Source: Felis catus
Taxonomy: Eukaryota
Length of the DNA stretch: 64,000 bases
NCBI RefSeq assembly: GCF_018350175.1
Contig: NC_058384.1
Coordinates: 67,952,001 to 68,016,000 of the forward strand
Reading direction: 5' to 3'
Part shown: piece by piece, positions 1 to 64,000 of the stretch
Layout of the letters: every line of letters begins with the position of its first letter
Numbering within the stretch: the stretch's first letter is position 1
Position numbers and translations under genes: made by a program
Notes under the pieces: model-generated
Databases searched by the model: none
Seen by the model: the letters and a program-made list of their open reading frames with translations, nothing else
Told to the model about the DNA's origin: nothing

Positions 1-122
1 GGCCCCAGGTCCGCCCAGCACCCCTGCTCTGAGCCACGGTGCTGCACCCTGGGTCCTTCCCGTCTGCTACGCCCAGCACAGGAAACAAAGGAATGGAAGG
101 CAGAGATGTGCCGGCATCACAG

Positions 123-128
123 TTTATT
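123..128 (-). terminator. TRIM46: TRIM46 polyadenylation signal AATAAA (3' UTR ~105-833)
   Basis: TTTATT on + strand ~700 nt past the stop codon. Confidence 0.75.
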
Positions 129-833
129 GTTTATAAACCATGAAAGTAACAGCTGTTGTTCGGCACGGGCCGGGCAGTGCCCACTGCAGGGGGGCAGCAG
201 CGGACCCCAGAGGCCTTGCCTAGCCCAACCCACGGGGGACACCCAACCTCAGCTGGGGCCCCACGGGAGACTTGGCACGTTGGCGTGGGTGTGGGACAGG
301 GTAAAGCATGCAAGAGGGAGACAGGGGATACAGGCATGCGGCCGAGGGGCGTGGGGACCCCAACGACTAAAGCAGGATGACGGGGCCCCCTTCCCCTCAC
401 CAGGGAGCGCCTGGGCAGTGTCTGGCCAAAAAAGCCTGCCCGCCCCAAGGCTGTAGTTGAGGACTGACGGGGCAGGGAGCTGGGCAGGGCAGAGTGCAGA
501 GGGCAGACTGGGGATCATGCCCAGAGTTCCAGATGCCTTCCCTCCCCGGGAGCCGGGGGAGAGGCACGGGACAGGGATGGGGAAGGGGGCCCCTCCGTGA
601 CTCGGGTAAGATGCCAAGGGCAGGGTGTGGGGCAGAGACTCGGCGGGGGCTGGAGGGAATGAGGGATATCTAGAAAGGTGAGCAGAGGAGAGTCCCCTGG
701 TGGAGGGAAGGCCCCAGGAATACACAGACATCGGGTAAGGGGCCAGGGGGCACGGCAGGAGGAGCGTGAGGGGGAAGCTGCCGGAGGCATAACCCGGCTC
801 CAGCAGGCCTGGGGGGGGGGGGCAGGGCCCGGG

Positions 834-3800
834 TCAGTCCAGCTTGGCGAAGCCCCCGATGGTGACCTTCCTCTCAGGCTTGGTGCCCACGGGCTCCTGC
901 AGTTGGACGGCACCGCCCCCGATGAAGCAGAAGGCAGGGCACACGGGCCCCGAGCAGTCCAGGGGGCACTCCAGGAGCCCGCGGAAGGACACGGCGTCCA
1001 GAAAAGAAACTCGGCCCCGCTCGTAGTCCAGGCAGATGCCCAGGCGGGGCGGCAGGGGCACGGTGCAGCTGGCCGCGGGGCCGTCCCGCCCCGTCAGCCC
1101 CGCGTTGGAGCTGGCCCCCGACCCCAGCAGGATCTTGCCCATGCCGATGGTCAGGAAGGCGAAAGGTGGCGAAGCCTCCACGGTGGCGTCCTCGGCACCG
1201 CTGTCGTGTCCGCTGTCCGGGTCGTACCTGCGGGAGCCGGTGGGTGGGAAGGTGTTGGGAGCGGAGGGGGGAAGTGGGGCACCGGGGGGGGGGGGAAGGC
1301 AAGGGCTGGCTGAGACACAAGGGGTGGGGTGGGGCCGAGGGCTGAGACGGTGACAGGACGGGATGTCGGGGAGCGAGAGGATCGACTTGGGACGCGTCGC
1401 AGACACAGGGGTTAGAATATGGGGCGGGGGGGGGGGGGGGAGTCTGAGTCCACGAGGAAAGCGGTATCGAAGGGCAAGGACGTTGGCACGAGAGGCAGGG
1501 GAGAAGGAGGTGAGGATCAGGCACCATGAGGAGGCAGGAGACAGGAAGGAGTGAGGAGAGCAACGGGGGAGGGGCATCACGCCGGCAAGGAGCTCCAGGA
1601 GGGTTTGAGGGGGTTGAGGCGGCCTAGTGACCGAGGGGCTGGGGAGAGAAAGGCTGTCGGGAAGGCAGGTGTTGGGAGAGAGCTGGGGTGGAGGGGTGTG
1701 GGATGGGGGTGCATTTCAGAGAAATGGAGTGTTTAGGGACAGTGCGGGGAGAAAGGGTTCGGGGAGGCACACGCGTGGGGGACGTTAAGCAGGGCGCTGG
1801 CAATGGGGGGGTGGAGATGGCAACGTCAAGGGAAGGATTTTAGGATGTTGAAGACAGACGCGGTGAAGGAGGTCCTGGGAAGAGTGGGTTTTGTGGAGAC
1901 AGCACGTTGGAAACGGCGTTGGGAGATGCAGAGGCCGGACAGGTGGCCTGGTGGGCCTGAGGGACAGGTGGAAGCAGGTGGACGGCCCCTCTCCCCACAT
2001 CCCTTTCCAAGCGACACACTCCTCCGAAAAGCAAGCCTCTAAGCCCCTTGGGCGGAGCCCACGCCGGGCTCGGCCCCGCGTCCCTGTTCCCGATCTCCCG
2101 CTGCCACCCCGTCCTGGGCCCAGCTCCCCCACCCAGGGCCCCCACACCCCGCCCCTCCCCGAGAGGCCTGACCTGGGGCTGACCACGTCGGGGGCTCCCT
2201 GGAAGCTCTCCTGAAGCTTGCTCTCCAGCCCGACGCCCACCTTGACCAGGTAGGAGGCTGGGTCCACGGCACAGGCCCAGTAGCTGCGGCCCTGGGTCAC
2301 GGCCACGTCTCCCAGGACCACGTCCACGCTCAGGTGGCAGCCGGTGAGCAGCCGCTCAGCGGCCAGCAGCAGGGGCAGCCCCGGAACACTCCGCACCGCT
2401 CGCTGGTCCTTGCTGATGGCCAGACGCTCTCGGCTCGTGCCCCAGCGGCCGTCGAGGAAGAAGTGCAGGACTGCAGCGGGGGAGGGAGACAAAGAAAGGG
2501 CTTCAGGGACAAACACAGGCCTTGGAGGACACTGGGGGGTTTCAGGACATGGAACAAGCTGCTGAGGGCTGGGCGGGGGCTCTGGGGACCAGGGCCTGGA
2601 GGACCACCATCGGGGGCATGAGGGGAAAAAAGGGGGCATCCCAAATGGGCTTGGGACCCCAAGAAGAGTTTTAGGAGTGACTAGTGGGTCCAGAAACCGG
2701 TCTCCCAGTTGGCCTGCAGCGCCTCCTCCTGGCCCTCTCCTGTGGCCGCGCCCCGCCCCCCCCCCCCCCCCCGAGCCCCCACTGCCGCTCCGTCCCAGCT
2801 GTGACACCCCCCTCCCCACCAACCCACGCCTTCCAGCCCACACTCTGGTGCTCACACCCGGCCCTTACACCCCACTTGGGTGGTGACGCTCCTGGATTCC
2901 GCCCGCGCCCCAGGGGCCAGACCATTTTCTGGAGAGTCACTGCCCTCACACTTACTACTGGGAACGGACCTCAGTCCCTTCTCACAGCAACAATACTGCT
3001 ATTGTCCCTACGGAAGAGGGACCCGAAGTTCAGAGAGGACAAATAGCTTGCCCAAAGCCACAGCTGGCAAGAGGCAGAGCGGGCGTCTGAACCCAGGTGG
3101 TCCAGCCCCAGAGCTGGCGCGCGGCCCGCTGTGCTGTCTCGCCGGCCGTCGGTGGCCTCAGTGGGTCCCCGCGTACCCTACGCGCCTCGAAGGCCGCACT
3201 GTGCCCAGCCGGGCGCCGCTCACCGGGTGCGGGGGGCGTGTGCAGGTGCACGTCTTCGCTGTACTCGCCATAGCCGGCCTTGTTGCAGCCCCGCACGCGC
3301 AGCACGTACACGGAGCCCGTGTCGGGGTTCTCGAGCAGGGCGCTGGTGCCCCTCACCTCCTCCCGCCGCTGCCAGCGGGTGGGGCCCGGCTGGGCGGGCA
3401 CATCGGTGCGCCGGAACTCGATGGTGTAGTGCCAGGCGGGTGGCGAGTGGGGGGGCAGTCGCCAGCACAGGAATATCTGGTCGTAGGCGAAGGTGCGCTG
3501 GGTGTCGATGACGGGAGCCTCGGGCACTGTGGGAAGAGACAGAGGGGGTCAGTGGGGGCCTGGTCAGCGGCCTGGCGTGGAGGGCGGGCAAGGGAAGGGG
3601 AAGCAGCGGGGGCCGGGGGGGTGAGTGTGGGTGAGCGGGAGCTGCGGAGAAGGCCGTCTGGGGGCCGGGGGCCGGGCAGGGGGCGGGCAGGGCACAGCCC
3701 AGGGGAGAGACGGGTGTGGACGGGGCAGGGGGCAGGGGGCCTCGTGCCCGTCCTGGCCTGCCGTTCTCTCACTCTGGCCTTAGGTCAGTTGCTTCCCTTT

Positions 3801-6800
3801 TCTGGGCCTCAGTTTCCTCCTCTGTCAAAAAAGGTATTAGACCAGATGGGGACCCTTCTTTCTATGACCTTGTTTATTCTACGGATAAAGAAAGGCCCAG
3901 GGGAAAGGCAGACAAGGGCCACTGGAACCCAGGCTAAAGGGCATGGACAGGAGGAGGGGGCAGGGCAGGAGGGAGACAGACGCGAGGGCCAGCAAGCCAG
4001 AGAGCAGGGGCCGGGAGGGGGCGAGTGAGAGCCGGACAGCAGCAGGAGACCAGGGTCAAGGGGAAGAGGAGGCAAGTAGAGAGGGCGAGGGTCCGGAGGA
4101 CAAAAGGTCAGAGGGCAGGGATTAGGCAGGAGCCCAAGGCAGGCAGAGAGAGAGAGACAGAGGGCGCTGGAGGGGGAGGACCGAGAAGGAAGCAGGGGTG
4201 GGTGGCCGAGCTGTGTGGNNNNNNNNNNNNNNNNNNNNNNNNNNNNNNNNNNNNNNNNNNNNNNNNNNNNNNNNNNNNNNNNNNNNNNNNNNNNNNNNNN
4301 NNNNNNNNNNNNNNNNNNNNNNNNNNNNNNNNNNNNNNNNNNNNNNNNNNNNNNNNNNNNNNNNNNNNNNNNNNNNNNNNGGCCGGGCTGGGCGGGAGGC
4401 CGGGACGTCCCGGTGGGCGCTGCCCCCCGGGCCCGCTGCTGGGGGGGGGGGGGAGACGGGGGAGGGCTCTAATGGGGCACGGGGCCTGGCCACCTCCTTA
4501 CCTCGCAGGAAGTTAAGCTCTGTCAGCAGCTTCATCTCACGCCCCACGTCCAGCTGACAGTGTCGGAAGGAGGAGCTGGCGGCCGGCCGGAAGGTCTGCA
4601 GGGCCTCCGTGGCCCGGGCAATCCTGCGACGGGGGCGCGCAAGGGTCAGGCACGGCCCTCCGGGCCGCCGCCCTTCCCCTCCGCCCGGCCCTGCCTGTCC
4701 CTAGAGCCTCGGCCCCTGCGGTGGGTCTCCTCCTGTCCCCGCAGGCGAGCTGGGTACCAGTTGGGCCCGGTGTTAAAGCCTGGGGACCTGTCTGTCCACC
4801 GGGCAGCACCTCGCACGCTGTCCCCGACACTGGCCGCACCCCTGCGTCTGTCCAGGGGGCTGCACCTCGCGTGCCGTCCTCGACACTGGCCGCACCCCTG
4901 CGCCCCCGCGCCCTGGGCCGCGCCCCCGGGTACCTGTTGTGCAGCTGCTTGGCTGCTTGCACAAAGCAGGGCTGGTCTGTTTCCTTAAGAACCTCCTGGG
5001 CATAGCCCACCAGGCCTGAGCCATCCAGTAGGCTCCGGTGCTCCTGGATCTGGGCGCCGAGACGGGCCAGGCGCTCCTGCTGGCACTCCTCAATGGCCTG
5101 GAGCAGCGATGCCCGCTTCTCCTCCAGCACAGCCCCCAGCCCCCGCACCAGCTGGGACACCTCCTCCTTGGCCTGCTGGCCACTCACCTGCCCAGAGAGC
5201 AACACTCACTATCTTCCTCTCGAAGGCGGCACGTGTGCCTGCCTCCTGGGGCGCCACACCGGGGCCGGGACCACGGCAGATCTGGGGAAACCCTACCCGC
5301 CCGTTCCAACAGAGCCAGGCTCGCGTCTCCAAAGACCCCCCGGACACCCACATGGGTTTAACTTCTGAAGCTTTGTGCTGACCTTCCTGGATGCCCACAC
5401 CACAGCCCTGAGCCCTTAAGGAGTCCCCCAAACAAGAGAGGCCACGACTGCACTAATGTCCACCGGCCTCCGCCCCTTCCTTATTGTCTATCCCCACGTC
5501 GGCCGATTCGAGCCATCTGCCGGAAAGTGTCAGAGGTGTGTGCCATCCTCCGCGGCGGCCGAGCCTGAGGGCATCTGAGCTATGTCTCCGGGGCTTTCCA
5601 AGCTCTCCCTGTCCTGGGTGACCGCCGCCCTGTCCCCACTGTAGCCCCAGGTACAGCCTCGTCTGGGGCACCCGTGTCCCAGCCAACCTGGCTTAACCAG
5701 AACCCCAACACATCCCTGGACCCCACATGGGCCTCCTGAGCTGGCAACCAGGTGATCGGGCCATGCCCACGCACACCCCCCCTGCCGGCTCCCACTCCCC
5801 GGCAGGGCCCAGGGCCCACCTCCATGCCCTCCCTCACCTCAGTGTGCCTCACGGTCTCCTCCAGCTCACAGATCTGGGTCTGTACCGTGTCCTGGTTTCC
5901 CAGGATGTATGTCAGGCTCTTTGTCAGCTTGTCCTGAGGGGGAAGAAAGAGGTGGGCATCATGCCTAGCTCGGCAGAGGCCAGCATGTAGGAGGAGGTGC
6001 CAGAGGGCGTGAGTGTGGGCTGAGCGAGGCAGAGTCCTCACCTTGAGGGCCTGGTAGGCGCTGAGCACCGGTGTGATCTTGTGCCCACCGTGGGTGCGCC
6101 TCACCCGGCAGAGCTGGCACACCAGCCGCTGGCACGTCTTGCAGTAATGGGTCACCTCTTCCTTGTGGTCTGGGCACATCAGGCCCTAGGGACAGAAAGA
6201 GCAGTGACGGAGTCAGCCGACGGGGGGCTTGAGGGGGCTGACCGACCACCCAAGCGCTTGGCCCTGCCTCTCCACGGCCCTGTGGGGGAGCCCGGCTGGG
6301 GTGCTCCACAGTGCCACCTGGTGGTGCACACTGGCACCAAAGGGAGCCTGGCCTGCACCAGGTTTTCGTCTAGCTCCGCCCTCCCCTCTACCTCCGGATG
6401 CGTGCTAATAGCAATAATAACGATAATTAATCTTCGCCTTGCGGCTAATAATTAACCTTGCCCATCTTGTTCACTGCCCTATCCCCGGCGTCTAGAATAG
6501 CACCAGGAACCAGGCTTGATAAATATTTACTCAGCGAACGCGTGAACGCAGACAGATCTTTTCAGCCTACAGGTAACTTTCACAAACACTATCTCATGTG
6601 ATCCCTTCCACAGCCCTCAGGGCATGGGGATGGCAGGGCAGATGTTATCCTTCTCATTCAGCAGACAGGATGGAGGCTGGACGATGTTTAAAGACTCGTC
6701 CGGTGCCTTTTTGCTGTTGTTGTTACAGAAAGAGGAGCCCGGCAGAGGCGAACCTCCACCCACCTCCTTTCGCGAGCCCACAGACCTGGGCTCGCCCCCC

Positions 6801-9151
6801 ACCGTGCGGCACCACCGCGCCCCTCCCTCCGCAGGCTCTTCCAGGGCTGGCTCACCTTGGGGCGGAAGGAGAGGGTGGGCAGCGTGGGCTCGTGCTGGGC
6901 CTTCTGGGTGCCCCAGGGGTGGAAGAGCTTGAAGCACTCGTTGCAAAAGGTGGCTCGGCACTCGGTGCAGCCCTTGGTGGCCTCTAGTGGCGGGGGCTTG
7001 CACAGCTGGCACAGGATGGCGCCGCCCACACTCACGCTCTGGCGGTACCGCTCTACCACGCGCTCGAGGGTCAGGTTCCGGAACAGCCCTGCCAGGCCCC
7101 GCTCCCCCAGATCCACATCGCCCTGGCAGGCTGGGCACGGGAACATGATCACCTGGGGGTGCAGGGCGCCTCGCTTCCGCCCGGGGTACGTCCCAAAGCC
7201 TGTGGAAGTGCAGGGAGGTAGGGAGGTGAGCATTTCGGCCGGCCGAGGGGCAGAGAGTCTGCTCCGTGGAAAAAAAAAAAAAAAGACTTTTTATCGTGCC
7301 AGAGCTCAGCTCGCATTACAGCCTGTATGAACGGTCTCCTCACCCCCCGCAAGACAGACAGATGCCCCTGACCAGCGACGGAGGTTTCCATCTTCCCCGT
7401 GGACACCCCAGCGTCCCCACCCCCGGTCCCCGGGACCCAGCCCCACCTGACTTAAGCAGCCGATCCAAGCGGTCCGGCTTGGGGAGAGTTCTGCGCCCGA
7501 GGCGGGGACTCCGGGTGGAAGGGGTGGAGGCAGGAGAGGTGGGCTCGGAGCTGGGGTCCCCACCGTGGCCTATGTAGCCCTGCTGGCCCAGCACCTCCCG
7601 GGCACAGGCCTGGCACACGTTGTGGGTACAGGGCAGCACCAGTGGCTGCTTGTACATCTCTTGACACACCGGACACAGCAGCTCTCTCTCCATGTTCTTC
7701 ATGCTTGTCTGTGGAGACAGCAGGAGGCCGGCTCAGAGCACGACACCGGGCACATCTCGACAGGCCTCTCAGCTGCCCTCAGAAACCCACGGGGTCTCGA
7801 GCAGGGGCAAGAAGACGAGCTGCCTAAGGCTTTTCCCCAGCACCGGCCTGGGCCTGGTTCATACACCTTCCCGGCTCTGTCGCCTGCCTCTCCTGCTCTG
7901 GCACAGAGCTAAAGCCCACGGAGGGGGGGGGGCGGGTTGGAGCGCCAGCCTCCCCCAGCCTCTAGCCCCGCCCCTCTCGCTCCCCCTGCGGGGGAGCTGG
8001 GCCCGCAGCCCCTCTCCCCTGGCCATTGCCCGCCTCCCCCCACCTCTGGGCCGCCAGCTGCTCTCAAGGACACCGCCCATTCTGCAGCTCGGTGCGGACC
8101 CCCGCCCCCTTCGGGGGCACCCCCCCCTCCGCCCCGGCGTGACTCCTCCCTATAGCCAGGCGCCGCTCGCTCTCCATCCTCCCGCTCACCGCGTCCATCA
8201 TCTTGCCGCGGCTCGGCCCGCGGCCGCCCCAGGCTCCATTCCCCAGCCTTCATTTCCCCACCCGGCTCCTCGGGTCGGCGAGACGAGCCCATTCCCTTCG
8301 CCCCCGACCGTCCGGCCCTCCCGCCCCCTCCCTCCCCCTCCCCCTGACTAGCCGCAACCCCCTCCCCAGGCGACAAGGAGCCCAGCTCCCGCCTACTTGC
8401 CCCCTCCCCACCGGAAGTACCCCTCCCTTTTTTGGTGGAGGGGGTCCTCAAGCTATGCCCCACCCCCCCGCCTCACCTTGGTCCCTCTCTTCGCAGCCAT
8501 CCCGGTCAGGGGCGCAGCTGACACAAAGGAGGGAGGGACAGGCAGGGAGGGGGAAGGAAGTGGTGGGGGGGGCAGGGTTGGCACCGCCCCTGGGAGAGCC
8601 GGGCACGGGTTGCCATGACAACCGCGGGCTCCGAGGCAGCCCTGAGTGGGGGCGCGGTGGGGTGGGGTCTCGCCGAAGGGTCCAAATTTGGAACTGCACC
8701 GTGGGGCGGCTCCTTCATCGCCCCTCACCTAGCCTCAGTTTTCTTGGAAAACATCCGAGCTCACACACGCCCCCTCCTCGTAGCGTACAGAGCCCCAGCC
8801 CTGGTGCACTGCCGGCGGGCACCCCAGCCCAGCCGCTGCATCCGGGCGGCTCCTGGTTCCTCATACCCCACCAGATGGACGCCACCTCACTCACCTCTGG
8901 GCTGCCTCCGGGCTTACCCTCTCCAACCTGCACCCCGAACCTCCCGGTCCCCTCTGACCTCCCCAGGCCCCTGCCTGCATCCCGGCATCTTGCCTCATCT
9001 CCACCTGTACAAGGTCCCGGCCGGCCCCGGACCCCTGCGCTCCCCCCCCCCCTCTCCGTCCTCTCCCCTCGACCCCACCGTAACTCACACTGATGCGGAC
9101 CAGCGCGTCCATGATGGAAGTGAAGGTCTGCATGTCCTCACCCTCAGCCAT
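834..9151 (-). CDS. TRIM46: Tripartite motif-containing protein 46 (RING, B-boxes, coiled-coil, COS, FN3, B30.2/SPRY), 759 aa
   Basis: Coding exons (minus): 9151-9089, 7708-7447, 7199-6856, 6185-6042, 5933-5838, 5187-4934, 4623-4502, 3526-3224, 2470-2173, 1227-834. All introns are GT-AG and phases are consistent. Total 2280 nt = 759 aa + TGA. Translation [43 protein letters not shown]...[10 protein letters not shown] matches recalled mammalian TRIM46. Confidence 0.97.
4219..4380. other. Assembly gap (N) in TRIM46 intron 7
   Basis: Run of n. Confidence 1.
8477..8500 (-). CDS. TRIM46: Candidate alternative first coding exon of TRIM46 (MAAKRGTK)
   Basis: Strong-Kozak ATG (gggATGg), 8 codons, then AAG|gtgagg donor in phase 0, compatible with exon 2. 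Confidence 0.55.
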
Positions 9152-9903
9152 GGCCTTACCATGCCCGCCCGCCCCCGGGTGCCCGATCCCGGCTGCGGCT
9201 GCGAACCCCGGGCTTAATGCGGGAGCCCGGTGGGGGTGTGGGGAGGGGTGGGGGTGAGATGTCACTGCGCATGCTCCAGAGACAGCCTCGAACAGCGCCC
9301 GTCGAGGTAGGAGGTGGGAAATAGTTCTCCCCACGTGGTCCTCGGAAGACGGGGTGGGGGGTGGGTAACATGGAATGGCATTGGAGGGGGAGCCATTTCT
9401 TATGTTGCCATTCTTCGTTGGCTCCGTAGTCTTACTTATATAAAGCGGGAGGAGAGTTTCAGAGAAAGACGGGCTCCAGAACGGGAGGACCAGATTTTGG
9501 TTTGGGCAAGAGTCCACGGGAGATGTCCAGCCAGCGATCATGGCGTAGGGAGGTGTGAGGAACGGGCACTGGAGACGACATAAATGGCAAAGAAGACACA
9601 CGTGGGCTAGAGGCTAGGGGCCACGGGCCCAGCAGCTTGCGCCGAGAGGCAGCAGACGCTCGGGGTGCGGGGAAGGGCCGGGACCAGGGCGGTGGCCACG
9701 GCCCCTCCTGGACGCAATATTTCCTCCCAGCCGGCAGGGGGCGCTGCGGCCAGGCGCCTAGAGGGAGCGCGGGGAAGACGTTGGGGGGGGGGAAGCGAGC
9801 CCGCGGGCCGGGCTGACGCATGCGCACGGCCGGCCGCCCCGGTTCGGCTCCATCCGCTCTCGGCTCGGCCCGAGGCGTCCACTGGGCCGGAGGGCAGGAC
9901 GTG
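9152..9903. promoter_or_regulatory. Bidirectional CpG-island promoter TRIM46(-)/KRTCAP2(+)
   Basis: Start codons are ~750 bp apart and divergent. The region is CpG-rich with NRF1-like motifs TGCGCATGCT (9266-9275) and CGCATGCGCA (9817-9826). Confidence 0.8.
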
Positions 9904-12219
9904 ATGGGTAACGGCGCCGGCGGGATCCCCCCCCGACGGACGAGTGTGGTGGGGTGGGGGCGGCCCGGCTGTGGCGGTCCTCTGCCCGCAGAGCTGACGT
10001 GTCCTGGGCCCCGGGGGCGGGAGGGCTCGGGCGCCCGGGGCGGGGACGCCGGGGGTCGCGAGGGGGCGCGCGGCCCGGGGTGGGGGCGGGGAAGCGGCTG
10101 TGGCCGCGGCCGGGGGCCGGGCCGAGCCCGACTCGGCGCCTCCTGTGGTCGCCGCCCCTCCAGCCGTGGGTACGGGCACCTCGCTGGCGCTCTCCTCCCT
10201 CCTGTCCCTGCTGCTGTTCGCCGGGATGCAGATGTACAGCCGCCAGCTGGCCTCCACCGAGTGGCTCACCATCCAGGGGGGCCTGCTGGGCTCGGGCCTC
10301 TTCGTCTTCTCTCTCACCGTATCCTTCCTGCGCGGCGGGGGGCGGGGGGAGGAGGCGGCCGCGCGGCTCTGCCGGGTCTCTCGTCCCTTAACTCCCTGGG
10401 CCCAGGCCTTCAACAACCTGGAGAATCTGGTCTTTGGCAAAGGATTCCAAGCCAAGATCTTCCCCGAGAGTAAGTGCGAACCGGGGGTGGGGGCGTGGGG
10501 CGGGCTGTGAGTGAGCCCTCTGCTGTAACCTCCCCCAGCAGGGGACTGACCTCCCAGGCGCTCAGTTGGTCCGAGCTGCGTAGGGGAGCTGTGCTTGCTG
10601 AGGCTGTCGGAGGCGCTGACGCTCCCGGAACACGTCCTCTAGCTCGTGGAGGAGCTGGAAGGGAAGGCCGGAAAGCGCGAAACTTCGTTACCTTTGGGCC
10701 ACTTCCCCGGGGAGGTCTGAGGACAGGGCGCGCGCCTTGCCTACGTCCTTGGGGACGGTCTTTGTTCCCCCCAGAGGAAGGAACAGGACTGACTCTATGA
10801 GGGGTTCTGATGTGAAGCTGAGCCGGTGTTCGTGGATTCTGTGTATTTAACCCGATCGTCAATAGCTTAAGTGTTAGAGCCTCCAGGTTTCACCTCAGCA
10901 GCGACCCTGACCGAGTTAGAATAAACGCGAGATCGTTTCCTGTTTGAAACGTACTTGTTATTGCTTGCGCAATGGAGAATTGATGATTTCGCTATTTATG
11001 CAGAATTAAGTTCACAAAGCAAATCAGACGTCGAGGCCGGGTCACCTAAGGAGTGTCACAAGCTTGAAAGTGACAGCACAGGCCGCCTCTTGTGGAGCCT
11101 TCCTCCCGTAGAACAGAGACCTGGTTTCTGCACCCTTCTCAGGGCCTTGCTCTCTCCACTCAGCCCCGTTGCAGTCTCCCCCAGCTCCTTCCCTCCTGCA
11201 GCCTCAAGCCTTCGGAGGTTTTGTTTCCATGTGTTCTGTCTTCCTGTGCTTCGGAAAGAGACCTTTGTTGTGGGGCAGGGCTCTCGGCCTTCTTGTCCGA
11301 CGCTGCCCTCCCCAGATGGGCGGTCGGTGTTTGCCCTTCCTTTCTACCCTCTCACTTTCTCTCCAGTCCTACTCCGGATGCCCCGGAGACCCTTTCCTGC
11401 TTCCGTGGGCATGGGTGTCCAGGCCCTCTGCCCTCCAACCTGTGTCCGGGGACTGAGGCTCTCAGCTTCCACCGCTGGACAGCCAGTTGAGTGAATCGAT
11501 CCTTAGTGGCTGGCTTTTGTGGCAAAGGCCTCACCCTCTTTCCCAAACAGCAGCAAACCTTGCCCTTCAGATGCTGCTGTCACTTTTCCTTTCCTTTATA
11601 TTGGAAGAAAGCCAGGGTAGGGAAGTTAAGTGACATTTGTGACAGAGCTGGTAAGGAGCATGCGTCTCCTGCCTCCATGTCCCGGGCATCATTAAGGGCG
11701 TCTGAAGTCCTCCTGCCAGTGTCATGCCAGCTCCCTCCAGGCAGGTCCCCCAAGATTCAGAGCGCCCCTGGTGTCTCCTAGAACGCACATATGAAGGCTT
11801 GGTATTTCCCACTCCGACCGGCACCCTCCTTGTGCCCTCTTGCCTCCCCAGTTCTTCTCTGCCTCCTGTTGGCTCTCTTTGCATCCGGCCTCATTCACCG
11901 TGTCTGTGTCACCACCTGGTAAGTGCCTCGCAGCTGGGGAAGGGGCGCAGCGTGCTTCCCCCTCCCTCCTTTCCCCTTCCCCACTTCCCCAAACCTGATC
12001 CAGGATTCTTTCCCTGCTGCCGCCGCCCGCCTGCCCGAGGCGGCACCAGGCTGGCCGGATGCCCGCCGATGCCGTGACGTTCCTGTCTTCACCCGCAGCT
12101 TCATTTTCTCCATGGTTGGCCTGTACTACATCAACAAGATCTCCTCCACGCTGTACCAGGCAACAGCTCCAGTCCTCGCCCCAGCCAAGGTCACGGGGAA
12201 GGGCAAAAAGAGAAACTGA
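9904..12219 (+). CDS. KRTCAP2: Keratinocyte-associated protein 2 (KCP2, oligosaccharyltransferase OST-A accessory subunit), 136 aa
   Basis: Exons 9904-9907, 10164-10318, 10406-10469, 11852-11918, 12099-12219 = 411 nt. Translation [35 protein letters not shown]...[10 protein letters not shown] ends in a KKxx ER-retrieval motif. Confidence 0.96.
10319..10405 (+). other. KRTCAP2: U12-type (minor spliceosome) GT-AG intron, KRTCAP2 intron 2
   Basis: 5' splice site GTATCCTTC; branch site CCTTAAC at 10386-10392, ~14 nt before the AG; no polypyrimidine tract. Confidence 0.9.
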
Positions 12220-12231
12220 CCCTGCGTGTCC

Positions 12232-12237
12232 AATAAA
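12232..12237 (+). terminator. KRTCAP2: KRTCAP2 polyadenylation signal AATAAA
   Basis: AATAAA 12 nt after the stop, followed by a GT/T-rich element. Confidence 0.8.
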
Positions 12238-12925
12238 GTTGATTCTTTGTAGTTCTGTGAGCCGTGATCTACCGCGAGCCTCTTGCGCCGTCCCCGCACA
12301 CGCGGGCTGCCGTGGCAGGCCGATACCTGTGCTCTCCGGCCATGGGGGTGGCGGGGCTTCTTCCTCTAAGGTACCTTTTTAGCTGGTGTTTATCGAGCAC
12401 CGTCCGCGCCAAACGCTTTGTGAGGCGCTGGAGCGGCGCGTGCTCGTGTGAAAGTCTCCTCGTGGAAGTGAAGTGCACGAGTGACCCGCTGTGTTGACCT
12501 GTCGGAAGAGGGGTCGGGGCTTGAGCGCAGGAAGCCTTCCTTGCCCGTCAGGACGGGACTAGATCTTGGAACGGGAACGAGGGAAGGAAAGGCCCCTCGC
12601 CCCTGCGACACCTCTGGGGGCTTCGTTACTCTGACTGCCCACCCTGAGCAAACAGGGCCCCTGCCCCTCCTCCAAGTCCTCAGAAGGGAATTCTCTACCG
12701 ATGTTGTCCTCCCGGCCCCGTCTGTGAAATGCCAGTGTGGACGTTTGTCCGTGTTTGGAGACTCCCGAGGTTGATCACCGCCCATCCTCTTTGTCCTGGT
12801 GCCTTCATTTCTCTCCTGTCTTGCAGCCGAGATAGGAACTTGCTGTGCTTTAGCAAAGTATACAAAATGGTAGGGACAAGGCCTTCGACCTTGGAGCCAA
12901 CCTTGACGGAAACGAAGATGTGGTT

Positions 12926-13131
12926 GGGCGACTGGGTGGCTCAGTCAGGCCTCTGACTCTCGGTTCCAGCTCAGGTCATGATCTCATGGTTCATGAGTTG
13001 GAGCCCCGCACGGGGCTCTGTGCTGACAGCGTGGAGCCTGCTTGGGATCTTCTGTCTCCTTTCTCTGCCCCTCACCCGCCCACTTTCTATCTCTAGCTCT
13101 CAAAAATGAATAAATATCCGTTAAAAAAAAA
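12926..13131 (+). mobile_element. Carnivore SINEC
   Basis: tRNA-derived head GGGCG..GGGTGGCTCAG, CT-rich segment, A tail, TSD-like GATGTGGTT on both sides. Confidence 0.85.
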
Positions 13132-15609
13132 GTGAAGGATGTGGTTTCTCAGGTCCTATTCTGTGCCCTGCCCTGAGGAACACCTCTCTGTCCAGAGTAC
13201 TTGTCCTTTGAGGCTCCTTAGGCAGCCCCTCCTGGAAGCCATGGTCTTTGGGGTGTGCACCTTGCCTTGGTCACTTGGTACTCTGCACTGTGCTTGATAA
13301 TGGGCAGTAAAGACTGGTGGGTTGGTTGAAAGAATCTGCCCGTCTGGTAACAATACTGCACGTGGGATGTGTCTAAGTAGGGACAAAGACCCAGTGAAGA
13401 TGAAGAAGTGAGTGGAAGGAGTTCCCGTCCAGGATTAGAGCCCCTTCCCTCTAGTCAGGGGCCAACCCCACCCACTCCCATCTGTGGCGGGAACCCAGAC
13501 CCTAGGCTCCCCTGTCCCTAGGTTGACGAGTGCTCTGCAATTCCCCCAGGATGCCTGCAGAGGGCGCCACTAGCTCGCATCTCCTGGGGACCAGTACCAT
13601 TGCCCTGAGGGCTGGGGAGGGTTCCTGCTGGGTCTCTGGGTCCTTGCTGAGCCTCTCTCCGGGAGGGGGGGGGGGGGCCAACCCTGGAGACCCTGAAGGA
13701 CTGGCCCATTGAGGGGGCCTGAAGTCAGAGTCAAGTCTCCCTGGGAGCAAGGCAAGGAGAGTTGAGAGGAGACCAGAGTCTCCCCGAGAGGAACTTACCT
13801 AGTGATGGTGAGGGGATGTGTGGTATGTGGGACCCTCTGGGGGAGGATGGCAGCCTGTTCCAATGGGCCCTGGCTGTAAGGGGAGGCTGGGTTGGTCCGA
13901 GGGCCCCCTCTGTCAGACCTTGACTTCCTCCTGAACTGGGGTGGGAGCTGTGGCAGAGGGCCGGGTCCCAGCCCAAGGGAGCATAGACACCCGGGGGATC
14001 TGGTCACCTGAGGGTACCCTGGCTTCCAAGATGAGAGTTTGGGGTGGGGGCCAGGCTAGGGGAGGGTGGGGAGGAGCCGGAGAGCAGGGTCCAGGTCCCT
14101 GCCAAGCGACCGGAGCACCTGCTGCCACCCACTGTGTAGGCACCAGTGACAGCATGTGGCTCAGGAATAATGACCCCTTCTTCAGGAACAGGTGCATTTA
14201 CGAGGCCGAGGGTGCCGATCTCAGCTCTCCACCCAGCCTATCTCTGGGGTGCCTAGTTACCTAACCTACCAATTAACCCTGGCAGGGGCATTCTACCCAC
14301 TAATAACCATCATTAAGTAAGGGGGTATGAGGCCACAAAGGCTTCTGCAGGCCCGAAGGTGGGAAGGGCAAAGGTGCTAACCTCTGGGGCTTGGCTCCCC
14401 CCCAGGGGCTGGAGGCCTCCGGGCTGGCGAGGCGGCCCCTGGAGGACGAGGGAAGCCAGATGTTTCCTCCTGCTCCCTCACACGTGGCCCTGACACCCGT
14501 CCACCCGCTGGTCCCGCCACCAGCTCCGGAAACAGGAGTAAATAATACGGGGGAGGGGGCCTTGGATGTGTGGGAGGACGTCCCGCGGCTCCGGCCCAGG
14601 AGGCACGGGCTTTGGGGCAGGAGGTGATGCCACCAGAGAGGAGGTCGGTGGGAAGGTGAAGCAAAAGTGCTCCCTATCTCCCCCCACCCCCAGCAGAGGC
14701 TGGACTCCTCCCTGACCGGCACCAGAGGGAGGGGACACCACAGGGTTGGACGGGGCGGTGGGGGGGGGGGGGGCGCCCAGGACAGGCAGGGAGCGAGAGT
14801 CCGCGCCAGGCCCTGGCTCCAGCCCTTTCCGGCCCTCATTGTCCTTGGTGAGAACAGGACACAGTCCGGTTCCCACTGCCAGGCCCCCCAGCTCTGCTCC
14901 CCAGGGGCTCGGGAAGGATGTTGGGAAACAAGAGAGAGCCAGAGACAGAGATGCTGAGAGACACAGAGACAGATACAAAGGGGAAAGGTTCAGTCAAAAG
15001 CCAGCATTGAAGTCCTTTGTGAGCAGAGAAGGCCCTGGGCCTGGGAACCGTAAAAGAATGAGAAGCCGGAGGCCCTGCCCCCTCGGGAAGGCCCCTCCTC
15101 TCCCCTCCTTGACTTAGGGTCACTCACAGGGCCGCCTCCTAAGCAAACAATGGCCGGAACCCTCTGCCGGGCACAGTTGGTGGCACTTAATTGCTCTGCT
15201 TCGGGTACCTTTCTTTGCCTTTTCCTCAGGGGGCGGGGCCAAGATGGAGATTGTGCTCCCAAACCCTAGTTCCCCAGTCCCCCAACCCGCCCCCCGCCCC
15301 CCGGGGGCCACACAGACTGTGCCGGAACGCTACTTGGTTGGGTTCCTAGAGGACAGAGACAGGTGCCCCTCATCACCTGGGGTGACAGCAAAGCGTGGGG
15401 CAGCAGGGATCCCCCGAGCCAGCTGTCCCCCTCTCTTGCCTCGCACCCACGGGCGTGGGGTGGGGTGGGCGTCGTTCCCTCCGACCCACTCTCTTCCATC
15501 TGGGCCTGCCGTTCAACAACTGCCCCCTGGGACACAGGCGCCAGAGGTGCCTCAAGATAAAGAGAAATGGAAACACATCGGCGGTGTTTACATTTAACAA
15601 ATTAACTTC

Positions 15610-15763
15610 TTTTTTTTCATGTTTATTTATTTTGAGAGCGGGGGAGGGGCAGAAAGAGAGGGACAGAGAATCCCAAGTGGGCGCTGAGCTGCCAGCCCGG
15701 ACCCCGGTGAGGGGCCCGAGCTCACAGACCCAGAGGTCATGACCTGAGCCCCCCAGGCGCCCC
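15610..15763 (-). mobile_element. Carnivore SINEC (internally deleted)
   Basis: T tail, GAGA tract, CCAGGCGCCC end; AAATTAAC flanking both ends. Confidence 0.75.
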
Positions 15764-16379
15764 AAGAAATTAACACTTGGTAACACAAGATTACAACACA
15801 ATATAATCATGCTAGGAACGATACTATCACAGGATCTTTAGAAAATTCTCCTTCACGGGGAGCTGCAGGCCCTAGTTGAGAAGGTAAAGTCCTACGGTAA
15901 CGACACATTCACTGTGCGGTTCTTTCTAGTTTGTGTACATTTGGAAATTCCATAATAACACGTCCAACCCCCGTATGGTGAGCACCTTCCTTCCGGTCTG
16001 TCAGCGACAGGGTGACTACTGTGGCGCGCTTGGGGAGGACAGCACGAGTTCTCAGTCTGAGGCCCTGTGGGGACAGACCTCAGCACACGGCCCTCGGCCC
16101 TCGGGACCCGTGAGAGCTCTTCTCCGAGAACCCCCTCCTCCAATGAGCCGGGAGAGCAGGGAGGTCCCCGCCCAGGCGAGGGTGAGGCTGTGTGTCCAGA
16201 GGCCAGGATCCCACGGAAGAAACCTTCCACATACCCCTTCTCTGGGCCAAGAGCGCCGTGAGGGCTGACCTTGGCTGCTTCACGGGAACTTCTCCCCAGC
16301 GAGACTCCCCCTTCCCCTCCTGCCTCAGCCTCCAGTCCCCATTTCCAGCCTCTGTGACTCGGGCCTCCCGACTCGGAGA

Positions 16380-16640
16380 GTTCAGGTTCTGGACAGTACG
16401 TGCAAGTGGAACGGCCTGGGGCTCGAGATCAGCCTGACCCGAGTTCTGGCTCTGGCTTTGACACTTACCAGGAGAGAAGGCCCTTCGGCAAGGCGAGCGA
16501 CCTCTATGCACCTTCAATTCTGAGGCTGTAAACGGGGGTAATAAAACCGACCTCAAATTGTGGTAACGAGGCCTCGAATTAAATATCGCGGTGGAGGCTC
16601 CGCGCAGAGTGCCTGACCCACTAGGCTTTTGACGCGCGTT
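16380..16640 (+). mobile_element. MIR relic
   Basis: Core resembles MIR (…CTGTAAACGGGGGTAATAAAACCGACCTC…AGTGCCTGAC…). Confidence 0.55.
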
Positions 16641-17118
16641 CGCGCGCAGTGACAAGGACGACCGGCAAGTAGGCATCTACCGCCTGCCGGTCGGCGTACT
16701 TAGTGCCTGATAGATATTCTCCATCTCAGCTCTTGCACCCGAGACCGACCGCCCCAGGCCAAGAGGGAGTACAGCAGCAGGCGGCCTTCACACTTGACCA
16801 CCGGCCTGCTTCCTCCCGGGTCTCCAGCCTGCCGGGTGGCCACACTCGCCCCGGGCTGCCGCCTGGCCCTCTGCCCACGGCTCCCCACCGAGGCCAGGAG
16901 GAAGCCAAGTGTTGACAGAGGGAGACCCTGCGGATTTGGGACTTGTCAGCCACTACACTTGCATAAGCCGGTTCCTTAAAAATAGATGTTACTTCTACGT
17001 ATGCACGTCCTACGGCTTCTGTTTCTCTACAGTCCTGACCAGTACACCCGTTTTAGTGAAATGGAAAGAGGTAAAATGAGAGAGAGGCTAACATAACCTG
17101 CTCAAGATTACAAGCGCA

Positions 17119-17463
17119 GGGGCACCTGGTCAGCTCAGTCGCAGCGTGCAATCTTGATCTCAGGGTTGTGGGTTCGAGCCCCACGTTGGGTGTTGGGATG
17201 GCTTAACACGTTTAGGGGCGCCCGGGTGGCTCAGTGGGTTAAGCGTCTGACTCTTGATGTCGGCTCAGGTCACGATCTCACGCTGATGAGTCTGAGCCTC
17301 ACACTGGGGCTCTGTGCTGACGGCGTGGAGCCTGCTTGGGATTCTCTCTCTCCTCTCCCTGTGCCCCTCCCCCGCTCAAGCTTGCAGGCTCGCGCGCATT
17401 CTCTCTCTCTCTCTCTCTCAAAATAAATAAATAAACTTAAAAAGATTAAATAAATAAAATAAA
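17119..17463 (+). mobile_element. Short tRNA-Lys-like SINE (17119-~17205) followed by full SINEC (17215-~17463)
   Basis: Two SINE heads, (CT)n and AAAT tail. Confidence 0.8.
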
Positions 17464-19700
17464 CTCTTTACAAGAACAAAAAAGCATTGAAGGCGGGGCT
17501 GTAGGCGGCTTCCCAGTTGCCGGCCCCACCCCCCTCTGAACCCCTCTGACCTTGCATTTCTTCCCAGCTGGGCCTCCTCGGCCCCCAGTGCCAGGCATGC
17601 TTCCGCCTCTTGGCCTTTGCACCTGATGTTCCCACTGCCTGGCCACTCTTCTCCAGGTCGCTCAGGGATCCCGTCCCTCCGGGGACACCTTTCTGAGCAC
17701 ACGTGTGATCGAGTGTGTTCCTCGTGCTTCCGCCCCTGGCCTCGCCCGTGTTCCCTTCACGGTAGGTCTCGTTATTTGATACGTTACATATTTATGTGTT
17801 TCTCGTCCGTCTCCCACCACCTCACCGAGGCAGGCAATTTATCCGTTTTCATTGAATGCTTCATCGAAAGCGGGGAATTTGCCTGGTTTGTCCCCTAGAA
17901 CGGGGCCTGACGCGGAACAGGTGCTTGGCACACATTTGTTACCTCTGTTCAAGCTTCTCTTAGCAACACGCCATTGTCGCATTCCGGCCCTTTGCTGAAA
18001 CTCCCCCTCCCTCCCCCCCACATCAGTTCCAGACTGATGAGTCCCCGGGATCAGCCTCCCTCAGGCCAGCCTCTTCCCCACCCCCTCCTGCTCTGGGAAA
18101 CCCTGACTCAGCCAGGCCCTCCACCTCTGGTCTACCATTTCCCCTCAGGCCTGGCTATGGTGTGGCAGGGCGTGTGTTTTTGTTAATAACACGGGTGTCT
18201 GTCCTATGGCCTCTGTGCGACTGTGGGGGCCCTCGGGTCAGGCACGGAGGCAACACAGCCTGACTAACTGGAACCTTCCCCAAGGACCCAGTAATCAGCA
18301 TGGCACCTGTGGGCACCCAGGAGCTGCTGACCTGAGGGACCGACACCCTGTCCCACGACACCAGTACTTTGAAGCTGTCTCTAGTAGCCTGGCGAGGCCT
18401 GCTTTTCCGGCCTCGTCTCCTGCCACGCCCCCACGAAGCGGTCTCCGTCCAAAACACAGTCACCAAGAGTCACTGCCCGTGAACTCTCGCATCTGGGCCT
18501 TTGTTCAGGGTTCCCCGGGCCGTGGATGCCACCCGCCCGCCTGGCCATCTTCCTGGTATCGACTGGGGGCTTTGGGGCCTCCGTGTAGCCTCCCCCCTGG
18601 CGGTCAACCCCCCTCTGTGTGGTGTGGGATTCTGTACTGTTGGCTGAGGACGTCGTCTTCCTCTGATACCAAAGCCGAGAGCCACCACGAACATGAGCTT
18701 AGCCATCCACAGAAGGAGCTTCCCTCAGAAGATGGCAGGGAGTCTAGGGAGGCTAGGGGTGCGTCCTCGGCCCTGACAGGTGACTCACGACCAGAGGGCC
18801 TAACACCCCACACAGGCTTCCCAGACTCTGCGCACGGGTGTCAGCAGCCTCCCGTGTCACCTCCCTTTATCCTACCACAGAGGACCAATGATTGGTTCCA
18901 TTATTTAGGGGGGGAACCTAAGGCTCAGAAAAGTATGTTCCTTGCCCAAGGTCATATAGCTAAGTAAAAGAAAGAGCAAGGACCCAACCGCATGACAGCC
19001 AAGCTCTAAAACCCCAGACTTTCAAGTCCCAGGCCGCACTGCCTCTCGCACCCTGCCACAGTCACACGTGCGCTGTCCTTCTGTGGCAGGAGAGGAGTGA
19101 TGATCTTCAAAAAGATTGAAGACGAGGAGTTGGACCATAAGACTCTGCTGGCGTTTGTCCCCTGCTATCCAAGGCCAAGGACCCCGTGTCTGGCAAGTGG
19201 GAGTCTCTGGAGTGGTTCCATTCGACGGGACCAGGAAAGCCGGGTCAGTTTCCCTGGAGGCCATCAAATGTTAACCTGTCCCTGCCTCTGGCCCTCATCT
19301 GACATCTACAGAAGCCCTTGCTGGGTTTCTTACATGGTGCTCCGACCGTCCTGGAGCTGCGCTGTCCCCGGGCAGGCCATGCAGGGAAATAAAGACATGG
19401 CCAGTGTCACAGCTCAGACTCTGGGCACTCAGAGCAGGAGCACAGGGGCTAAACCTGCAACCCTAGAGGGCGTGAAGCTTGAATTAAACACAGAGAAATA
19501 TGTACGCACATTTTCTTGTGCACATTTAGGGTTTCCATTGGTCACTTTTTTTTTTTTTTAATGCACTGGGAATTGATTTTGGGATAAGGTATGAGGTTGA
19601 AATCTAACAATGTACTTTGCAAATGGTTCTCAACCTGTCCCTCTCCCTCGCTTGCTTGAATTGCTGTGTTTATCCCATGCTAAATTGGCATACATGTTTC

Positions 19701-20118
19701 TTATTTTTATTATTATTTTTTTTAACATTTTTTTTCAACGTTTATTTATTTTTTTTTCGGACAGAGAGAGACAGAGCATGAACGGGGGAGGGGCAGAGAG
19801 AGAGGGAGACACAGAATCGGAAACAGGCTCCAGGCTCCGAGCCATCAGCCCAGAGCCTGACGCGGGGCTCGAACTCCCGGACCGCGAGATCGTGACCTGG
19901 CTGAAGTCGGACGCTTAACCGACTGCGCCACCCAAGCGCCCCTTATTTTTATTTTTTTGAGAGGAGGGGGAGGGGCAGAGAAAGAGGGAGAGAGAGAATC
20001 CCAAGCAGGCTCAGCACTGTCAGCGCGGAGCCCGATGCGGGTCTCAAACCCGTGAGATTGTGACCTGAGCTGACATCAAGAGTCAGACGCTTAACCGATT
20101 GAGCCACCCAGGTGCCCC
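19701..20118 (-). mobile_element. SINEC_Fc (to 19942) nested in the tail of an older SINEC (19943-20118)
   Basis: Two antisense SINE bodies; outer TSD TAAATTGG at 19681 and 20119; inner TSD-like TTATTTTTATT. Confidence 0.85.
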
Positions 20119-20184
20119 TAAATTGGTATCTTTTTTATGTATTTCTTCACTTTTTATTTCCTTCCATTGGTCTAGGGAGAGAAG

Positions 20185-20650
20185 TGCTATATTGCAGTGG
20201 CAGAGTTTGCAAGCTCTGAAGTCAGATTATGTGGGTTTTGCCTCGGTTTCCTCATCTGTGAAATGGAGATAATACCAGCACCTGCTGCATACGGTGACCA
20301 GGAAGATTGAACGAGATAACGCCCGTAAAGTACTCATTACAGTGCCTGAAGACAATCAATCAGTGACTGTCAGCTGCCACGGTGATCCCTCTCTGTCCCT
20401 TCCTGTACCAGTAACCAGGAAGGTGAAAGCACTAAGCGCACAGCTTTGAGTCCGATGGCACAGCTCTGCCACTCGCTATTTTCAGGACCTTGGGCAAGTT
20501 ACTTACCATTTACCATCTGTCTGTTCTAGTTTCCTCATTTAAACTTGGGGGTGTAAAAGTACCTACTGCCGCTGTGAAAATTAAATATAACAATGTCCCA
20601 CAGGGCAGGCCATGTAATAGCCCTTCGATGAATTTTTATTCTGCTGCCGA
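20185..20650 (+). mobile_element. Two MIR relics
   Basis: CCTCGGTTTCCTCATCTGTGAAATGGAGATAATA and TTGGGCAAGTTACTTA…TTTCCTCATTTAAA MIR core motifs. Confidence 0.7.
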
Positions 20651-21669
20651 TGATCATTATGATATTGTAATTTGTTATCTGTCTTTATGTGTCGTAGGAC
20701 AAGCCCTATCTTTCCCCAAAAACTGTTGTGGGGAGTGGCAATCTTTCAGGGCCAGGTCTCCCGTGGGTGAACAGACTTTCTGGATCTACATTGCTGATGC
20801 CCAGCCCCTGGACTGTGCTGGAAGTCGCTGTGACTAGTGAGGTCTTGAGTGAGTGACCAGTAGGATTTTGGGTGAAGTTGGGAAGCAGGTGGGGTGTGGC
20901 TTTGAAGTGCATACAGCAAATTGGTAAAAGTGTTTTTATTCTGTCTTAATTGTTTACGTTAACAAAGGAATTTGCATAGTTTAAAAAGCCAACTAGTTTT
21001 ATAAGGCACTTGATGCAAAATACCAGTCCCCTGTGCCCATTCTCCTGCTCACCGTACCTGCTACCCTCTAAGTCACTGCTGGAACTCTTGGCTGCTTCCT
21101 TTGGTACACCTCCTATTTGTTAGTAATGTGCTCATATTAATATTTCTTTTCTTCCATTTTAGATCTAATTAATTGACCACCTGCCATGGATGATGAGGAT
21201 ATGGTTCTCTTTATTCATGACCTTTCTAATACACTCCCCTCCCCCACCCTCTCAATTCAACTATATCCCGATGTTTGCTTAACTCAGTATTCAGTGTTTA
21301 CATTATTAGGGCTGTGAAAATAGTCTTCACAGCTGAGTTATATAACGTCTGTACTAAGACTCTGCGAATCTGTAAAAATCTGCTTTTGTTAATTAACATC
21401 AAGGACATGAGCCTGAGAAATTTTGCTCTCTGAAATGGCTCAGTCATGAACTTTACAGTTTGAAACCAGTGAGACTGGAACACCCGCCCTGGGGGGGGGG
21501 GGGGGGGGGCGGGCGGGCGCTGAGCCTGGCAGATTACTTTGACCCAGAGAAGCAGCCTCAATTTCCAACCTCTGTGCAAAGCTTCAGATCTGGGGGTCTG
21601 GTCACAAATTCTACATTTCTCTTAATTATGTAGTTATCTCTTATAAAATTCTCTACGATTCGTTATCTT

Positions 21670-22222
21670 TGTTAAGGTCAGGCTTCGGGCAGGGTAAAGA
21701 TAGGAGTCAGAGGCTAAAAAATTTTAGCAAAGGCTTTATTGGGAACTAAGGTCTCGGGCCAGGTTCCGTGACTCAGGGAGAGAGAGAGAGAGGAGTCAGG
21801 GAAGTCGCGCCCGGGGATGGTGGGATAGGGTTTTTAAGCTGCAGCGGTTCCCGGTTAGGCTTCCGGTGGGCCTTTTTCGCGCCAGGTGGACTCAGTCCAC
21901 CTCTCGGTCCAGGCTTGCTGATTCCATCACTTACATTCACGCTTAGCCCGAACATATCAGAAACGCTGCTTCTTTAAATATTACCTGAACTCGGTCCTTT
22001 CCCATATCCTGTAATGACCCTGTTGCCCCTGTATGATGAGGGGCCCGCAGTTCCTCCGGTGTGTGCTCTCTGGCAGCTGCGTGCTGATAACCCTAACTCT
22101 GCTCAGCTACTGTTCTGTCCGGAGAGGGCTTGGCCAGGCTCTTATCCATTCTCTTTCCTTTGTGAGTCTTTCCCCTGATGTTGATAACCGCCCGCCTTTT
22201 CTTTTACTCTATATACCTACCA
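21670..22222 (-). mobile_element. Probable solo LTR of an endogenous retrovirus
   Basis: On minus it runs TG...CA (TGGTAGG...CCTTAACA), with a TATA-like CTTAAAAACCC, a downstream AATAAA (+ strand TTTATT ~21736) and retained CpGs; it sits in AT-rich old-repeat sequence. No clear TSD seen. Confidence 0.55.
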
Positions 22223-22699
22223 TGAATTCATCCCTAAAACTCTTTATGTGATGTATTCACCTTCTCTCAATACCTTAAACTCATCAGGTAATTCCTGTCC
22301 GCACACTTTTTTCCGAAAGACACCCCTCCCCATCCCGCACCCCGCCCCAGAGCCCCTCTTCCTCTAGCTAGCTCCAAGCTGCACTGGCGCTCCCTGCGTC
22401 TCTCCATTAAATTATGACCACTTCTGTTCTAACACCCATCTCACGGCATCATGGTCAGTTGCGAATGCATCTGCACTGGGGCGAGTGTCTTGACATCTCT
22501 GTTTCTCCAAAGTCTGTCGCGGTGATCAGGTAACGTTCGACTGAAGGAAAGAATGAGTGAATAAATGGGATTTCTGTGCAGAAGTTTAAGGGGGACGAGA
22601 TTACATTCCCATCTTCTTGCAAACGTTTGAAGGTGTCCTCAGCAGGACGCTAGCTTCGAGCGGGGTCCTGGGGGACAGAAGCTGCACCGAAGCCCCTGC

Positions 22700-22915
22700 G
22701 GACTCAGGCCACAGTCCACAGTCGGAAGCTCAGCGAAACTCACCCTGCGCTCAGGCGGCCGCCGCGCCCAATCACGGCCGCGAGAACTACAACTCCCAGA
22801 AGGCCGCGCGGAGGCACCGCCTACGGGACTACAACTCCCAGAAAGCCGCGCGAACCGAGAGGCCTTCGGGACGCGGACGTCGGGGCCGCGCCGGGTTCGG
22901 GAGAAGCGGGCGGAG
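22700..22915 (+). promoter_or_regulatory. DPM3: DPM3 CpG promoter and non-coding exon 1
   Basis: CCAAT at 22768-22772; two ACTACAACTCCCAGAA ZNF143/THAP11-type motifs (22786, 22828); donor GAG|gtgagt at 22916; acceptor ttcccgcag ending 23091. Confidence 0.8.
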
Positions 22916-23096
22916 GTGAGTGCGGGTTGAGGGCCGAAAGCGGGGGGCGGGCGGGCCCGGCGGCGGAGCGGCCCTGCGGTAGCTGGAACGGAGGGCGGGT
23001 GGGGGAGGACGGAGACTCGGACTCGGACGACCGGGGGGGGGGGGGGGAGCGGGGCGGGAGGGAGCGTGAGCCGTGCCTTCTCTTCCCGCAGTGCCC

Positions 23097-23375
23097 ATGA
23101 CGAAGCTAGAGCAGTGGCTTTGGGGACTGGCGCTCCTGGGCTGCACCTGGGCGGCGCTGGCCACGGGAGCCCTGGGCCTGGAGCTGCCGTCGGCATGCCT
23201 GGAGGTCCTGTGGCCACTGCCGGCCTACCTGCTGGTGTCCGCCGGCTGCTACGCCCTGGGCACCGTGGGCTATCGCGTGGCCACTTTTCACGACTGCGAG
23301 GACGCCGCCCGCGAGCTGCAGAGCCAGATCCAGGAGGCGCGAGCCGACTTAGCCCGCAGGGGGATGCGCTTCTGA
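23097..23375 (+). CDS. DPM3: Dolichol-phosphate mannosyltransferase subunit 3, 92 aa
   Basis: [21 protein letters not shown]...[20 protein letters not shown], with two TM segments and a C-terminal coiled coil; ATTAAA at 23421-23426. Confidence 0.97.
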
Positions 23376-24159
23376 CACCCTAACCCCATTCCCACCCGAC
23401 AGCCTTTCCTCCCGTCGCCCATTAAAGAGCTTATTTTCTAACTCGGTTTAGTTTGAGTGTGGACGGTGGGGCTGGGGACTCTGCACCGGCTGTGGAGGAG
23501 GGACAGTCAGGCGAGCCACCGTCCTGAGGTCGTCTCAGCTTCATCTTCGCATCCTTGCTTGTGGTCCTCCTTTTTGCTCCAAAGGAGGCACAGACTGAAA
23601 GATCTCTCAGGAAGGACCCGTCATTTCACTCTCTTGGTCCTTTCAACCTTGTTTGCCATGTCAGGAAGTACTTCCTGAAGTCTGATTTCTGTTCTTCATA
23701 GCTTCCAAGCTGTGTTCTTTGAAGGTCTTCCTAGGTCTTTCCAACTTCGGGGTTCCTTCAAATACCTCTTCTGAGCCAGCCCTACCAGTCCAAGAACAGC
23801 TGTGGATCAAGCACCGTGTCTCTACCGTCACCAACCAGGCAGGTTGAGAATCACCAAATAGAGACTCAGCTTTGATGGGCAGGGGTAGCGAACGATTTAT
23901 TTTAAGGCACATTCTAAAGATTGCACCCCAACCTCCACAATTAAAAAATATAATCTGTAAAAAATAAGTGATTCATCTCCCAAGTCCCAGCTAGTATTCC
24001 AAGCAAAACACTTTCTTTGGCCCCTTAATTCTCACAGTTGTCCTTTTCTTTCCCGCAACCTCCTGCACTCATGGAGCTGGTCAGCAGAAGCAGCTGAGTC
24101 AAGGAACTGTCTTTGGTGGCAAGTTGGCATTAAGGTGCCCAGTGGTCAGGCGAACTGCG

Positions 24160-26192
24160 TCAGGTTTGCAGGAGCGGATAGTTCCTGTCTTGCCCCTGGG
24201 AGTACTTCCAGAAAAGCCAGAGGCGAATGAAGCTGGTGAGGATCCCCGGAACGTTGGGCACCTGAGACCGCAAGGGATGCTGTGAGCAGAGGAGCGGATT
24301 TTCTCCCCGGCACACCTGTCACCCGTCCCTCTCTGTTCTGCTTACCATGATGTAGGGGTCGCGTAGCTGAAACCCATACAGGGTCCAGGAGGCAGAGGTG
24401 AGGAGGGTGGCAATGGTGAGTGAGAAGGAGAGGCGTTGGGTTGATTTAGTCTGAATGACCTTGGCCTTCGGAAAAAGGATAAAAGACACTCCTGTCCCAG
24501 GCACGTAGCAAAGCTCCTACTTGTCTAAGGATTTCCTCAGGAGAAAGGTCAAACATCCTCTCTAATGTCCGTTACCTAACCTTTGCCTCCTGCCTCCCAC
24601 TCACCTACCTCTACTGCCCTGTCTTCCAGGGTTTGGGTCTTCCCTTCCTTTGGAGTGTAAGTTACGGTCTTATGTCCCCCACTTCCCGGACAGCCCCCAC
24701 TCACCAAGTCGGCCAGTGGTGACAGGTACATACTGATGGTGAAGGTACTGCAGAAGAGACCCAGCTGCTGAAGCCGGGCCTCCGGGCTGGGCACCAGGAG
24801 CCAAAAGTAGCCGAAACCCAGGACAAGGACCCCCAGCAGGGTCGCGGTCTGTAGGAGCATGGGACGCTGCAGGGGAGAGAGCAGCCTTATGGCTAGCTGT
24901 TTCAGGAGCCTCTCTGACTCCCCTGCTGGAATTGGTCCATCCTGCTCTCTGCGAGGCTCCCATGGGGGAGCCGACCTTCATCCCGGCCTCCAGTATTGCA
25001 CCTGTCACAGCCCTTTCCCCACCAGTGCTGAACATATGTCTGATCCACCCACATCACCAGTGGTTTCTATAGGAGAAGGTATCTTTTGTATGTGATCTTG
25101 GTACACACAGTGGGAACTTAATAACATGCTGGTGTGAGTTGGGGAGGGAGAGCTAATCAACCCATTTCTCAGCCACTGGCCCTGGCTCTCAAGGAACTAT
25201 CAGAGATAACGCCCCTTCCCCTCAGTGTGTTGGGCAGCAAGTCACCATCAGGCTAGGCAGAAACACCAGTTTGCCAGAAATGGGGCAGCGGTGGAGGAGG
25301 GGGTGCTGCTCAGTGTGTGAGTCTCAGGCTGGGCCTCACGGAGGACTTCAAGCCTGGAGGAGCCTTCCAGGAAAAGGTGGCAGTGCCAGCCTGTCATAAT
25401 CTTCTAGGAAGCAGTGTTTACCCTGCCAGCAAGGCAGGGCGTGCAGCAGAGAGGTGGGTCCAGGGGAGGGCCTCTACCTTCCGAGGGCAGTAGTGCAGAT
25501 ACACCGAGATATACAGGGTCTGAAGCACAGCGCCCGTGGCGTTGACGAAGATTAGGGTCCCGTCACCCTTCAAGGCCCCGTAACTCAGCCAGCTCAGGTT
25601 GCTGCAGGGTGGACAGGAGGGCCATTCCCCACGGAGGTGAGGATGGGAGGGGGACCCCAGGGGCCCCTACAACGTTCTTCCTCCCCCTCCCCCTCCCTCA
25701 GACAGCCTTTCCCGCCGCAAACGTCGCCCCTCTCACTTGATGTCCGTGGTGAGAAAGGGCAGGAACTGGACACTGTCCACGCTCCGGGTCATCCGCATGT
25801 GCCTGAGGTCCGAGCTGTAACGGGGCCCCGAAAGCAGGGGTGAGAGACGGGAAGGGAGAAGCAGCCTGCTGGGGAATCTAGACCCCCCGATGCCTGTCGT
25901 CCCCGGACCACTGCAGGTCCCGGCCCCACCCTCAGCTCTCTGGACTCTCCCTCAAGTGCCCAGCCTCGCCCTTGGGCCCCGGATCCCTCAACCCGAATCC
26001 ACTTTGACCCGGGTTTCGGACGCAGCTTGGGGCTGCAGCCACGTCTCTGTCCCCTCTCTGTCCCTTCCTGGCTTCCAGGTCCTGCCCCAGCCTAGCCCGG
26101 CCGCGCTCTCACAGGCCGGTGGAGTACATGATGAGGGTGAAGAGCACGCAAGCTCCGGAAAGGAACGAGTCGGCGACGCCGCCCGCCTCCAT
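24160..26192 (-). CDS. SLC50A1: Sugar transporter SWEET1 (MtN3/saliva family), 221 aa
   Basis: Exons 26192-26113, 25814-25737, 25601-25478, 24866-24705, 24465-24346, 24261-24160 = 666 nt. Translation MEAGGVADSFLSGACVLFTL...MYLSPLADLAKVIQTKSTQ...LLQT. AATAAA (-) at 23901-23896. Confidence 0.96.
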
Positions 26193-26560
26193 CTCCCCCT
26201 GGGTCGGATCCTGAGCCCCGCGCGACCGTCAACTAGCTGGGCCGGCAGCCCGCGCCGCCTGAGCCCCGCCCCTGCCCCCGAGGCCCCGCCCTCGCGCGGC
26301 GCCGTGCGCCGGAAATGGGTCGGCAGCCCCGCCCGCTCCAGCAGCGCGCCGGAACTGGGCCCCGCCCCCCGAGCGCCAGGCCCCGCCCCTGCTGGCCTGC
26401 TCGGAAGCCGTCCTCCGGGTCACGCGGGTGACGGCGGGTCCCGCCGGTCGCGCTCGGCCTGCCCCTCGGCCCGCCCGGACCCCAGCCTCCACCCTCTTGC
26501 CGACGTGGTCGACCTGAAATCAAAGCTTCTGGGCCCTTCCCGCCCGGAGCTCCGGCTCAC
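26193..26560 (-). promoter_or_regulatory. SLC50A1: SLC50A1 CpG-island promoter
   Basis: CpG-dense, several GC boxes (CCCCGCCC) and ETS-like CCGGAA motifs immediately upstream of the ATG. Confidence 0.7.
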
Positions 26561-27053
26561 AACCGCACCTGCCCAGGGCTGGAGAGGTTTCCCCCTTTGT
26601 TGAAGCCTCTTCCCAGGGTCTCCCCTCCATGAGTGGGCTTGCCAGGAATCACCGGTCTGTCAGGTGCCCTCTGCCTTCAGCCACACGGCCAACCTTGCGT
26701 GATGTGGCCCACCCGCCCAAGCGCCCGTCTCTGACCCCCTAGGCCAACCCACAGGAACTTTCCTGCGGCCTCCCACGCCCCGCTGCTTGGGCTGTGCTGG
26801 GGCTATGCTGGGCTGTGCGCCCAGGCCGCGTTCCCCCGAGCACCCACCTGCACCAGCACCCGCACGGTTCCCGCCAAACCCCAGAGCCTCGGGAGCGCGA
26901 GGGGGCAGGGGATGGGAAGAACTTCCAGAGTGGGGTGCAGCCCGGAGCCCCAGAAAATCCTCAGACGGGGAAGCACCCCACTCTCTGGTGATGGTAGGGG
27001 GGTCCTAAGTTAGGATGGAGGAGCAGAGAAGTATGTCCAAATAAACACGTTGT

Positions 27054-27059
27054 TTTATT
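27054..27059 (-). terminator. EFNA1: EFNA1 polyadenylation signal AATAAA
   Basis: TTTATT on + strand at the end of an AT-rich 3' UTR tail. Confidence 0.75.
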
Positions 27060-27776
27060 ATTTGTATAAAAAAAGTCCAGTTGTAGAAATCACAGACACA
27101 CATCAAGTTTATATACAGATCCTGTCCACGTGGGCCCTGCCCCTACACCTAAACTCTAGACACAGGTTGGCACAGCCCCCCTGCTGGCACAGCTCTGCGG
27201 AGTGCTACCCTCAGATGGGAGAGGACGGGACGCAGTGCCTGGCTGCAGCCCTCTCCCTGGCAGCTCCAAAGACTTCCGGAAGTCTTGGGGAGATGCTGGA
27301 TCAGCCCAAGCGCGCTGCCTCTCCCGTCTCTGGTTCCCAGGCATGAAACTGTCTCACACTCCTCCTGCAGCCAGTGCCTCTGGGCATCCTGGCTCTCTCT
27401 GGAGGGGCATCTTTGCCAAGCTCAGTGTCCATCTGTATGACCGCAGGCTCCCTCCGGCTCGGCCTTCTCAAGAGGCCACATCTTGCACAGCTTGTTCCTT
27501 TGGCTTAAGGGCAGAAATGGTGGGGGAAGGCCTATCCCCACTCCCCTGTCCATCCCTCGAGGTGGAGGCAGTGATGGCACTACCAGGCTTGCCGACCCCC
27601 TTTGGGTTGAAACTCGTGATACCCGTTTTGAGGCTGCTGGATGGCAGCTTGTGCATGTGGTGGGAATGGTTCCCAGGAGGACTGGGGCCGTGGGAGGGGT
27701 CCCCGAACAGGTGAGGGTGCCCATCCTGCCTCCTCGGCCCAGTTCTAAATCCTCAGGCCAGGTGTGGCCTATGTCT

Positions 27777-30700
27777 TCATGGGGTTTGCAGCAGCAGGAG
27801 CGGCAGAAGCAGCACAGCCCAGGCAAGTGGGAAGAGGCGGGGGGCAGCGCTGTGCCCGATGCTGTGTAGGACCTGTACCTCTGGGTCATCTGCAAGATGA
27901 GAGGGCGGAAGCCCCCAAGGTGAGTGGCCCTACTGCTGGCTCTGGCCCTCAGCTCAGCACGGTTTCCCCAGTCCCTGCCTGGCAAGGAAGCCACGTCCTG
28001 TACCCAACCTCTTTAAGCAGACCCCCTCTGTGCCCCAGGCCCAATTTTCTCTGGCTGCGTACCTGCTGGAAGTCTCTTCTCCTGTGGATTGACATGGGCC
28101 TGAGGACTGGGAGCTGAAAGGCAAGGGTGGTAGTGGGTCAGGTGCCAGGCCGGGGTGGGGGGGCGGGGCTCACGGGCGGCGGCCGGCTGGGCCGTTGGTG
28201 GCACTTCCCTGCCATCCCGGCTCACTAGCCCAGGATCAGCAAAGAGGTGCGGGAAGGAGACCCACAGGGCTCTGACACTCACTGATTTTGCCACTGACGA
28301 TCACCTTCAACCTCAAGCACTGGTCTTCCTGGTGGTGGATGGGTTTGGCTGCAAGATAAACCCACAGAGTGTTAAGGGAGGAACCTCTGTTGGAAGAAAT
28401 CACAAGTGCAAGCTTCTCCGCCTCTTTTTTCCCCGGCCCCGCTCATTCGAGCCCCTCGCTTCCCACTCATCTTTCATTCCCACCTTCCTTCCTTTGCCCG
28501 CTTTCTGCTTCCTGCTCAACCTCCCATTGTCTGGGATGACCCTTGGCTTTGGAGGCGGTGCTAAAAGGAGCACAGCCTTTCCCTCACTGCTCCCAGCCTG
28601 GAGTTGGCCGAGGCCTTCACAATATGCTCCCCTGCCTGGTATTCTCCCTGTCCAGGCCCCAGTGACAAGGCGAGGCCTGGATCCATTCTACACACAGCCG
28701 ATTTTCTAACTCCTGAATCCACCAGCGCCTCTCCGGCGCCTTCGGCAGAGTCCAAACTCCTTAGCACTTCCTAGGCCGCCGTGACATGTGGTGTGTGCCC
28801 TGTCCCCTCCACCCCTCCAAGCTTACCTCTCCCCACGTGCAGCGTCCCTCCTACTTCAGACGCGACCATATGGCGTTCCCTGAAGATGTCCTGCACCCAT
28901 TGCACATGTCCCCTCGTGCCCGGCCAACTCCTCGGCTTGTCCTAAGCTCTTGGGTCCTCGTCCCCAGGAACCCTTCTCTGGGTCTCCTGAGCCTGGCAGA
29001 TACCCAGGTCGTTTTCCCAAGGCCCCTGTGCCCATATCTTCATACCACATCGTTCTAACGGTCCGTTCACCTATGTGTGTCGCTTTCTAGCTTTCCGGGC
29101 TACAGGGACCCTGCAGCGTTTTATTGATCTCTGTGCCTGCGGTGCCAGGCAGAGTGCCCAGTACACAGAAGCTCATACCACGTGTGTAACGTGAGTGGAT
29201 TAAAACAATTCAGGATCGGAAGGGCCGTGTGTGGCTTCGTACTGAGCACGTGCCTCACACCTGCTGCGTCCCTGTGTGGCCCGTGCGCGCGCCCGGGGGA
29301 CTCACAGATGTAGTAGTAGCTGTGTCCCTCTTTGAACTCCTTGCCCAGGGTGAAGGGCGTGAAGCGCTGGAACTTCTCCGACAGCTTCTCCGGGCCGTGC
29401 CTGGCGCTCGGCTGGTTGCATTGCCAGCGGACCTGGTCCCTGGACTGGGGTTGGCACAGCTGGTACTGCTCACGCTCCACCAGATACAGGGTGTACCGCT
29501 CCATGGCGGCGGCCGCCACAGTGTCGTCCTCGTAATGCGGGCAGATGATGTCCAGGTAGTCATTGAGCCGGACGTGTACTGTGTAGTCCTCGTTCCGGAA
29601 CCTGTTCCCAGAGCGGGAGGCAACAGACGGTCACTCAGAGGCCAGGCTCCAGGCCAGAGCCGCGGGCCTGCGAGGGTCTACCTGCCCCCCCCCCCCCCCC
29701 CCCGGAGATTTCTGAACAGCCTCAACTCCCAGTGTTTTCTGACCTTGACCTCTTCAGTGTCTTCTCACCATCTTCGAACGTGCCACCCCCCTCACTGCGT
29801 CCGTCCTCTAAATTGCATCCGCCTGGCATCCTTCAGGTGCCCGACCACTTCCCGTAACCCCCGGGGGTTTGCCCAAGGAAGGGCTTCTGAGTGTGTCCTT
29901 AGCTCACTCACCACTTCCCCAAATCTGTGCTCCCGGCTGCTCTTCTCCAGCCCCGCCTGGGACCCAGCCCGCGACGCCCTCCCATCCGGAGAGCCGCGCT
30001 CAGCCCCAGCACAGCTGCGGCGGGGCCGCCCGCGCCCTCGCCCGTGCCCCCGGGGCGCGTTCACACTCGTCGGCTTCACTTCCGCCCCCGGCACACCAGG
30101 CCGGCACACACTCCCGGATCCGCCACTCTAGCGCCTCCTTGTCCGCTCCTCCCAAAGCATCCCCAGGCCTCCCCGTCCATCGCCAAAGCCACGCTCGCAC
30201 CTCCGCGGAAGGAGCTCCAGAAACGCTGGGGCTCTCGGCCCGGCGGAGGCCGCCCCAGGTGCTGCCAGCGCCCTCCCCGGGGCCCCTGCGGCTCCGGCCC
30301 GGCTCCGCCCTCCGGCCCCAGACACCTGGCTCCAGGCGCCGCGGGGCGGGGTCCGGGCGGGGGAGGGGCCTCCCCCGCCCCCCCCCCCCAGCCGGTCGGC
30401 CCCTCCGGATTCCCCCGGCGCGGCCGGCCGCCAACCCGCTTCAAACCCGGGCCCCGGCACGGGTGGGGGAGGGGCAAGAGCTCGGCCGAGCGGCCTGGTC
30501 GGGGTGGGGGTGGGGGTGGCACCCCCTGCCCGGTCGGCGGGCGCCCTCGGAGGCCCGGCCTGGGGGCGGCGAGCACCCGGGCCCCTCCCCCACCGGGGAG
30601 GGGGAGGAGGAGAGTGCCNNNNNNNNNNNNNNNNNNNNNNNNNNNNNNNNNNNNNNNNNNNNNNNNNNNNNNNNNNNNNNNNNNNNNNNNNNNNNNNNNN

Positions 30701-32713
30701 NNNNNNNNNNNNNNNNNNNNNNNNNNNNNNNNNNNNNNNNNNNNNNNNNNNNNNNNNNACCCGCCCCAGCACTCCTGAGAACCTGTGAAAATCTACCTGG
30801 TCAGAGGCGGCCGGCCCCCAGGACCTCAGGGCCAGGGCTTGCCCCGGGCACAGTCCTCCAGGCCCGGGAAGCCGGCGCCGGCCCCTCCAGCGCCCAGGAG
30901 CCCAGCGCCCGGCTCGCAGCAGCCCCGCCCTCCCGCCCGGGGCCTGGAGATCCCGCTCCGGCCCACCGCCCTGAGTCACCCAAACCAGCCCCACACCCAC
31001 CCAGCTCAGGGCCACCTCGTCTGTGCCTGCGAGCCGGGCCTGGCTCGGCCCCTGTGCACTCCACTCTGGCTGGTTCTCTTTAGTCCTGGGTATGGGAGGG
31101 TGTGTGTGTGTGTGTGTGTGTGTGGCCAGATGGACAGGGCAGAAGCTGTGCTTGGTGGGGGCACCCATTATCCCCCTCCTGGGGGTCCAATCTGTTCCAC
31201 TTAGCACTCCTTCGACTCTGGCTCTCCGTCTGGGAAAGGGGGGCAAGCGGCGTCAGGGAAGGCGGGGAGNNNNNNNNNNNNNNNNNNNNNNNNNNNNNNN
31301 NNNNNNNNNNNNNNNNNNNNNNNNNNNNNNNNNNNNNNNNNNNNNNNNNNNNNNNNNNNNNNNNNNNNNNNNNNNNNNNNNNNNNNNNNNNNNNNNNNNN
31401 NNNNNNNNNNNNNNNNNNNNNNNNNNNNNNNNNNNNNNNNNACTGGGTCAAGGAAGTACAGAGCAGGCAGGTGGGAGCAGCAGCGGGTGGGGAGGGCCGA
31501 CATTAGGGCTGCCCCTGATGCCGAAGGGCAAGAGGGCATTGCCTCCTGGGCTTGGCAGCAGCTGGCAGTTCCCTCCTGCCCCACAAGCCACAGCCTCCAG
31601 ACCCCCCACCAGGCAGCACTGCCACAGGGTCAGAGGAAGCTGGCACCACGGATTTCTCAAGCGGAGTGGGGGGCGGGCATGCAAGGGCTGGGGGTGGCCA
31701 AGCTGAGCGTTTATCCTGGCCAGCGCTGCCCAGCCCTCCTCCCCCTGCTCCGCCCTACCCACCTCTGGTGTTTTCCCACAAATATTGTTCCCGTAACTTC
31801 AGAAAACTCAAGGGCAAGAACAAAGGGTCCAATAGGGCTTCTCCCTCCCAGGGCCATTTGCCTCCTAGCCCTAAACCTGCCCAGGATGAGTTAACTCCTT
31901 CCTGCCCAGAGCCCCAAGTAACCCTTTTAACCCCTTCCATTCCTTCTGAACCTTTCCCATGACCTGCCTCCTCCCATCTCTTAATCTCATAAACAGGTGA
32001 CTCCCTCAGCCTACTACACAAGGCATGCGCCCCACTCATGCCACCTCAAAGGTTCCCTTGTGTGTGGAGGGGAGCTTTCCAGGGTCATCCTAAATACAGA
32101 GTGCACAAGCTTGAAGCCAGAAGGCCAGGCCCCTCCTGAGGGGTCCTTCCAGGATTACAGTGAACATTCTGCTTACTCCCCATGTCACATCAGGCACCTA
32201 TCTGTGTGGGCAGACATCCAAGCGACAAGAGGCACAGAGGCTTTTGTCGTGGAAGGGCCTAGAACGAGAGCCGTCGGCGCCAGGGAGGGTGGTCCAGGCT
32301 GGAGGCAGGAAGTGTTCAGCAAGGGTCCCTCACTTCAGAGTTAACAGGGGGCCAGGGGGGGGTGGAAAGGAAGGGCAGAGAGAACCCAGTGCAAGTAACT
32401 AGCAGGCAGGCTCCTGCCCAGGGCTGGGGTACTCCTAGTTATGTCCCAGTTACCGGGGAGAAGCGAGGGGAAGAAACTCCACGGGATCCCTCCCGCCTCT
32501 GGTCGCGGCCCCAAGACTCAGGTCAGGGGCTGGCCGGGACAGTTAACCGGGCCGCGGTGGGGGTGGGGGTGGGCAGTGCCAGCCGGGCGCCCGGGCTGCC
32601 GGGCGGAGACTCGGGGCTTACTTGGGGTTTGAACTGTTCCAGAAGACGGTGTGGCGGTCAGCAGCGGCCAGACTGCAGCACAGGCCCAAGAGCGGGGCCC
32701 AGAGGAACTCCAT
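27777..32713 (-). CDS. EFNA1: Ephrin-A1 (GPI-anchored Eph ligand), 205 aa
   Basis: Exons 32713-32622, 29601-29306, 28348-28283, 28113-28063, 27889-27777 = 618 nt. Signal peptide MEFLWAPLLGLCCSLAAADRHTVFWNSSNPK, ephrin domain (EKFQRFTPFTLGKEFKEGHSYYYIS), hydrophobic GPI signal at the C-terminus. Confidence 0.97.
28620..29210. mobile_element. L2 LINE relic in EFNA1 intron 2
   Basis: AAACTCCTTAGCA…AGAGTGCCCAGTACACAGAAGCTC L2 3'-end-like motifs. Confidence 0.5.
29930..31050. promoter_or_regulatory. Intronic CpG island in EFNA1 intron 1
   Basis: CpG/GC-rich block with GC boxes and an ETS-like CACTTCCG; contains an N gap. Confidence 0.6.
30619..30758. other. Assembly gap (N) in EFNA1 intron 1
   Basis: Run of n. 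Confidence 1.
31100..31123. repeat. (GT)n microsatellite
   Basis: Seen directly. Confidence 0.9.
31270..31441. other. Assembly gap (N) in EFNA1 intron 1
   Basis: Run of n. Confidence 1.
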
Positions 32714-35450
32714 AGCGGGGGGCCTGCCAGGCCGGGCGAGGACGAGGGGCTCCTCGGGGTCCGGGTTCCCGCGGGCTGTCTCGGCGGCGCAGTCGGCACC
32801 GCGCACAGCTCTGGCCCCTCCGCCCGGCGACTCCGCCTTTTGGGCCGGCGCCGCCCGCCACCCCGCCCCGCCCCCGCCCCCGCCCCCGCCCCGCCCCGCC
32901 CGGCGCGCGGCTGCCCCGGGGCTTGGGGGCTGGGAGGTGGAGGAGGGGAGGGGAGGGGAGGGGAGGGGAGGGCAGGGGAGCGGAGCGGGACTCGTGCCTC
33001 GGCCGCGACGAAGGTGCCGTGTGCCGCGAGTCCGCTCGCCTGTGGGTGTGCGTGCGGGCCCGCGGGCCGTGCGGGGCGCTCGGTGGCGCGCGGGAGAAGG
33101 GCTCCCACGGCACGTGCAGGACTGCGAGCGCGCGGCGCGGGACCCGGTCGGGCTGCGCCGCGCGCGGGTCCTGCGGGGCGCGAGGTCGCGGACAGGGCCC
33201 GCGCCTTCCCCGAGCCCAGCACACCCAGGCTCGGGCGCCCGCGATCCCACCCTCCTCCCACCCGCCTTTCCCGGACTCCGCGCTCGGCTGCTCCTCCCTA
33301 CACACGCGGCTGTTTGTTTTTGTTGGGTTTGTCAATGTTGTCTTTGTTCGCGAGATGGTGTCATCGCCTAGATGCCGGGAATAAAGTGCGACCCTGTGTG
33401 ATCGGGTGTGTAACGTGTGCGGCTGGGGCCAAGGGCGCCCCTGCCCATCTCCGCCAGTGACAGGGAGGGACACCCGGGCTCCTGGGTCCCAGGGGCGCCC
33501 TCTCTTGTTTCTAGTTGGCCAAAGGGCACTACTGACGTGTTCGTGAGTGCGCGCGCGCGCGTGTGCGCCAACACACGTGTGTGCCGTGCGAACGGGCTTT
33601 GGATACGGACTGTGAGAATCTGGGCATTCCCAAAGTGTGACAAACCGCAAGCCCGCATGTGCATCTGGCACGCGTCAATACGTGTGATGGCGCGCGAGTG
33701 TGAAGGCATCTGTGGGTAGCTCCGCAGCCGTGTGTGCAGCTCCGGCGTGAGTGTGCAAGTGTTAGTGAACCGCGTGTGAAGAGAGGCGGCCGTGGGGAGG
33801 GGCGGGGGCTTGCACGGCGGGCCCCTCCCCCTCGCCCGGCGCCCGGCCCCGCCGGACTCGGCCCCCCGGGGCCCTTGTCCCCGCCGGGATCTGCCGCCGG
33901 CCGGAGCAGGGCTGGCGCCAGGGCGGGCAGGTGTTTGCTGAGGCTCGAGTGCGCGTCCGGGGCGGGGGACCCGACGCTGCGTGCCTGCGCGCCTTTGGCG
34001 GCTCCCGCGTGTGACTGCGGGGCTGTGTGCGCGCGCGCCTGGCGTTGCGAGCGTGTGCGCCTCCCCGGCCGGCCCGTCCCCGCCGCCGCGCGTCGCGGGA
34101 AGCCGGCTCCCGGCCGGCTCGGACGCAGCTCCCGGGTTCCGAGGCCGTTTCAGCCTCTTCTTTTACGGCCGGGCCTGGCGACAGCGCCTGTAATTACGCG
34201 GGGCCGGGACGCCGCGGCCAGTCCGGCGCTGGCCCCGCCGGGGAGGAGCCTGGGGCGGGGAGAGCCGGGCCCGCCTCCTCCTCCCACCCCCCACCCCGCT
34301 CCCCCGCCCCGACGGCCGCAGGCGGCGGGAGGCGAGACCCCCCGCGCGGACCGTAAACACTTCCCGAGCGTAGCCGCGTGGCTCTGCGTACGCCCCGCCC
34401 CCGCCCCGGGCGGCGGCCCAGCCCCGCGGCTGCAGACGTGCAGCGCGTCGCTGCTGCGGGGCCGAAGTCCACCCGCCCGCCCGCCGGCCCCCCGGCGACG
34501 CCTCCCGCGCGCTTGGCTCACCTGGGAGGACCCCTGGGAGGAGCCCTGGGTGTGGGCCTCCCGCGTGCCTCCGGCGAGAGCAGCCGGCCCCTGCCCGGTG
34601 CCCCCGAGCACCGCAGCTCCTCGAGCGCGGGCTTTGCCAGTCCCCCGCGGCGTCGGCAGCGCCTCGCCGGGCACCCGGCACACGTGGCACACAGTCACTA
34701 CGTGTGTGCGGAGGGAGGGGAGTCCCCGCCACGGGAGATGCGGCCCTTCTGCGGACTCCCCGCTCTGAAAAGCAGCCCGGGGAGGGGGAGGGGCGGCGGC
34801 TCTGCAGAGACGGTGGCCCAGGTTGCCCACCGCCGGGGCCGGGCCGGGGACGTGTGGGGTCCCTGCGCCGCGCCGCCCGGCCGGGCAGGTTCGGGCGAGC
34901 TCAGCCCAGCCCGGCGGGGCCACGTCCGTTCGCGCTCTGCGCGCGTCTAGGGCTGGGGCGGGGCGGGTGCGAGCCGGCTGGAGAAGGGCGGGGGGCCTTC
35001 CCGGCTCGGCGCTGTCCCCAACATTCCCACTCCAGGTTGTGGTCCCTGCACTGTTCGATCCATGTATTGTGCGTCGGGGGTCGCTTGTCAGACCTGGAGG
35101 GGCGCTCAGGGACCGGGCGTTGTTATGGGCACCGAGGGTGACGGTGGGGCTAAGACAGAACCCCTTGCCCTCGGGAAGCCCCCGGACCAGTAGGGGATAC
35201 AGACGAGCCACCGTTCGTACTAGCTGGCTAGTTTGCTGTAGGTGCTGTGGCCCAGGCGGCAGTCCCGCCGCGCCGCGCCCCTCGCCCGCCCCGCCACCCC
35301 TAGAGCCGCGGCGACGCCTGCTGGACCGAGAGGGGGGCTGCAGGCACCGTGCGATCCAGACGCAGACCACACCGGGCACTTCCGCTCTGAGACTCGGCTT
35401 CCTCCGGTCCCCTCCCCGTCCCAGCCCCAGCCTGCCCAGGCGGCGCTCCT
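32500..35450. promoter_or_regulatory. EFNA1: Large CpG island spanning EFNA1 exon 1 and upstream promoter
   Basis: Very high CpG density; tandem GC boxes at 32860-32900; (GGGGA)n tract at ~32944-32980. Confidence 0.85.
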
Positions 35451-35599
35451 CTGGGCTCCTGCTTTGGACTACCTCTCACCGCTGACTTATGCGTCTGTGT
35501 TGGCTCTCGGCACCGCCACCCCCAGGCAAACATCTGGGCTCAGTGGCGGGAGCTGTCTGAGGTGGCTGTCTGTCTGTCTGTCTGTCTGCCTGCCTGTCT

Positions 35600-35909
35600 G
35601 GGAAATTCCCCTAGTGAGTCCTTTGTGGGAATTCCCGAGGGACAGGGTTAGCCTTCCGAGTGCCCTAGGAGAGCCCGGCCTGTGGGAGACGTGCTATCCA
35701 CCTGTGAGGGCGGGGCGCTGCCCTCCTGCGGGTGCCAGTTTCCCCGTCTGGACCAGGCAGAGAGTGATTGCCACTCCCTTGCCCAGCGCCCTGTGGTTGG
35801 AGGTGGGGAAGGCCAGGGCCAGTGTCCTGGGGCACTGTCTAACCCCGGCAGCCCCTGAGGGCATCTCTGGGCAATGGGGTGAGGTGGGAGGGGATTCCCT
35901 GGTGAGTCC
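35600..35909. promoter_or_regulatory. Cluster of three NF-kB consensus sites
   Basis: GGGAAATTCCCC 35600-35611, GGGAATTCCC 35627-35636, GGGGATTCCC 35890-35899. Confidence 0.6.
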
Positions 35910-36739
35910 TGGGCCCAGAGCAGCTTCTGCTCTGTGTTCTTTTGGAGAATACAGCGTGTATTTCCCACTTTATTAATGATGTGAGCGGTTTTTCAAAAGT
36001 TGGAAAATAGAGAACAGGAGTACAGAGGGGTGGGGCCTGCCAGCCGCCCCTGGGCTGACACCTTTGTCCCTTGCCTGCCAGCCTTTGGCTTGAGATTTTG
36101 TTTGCTTGCTGTTAGCTAGTGTGATAAGTATGCCTCATTTCTGCTGTGTCCTTCTTTTTGCCTTTTAACTTCCATCTTATACTCTTTGTAAACAGCATTT
36201 TTAATGGCAGCGTAAGTGTCTCTCAGAATGCAGAGATGCAGAAATAAATATCCACACGCACACACTCAAGCACTCCTCAGTTGCTAAGCAGGGCTGATTG
36301 CTTCTTGGAACTTACAAACAACCCTGACATTGACTTTCAGTCAGCAAGCATGTATGGAGCGCCCGCTCTGGCCCGGGCCCTGGTTTAGGGCTGGGGGCTT
36401 CGTGCAGGACAGTAGGCGAGGGGCTCACGTGGTAGATGAACTCGACATCTGCTTCCTTCGATTTTGGAGAATTTTCATGTTGCCGCATGGAAGCCAGATT
36501 CTTCTGACCACTGGTCCAGTCCTCTCCCTGGGGGCGCAGGTGGCCAGAACCTGGTGGATGTGTCCCCTGGGGGTTTTCCAACTCCAGAGGGGGGCCAGGC
36601 TCAGAGAGAAGGTGGAATTCTTCCCCTGGGAGTCCCCTCGGGGAAGAGGAGGTGGGGCAGGACGGGGCGTAGGAGGTAGTCGGGGCCTGGGCAGTGCTGA
36701 GGAGGATGGGATCCTGGCTTCTGCACAGAAAGCAGAAAC

Positions 36740-37330
36740 ACCAGGAGGCATTGTGTACAGGTGCCTCTTGCACCAAAAACTGACTAATCACTCCCGTCAC
36801 TGTCCTGGGAGGCCCTGGGGACTCTGAGGTATATCCTTGCCCTAGAGTAATCTAGTCTCTTGGCAAATACGTAATTAGAATATAAGATAAGAGTTATAAT
36901 AGAGGCATAAGAGACAACAGGCTGTGGGCTCAGCGAGGAAGGAATGTTTACTTGGGATGAGGGGGCCTTCACAGAGGAGGGGATACTTGAAATGGGTTTT
37001 GGAAGGTGAGTGGGCATGCACATCGAGAGAGGAGGGAGCAGGCAGAGGGGTGGGAGGCTGTGCAGGAGCACTCCGAGGGAGCTACAAGTACAGAATGGGT
37101 CTGGGGGGGTGTGACAGGAGGTGAGAGCAGGAGGTGGTTTGGGGGCCACGTTGCCAAGGTCATTGAGTCCAGGCTTGGGATTTTGACATCGTTCTGTGGC
37201 TCACTGATACTTGAATAGAGCACTAGGATTTGTATTTTAGAATGTGGGTCACAGAGGGGGAGCTGGGGGGGTGGCTAGCTCCCGTGGGAGTGTGCGGGGC
37301 CAGGGGACGGGTTAGACGCTGGAGGAGAGC
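36740..37330. mobile_element. L2 LINE relic
   Basis: GGCCTTCACAGAGGAGGGGATACTTGAAATGGGTTTTGGAAGG resembles L2 3' region. Confidence 0.5.
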
Positions 37331-40124
37331 CGAGCCCCAGGCACGGGCAGGGAGGAGGCTGGGGGGGCAGAAACGCCGCTTCTGCGTAGGGAATGCAGGA
37401 CAGGAACAGACCTGGGGGGCAAACCAAGTACCGGTTTAAACAGGAGGTTTATGTTTCCCGAAGCACAGAGCGCTCTGGAAGCAGGATGGCCGCTCATCCG
37501 TGTGGTCATGGAGCCAGTGCCCTCTGCTTGTCCGCTTTGCCGCCCTCAGCACCCTGGTCACAAGGTGGTGGCCTCGGCCACAGAGCTACATGCCCGCGGT
37601 GGGAGGGGTGGGGTGTGAGGTCTTCTCCTTTTAAAGACCTCTTTTTATCTGGTAAGGAAATCTTTTCTAGCAACTTCCTAGACCGATTAGCCTCAGGGGA
37701 AAAAACTGGCTCGGTGTTCAGGGCCCGACCTACACCTTCCAGGGAGGGGAAGGGACGCTCTGTCTGGGGTGGGGCCCACCTCCCCCACATGGGGCCTACT
37801 CTGCTCCCAGTAGAAACCTGTTAGCCTGGGGGAGGGGTGGGCACCGAACAGAGCCCCGTGCCCACTCTGGGACTTCCACGGGAGGGTCCCAGAGGGCAGC
37901 CAGAGGGGGGTGGTCTGGAGCTCGGGAGGGGTGGGGTGCTTTGGGACATGGTGGTGAGCCTTGAGTCTCTAGGCAGGGAAGAAGAGACTGCTGGATGTAG
38001 GGCTAGGAGTCCCTCTGAGACGGAAGCGAAAGGGCCCCACCAAAACTGCCTCTGCTCTTGCGAGGACCCTCCCCCACACCTTACACGCGCCTCCGGGAAG
38101 AGTGCATATCCTCCGGTGAAGGTCAAGGGGTCAGTGACCTCTTCCAGCACAGCAGTCAGCGGCTAAGGAGTGACGGGCAGGATCACGGTTTCCAAGACCA
38201 CCGACTCCCCTAGACCCCAGGCCAAGGTGAGACTCACTCTCCTCTCCTTCCCGAGTCTCCTGGATGCTCTGTTCCTGTCTACTCTCTCTGTCTCTAATGA
38301 GCTCTGTTCTCACTTCCTCTCGGCTCAAGTTTGAGCCCTGCGGCATGAAGCCGCGACCCTCTGGGCCGCTCCAGTGGGGCCCCCCCTCTGTGTCCTGGAA
38401 CCCAGTCGGTGGGGGTGGGGGGAGGTCCCTGCTCCCAGCTCCCCAGCCTCGGGGCCCCCAGTGCGGACAGGCCCGTGCAGGTCGCAGGAGAGCATTCGCC
38501 GGACAGGCCCATCAACCTCCTTTCCACCGCGGGCCGGAAGCTTTCACCATAACATAGTTGGTACAAGGGCAGGACCTTAGGTGCTTTTATCTCAAAAGTG
38601 TTCCTTTTACACACTTTTTTTTCTGATTGCAGAAGGACTAGAGGATCAGCACAGAAAACGTGGAGAAGCACAGAGGTGACAGCGCCCTCGGGAGCGGGCC
38701 CAGCTGGCCCCTTCCCCACAGCTCGGCAGGTTTTATGGCGAATGTCTTTGTGAGGCTGCGGTTTAATGCCCGTGTTACGGCCCGCTCGGAACCCCTTGCG
38801 TTTGTGTAACATTTTATGACCTTCCAGTGTGTTCGGCTGCGTATTTTATCACGTGCCATTTCATCTTTACAGACTCCTCACGTTGTGAGGTAGGCACAGG
38901 CAGGAATTGGGCCCCCACTGACCAGGCGAGGAAACCCGGGCGGGGAGAGGGGACGGAATCAGAGCTCACATGGGCACGCCGTGTGTGGCTGCCTCCTCCC
39001 TCCCGCACCTCGCTGCCTGCCTGCCCCGGGTGTGAAGGAAGGGCCTTGGCACCCAGTGCCGATTTGCTGTGGGCCAACGGAGGCAAGTGGACGGAAGGGG
39101 TGGAGAGGGGAGCTCCTTGGCACCAAAGCCCCTGGACGGGGGTGGGGGGGGAGGAGAGGGGACCCCAGGGGGCTTGTGGGACAGGCCGAGGAGACACAGC
39201 GCTCCAGGGCTCAGCCCACCCTGGCTGGTCCCTGCAGTACAGCTTACCTCCCATGCCACCCACATTTCCGGAGGCTGGTTTGTGTGCCAGGCACTTCCAG
39301 GGAGGCCGGTAATGACCTGCGAGCAGGACAGAGCAGGAGAGACGGGGCGCCCCTGCTTTAGAAACGAGAACACTCTTTAACCTCTCTGAGCCCCGGTACA
39401 GGTGCTGGGGGGCCCCAGGAACACACGCACTGGTCCTACGGGGCAGTCCTTGGTGGACTCCCCAGGAGCACGGCTGCCCAGAGCCCTGAGGTTCATGGGG
39501 GTGCAGACGAGTGGGGGGAGTCCCCAGGTAGGAATGGTGGGCAAGGGCATTCCATGCCCTGAGGGATGGGACAGACCACTCTTCCCTGAGCTGTGGGTGT
39601 GCCAGGAAGGACTTGGGGGGTCTGTGCCTCCAAGCCTGCTCTTCCCCTCCAGGCCTCTCACCACCCACCCCCGCCCCGCCCCGCCATGGGCTGGGCATCA
39701 TCACCTTCACTAGTTGCGGGTCCTGGGGAGCTGGGTCTCACGGAGGAGGAGGGATTGGCTAAGAAAAAGTGGGGGAGGGACACACAGCCCGGTTGGGTGC
39801 AGGGAGGGTAGGAGCGGACAGAGCTGATGTGCAAGGCGGGTGTGTAAATGCTGTGGGACCTGGCAGGAAAACTCCCCTTGGGCGTGAGTCCCTGTGTCAG
39901 GGAGGAGTCGGGTGGGACAGACATCCCGGAGGGGGCCTTTTACGGCAGTCGTTTACAGGGAGGCTGGCTTCCCATGGGCCGGGACGGGATGTTCAGACGT
40001 TCGGATTGGGCCTCAGAGACAAGCAGGTGGGTTGTATTCTTTGGGGGGCCATAGGCTGAGGGAAGGCAGAGCCCAGAGAAGGTTTGGAGACTCCAGTGTG
40101 GGGAGGGGCGAAGTGTCCCAGGAA

Positions 40125-40370
40125 TAATAATCAGCTCACGATCCAGAACCTTCCGGGTGCCGGGCTCCTTTGAAGCTCATTGTGCGCATTAATGTGCATC
40201 ATCTTCACGAGCACCATATGGGGCGGGTAGCTGTAGCGACCTCACTTGACCGATGGGCAAAGCTGGGAGTGCAGAGAAGTTAATGACTCCCCTGAGGTCA
40301 CACAGCTAGTAGGTGGTGAAGCCCGAATCTGAACCGAGGCAGTTGGCTTGGGAGTCCTGCTGTGACCACT
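40125..40370 (-). mobile_element. MIR relic
   Basis: AGAGAAGTTAATGACTCCCCTGAGGTCACACAGCTAGTAGGTGGTGAAGCC MIR motif. Confidence 0.65.
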
Positions 40371-43300
40371 GTCCAGCCGTTCTGGTGGCTGCTCCCAGAA
40401 AAGGTCAATGAATACTGGTCTAAGGTGCGGGCCACTGGGGACACAGAGACTCGAGGCCATTCTGGAAAGGATCTCTGTGGGATACAGTGGCTGTTAGGAT
40501 GTGGAGGGAGGGTGGGGCTGTCCGGTCAGCGCTGGGGGCCCAGGCAGGAGGCAGAGCTGTGGAGAAGCCCGCTGGCTCCCTCTCCCAGGCCTTCCCGCCG
40601 GGCTCAGTCAGGCAGGCGCTCCACCTGGGGCCCCTGATGCCAAGGAGGGACTCGGGGCTTCCTGCTAGGCTGTTCCTGTGGTCTTGGCCGTGTCTCCGGC
40701 TGCCCCTCGTACCCTGGTCCCTGCCTGTCACCCAAGGCATGTTCCCAGCCTCTCTCCATCCATTGTATGAACTACTGAATTTCCTTCCAAAATAAACCTT
40801 TTCGGTTTTCAGTGGCCTGGAGTCCGTGGAAGCCAGAGGCTGGCCTGCAGGGGAGCTCTCCTTGAACAGGTCAGCTGTGAAGTGCTTGGGGAAAGGTTGA
40901 GAAGTTGCACGTTCAGGGCCTGGCTTGGGCAGGGCTCTGAGATAGCAGCCTGGAGGTGGGGCCAGGATCTCGGTTGGAGGCCCTGGAGCCCAACCGGGAG
41001 AAGGCAGAGCCGCCTTGCAAGCAGTGCCTGCGGGGAGGGGGAGCCAGGCGGGCATCCAGGAAGGAGGAGACCAGGAAGGCAAAATGCCGGCTTTGGGCTG
41101 GCCTCCTAGGACCTTAGTCATCCCAGAGGAACCCTCCGCCGTTTAAGCAAGAGCCAAGAACGATTCCCGTGTCCTGCTGTGGGCCACGTGCCCGTTCCCA
41201 AAGCCATCCCTGTGCCTGGACACTGCCGTGCTGGGTGAGGCTCAGGACACCGGATCACTCCCGGACCTGGAGGCGGGCTGGGGATGAGCAGTCCTACAGG
41301 AAAGCTGGGCTTCTGCCCCTGGGAGCAGCACAGGTAGAAGCGGGGCAGGCAAGCAGGTGTCCGTTAGGAGAGCTTGGTGGGTGCGAGGCTTTCAGAGTGC
41401 AGGGAGGGACTGTTTCTAGATGGAGAAACGTGGGCCCAGTTGTAGATAAAGAGGAGAGAACCAGTGGGCCCCCCACCCCCGTTCAGGGAGCCTGGAGATG
41501 CATAGGGGAAACTGAGGAAGGGGGCCCCAGGAGGAACACGTGGGGATAGCTTTCAAGACAGAGGGTGGGAGTCCAGGTTGGTGAGGGGCACGGCTGTGTT
41601 TCAGGGGGGGAGGGGAGGGGAAGAGTGTCGGGGGGAGTGGCCGGAGGCACCTGTCCCCTGGCCACCTGCTTCTCCGGGCCTCACCTGGGCTGAGAGCTTG
41701 GGCTTCGGAGGCAGACGGCAAGCTGGGGTCCCAGTTCTGTGACTGCACTAGGTCACTCCCTAGGATGTGACCCTGGGCGCATGACATCTGTGCCTCGGTT
41801 TCCTCATTTATGAAATACCAAAGGGTCATGGCGAGGGTTACGTGAGATGATGTACCGAGAAAACAGAGCGCGTGGAAAGGTGGAGAACCTGGCTCGTGAA
41901 GAGACCTCGGGACCAGACCAGCTGTTACTGTGGCAACTGTGACTTTACTGCAAAGGCCCCCAGTGACGGTGACGAAGTCCAGTCCACGCGGCTGCCGCCC
42001 CTGCCTCCTGACGTGGCCCCCCAGCCCCCCCGTAAGGTCCCCCTCAGACGGGGCTCCTCATCACCTGTCCCAGCTGGCCACTGCTGTTAGGCTGGGGGAA
42101 GGTGGGCGGCAGGGACCTCCTTGTCCACCCCTCACCCCCACCGCCTCTGCCGGGCGTCCCGTGTGTCCCAGTTCGGAGTGCTGGCGATTCCAGGTTTCCT
42201 TTGCGCTGTTCCCGGGGCCGGACCAAGGGCAGACCCGCCACGTTTGTGTCGCAGGATGTCCAGTCCTGTCTGAGGACTCGGGCTTTGCCGCCGAGCCCTG
42301 GGGGAGCAGGGAGTGTCCTGTGAGGTGTGCCTTCCCGCTGCTGGGTAGTTTTCCTCCTTGGCACACACTCAGCCAATGGGCTCCCAGGAAGGGTTCTCTT
42401 GGCAGAAAGCTTGGGCCCAGCTTGAGAACCACCCTGCCCTGGGCGCGAGCGACCAAGGGCATCATCGGGCAGGCAGAGGGGGAGGAGGGCTGAGCAGCCC
42501 CAGGTGGGGCTGGGTCCCTGGTGCAGGTTAGGGACAGGGCACCTCTCCAACTCTGGGCTACACTCAGTCACCGAGGACCCAGACTCGGGTCCGGAGGCCC
42601 CGAGGCCCTGGTCAGCCCCTGATCTGCCTTCTGTCCCTGCCATTGAGGAGGCCGAGGACACACCTGAGACCTCCCTCTGTCCCAGCCACCTCTCCCCCGG
42701 CTCCCACGCGGGACTCTCTGCATGTAGACCGCAGCAGCAAATCCCTGCATGCCAGTAGACGCGCCTGGCTTCTCTGTAGGACCGGAGAAGGCGGGCGCGG
42801 GGAGAGAACAGCCTCTGACCCCAACCGAGGGCTGCCGTTTCCAGAGCAGGCACATCTGATCACAGTGACCAGAAGCGGGCGAGCGGTTGATGGGAGAGGG
42901 GGGCGTGGATGGGGGTCTGACTGGAAGGGGCAGGAGCCGCTCTCTTGGGAGACCGAAGTGTTGTTTATCCGGACGGGGTGCTGGTCGCCTGGGGGATGTC
43001 GAAAGTCGCCGGCAACCTGGATCCTGAACACGTGTGAATGTTATTGCGCGTAAGTCGTGCTTCGCCAAAGGTGATACAAAATACAAGGAATAAAAAAAAA
43101 GAATAAAAAACAAAAAACAAACAAACAAACAAACCCCCCAAATACAAGGAATAACGACAGGTTGACTGGACACCCCAGTTTGTGAGCCAGTGACAGGGCT
43201 GCGAGTGAAACGGCCCTGGGCCCCCGCGGGTAAGGGCACCGGGTGGGAGGCTGGTTGCCCGGGAGGGGCCCTTCTCACCCGGCTCACTCTGGGTGCCTCC

Positions 43301-44309
43301 CCCCCCGCCCCCCCCCCCCCCCCCGGTCGCCACTAGGAGGACAGGGGCCCTTCCTCTGTTGCGCAGCCGCCCCGACCCTGGGGACCGCCGGCCGCCTGGC
43401 CGGGAGGCTCTTTCCCTGGGTGTTTCCCCACACAGGCCGCCCGGGCCGTGCAGGGTCTGTCCTGGGCTGTGTGTGTGGCTACCGGAGCACCTATAAAGTA
43501 AACACGACTGAGAAGGCCAGTGACCGCAGAAGACACAGATGAAATGAAAAAAAAAAAAATCAAAATAAACAAAACCTCCCAAACTCACCCCACGCCTCAC
43601 ACCGAAAAGCCCAGAGCCCCGAGCTGGGTGGGATAAAGAGTGGGCCTGTTTGGGTGATATTTATATAAAGGGCTTGGTTCCTCCCTCGGGCGAGTAAAGC
43701 GAGTTGTAAAATTTGAAGGCACATTTTAAAATTGTTTAAAATCCTCCAAATGTGTTTCCTGTCTGGTGCTGCGTATGGGGAGCCAGTAACCCGTGTGCCT
43801 GTGTGGCCCGGAGCCCGGGTTAACGAGGGAGTTTAGAGGCAGTGATGCGGAGGGGCCGGCCGACTCCGGCCGCCAGAGAAGGAGCCCGTTGTTGGCCCGG
43901 CGTGTGTTCCCAGGGCTGGAATGTGCGGGAAGGGCCTCGGGACTTGGGAGGGTGGTTTAGTCTGGGAAATTAGCATCTTTGTAAAAGCCACCGTACTTAT
44001 AAATCATCAGTTAAAGGCCCGTAGGGGTCATAATGCAGGTGTGTGATTTTTACTTCTGAAGCGAGCGGGCGTGATAATATTTGACAACACGTAATAATTA
44101 GGGTACTGCGTGTACATTTGATAAGTTAGATGATGATTGGGATGACCCTCCTGCGTCATGGCTCCTTTCCACCTTTGCTGACACTTCCCTCTCTCAGTCT
44201 CTCTCTCTGCCTGGGCCACCGTCAAACTGAGACCTCCCGGTGGCTCAGCACCACCTCCCCACGGTGTGCATGAAGGACTCCCTCCGCTGGGCCCCCTTGG
44301 CATTTTTCC

Positions 44310-44492
44310 TTTTTTTTTTTTTTTTTTAAGTGTTTATTTTCGAGAGGGAGCCAGTTGGAGGAGGTGGGTAGAGAGAGGGGGACGGAGGATCTGAAGCCAG
44401 AGAGCCTGACGCGGGGCTCGAACTCACAAACTGTGAGATCATGACCTGAGCCAAAGTCGGACACTCAACCGACAGAGCCACCCAGGGGCCCC
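44310..44492 (-). mobile_element. Carnivore SINEC
   Basis: Long T tail plus antisense SINEC body. Confidence 0.85.
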
Positions 44493-44676
44493 GACATTTC
44501 GTCTTTAGCAAAGTTCACTGTGTCCTTTCCCTTCTGAAATTCAACTGAATGTGTGTCTGTCGCCGTTACGCGCCCTGTGGGGACCAGAGCTGGGTCTTAG
44601 CGGTGCCTCCCTTTCAGCTCCGTGCCCAGAGAGGGCTCTTGGTTCATATCTGTTGAATTAAACTGTTTTTTTTCTT

Positions 44677-45146
44677 AAAAAAATTTTTTTTAATGTTTTA
44701 TTTACTTTTGAGAGAGAGAGAGAGACAGAGCACGAGCAGGGGAGGGGCAGAGAGAGAGGGAGACACAGAATCGGAAGCGGGCTCCAGGTTCTGAGCTGTC
44801 CCCACAGAGCCCAACGCGGGGCTCGAACTCATAAGCTGCGAGGTCATGACCTGAGCCGAAGTCGGAGGCTTAACCGACAGAGCCACCCAGGGGCCCCAGT
44901 TTTGCTATACTTTAATGTTTTCTTTCTGGTTTTTTTAATGTTTATTTATTTTTGAGAGAGAGAGACAGAGACAGACACAGTGTGACTGGGGGGAGGGGCA
45001 GAGAGAGGGAGACACAGAATCCAAAGCAGGCTCTGGGCTCCGAGCTGTCAGCACAGAGCCCGACGCAGGGCTCGAACCCACGAACTGGGAGATCATGACC
45101 TGGGCCGAAGTCCGACACTCAACCAACTGAGCCACCCAGGCGCCCC
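44677..45146 (-). mobile_element. Dimeric SINEC (copy A) with 30-nt linker
   Basis: Two SINEC monomers joined by a linker at 44898-44927, inside a single TSD pair TAAACTG(T)nCTTAA. Confidence 0.85.
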
Positions 45147-46004
45147 TAAACTGTTTTTTTTTTTCTTAACAGGATTACTGGGCAGACCTAATTCGGTAAC
45201 AGCCATCACACTTTAAGATATATTTTTAAATTTCATTGTCCTCGAGCCCTGCCTCGATGGAATATAGATGTAATTGTGCTGAATTTAGAATTAGTGGAAT
45301 TCAAGGTATAGTTTGAAGACCATCTGGTTTTGTTTGATTGTAGTTCTGAAACACAATGTCTATCTCATGTGGAAACCCCTTGGGGACAGCATTTGTGGGG
45401 GGCAAGGTGACCTGTGGTAGATCTTCGTCATGACCTTCCGTGGCACCTGACGGATGAAGGGCGTTTCTCTCCGCACCTGCGCCCTCTTCTTTGTGCTGGT
45501 CGCGGGGTCGGATAGGGCGGAGCCCCACACCGAGCAGGGAAGGAACATTCGATTCACGTGAGTGCCCCAGACGCAGCCTGGTTCGGCGCAAGCGTTAAAG
45601 GGAGTGGCAGTGTGGCAGGCTAGGTGTGGCGGTCAACTCTCGGAAAGAAACAACCACAACAACAACAGCTGATGATGGTGGGCGGCTGGCCGAGAGGCTG
45701 TGTTGGAGCAGAATTCCCGGGACAGGGGCCGCCCCGCGTGGGTTGCACGTGAAGGTGGTGTTCGTGTCCTTTTCCTTGGTTTCCCCGCTGCCCCAGGGAG
45801 ACGCGGTGCCTGGAAGCCAGGAGGGCTGGGGGTTTAAACACGAGGCAGCAGCGGTCCTGGGTCTCGGTTCCCTCAACTGTGACAATGGGAAGAATAACGC
45901 AGTGTCAGCCTGCTTGCTCGTCCCTGTTCCCCCCTCTGCCTGGCAGATCCCCTCCTCCTCCTCCCCTGCCTCCCGGCCATGCAAGCCGCCCTCTCTTCAC
46001 GTTC

Positions 46005-46165
46005 AGGCTTTCCAGATTTAGCAAATGAAAATAGGGCATCCCCAGTTAAATCTGAATTTCAGATAAACAGTGAATACTGTTTTAGTCGGAGTAAGACCCA
46101 GACAATATTTGGGGCACACTTCTACTGAAGTATTCATTTTAGTCTGAGCTTCAGACTCAGAGGGG
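46005..46165. mobile_element. MER53-like palindromic MITE (DNA transposon relic)
   Basis: CCAGATTTAGCAAATGAAAATAGGGCATCCCAGTTAAATCTGAATTTCAGATAAAC resembles recalled MER53 consensus. Confidence 0.6.
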
Positions 46166-47297
46166 GGTTCCGTCATTGAAACTGACAACTCAGTTAAGTC
46201 CCACTTCTCCACGGAGCCGCCCTGGTGAACTTCGTGCAGCTCTGAACTCCTGTAGCCTTAGTGACTCTCACACTTGACCGACATCTGGGAAGTAGCACCA
46301 CCTTTATCTGCTATCAATAACTCTGACCACCTGTTGAGCTCCTGTGATGTGACGTGCCAGGCACATAGGAACTTTGCACAACCTGTCGTGCTATCCCTCA
46401 CGGTAACCTCATCAGGCTGGAATCCGTGTCCCCGTAGAGGCCCAAGGAGGGAGGACGGCCCCGGTGGATGCACGGTGACATCGGGCTGCAGGCCTGAGGG
46501 TGCGGGACGGGATCCTGAACCCCGCACTGCCGCTCCCGGCGGGACAGGGACGGGGTCTGACGCCGACCGTCTCTGCTGGTGCCTGGCTGACGGTGGCCCG
46601 TGTCTGTTGAGAAGAGTGATGCTCCAAGGGAAGAGTATCAGGATCGATTTGGGGACCAGGGGACAGATCTGTATCCAGAGTCCTAAACAATGTGACGAAG
46701 ATAGGGGTTTGGGGACGGGACCATGAAGTTTCTACACTTCCAGCAACTTCTAAAGTGCTGTTTGCTTTTGTGTGTGGATAAATGCATCGCTGTTTGTGGA
46801 GTATTGTGACACTCGTCCCTGAGCAAAGTCCTCTCTGACGCGGCCCATAGGGTGTGGGACACGTGGGCGGACGTGGCGTGTGGCAGGCAGCTGGGGCGCC
46901 CCGGGCTCAGTGTTCCTGGGGCTCAAGTTTGGGAATCGACCGAAGGGCGCTGTGGTCGTAGAGGAGAGGGTGTGGGGCACAGCCACGCAGCGGTTTCGGA
47001 GAGAGAATCTCCGTGGATGCTCTTTCCCCACGGGACCAGGTGGGGGGCGTGCGCAGGCGCAGGCTTGCGGACCCAGAGTGGAGGCCGAGCCCCCGCTGCT
47101 GTCCGGGTCTCCCGGGTCAGGTCAATGTCATTCCCGCACTCGGCCTGGAAGTTAGACACACGCCCTAGGCCCAGGTGCAGCTGGTTCCCAGGACGGAGGG
47201 AGGTGGGGGCAGCACTGCGCAGGCTCCTGAGCCTCGGGCCGTGCCTGCACCCCTGCCTGGTGGGCCGCCTCTTTTTCCTCATCCCCCCTTTGTCTAG

Positions 47298-47510
47298 TTT
47301 TAATTTTTTTAACATATATTTTTGAGAGACAGGGACAGACAGAATGTGAGCAGAGGAGGGGTTGAGAGAGAGGGCGACACAGAATCTGAAACAGGCTCTA
47401 GGCTCGGAGCTGCCAGCACAGAGCCCGACGCGGGGCTCGAACTCACGAACCGCGAGATCATGACCCGAGCCGAAGTTGGACGCTCAACTGACTGGGCCAT
47501 CCAGGCACCG
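47298..47510 (-). mobile_element. SINEC_Fc-type SINE
   Basis: Antisense SINEC body and T-rich tail. Confidence 0.85.
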
Positions 47511-49552
47511 CCCCCGCCCCTTTTGTCTATTTTTATTCCCGTTCTATTGTATGTGTCCAGGGGAGCTGGCTTTGTAAGGAGGTGGGGAGAGCGGGCTCAG
47601 CAGGTGGGGATCAGGCTTCACCCCCACCCCGGAGTTAGAAGCCTTTCCAGGCTCGGGATCCTCAGCTCTTTCCACGGTGACACTCAGACCCTGTCCTTCA
47701 AGAGACTCCGGGGAACATGGGGCTTAATCGTGGGTCTATTTCTCAAAGCCACAGCACAGTGAGTGCGAATCGAATCGTGATACGGTAATAGTGTGGCTCC
47801 CCCAGGAGGATACCGGGGACCACCTGACTGAGAGGCTGAGGGGGGAGTGGGGCCCATATCCGGAGGGGAAGAGGCGCTAAGGTGGGTGCCTGCAAAGCGA
47901 GGTCTTGCCGACAGGGAGGCCGCTGGCTCCCCAGAACCAGGGAGGGCTCCGGAGTCGGGAGAGGAAGGCATCCCTGGCCAGGGCTGCCAGCGGGGGCGGG
48001 CTTGGGAACGGGGAGCCTAGGGCGGGGGAGCCCCCAGCTCTTTCCTGCACCCCTAGCCGCGAAGCAACGGCACCCCTGCAAACCTCGCCCCACGGGAGGC
48101 CCCCCGCCCTCCGCCCTGCCGGAGTCCAGCTCCAGCGGGTCCGGGGGCTCCCGAAGGATGAACGGTGTCGGCAAAAAAGTGAAAAAAAAAAAAAAAGCAG
48201 AAACAAAAATGGACACAGACCACAGCAGTGGGTTAGACTGGCCACTTTATTGTGGCAAACGTGGCATTATATTTGCTAGCGATTTCCTTGTAGCGTGCGT
48301 CATCTGTGTTTTCTGGCATTACCTGATTCTAAAAACGTTCCCATGTGTAATCACCCTTTAAGGAATAACGTGGTTATTTTCTCATAACGTTTCCTCCTGC
48401 CCTTTGCTTATTGATTAATTTCTTACATTATTTTCATTATGTATCTACGTTTATCCATAATCTATAGAGCATTTGCTTTGCTGTTTTCGTGAAAGGTCAT
48501 CTATCTCTCAACCCCTCAGGCGGAACAGTTACGGGGCCGTGACCTCTTAGTTGTTTCCCCGAACCATTTGTGGTTTGGGGAACAAAAGTGTTCGTCTCGG
48601 TCCAAGGTGCTAGAAGGGGGCCAAGAGGGCCTTAGGAACCCACGCCTTACGCATTCTCAGAGAGACAATGCACCTAGGAACTAATGAACCGTTCTGTACC
48701 TTAACCGACTAGGATCAGTCATCATCTGGAATGCCTCCTGGGGGCCAAGCGGGCCTATGGGTTGGAGTAACTTGTGCCCATGGATACACTTCTTTGTTGC
48801 GGGAGTGGGGCTTTCAAATCCATTTATTTGTTCCTTGGCTGGGAAATGTAGGAGGCTATCCTTCCTTTAGGTAGAGGAGTCTTTATAGGGGGTGGCAAGG
48901 GCTAAATGCAGGGCCGCACAATTTCCTTGCGGAACCTTATTTTCTTTCCCCAGTGGTTCTTTTCCCAGGGGGCCTGTGGAGGGCAATTCTCCAACAGACA
49001 GTTCCCCAGGTACTTTTATTAAGGCCAAATTACATAAAAGCGGGAATATAAGAAGCTTCGCTGTCGGTGGGCGGCCTGCGGTCCCGATCCGTCCACCGCC
49101 CGGGCCCCGCCATCAGGCTGGTTGGATAGCTCGGCTTCCGGCACCGCCCTGAGCCCCCAAGCTTCCAGAGAGATCATGTCAAGCTCCCTGCTGTAAGCCG
49201 CATCTACGCACCGAGGACTCACGTCGGGCCTGTACAGTCCCCTAATGTCCACACTTACCGGCCGTCTCCACCCGGATGCCTAACCGGCCCCCCGCACTCA
49301 ACACGGCCCGATGCCCCCTTGATCTCCCCCCCAAGCCTCCCCCCTGCCTCCCGCCTCCGAAAACGGCACCAAAACAAAACGACAGGCCGAGGCCCTCGAC
49401 CTCTTTTCTCTCATCTGTCATCCAGTCCTCAGCAAACCCTGTCAGCCGACCTTCCAGTACGTCCTGAATCCCCCCCAGCTCCACCCCCCAGGCCCCCAGC
49501 CACCAACAGCCGGCTCCCGTTCTGTACACAACAGCCCAGGGAGACTCTGTCT

Positions 49553-49597
49553 TTTTCAGTTTTTTGAGAGAGAGGTGCAAGTGAGCGAGGGGCAGAC

Positions 49598-49646
<49 letters not shown>

Positions 49647-49880
49647 ATCCCAAGCAGGCTCCACAGTCAGGGCAGAACCCGACTCGGGACTCGATCCCAC
49701 AAACTGAGATCACAACCTGAACCGAAACCAGGAGTCGGACGCTTAACCGACCGAGCCCCCGGGCGCCCCACTTAGAGACTTTGTTTGAAAATAATCTCTG
49801 CACCCAACGTGGGGCCACTCGAACCCACACCCCTGAGACCAAGAGTCACACGCTCCATCACTCCGCCAGCCAGGCGCCCA
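49553..49880 (-). mobile_element. SINEC with long (GA)n tract plus adjacent short tRNA-Lys-like SINE
   Basis: Antisense SINE motifs, (GA)n ~49596-49642. Confidence 0.75.
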
Positions 49881-50470
49881 GAGACTCGTGAATGTAGATT
49901 GTATCCTGGGCTCCCGGGGCCAAACCGTCCAGCGGCCCCAGCCACACTAACCGCGAAACTCAGGTGCTTACTGTGGTCGCCCAGGGCCTGTGCTGTGGGG
50001 CCCCTGGCTCCCTCCCTCGCAGGCCAGACCACTTCTACCCTTTCTCCCCCTTCTCCAGCCACGGGGCAATTTGCGCTCGACCCTCAGGCTGGAACCCTTC
50101 TCCCAAGATACAGACTCGGCCCGTCCAGCCGTCACTCCCCAGGAGAGGTCTTTCGGAGGACTCTGGGCACACGAGCGTGTACGAGCAAGCTCACACACAC
50201 TCCTCTTCCTCGTCACTCTCCTGTTGCTTTACTGCGTAGGACCTGAACCGGAAGGAAGGGCATGACTGTAGCGGCAGGAACACCAAGCAAGTCAGGTCAA
50301 AGGAGCGTCTGCGTCAAAACAGCGTCTGCGTGCCCACGGGAGTGCGGAGACCCCTGCCCCTTCCCCACCCACTTCCTGGAGGCGGGACGGTGTCCTCAGG
50401 AATGAGATCAGTGGGCGCTTTTCTAGAAAACGTCCCAGAGAAAAGGTCAATGTTTAAAGATGAGAAAATC

Positions 50471-50990
50471 GGGGCGCCTAGGTGGCTCAGTCGGTTGAGT
50501 ATCTGACTTCGGCTCAGGTCATGATCTCGCGGTTCGTGGGTTGGAGCCCCGCGTCGGGCTCTGTGCTGACAGCTCGGAGCCTGGAGCCTGTTTCAGATTC
50601 TGTGTCTCCCTCTCTCTCTGACCCTCCCCTGCTTGCTCTCTGTCTCTCTCAAAAATAGTAAACATTAAAAACAAAATTAAAAAAGAAAGAAAGAAAGAAA
50701 TGGTGACTGAGGGGCACCCGGCGGGTTCGGTCTGCAGAATGTACGGCTCTTGGTCTCGGGGTTGTGAGTTCAAGCCCCACATTGGGTGCACAGCTTACTT
50801 AAAATAAATAAATAAATAAATAAATACAAACAAAAGAAAAACCTCAATTAAAAAAAATGGTAACTGATTAGTTTGTTTTTTTTTTAAAGTTTATTTTCTT
50901 TTTCAGTAATCTCTATGCCCAACGTGTGGCTCGCTCACGACCCCGAGGTCAAGAGTTGCACACTTCACCGACCGAGCCAGCCCGGTGCCC
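50471..50990. mobile_element. Cluster: SINEC (+, 50471-~50700), short SINE (+, 50711-~50855), short SINE (-, ~50880-50990)
   Basis: SINE heads and tails; second element has TSD AAATGGTRACTGA. Confidence 0.8.
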
Positions 50991-51323
50991 TAGTAACATA
51001 TTTTCAGAGGTAAGTCAGGATTTATGAAACAAGAAGATGATATTAGAAATAAATTAGAAATTTAATTACTCAGAAATTAAATATAGGTTAGTAAAAACAA
51101 TCAAAGGAATGGGAAGCCCAGGTGTGGAAATCCCCAAGGAAGCACATTAAGTAGACGAAGAGTTGAGGAATAAGGGAGAAAAATGTAGAAGAGAAACAAT
51201 TCAGGCGTCCAACTGACAGGAGAAAGGGCGTGGGAGGAAGTTCTCAAAGAAACAGTACAAGAAACCTTCTCAGACCTTTGCAGATTCACCTTCATGCAAA
51301 GGCTCCAAGATCAGTTGCAGCTC

Positions 51324-51520
51324 GGGGCGCCTGGGGGGCTCAGGTCATGACCTCACGGTTCATGAGTTCGAGCCTCGTGCTGGGCTCTGTGCGGACAGCG
51401 TGAAGTCCGCTGGGGACTCTCTCTCCCTCTCTCTCTGCCCCTTTCTCTCTCACGTGCTCTCTCTCTCTCTCTCTCTCAAAAATAAATACATAAACTTTAA
51501 AAAAATGAAATAAAAAAGAA
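51324..51520 (+). mobile_element. Carnivore SINEC
   Basis: GGGGCGCCTGG head, (CT)n, A tail; TSD-like ATCAGTTG. Confidence 0.8.
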
Positions 51521-51996
51521 TCAGTTGTATCTCTGATTTCCCAGTAGCAACACTGGGAGCTAGGGGACCTGGGAAAATCCTGAACAAAATGTTTTCCGTC
51601 CCAAATTCCTACCCCCAGGCAAACAGAAAGAAAGAGGGGGGCAGGGTAAAGAGCCCGCCCGCCAGTCGGTGACACAAAGCCTTCCCCTCCCAGGCACCGG
51701 GTTTCGGGGAGCTCTTGGAGATGTGCCCCACAAAGTGAAACGTGCATCCGGGAGCCGGGTCTCACACAGGCAGGGTGGGAAGGGCATTCGTTTCCAGATG
51801 CTGACGAAGGGATGCCCCGAGGTGCGGCACAGCATGGGCCACAACTAACGACCAACCAACGCGAGCGGCAGCGGGAGACGGGGCACCAGGACCAATGGCT
51901 CCAAGAAGGCGCTGCGGGGAAACCTGGCTGGCTCAGCGGGCGCTCTGTGCGACGCCTGGTCTCGGGTGTAGACATGACCTTGAAATAAAATCTTAA

Positions 51997-52211
51997 GGGG
52001 CACCTGGGTGGCTCGGTTGGTTAAGCGTCCAACTCCTGATGTCGGCTCAGGTCATGATCTCTCGGTTCACGAGTTCGAGCCCCACGTCGGGCTCTGTGCT
52101 GACAGCTGGGAGCCTGGAGCCCGCTTCGGATTCTGTGTCCCCCTCTCTGCCCCTCTTCCGCTCACGCTCTGTCTCTCTCAAAACTAAATAAACATTAAAA
52201 AAAAAAAAAAA
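51997..52211 (+). mobile_element. Carnivore SINEC
   Basis: Full body and long A tail. Confidence 0.85.
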
Positions 52212-52377
52212 GGTAGCACTGCCAAAGTGCTAGATGAGTTTGATCACATTGACAGCAAGAGTCAAAGAGACGAAGAGTTTAGGGATGAATTGGTAAAATC
52301 AGGAAAAGAAAAAGCAGTAAAATAATCCAGGCAATATTGTATTTTATTTTTAAAGTTAAAAAATGTTTTCATTATTA

Positions 52378-52582
52378 TTTTTTAATTTTTTTTATTGTTT
52401 ATTTATTTTTGAGAGACAGAGAGAGACAGAGCACAAGTGGGGAAGGGGCAGAGAGAGAGGGAGACACAGAATCGGTCTGAGCCATCAGCCCAGAGCCCGA
52501 CGCGGGGCTCGAACTCACGGACCGCGAGATCGTGACCTGGCTGAAGTCGGACGCTTAACCCACTGCGCCACCCAGGCGCCCC
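52378..52582 (-). mobile_element. SINEC_Fc-type SINE
   Basis: Antisense body and T tail. Confidence 0.85.
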
Positions 52583-53129
52583 AAAAAAGAAATCTTTAAA
52601 ATTGGGGGAAAGAAAGAAGGAGAAAACAGCAGTAGCAGCTGAACAAGATTATTTAGAAACACGACAGTAAATATTGGTGGAAACAACCAGAAGTTTTGAG
52701 GGTGGTCGCCCCTGGAGCCAGGGTGGGAATGGGGAGGGGTGTGGCGGGAGCCCTCATTCCTCGTCAGAACTAAGTCCCATCGTAACCGGGGCGCCTGGTC
52801 CTGGGAGCCCAAGCAGACCAGGTTCGGCCCCCGGCTGCTGACCAAACCCAAAGGCGGAAGGTGAGCGGTGGTGACACAAGAGGGGATCTGGTTCAGCAAG
52901 GCCACCGTGAGGAAGCAGCCGACCAGTGTCTCAGGGATTGTCTCCGAGGTGCCGTAAACGTGTCCAGGTTCACGCAAGGCAAGTGCGGGACAAAGGTGGG
53001 GTGGGTCTGCAGGTGGGCGCCGGAGGTCAAGGTGATCACTGTTTCGGGGTCAGTCGCACAGTGGTCCCTGCTGCTGAAGTAGGTAGTTGTGGCCCCATCA
53101 CCCGATGCTTTGCCTGCTGGGTCTTTCCT

Positions 53130-53366
53130 TTCCTTTCCTCCCCTCTCCTCCCCTCCCCTCCCCTCCCCTCCCCTCCCCTTCCCTTTTTTTAAGTTTATTT
53201 CTTTATTTTGAGCAGGAGGAGGGGGGAGCAGAGAGGGAGCATCCCAGGCAGGCTCTGTGCTGCCAGCGCAGAGCCCAATGTGGGGCTTCAACCCACCAGC
53301 CGTGAGATCGTGACCTGAGCTGAAACCTAGAGCCGGACGCCTGGCCACCGAGCCACCCAGCACCCC
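53130..53366 (-). mobile_element. SINEC with (CCCCT)n-expanded tail
   Basis: Antisense SINE body preceded by pentamer repeat. Confidence 0.75.
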
Positions 53367-54824
53367 CAGCCCGCTTGGTCTTTTGTCAGAGTTAAGAGAG
53401 AAGAAGCTGAGAAGAAAATAATCAGAAAGTAGAGACTGAGGTGAGAGTGGACGTGGCTGACATCCTCCTCGCCCACCATTTGGCCTTTTAAACTATGTAA
53501 CGTGTTACTGTGATAAAAGGAATTACATACGATGAAAAGAGGTGGTTTGCACACGGCCACGCAAATGGAGGGATATTGCAGAGTGCGACAGACGTGCGAG
53601 TCTGTGCCAGACCAAGAAAGGGCTGAAAGACTGCCGAAGACCCAGCAGCCTCTCTTTCCTTTTCCTTTTCCGGTACGGGCCACACCCAACGTGGGGCTTG
53701 CGCTCAGGACCCTGAGATTGAGACTCACGCGTGCTCCTGACTGCGCCAGCCGGGTGCTCCCTTATGGCTTAATCCGGCAGGTTTTGGGGGAGACAAAGTC
53801 ACATTTGGAGGAAAGTCTCTCCCGAAATCGCAGGTGGACCCTGACCCCGGCCGTGGTGCCGCAGCGGGGACTGCCCTCCCTCTACCCTCTCGCCTCAAAC
53901 AACTGAAAACCCAGACGTGCTTCAAGACACAGTGATGTCCAGATGTGGGACAAGGGGCAGAACAGGGCAGCGATCCCCGAGAGAGGGGAAATAAATGAGG
54001 TGGGCTCGAAAGTTGCCCAAACTTACTGCCTGCGGAGAGTTTCCAGGCTGGCTGAGCCCGGTGGCCTCCCGGCTGGAGGAGAGGGACAGGGGACCCTGGG
54101 GGCCGTGGGGGCCGGTGCGCAAGGCAGAGCCCTGGAGAGGGGCAGGCTCGGCAGAGAGGGCTCCAGAAGCCCGCGGAGGGCCCACCCCAGGCTGCGGCCT
54201 TGCAGGGCAGTGCTTGCCTGTACGGAAGAGCCGGAGGCGAGAAGGGCCAGTGCTGAGCGCCGCCGCCGGGGCCAGGATTACTTTGTGTTCCCGTCAGCCC
54301 GAGCGGAAAGACACCCCCCCCCCCGCCCCCCAGTTATCGCTCTGGGCCAGTCGTTAGTTTATCACCTCTCAGCTCTAAGCTTATTTTACTGCCTGCTCGG
54401 TGAAAATGGAGCTGAGCCCTCCAAATAGTTCCTGTGCCGGTGGGCGCGACGCCAAACTTCGTCAGTGGAGGGCGCTGGAGAGACACTGCCGGCTGAAGCC
54501 GTTTCCTTCGGATTCTCCAATGGATTCAGTCCACCGGATTCAGACGCGGCGGGGATGGGGGTGGGGCTGGGGGTATGGAGGGGGCTCCTCCTTGAGCGCC
54601 CTGTCTCCCCCCAAGTGTGGCGGCTCCTGGTACCTGGGGTTCCTGGGCGCCCTCAGAGTTCTGTTTCTGATCAGCCCATCCCTTGCGACACAGGCTCTGG
54701 TTACAAGCAACGATATTTTATGTTAAACGTTCCCTGTTCAAGTCACCATGTGATTTCTATCACCTGACCGGATTGTGGCAGGTACACAGGCTTGAAGCTG
54801 AGTCCTCAGAAGGGTATCACCTCT

Positions 54825-55055
54825 GGGGCGCCTGGGTGGCTCAGTCGGTTAAGCGTTCGGCTTCGGCTCAGGTTGTGATCTCACAGCTCCTGAGGTTGAG
54901 TTCGAGGCCCGGGTCGGGCTCCGTGCGGACAGCTGGGAGCCCGGAGCCTGCCTCGGATTCTGTGTCTCCCTCTCTCTCTGCCCCTCTCCCACTTGTGCTC
55001 TGTCTCTCTCTGCCTCTCAAAAATAAGTAAATGCTAAAAAAAATTAAAAACATTA
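54825..55055 (+). mobile_element. Carnivore SINEC
   Basis: Full body and A tail; TSD-like AGAAGG..T..CACCTC on both flanks. Confidence 0.85.
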
Positions 55056-55370
55056 AATAGAAGGATGGCACCTCACTGGCCAGACCAAATTAGCCCTAAA
55101 TGAAAGGCCGTTTTGGTCTTGGTATATGGTACTTAAAAGCAAGTCTGAAGGGAGTCAGTCTGTTTCCAAGTAACTGTGTCTCTGAACCAGGCTCGGAAAT
55201 ATTCAAAGCGATTAAAAAAATTAAAAACAGAGTTTGACATCCAATGATAATTAGCACACGTGCAACGAAGGAAAATATGACCCAAAATGAGAAGAAAAAT
55301 CAATCAAAACAGATCTAGAACTGACACAGATGATAGAATTCATAGAAAAGGCTTGAAAATAGCTGTTATA

Positions 55371-55818
55371 GGGGCGCCTGGGTGGCTCAGTCGGTTAAGC
55401 GTCCGACTTCAGCCAGGTCACGATCTCGCGGTCCGTGAGTTCGAGCCCCGCGTCGGGCTCTGGGCTGACGGCTCAGAGCCTGGAGCCTGTTTCCGATTCT
55501 GTGTCTCCCTCTCTCTGACCCTCCCCCATTCATGCTCTGTCTCTCTCTGTCTCAAAAATAAATAAACGTAAAAAAAAAAATTAAAAAAAAAACAGTACAC
55601 AGAGTGGGGCGCCTGGGTGGCTCAGTCGGTTGGGCGGCCGACTTCGGCTCAGGTCACGATCTCGCGGTCCCTGAGTTCGAGCCCCGCGTCGGGCTCTGTG
55701 CTGACGGCTCAGAGCCTGGAGCCTGTTTCGGATTCTGTGTCTCCCTCTCTCTGACCCTCCCCCGTTCATGCTCTGTCTCTCTCTCTCTCTCAAAAATAAA
55801 TAAACGTTAAAAAAAAAA
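55371..55818 (+). mobile_element. Two tandem young SINEC_Fc elements (55371-~55592; 55606-55818)
   Basis: Near-consensus felid SINE bodies with intact CpGs. Confidence 0.9.
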
Positions 55819-56526
55819 GAGCAGATTAGACACTGGAGACAAAAGATTGGTGAGCTTGAAGACTTAGCCACAGAAACGATCTAAAACGAAGCACAGAAAA
55901 AGACGAGAAGAAGAAGGACAAGGAGGCGAAAAAGGAGGGAGAGGAAGGGGAGGAGGGGAGGGAAAGTCGGTGAGCTGTGGAATCCTGTCAGGTCCACACA
56001 TCTGTTTGGGGACCCAGACACACGGGAAGGGGCCGACAGCCAAATATTTGAAGAAACAGTGGCCCAAAGGCTTTCCAGTTTTGATGAAAACCATAAAGCC
56101 AGATATCCCAGAAGCCCCCAAGCCCCAAAGCACGAGACACGTGAGGCAACCGCGTGCAGACACGTCGGAATCTGCCGTGAGCAGCAGTGACAAGGAGCGA
56201 ATCCTAAGAGCAGCCGGAGGGAAAACAGAGCGCGAAGGAGGAAAGGGGAAGCAGGCTTCTCGTCAGAAACGACGGAGGCCCGAAGACGGGGCGGCAACGT
56301 CTTCATAAAAGTGAAGACAGAAGCAGGGGAGATGGCAGAAGCTGAAAGAATCTGTCGTCACCAGCAGGCCGGCACTAAAGAAAGTAATTTAAGTCCTTCA
56401 AGCAGAAGAAAAATGCCAGATGGAAACATCCATCTCTACAAAGGAACGGGCGAAGGGCACCAGGAGGGTAAACATGTGCCTGAGCACAAAAGGCCTTTTT
56501 CTTGTTTCCAAATTCTCCGTAAGAGA

Positions 56527-56672
56527 GGCGCCCGGCTGGCTCAGTCGGTAGAGCACGAGATTCTCGGTCTCGGGGTAGTGAGTTCAAGCCCCACGCTGGG
56601 TGTGGAGCCTACGTAAGGAAATGAAGTGAAATATAAAATAGACTAGACTAGAATAGAATAAAATAGACTAAA
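56527..56672 (+). mobile_element. Short tRNA-Lys-derived SINE
   Basis: GCCCGGCTGGCTCAGTCGGTAGAGCA...CCCCACGCTGGGTG followed by an A-rich pentamer tail. Confidence 0.7.
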
Positions 56673-58914
56673 ATCTCTTTAAGTGAGACCTGAGGGATTG
56701 AAGCAGAAATAACGTGTGGTCCCACCCGGCGAGCAGGAGGGAGAAGTGAAATGCTATCCCTTCAAAATGGAATGTAACACGTTCAGGATGCATTCTGTAA
56801 TCCCAGAAGAACCGCGAAAACAAGTTTTCGAAGAGTATAGTTAATAAGCTAGTAAAGGAGACAAAGCAGAGTGGGGGTCACTGGCGTCCCCGGGACTGCG
56901 TGGCCCAGGGGGGTGGGTCCCCAGCGCCTCCAGGTGTTGGGACAGAATAAGTACTCAGAAAAGAGCTTCCTCTCCTGCCACCTTCTGGCAGTACATCCAG
57001 CCTATTTTTAACTTGAGTCTCTGTTTAAGTGCTTTTGGCTAAAAGAGAGCCAGCTGCTTCTGAGCCCCGGGCCGGCCACGGACTCCCCGGCTTCCCCAGC
57101 CCCGGTGGCCCCGGCCGCTCGGACGCCCCCCTTCCCAGCCATCTGTGCCCGGCGCGGGTGAGACGCCTCCAGCGGGCGCGCGCACACGGCACCTGCAGGC
57201 ACCTGGACACACGCGCACGCCGTGGGAGTGGTGCCCGCAGGGGTGCCCTGGGCCTCGGGGGCACTGGAACTGGAGGGTGCGCGCGCGGCAGGAGGGCGGC
57301 CTGCGTGGAGGCTGTGGTCTGCCGCCAGGGAGGACGCGGTGGCCGCTCGCGCTCTGTAGGAACCACGGACACCCCCAGCCCGCCGTCGCCTCTCCGGGGC
57401 CCCACGTCTCGTCTCCAGAGGCCCTCCCGCTTCCCTCGAAGCTCTGCCCACCGGCCCGGCCAAATGGCCCTTTGATTCGGGGTGAGGACTAGGATGCCGG
57501 TGTGCTTGGCCTCCCGCGTGGAGGATGCCCCCGAGGCCGGTTTTAGGGGCCTTCCTGGGGGTTCACCGAGAGCACCCCTTTCCCACGGGCAGACCAAGTC
57601 CACCAACCACAGGCCTCAGGACCCGGAGCGCCAGGATCGTGCTCCAGGCCCACGGCTGGGCCCGGGCGTCTGCGCGCAGAGTGGGCGGTGCCAGCGCGGC
57701 TTGGCCCCACGTGGGACGCGGCCGCTGTCCCTGGGTGTCTCCCCCGGGCTCAGGCCTGGCGTGCGTGCACGCGTGTCCGCGGGGTGGAGAGCGGGGCTCC
57801 TCTCCTTACGTGCTGTCTCCTCCTTCCCCAGCTAGGGGTGGGGGGCGCTGGCGGCCGCCGGGAGGGGGTGTGCTGGGTGCCTGTGCGCCGGTGTGGTTGC
57901 GAGCAGCGCCTGCCTCACCCGCCGTTTGCGGGGGGGGGGGGGGGGTATCGGGGCCCTAGGCGTTGTTTCTGTGTCCGGGGTGGCCGTCGGCCTGACCTGT
58001 AGGTCTCCAGAGGGTGTGAACGTGGCCTTGGTCTCCCCCACCGCCCGCCTCCTCCCTTCCCTGGATTTTCCTGGACTCTGGACTTCGTCCGGTCGGTTCA
58101 GCGATGCCGTTCCTTGCGCGGACCCCTATTTGTTGAGTCGCCGCTGGCTGCCAGCCCCGCCCCAGAGCAAGTCACCCCGTGAGCCCCCGCCTGTGGGTGG
58201 GCTTGTGTGTGCAGGCATCGGCGTGACCCTGCTGTGTGTGCCCGCGGCCTGTGGAGGGGTCCGCGTGGCTGAGGAGCTGAGCAGTTCCTGAACGTGTGTC
58301 AGCCGTCCTGCTCCGCGTGGGAGGGCCCGCGGGCCTCAGGTGCCCCTTCCCTTCAGCTGTGTAAACAGACCCCCGCCTTCCCTTCCGAGGCCCTTCAGGA
58401 CGGCGGCCCGCGCCCCCCGCCCTGAGCAGGGAGTGTGATGGACCGTGTGGGTCACGAGGTTGCAGGTGTGCGAGTGCGTGTGGGTCGGAGCGAGCGAGCG
58501 CGTGTGGGGCGTGAACGTGAGGCCCGAGCGTCGCCCTCGCCAGCACAGCCCCCACGAGCAGCTTGGGGGACCCCAGGCCGCTGGGGCCTAGCTCTCCCAG
58601 GTCTCTGGGCTGCTTCGTCCTCCCTTTTATGGCCAGGATCGGTGACGGTCTTGTAATTACTCTGAGCCGGACGCTGTGCGGAAAGCCAGGAGCTTGGCGC
58701 TGACCCCCCGGGGGGCCAAGACACAAGAGGCCGGACCTCCCCGAGGTCCCACCCCAGGCGAGTCATGGCCTCTGCCTGCTCTTGCTGCCCCGGCTGGCCC
58801 GGTCCCGGCACCTCTGGGCTGTTCCCCGCGTCTGTCCGGGGCTGAGCTACCCAGCCCGTGTGTCCCTCACGCCAGCCTTGGCCTCTACCTAGCTCATGTC
58901 CTTTATCCCCACCT

Positions 58915-60505
58915 GTATCCCCCCAGCCTGGCCGTGTCCCCTGGTCCCAGCCCATGTCCCCCCGGCCCAGCCATGTCCCTGGTCCCAGCCCGTGTCCCCT
59001 GGTCCCAGCCCGTGTTCCCCCAGGCCAGCCATGTCCCTCGTCCCAGCCCGTGTCCCCTGGTCCCAGCCCGTGTCCCCCTGGCCCAGCCATGTCCCTGGTC
59101 CCAGCCTGTGTCCCTGGTCCCAGCCTGTGTCCCGTGGTCCCAGCCAGTGTCCAACCAGCCCAGCCATGTCCCTGGTCCCAGCCCATGTCCCCCTGGCCCA
59201 GCCATGTCCCTGGTCCCAGCCTGTGTCCCGTGGTCCCAACCAGTGTCCAACCAGCCCAGCCATGTCCCTGGTCCCAGCCTGTGTCCCCTGGTCGCAGCCC
59301 ATGTCCCACCAGCCCAGCCGTGTCCCCTGGTCCCAGCCGGTGTCCCCTCAGCCCAGCCATGTCCCCTGGTCCCAGCCCGTGTCCCCTGGTCCCAGCCCAT
59401 GTACCCCCAGCCCAGCCGTGTCCCCTGGTCCCAGCCCGTGTCCCCTGGTCCCAGCCATGTCCCTGGTCCCAGCCCGTGTCCCCCCAGCCCAGCCCGTGTC
59501 CCCCCGGCCCAGCCGTGTCCCCTGGTCCCAGCCCGTGTCCCCTGGTCCCAGCCATGTCCCTGGTCCCAGCCCGTGTCCCCCCAGCCCAGCCCGTGTCCCC
59601 CCGGCCCAGCTGTGTCCCCTGGTCCCAGCCCATGTCCCCCCAGCCCAGCCGTGTCCCTGGTCCCAGCCCGTGTCCCCCTGGCCCAGCCGTGTCTCCTGGC
59701 CCCAGCCCGTGTCCCCTGGTCCCAGTCCGTGTCCCCCCAGCCCAGCCCGTGTCCCCCCGGCCCAGCCGTGTCCCCTGGTCCCAGCCCATGTCCCCCCAGC
59801 CCAGCCGTGTCCCTGGTCCCAGCCCGTGTCCCCCTGGCCCAGCCGTGTCTCCTGGCCCCAGCCCGTGTCCCCTGGTCCCAGTCCATGTCCCCCCAGCCCA
59901 GCCGTGTCCCTGGTCCCAGCCCGTGTCCCCTGGTCCCAGCCCGTGTGCCCCCAGCCCAGCCGTGTCCCCTGGTCCCAGCCTGTGTGCCCCCGGCCCAGCC
60001 ATGTCCGCTGGTCCCAGCCCGTGTCCCCTGGTCCCAGCCATGTCCCCTGGTCCCAGACTATGTCCCCCCGGCCCAGCCATGTCCCCTGGTCCCAGCCATG
60101 TCCCCTGGTCCCAGCCATGTCCCTGGTCCCAGCCCATGTCCCCTGGTCCCAGCTGTGTCCCCTGGTCCCAGCCCGTGTCCCCCCGGCCCCAGCCATGTCC
60201 CCTGGTCCCAGCCCGTTTCCCCCCGGCCCAGCCATGTCTCCTGGTCCCAGCCCGTGTGCCCCCGGCCCAGCCGTGTCCCCTGGTCCCAGACTATGTCCCC
60301 CCGGCCCAGCCATGTCCCCTGGTCCCAGCCCGTGTCCCCCCGGCCCAGCCGTGTCCCTGGTCCCAGCCCGTGTCCCCCCGGCCCAGCCATGTCCCCTGGT
60401 CCCAGCCCGTGTCCCCCCGGCCCAGCCATGTCCCCTGGTCCCAGCCATGTCCCTGGTCCCAGCCCATGTCCCCTGGTCCCAGCCCGTGTCCCCCCGGCCC
60501 AGCTC
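58915..60505. repeat. Complex GC-rich minisatellite (VNTR), ~18-20 nt variant units such as GTGTCCCCTGGTCCCAGCCC / ATGTCCCCCCGGCCCAGCC
   Basis: About 80 imperfect tandem units visible directly. Confidence 0.95.
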
Positions 60506-61211
60506 AACCCACGCTGCTAGGTTTGCCAGCTGAGGAGAACGGGCAGGGTGGGGGAGACCGTGTGAGGCTTTGGGGCGGAGCAGCTCTGGCCAGACAGGAC
60601 AGGACGGTCCACTCCCAAGGCCTCAGCGCCTAAAGTGGGAGGGTTGGGGGAGCAGGCCGAAAAGGGCAGGAGGGGCTGTGGGATGCGGGGGGCGTGGGGG
60701 CCTCACACCTTCTGGCAGCCCCCAGCAGGTGGTCCGGACACCGCAGGGCCCATGTGTGGCAGGGGAGGGAGGTGGCTCAGCCCTCCCTCCCCCTGCTTTG
60801 GTCCAGTTTCTTCCGCCCAGCCCCCAGTGTCCCTGAATGTCGTGCTCGGTCCCAGATACCACAGGCAGGGATCCTGTGCCGGGCGGGCTCGGGGTCGCTG
60901 GTGTCTATACATCTAAGTGTTGGCCTGTGTCCCCACCTCTCCCAGGCTCTGGGAACAAAAGTCTTGCCAGGGGGAGGGGGTGTCCGGGTAAGACCCTTGG
61001 CTGAAGGGGAGAGGCACTTTCTCTATATTCGCTGCTTGGGGTGACTTAAGAGGTTTCAAATATCAGCCTTCAGTCCCTGGGAAGCTTTAAGTCTCTGGTG
61101 GGGCAAGGCTGTCTGGTAGAAGAGACGGGAACTCGGGATACCTGAGTCCTGGGGCTTCTCTGCCGTGGGCACCCATCGCTTGCCCTTTCTGAGCTTTAGT
61201 TTTTTCCTGTC

Positions 61212-61565
61212 TTCTTTTTTTTATGTTTATTTATTTATTTTGAGAGACAGAGAGAGAGAGAGAGAGAGCCCTCATATGCGCAAGCAGAGGAGGGGCAGAG
61301 AGACAGGGGGAGAGAGAATCTCAAGCAGGCTCCAGGCTCTGAGCTGTCAGCACAGAGCCTGATGTGGGGCTTGAACCACAACCATGAGATCATGACCTGA
61401 GCCGAAATCGAGTCAGACACTCAACCGACTGAGCCCCCAGGCACCCCAAATGTCCTTTTTTTTTCTTTAAAGTTTTATTTATTTAAGTAATCTCTATGCC
61501 CATCAAGGGGCTCTAACTCATGACCTGGAGGTCCAGAGTCACATGCTCCTCTGATGGAGCCAGGC
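61212..61565 (-). mobile_element. SINEC (61212-61448) plus short SINE (~61465-61565)
   Basis: Antisense SINE motifs. Confidence 0.8.
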
Positions 61566-61596
61566 TAGTTTTCCTGTCCTTAAAATGTGGGGTTCA

Positions 61597-62035
61597 GGGG
61601 CACCTGGGTGGCTCAGTCGGTTGAGCGTCTGACTTTGGGTCAGGTCATGATCTCACGGCTCGTGAGTTTGAGCCCCGTGTCAGGCTCTGTGCTGACAGCT
61701 CGGAGCCTGGAGCCTGCTTCAAAGTCTGTGTCTCACTCTTTCTGCCCCTCCCCCCACTCACACTCTGTCTCTCTCAAAAATAAATAAACATTAAAAAAAT
61801 TAGAAAGAAAACATTAAAGCATAGCAAATCTGGGGCACCTGCGTGGCTCAGTCGGTTAAGCATCCGACTTCAGCTCAGGTCATAATCTCGCGGTCCGTGA
61901 GTTCGAGCCCCACATCGGGCTCGGTGCTGACAGCTCAGAGCCTGTTTCCGATTCTGTGTCTCCCTCTCTCTCTGCCCCTCCCCTACTTGCAGTCTGTCTT
62001 TCTCTCAAAAATAAACATTAAAAAAAACTTTTTTT
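61597..62035 (+). mobile_element. Dimeric SINEC (copy B) with 30-nt linker
   Basis: Two monomers joined by a linker at 61802-61831, inside a single TSD pair AATGTGGRGTTCA (61584-61596; 62037-62049). Confidence 0.85.
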
Positions 62036-62675
62036 GAATGTGGAGTTCAGACTGGCTCAGCCAATCCAGATTGGAGGCCTTTTGCTGTCTTTCTCCAAAG
62101 ACCCCGAGTGACTTTGGTGGAGGGGCCATCAGGATCTGTGGGAAGCAGTTCCGGGCGGTGGTCCAGGCTGTAATAGAGCGTGGTGTCCGTCGGACCCACC
62201 TTGAATGCCAGCCGTGCCAGGATGTGTGGCCCTGATCGCAGGACATAGCTCCTTAAACTCTCAGGCTTCCCATCTGTGCTGTTGGGACAGCGAGGCGTCC
62301 AAGGGCACAGAAACACGGGGTGCAGCGCCTGGCATGTAGCACGTGCTAGGTAAACGGGAGCTGGCTTTCTCTAGTTCCTGCCCCCAGATGCCCGGGACTC
62401 TGTCTTCCCATGGCTGCATTTTTGAACCTACTAAGCCCTCCCCATCTCAGCGCGCTGCCCCCCCTCCTCGTCCCCTGTGCCCCTGGGATGTGAGGACCTA
62501 CAGCTTAGGCCCGCCGCGTTGGCTCCTTCAAGGCCCTCCCCTCTCCCCAGGGGCTGCCAGCTATGTGTACCTCCTCCCAGCAGCCTCTTTCCTGTGTCCC
62601 CAGGCACAGGGGTACGTTCCCCTCCACGTTCCCACAGCCCCCTGGCATTTAACCATGTAACACTCGGTGTTGTCC

Positions 62676-62701
62676 TGTGTGTGTGTGTGTGTGTGTGTGT
62701 G
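62676..62701. repeat. (GT)n microsatellite
   Basis: Seen directly. Confidence 0.9.
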
Positions 62702-63349
62702 ATTGATCCCTCTTCACATGGCAACACACGCTAAATTATGAGCTAACTGGAGGCAGAGGCTGTCCTTGCACCCCCAGCACCCAGGATAGAGCCTGGCCTG
62801 GAAACCATGACCGGATGGACGAACCTACCTTTCCAGTTGTGTCTCCAGGTGGGGAGCCTCAGACTGGTGTCCTGGCTGCCCCCGGTCCTTTCCCCACTGC
62901 CCTCCGTCCCCTACTGCTCCGCCAGCAGGAAACCTACCCGCTCTCCACGGTCCAGAAGAAATTCCAGTTCCCGTGTTTCATGAGTACAGAGTGAAGACCC
63001 AGTCCCTGCCAGAGAGGGGCTCGTTCTCAGGATGCAGCTGTCGAGAGCCACCAGGGCCCAAGGCCCTCACCCAGGACCCAGCCTGCCCACACAGTGCCAG
63101 TCGGAGAACCAGGGTGCGATGGGGCCCCAAGGGTGTGCACCTTGGAAGAAGGCGCCCCCTCCCTGGTGGGGTTCGGCCTCTGTCATCACCCACACTCAGT
63201 GCCCACCCTGGCCTCACCCAGCCTGGCAGGGCCATGTGACCGCGTCACCTGCTCGCCTGTCTTTTGCTTTCTGTCTCCTCTCTCTCCTGACAGATGGAGG
63301 GTGGCAGCGGCCCCAGCAGCAGCAAACTCAGCCCTCGCGCCATAGTGTT

Positions 63350-63534
63350 TGTTTTTTTTAATTTTTATTTGAGAGAGCGAGCGAGCATGCGAGCAGGGGA
63401 GAGGGGCAGAGGGAGAGAGAGAGAATCCCAAGCAGGCTCAGTGTGGAGCCTGATGCAGGGCTCCATCCCCTGACCCCGGGATCGTGACCTGAGTTGACAT
63501 AAAGCCCAGCTGACCGATCCACCCCGGCGCCCCC
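63350..63534 (-). mobile_element. Carnivore SINEC
   Basis: Antisense body and T tail. Confidence 0.8.
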
Positions 63535-63539
63535 AGCCA

Positions 63540-63925
63540 TAATGTTTTAAATGAACAAAATAAAATCACAAAGGATTATGAAGGAAACCAATCACATGGA
63601 AACACAGTTAACAAAACATTTACATTTTTTGGTATAGTAATATGTACACTTCTTTATTAATACATGAAAAACAAGGCAGGCCTAACAACTCCGGTCGTTT
63701 CAACGCAGGGATGAGAGCGAATGGTTATTTTGAGAGATGTTCAAAACTATCACGCAGCCCGAAAACATCTGGGATTTCTGTTGGTTACAAAGAAGCAACT
63801 ATTTTGGCTTGTGGCCCGAGCACATAAGAGAATGTTTAATTTCAGTTACAGGTGAGTGAAAACAGAGATGTCACTTTTATCCCGTCTGGGTTCACAACCC
63901 CCTGAAATCCACAGACCCCAGTCAA
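63540..63925. mobile_element. hAT-Charlie-type DNA transposon relic
   Basis: AT-rich segment resembling recalled Charlie4a-like consensus (…AATTTCAGTTACAGGTGAGTGAAAACAGAGATGT…). Confidence 0.5.
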
Positions 63926-64000
63926 GGACCTGATTGCAGAATGGAATGGGAAGAAGAGGCGGCAACCCCCATTCGTGGAGCTGTACGCTTCCGCTGCTTT

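Follow-up and report, generated by a model that had tools for sequence, protein, structure and literature searches.

A rare two-monomer CanSINE with a sibling copy in a 64-kb window of the cat genome, likely mobilised as a unit

Introduction

When two SINEs lie head to tail between a single pair of TSDs, did they arrive together, as one dimeric element, or one after the other? This question is raised by a locus in a 64,000-nucleotide stretch of Felis catus DNA (assembly GCF_018350175.1, contig NC_058384.1, positions 67,952,001 to 68,016,000, forward strand; hereafter the window), where a sequence-only reading had proposed a dimeric SINE, referred to below as dimer B. Successful dimeric SINEs are known only from the time after their success. 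A stalled, linker-tagged dimer with tens of copies would show the step of their birth, would make it possible to trace a Pol III source from parent to daughters, and would let the rise and failure rate of read-through dimers be counted among about a million CanSINEs.

Layout of dimer B

The locus is composed of the following parts:

61580-61585 (+): TT/AAAA motif, by its sequence an L1-endonuclease-type target site
61584-61596, possibly 61582-61596 (+): 5' TSD
61597-61801 (+): monomer 1, a feliform IIA-like CanSINE, with box A (61609-61620), a CpG-decayed box B (61664-61675), the TC motif, AATAAA at 61779 and 61783, then A7 and TT alone (61800-61801) at the place of the terminator
61802-61831 (+): 30-bp linker, with an A-rich start followed by a non-SINE stretch
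61832-62036 (+): monomer 2, an IIA-like CanSINE, with box A (61844-61855), box B (61899-61910), a 7-bp internal deletion near 61938, AATAAA (62010-62015) and an A8-C-T7 tail (T7, 62029-62035)
62037-62049 (+): 3' TSD

The two monomers start at 61597 and 61832 and follow each other head to tail in a unit of about 440 bp. They had been described as jointly enclosed by a TSD, with no TTTT in the linker and a long T run solely at the end of monomer 2, and the sequence bears out all three statements. The TSD copies, AATGTGGGGTTCA at 61584-61596 and AATGTGGAGTTCA at 62037-62049, are identical at 12 of 13 positions; their score was equalled by 11 of 3000 random 30-mers compared with the same downstream interval, and the upstream sequence of dimer B ranked first for TSD match among the upstream sequences of 24 SINE heads. 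In view of the context of the 5' copy (CCTT/AAAATGTGG), an original TSD of 15 bp, starting at 61582, is possible. The TTAAAA sequence is an integration motif of CanSINEs and Alu, according to PMC4084570. The linker (61802-61831) lacks TTTT, and the T7 at 62029-62035 is the single run of at least four T between 61597 and 62049. A TCTTT, a moderate Pol III terminator (PMC9599045), also occurs inside each monomer (61737-61741 in monomer 1; 61997-62001 in monomer 2). Because both TCTTT sites are missing from the sibling dimer described below, they are likely later mutations.

Identity of the monomers

Judged by their motifs, both monomers are full-length feliform CanSINEs of the subtype IIA kind; this subtype groups with Repbase SINEC_Fc2 (PMC4084570). 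Each possesses a box A, a box B, a TC motif and an AATAAA; box B of monomer 1 carries a CpG-type change, and this monomer ends in TT alone. The subfamily I marker TCCTGAT has no match in 61590-62040. At the IIA/IIB indel of the tRNA region, the position of which was matched by eye to the text of PMC4084570, the T is kept in both monomers (GGTCAGG at 61638 and GCTCAGG at 61873); the T-less form occurs in three young copies in the window. Where the subfamily II motif GGCTCGG is expected, near position 118, the monomers read AGCTCGG at 61697 and AGCTCAG at 61932 (one to two mismatches), and an exact GGCTCGG is found in dimer B at 61918, but at another position than the subfamily II motif. Position 3 of box B is a T in both monomers, as described for cats and civets but not caniforms (PMC9599045). 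The lack of TCCTGAT, the kept T, the T in box B and, in the dimer, the TC motif, AATAAA and T terminator are all likenesses to subtype IIA.

ARAGORN calls a tRNA-Gln at 61602-61687, which we rejected as a tRNA gene, this segment being the SINE head of monomer 1. The RNA fold z-score of the dimer (-3.57) would be expected for GC-rich tRNA-derived repeats and was not used as evidence. The dimer has no match in Rfam; the only Rfam match in the window is a tRNA at 56530-56602 (+; 48.8 bits), which, in view of the A-rich tail that comes next, resembles a short SINE of tRNA origin more than a tRNA gene.

A sibling dimer with the same linker

Two copies had been counted in the window, and a search with the linker retrieved both of them: allowing up to three mismatches, the linker pattern occurs at two places in the 64 kb, whereas 0 of 100 shuffles gave two. 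The second place lies inside a dimer with a TSD of its own:

44677-45146 (-): sibling dimer, copy C, with monomer starts at 45146 and 44897, linker at 44927-44898 and a T7 ending monomer 2
45147-45161 (-): 5' TSD of dimer C, matching 44659-44673 at 15 of 15 positions and unrelated to the TSD of dimer B
44659-44673 (-): 3' TSD of dimer C

The linkers of B and C are identical at 28 of 30 positions, and the two dimers lie 17 kb apart on opposite strands. The outer TSD of C was equalled by chance in 3 of 3000 trials. Monomer 1 is followed by TT in B and by CC in C, and monomer 2 by T7 in both; no terminator separates the monomers in B or C, save for a TCTTT private to B. We rejected a segmental duplication as the source of the two dimers, knowing that their flanks fail to align. 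In the terms of the SINEBase definition, complete monomers are combined in an interspersed element shorter than 1 kb (440 bp, two loci, different TSDs and flanks). Exact searches for the linker pattern gave no hit in viral or metagenome contigs, a count that is uninformative as it came without a positive control.

It is worth noting that the first 26 bases of monomer 2 of C (44897-44872, -) are identical to those of a deleted SINE located 405 bp downstream (44492-44467, -), including two changes that are rare among the other copies. This identity possibly reflects a short gene conversion.

Single unit or nested pair

The window harbors 28 SINE heads (27 found by search and one by eye) that form seven head-to-tail pairs, five of which lack the shared linker. 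Two of these five have an outer TSD as well (20118/19942, 33/3000 by chance; 61568/61447, 13/3000). A clear inner TSD of the second SINE was detected in two of the five, at 19942 and 50712 (each 5/3000), which served as positive controls; the pair 17119/17215 has neither an outer nor an inner TSD, and the pair 55371/55606 has no TSD. By the same measure, monomer 2 has no inner TSD in dimer B (score 5, equalled by chance in 578/3000) or dimer C (score 5, 361/3000).

An outer TSD alone does not show a mobile dimer, because a nested insertion into the tail of an older SINE looks alike, as in the pair 20118/19942. This is a warning of general value, as is the fact that repeat annotation scores such copies as two insertions. 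The proposal that dimer B was inserted as one unit is nevertheless supported, by the linker in common with C together with the missing inner TSD. Since the 30-base linker recurs in a second pair 17 kb away, we regard the pair as likely copied as one unit.

Several of the other SINE assemblies deserve a description. The segment 20118-19690 (-) is a clean nested insertion, and a useful control, in which an old subfamily I copy has received a young IIB CanSINE in its tail; the young SINE has a TSD of its own, and the TSD of the old one encloses both. A third head-to-tail pair at 55371-55820 (+) comprises two young, similar CanSINEs that are 4.9% apart, the first IIB and the second IIA. Their linker is a different one, and tests of three configurations gave no TSD. 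The flanks of this pair presumably belong to an old L1 with a piece missing, which makes an insertion- or recombination-linked deletion possible. At 61568-61200 (-), a short SINE resembling a tRNA stands head to tail with a long CanSINE; the outer TSD of this pair (13/3000) is accompanied by a weak inner TSD (178/3000). The pair ends some 15 bp away from the dimer B TSD, resulting in a four-SINE pile-up. Finally, a long CanSINE, a short SINE flanked by a TSD of its own and a short SINE on the opposite strand are packed within about 520 bp at 50471-50990.

Divergence, kinship and age

Of the 438 sites aligned between the two dimers, 57 differ (0.130), 24 of the differences being of the CpG type, and the divergence is flat along the length (19/175 in the central part versus 38/263 in the outer parts; Fisher p=0.31). 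As the value of 0.130 is near the mean distance of subtype IIA (0.137; PMC4084570, Table 1), we infer that both copies are old and probably fixed in felids. Subtype IIA has been dated from about 35 Mya onward (PMC4084570).

In a comparison of 12 young monomers with CpG columns masked, the monomers 1 of B and C were reciprocal nearest neighbours (10/115, 8.7%; the next at 9.6%), and they have in common one TC-motif indel that is absent from eight others. The monomers 2 of B and C (6/114, 5.3%) are not mutually nearest and no closer together than to unrelated copies: monomer 2 of B is 4.8% from the copy s52582, and monomer 2 of C is 4.5% from the copy s51997. In a tree of 18 monomers, none of the 15 inner branches was starred and the dimer monomers were not grouped. 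Altogether, the monomers lend modest support to a dimer that moved as a unit.

Copy number of the dimer

All 24 listed resequencing runs derive from one organism, and each contains 67-92% of the sampled words of 60600-63300. The contigs of four of the 24 runs (four studies) were aligned to 61732-61911 at 80% likeness, and locus-equivalents were calculated as the summed depth divided by the median depth of eight listed contigs per run. Summed depth had two peaks, of 15-48 million at the tail of monomer 1 and of 24-51 million at the head of monomer 2, and dropped at 61822-61823 to 1293.9, 601.8, 1137.6 and 464.3 in the four runs, the depth at the linker core being about 1/34,000 to 1/51,000 of the monomer depth in all of them. 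In locus-equivalents, the linker core (61821-61823) reached 29.5, 29.1, 29.7 and 26.6 and the monomer parts 0.7-1.4 million, figures that set an order-of-magnitude ceiling, given that contig depth is not a copy number, that the records are filtered and that some differences go uncounted. The high genomic copy number that had been suggested for the dimer thus finds no support in any of the four runs, where only the monomers attain about a million.

How far these records represent the dimer was gauged from their letters and by simulation. G61819 is kept in 76-83% and G61824 in 84-90% of the linker-core records, and neither the C>A change at 61820 nor indels in the linker are among the differences listed for the four runs. 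Unrelated tail-to-head pairs mostly show as joints (350 kinds) rather than as alignments through the linker. With strict scoring, 0 of 9000 simulated unrelated linkers passed the 80% threshold, which was passed by 88-99% of the homologues; over four scoring schemes, true homologues at 8-12% divergence passed in 88-100% of the trials. With lenient scoring, 4-27% of the unrelated linkers passed, and one null composition retained 63-84% of the reference letters, close to the observed profile. In five to seven contigs, the linker letters fit an (AT)n stretch. Some of the linker-core records may be unrelated to the dimer. A candidate T-variant sub-lineage at 61820 (6-12 contigs) was dropped, as (AT)n linkers yield the same letters.

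We estimate the dimer copies at about 20, with a strict range from 2 to about 30. The dimer is likely present at only tens of genomic copies, which would make it a minor lineage that came to a dead end and not an abundant new element. SINEBase sets the criterion for a SINE family at 100 copies (PMC3531059); the dimer remains below this figure, with about 27-30 locus-equivalents at most by a rough measure from contig depth.

Proposed origin and alternatives

We consider it fairly probable that L1 made both B and C from one read-through transcript, that this transcript came from a single source elsewhere, and that only tens of copies resulted. A third locus is invoked because neither the B nor the C locus explains the linker alone. 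At this source, a CanSINE with a rudimentary TT terminator would have been followed, after about 30 bp, by a second CanSINE, an arrangement that nested targeting often gives, existing CanSINEs being frequent targets of felid CanSINEs (PMC4084570). Pol III would start at monomer 1, cross the linker and stop at the T run of monomer 2; it has been reported that TT cannot terminate Pol III and that terminators further downstream are usable (PMC9599045). In monomer 2, the AATAAA and the TC motif would then direct polyadenylation of the RNA by the T+ route, as described for Can transcripts, the T runs of which lengthen after their A-tails shorten (PMC9599045). The L1 ORF2p, which mobilises a canine tRNA-derived SINE in cells (PMC11260458), would insert the dimer RNA at TT/AAAA sites, leaving one TSD per dimer. 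The lineage would have died out during the expansion of subtype IIA, probably before the radiation of the living cats. Overall, the process would be similar to a 3' transduction whose cargo is the second SINE.

The proximity of B and C bears directly on this proposal. Were 20-30 copies placed uniformly, the chance of a pair within 17 kb would be only about 0.3-0.6%, so that the proximity calls for a local mechanism or for selection by a scan. Selection over many windows, combined with the existence of many small lineages, could account for it. The main rival takes the other course: a single-SINE locus with its TSD would have copied the tail-linker-head segment from the dimer located 17 kb off, by break repair or ectopic gene conversion, so that a dimer was formed without retrotransposition. 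Local copying would suit a proximity that is improbable for a family of tens, as well as the position near the linker of the sole indel exclusive to the monomers 1, the outer parts having no exclusive shared change. The 26-base identity of monomer 2 of C with the SINE 405 bp away hints at local conversion too, and conversion between neighbouring Alus is documented, but its effect acts within about 10 kb (PMC8230782). Moreover, no identity peak surrounds the linker, more than two records appear to carry it, and the donor dimer has no inner TSD, so that a third source locus would still be needed. We regard local copying as unlikely.

The linker speaks against the other alternatives, either by its scarcity or by its recurrence. 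An abundant, established, Alu-like dimeric family of at least 100 copies could be suspected from two copies in 64 kb, all the more as read alignment drops some records unseen and takes only alignments of at least 80%; yet the low linker-core counts recurred in four of four runs against those of the flanking monomer parts, and simulated homologues pass the threshold in most trials, which makes such a family very improbable. Two independent insertions at B, with the A-tail of the first SINE as the target of the second, would follow a habit common in felids (PMC4084570) and seen in the window, where two of the five other head-to-tail pairs have a clear inner TSD. Monomer 2 has none, and two unrelated loci could not have acquired one and the same non-SINE linker through independent events; this reading is already contradicted and we give it almost no credence. 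No more credible is a one-off concatemer formed by an L1 reverse transcriptase jumping between two SINE RNAs during one insertion, which would produce a single TSD around two different monomers and leave unexplained a linker 28/30 identical at two loci.

Relation to known elements

Dimer B compares with known systems as follows. Subtype IIA is described as monomeric, its tandem arrays being put down to repeated targeting (PMC4084570), whereas the dimer recurs with a fixed linker and one TSD. With the complex SINEs Alu, B1-dID and Urop it has in common two complete monomers, an A-rich linker and a unit that is likely mobilised by L1 (PMC3531059; bioRxiv 10.1101/2024.08.25.609555). The same sources give 280,000 copies for Urop and over a million for Alu, as compared to about 30 or fewer for the CanSINE dimer. 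Both of its monomers keep a full box A/B, TC motif and AATAAA; there was no specialisation, and dimerisation brought no success. The TT after monomer 1, the later stop and the long T run without an A-tail resemble T+ Can SINEs with downstream terminators, but these add a few bases of tail or TSD, whereas the dimer adds a 30-bp spacer and an entire SINE (PMC9599045). As in L1 3' transduction families, carried unique downstream sequence marks the siblings of one source (PMC13756887); unlike in these families, the read-through would be by Pol III instead of Pol II, and the cargo is a SINE.

None of the literature searched on dimeric or tandem CanSINEs lists a dimeric CanSINE; one could be contained in Repbase or Dfam, in subscription papers or in figure-only alignments, which lay outside this search. 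The word 'dimer' is absent from the main text of PMC4084570, PMC9599045, PMC6230240, PMC11699766, PMC13141329 and PMC13756887, and a text search, which does not reach picture alignments, found no linker words in 12 of the 13 supplements of PMC4084570. In sum, dimer B is a real two-monomer CanSINE that has a sibling, is rare and was likely mobilised from one source as a unit. It behaves as a dimeric SINE would at its beginnings, or as a 3' transduction by Pol III, and present counts do not make it a SINE family. It is distinctly unlikely that we are dealing with more, namely an undescribed dimeric CanSINE lineage that is the carnivore counterpart of the first Alu-type dimerisation step, caught ahead of its failure, in which the linker tags the daughters of one Pol III source as a barcode would and the copies cluster locally. 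Such local clustering, if true, would be direct evidence of SINE re-insertion near the parent copy.

Genomic surroundings

Pfam searches of 145 of the 169 stop-to-stop ORFs of the window (the others overlap N runs or a VNTR, with a few near 30-32 kb) identified RING, B-box and fn3 exons, a keratinocyte-associated protein 2 exon and an ephrin exon (29121-29630). No further match was obtained in these 145 ORFs, the nearest one to the dimers being the ephrin exon, about 15 kb from C; for this reason, the effect on cat biology is likely nil. Assuming the human gene order, which we take to be TRIM46, KRTCAP2, EFNA1, EFNA3, the dimers would fall between two ephrin-A genes. The N runs of the window (4219-4380, 30619-30758 and 31270-31441; 474 bases in all) are far from the dimers. 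A GC-rich minisatellite with units of 19/20 bp occupies 58918-60493 (TRF periods 39, 58 and 97; about 40 copies of 39 bp) and leaves several frames open for 540-620 codons.
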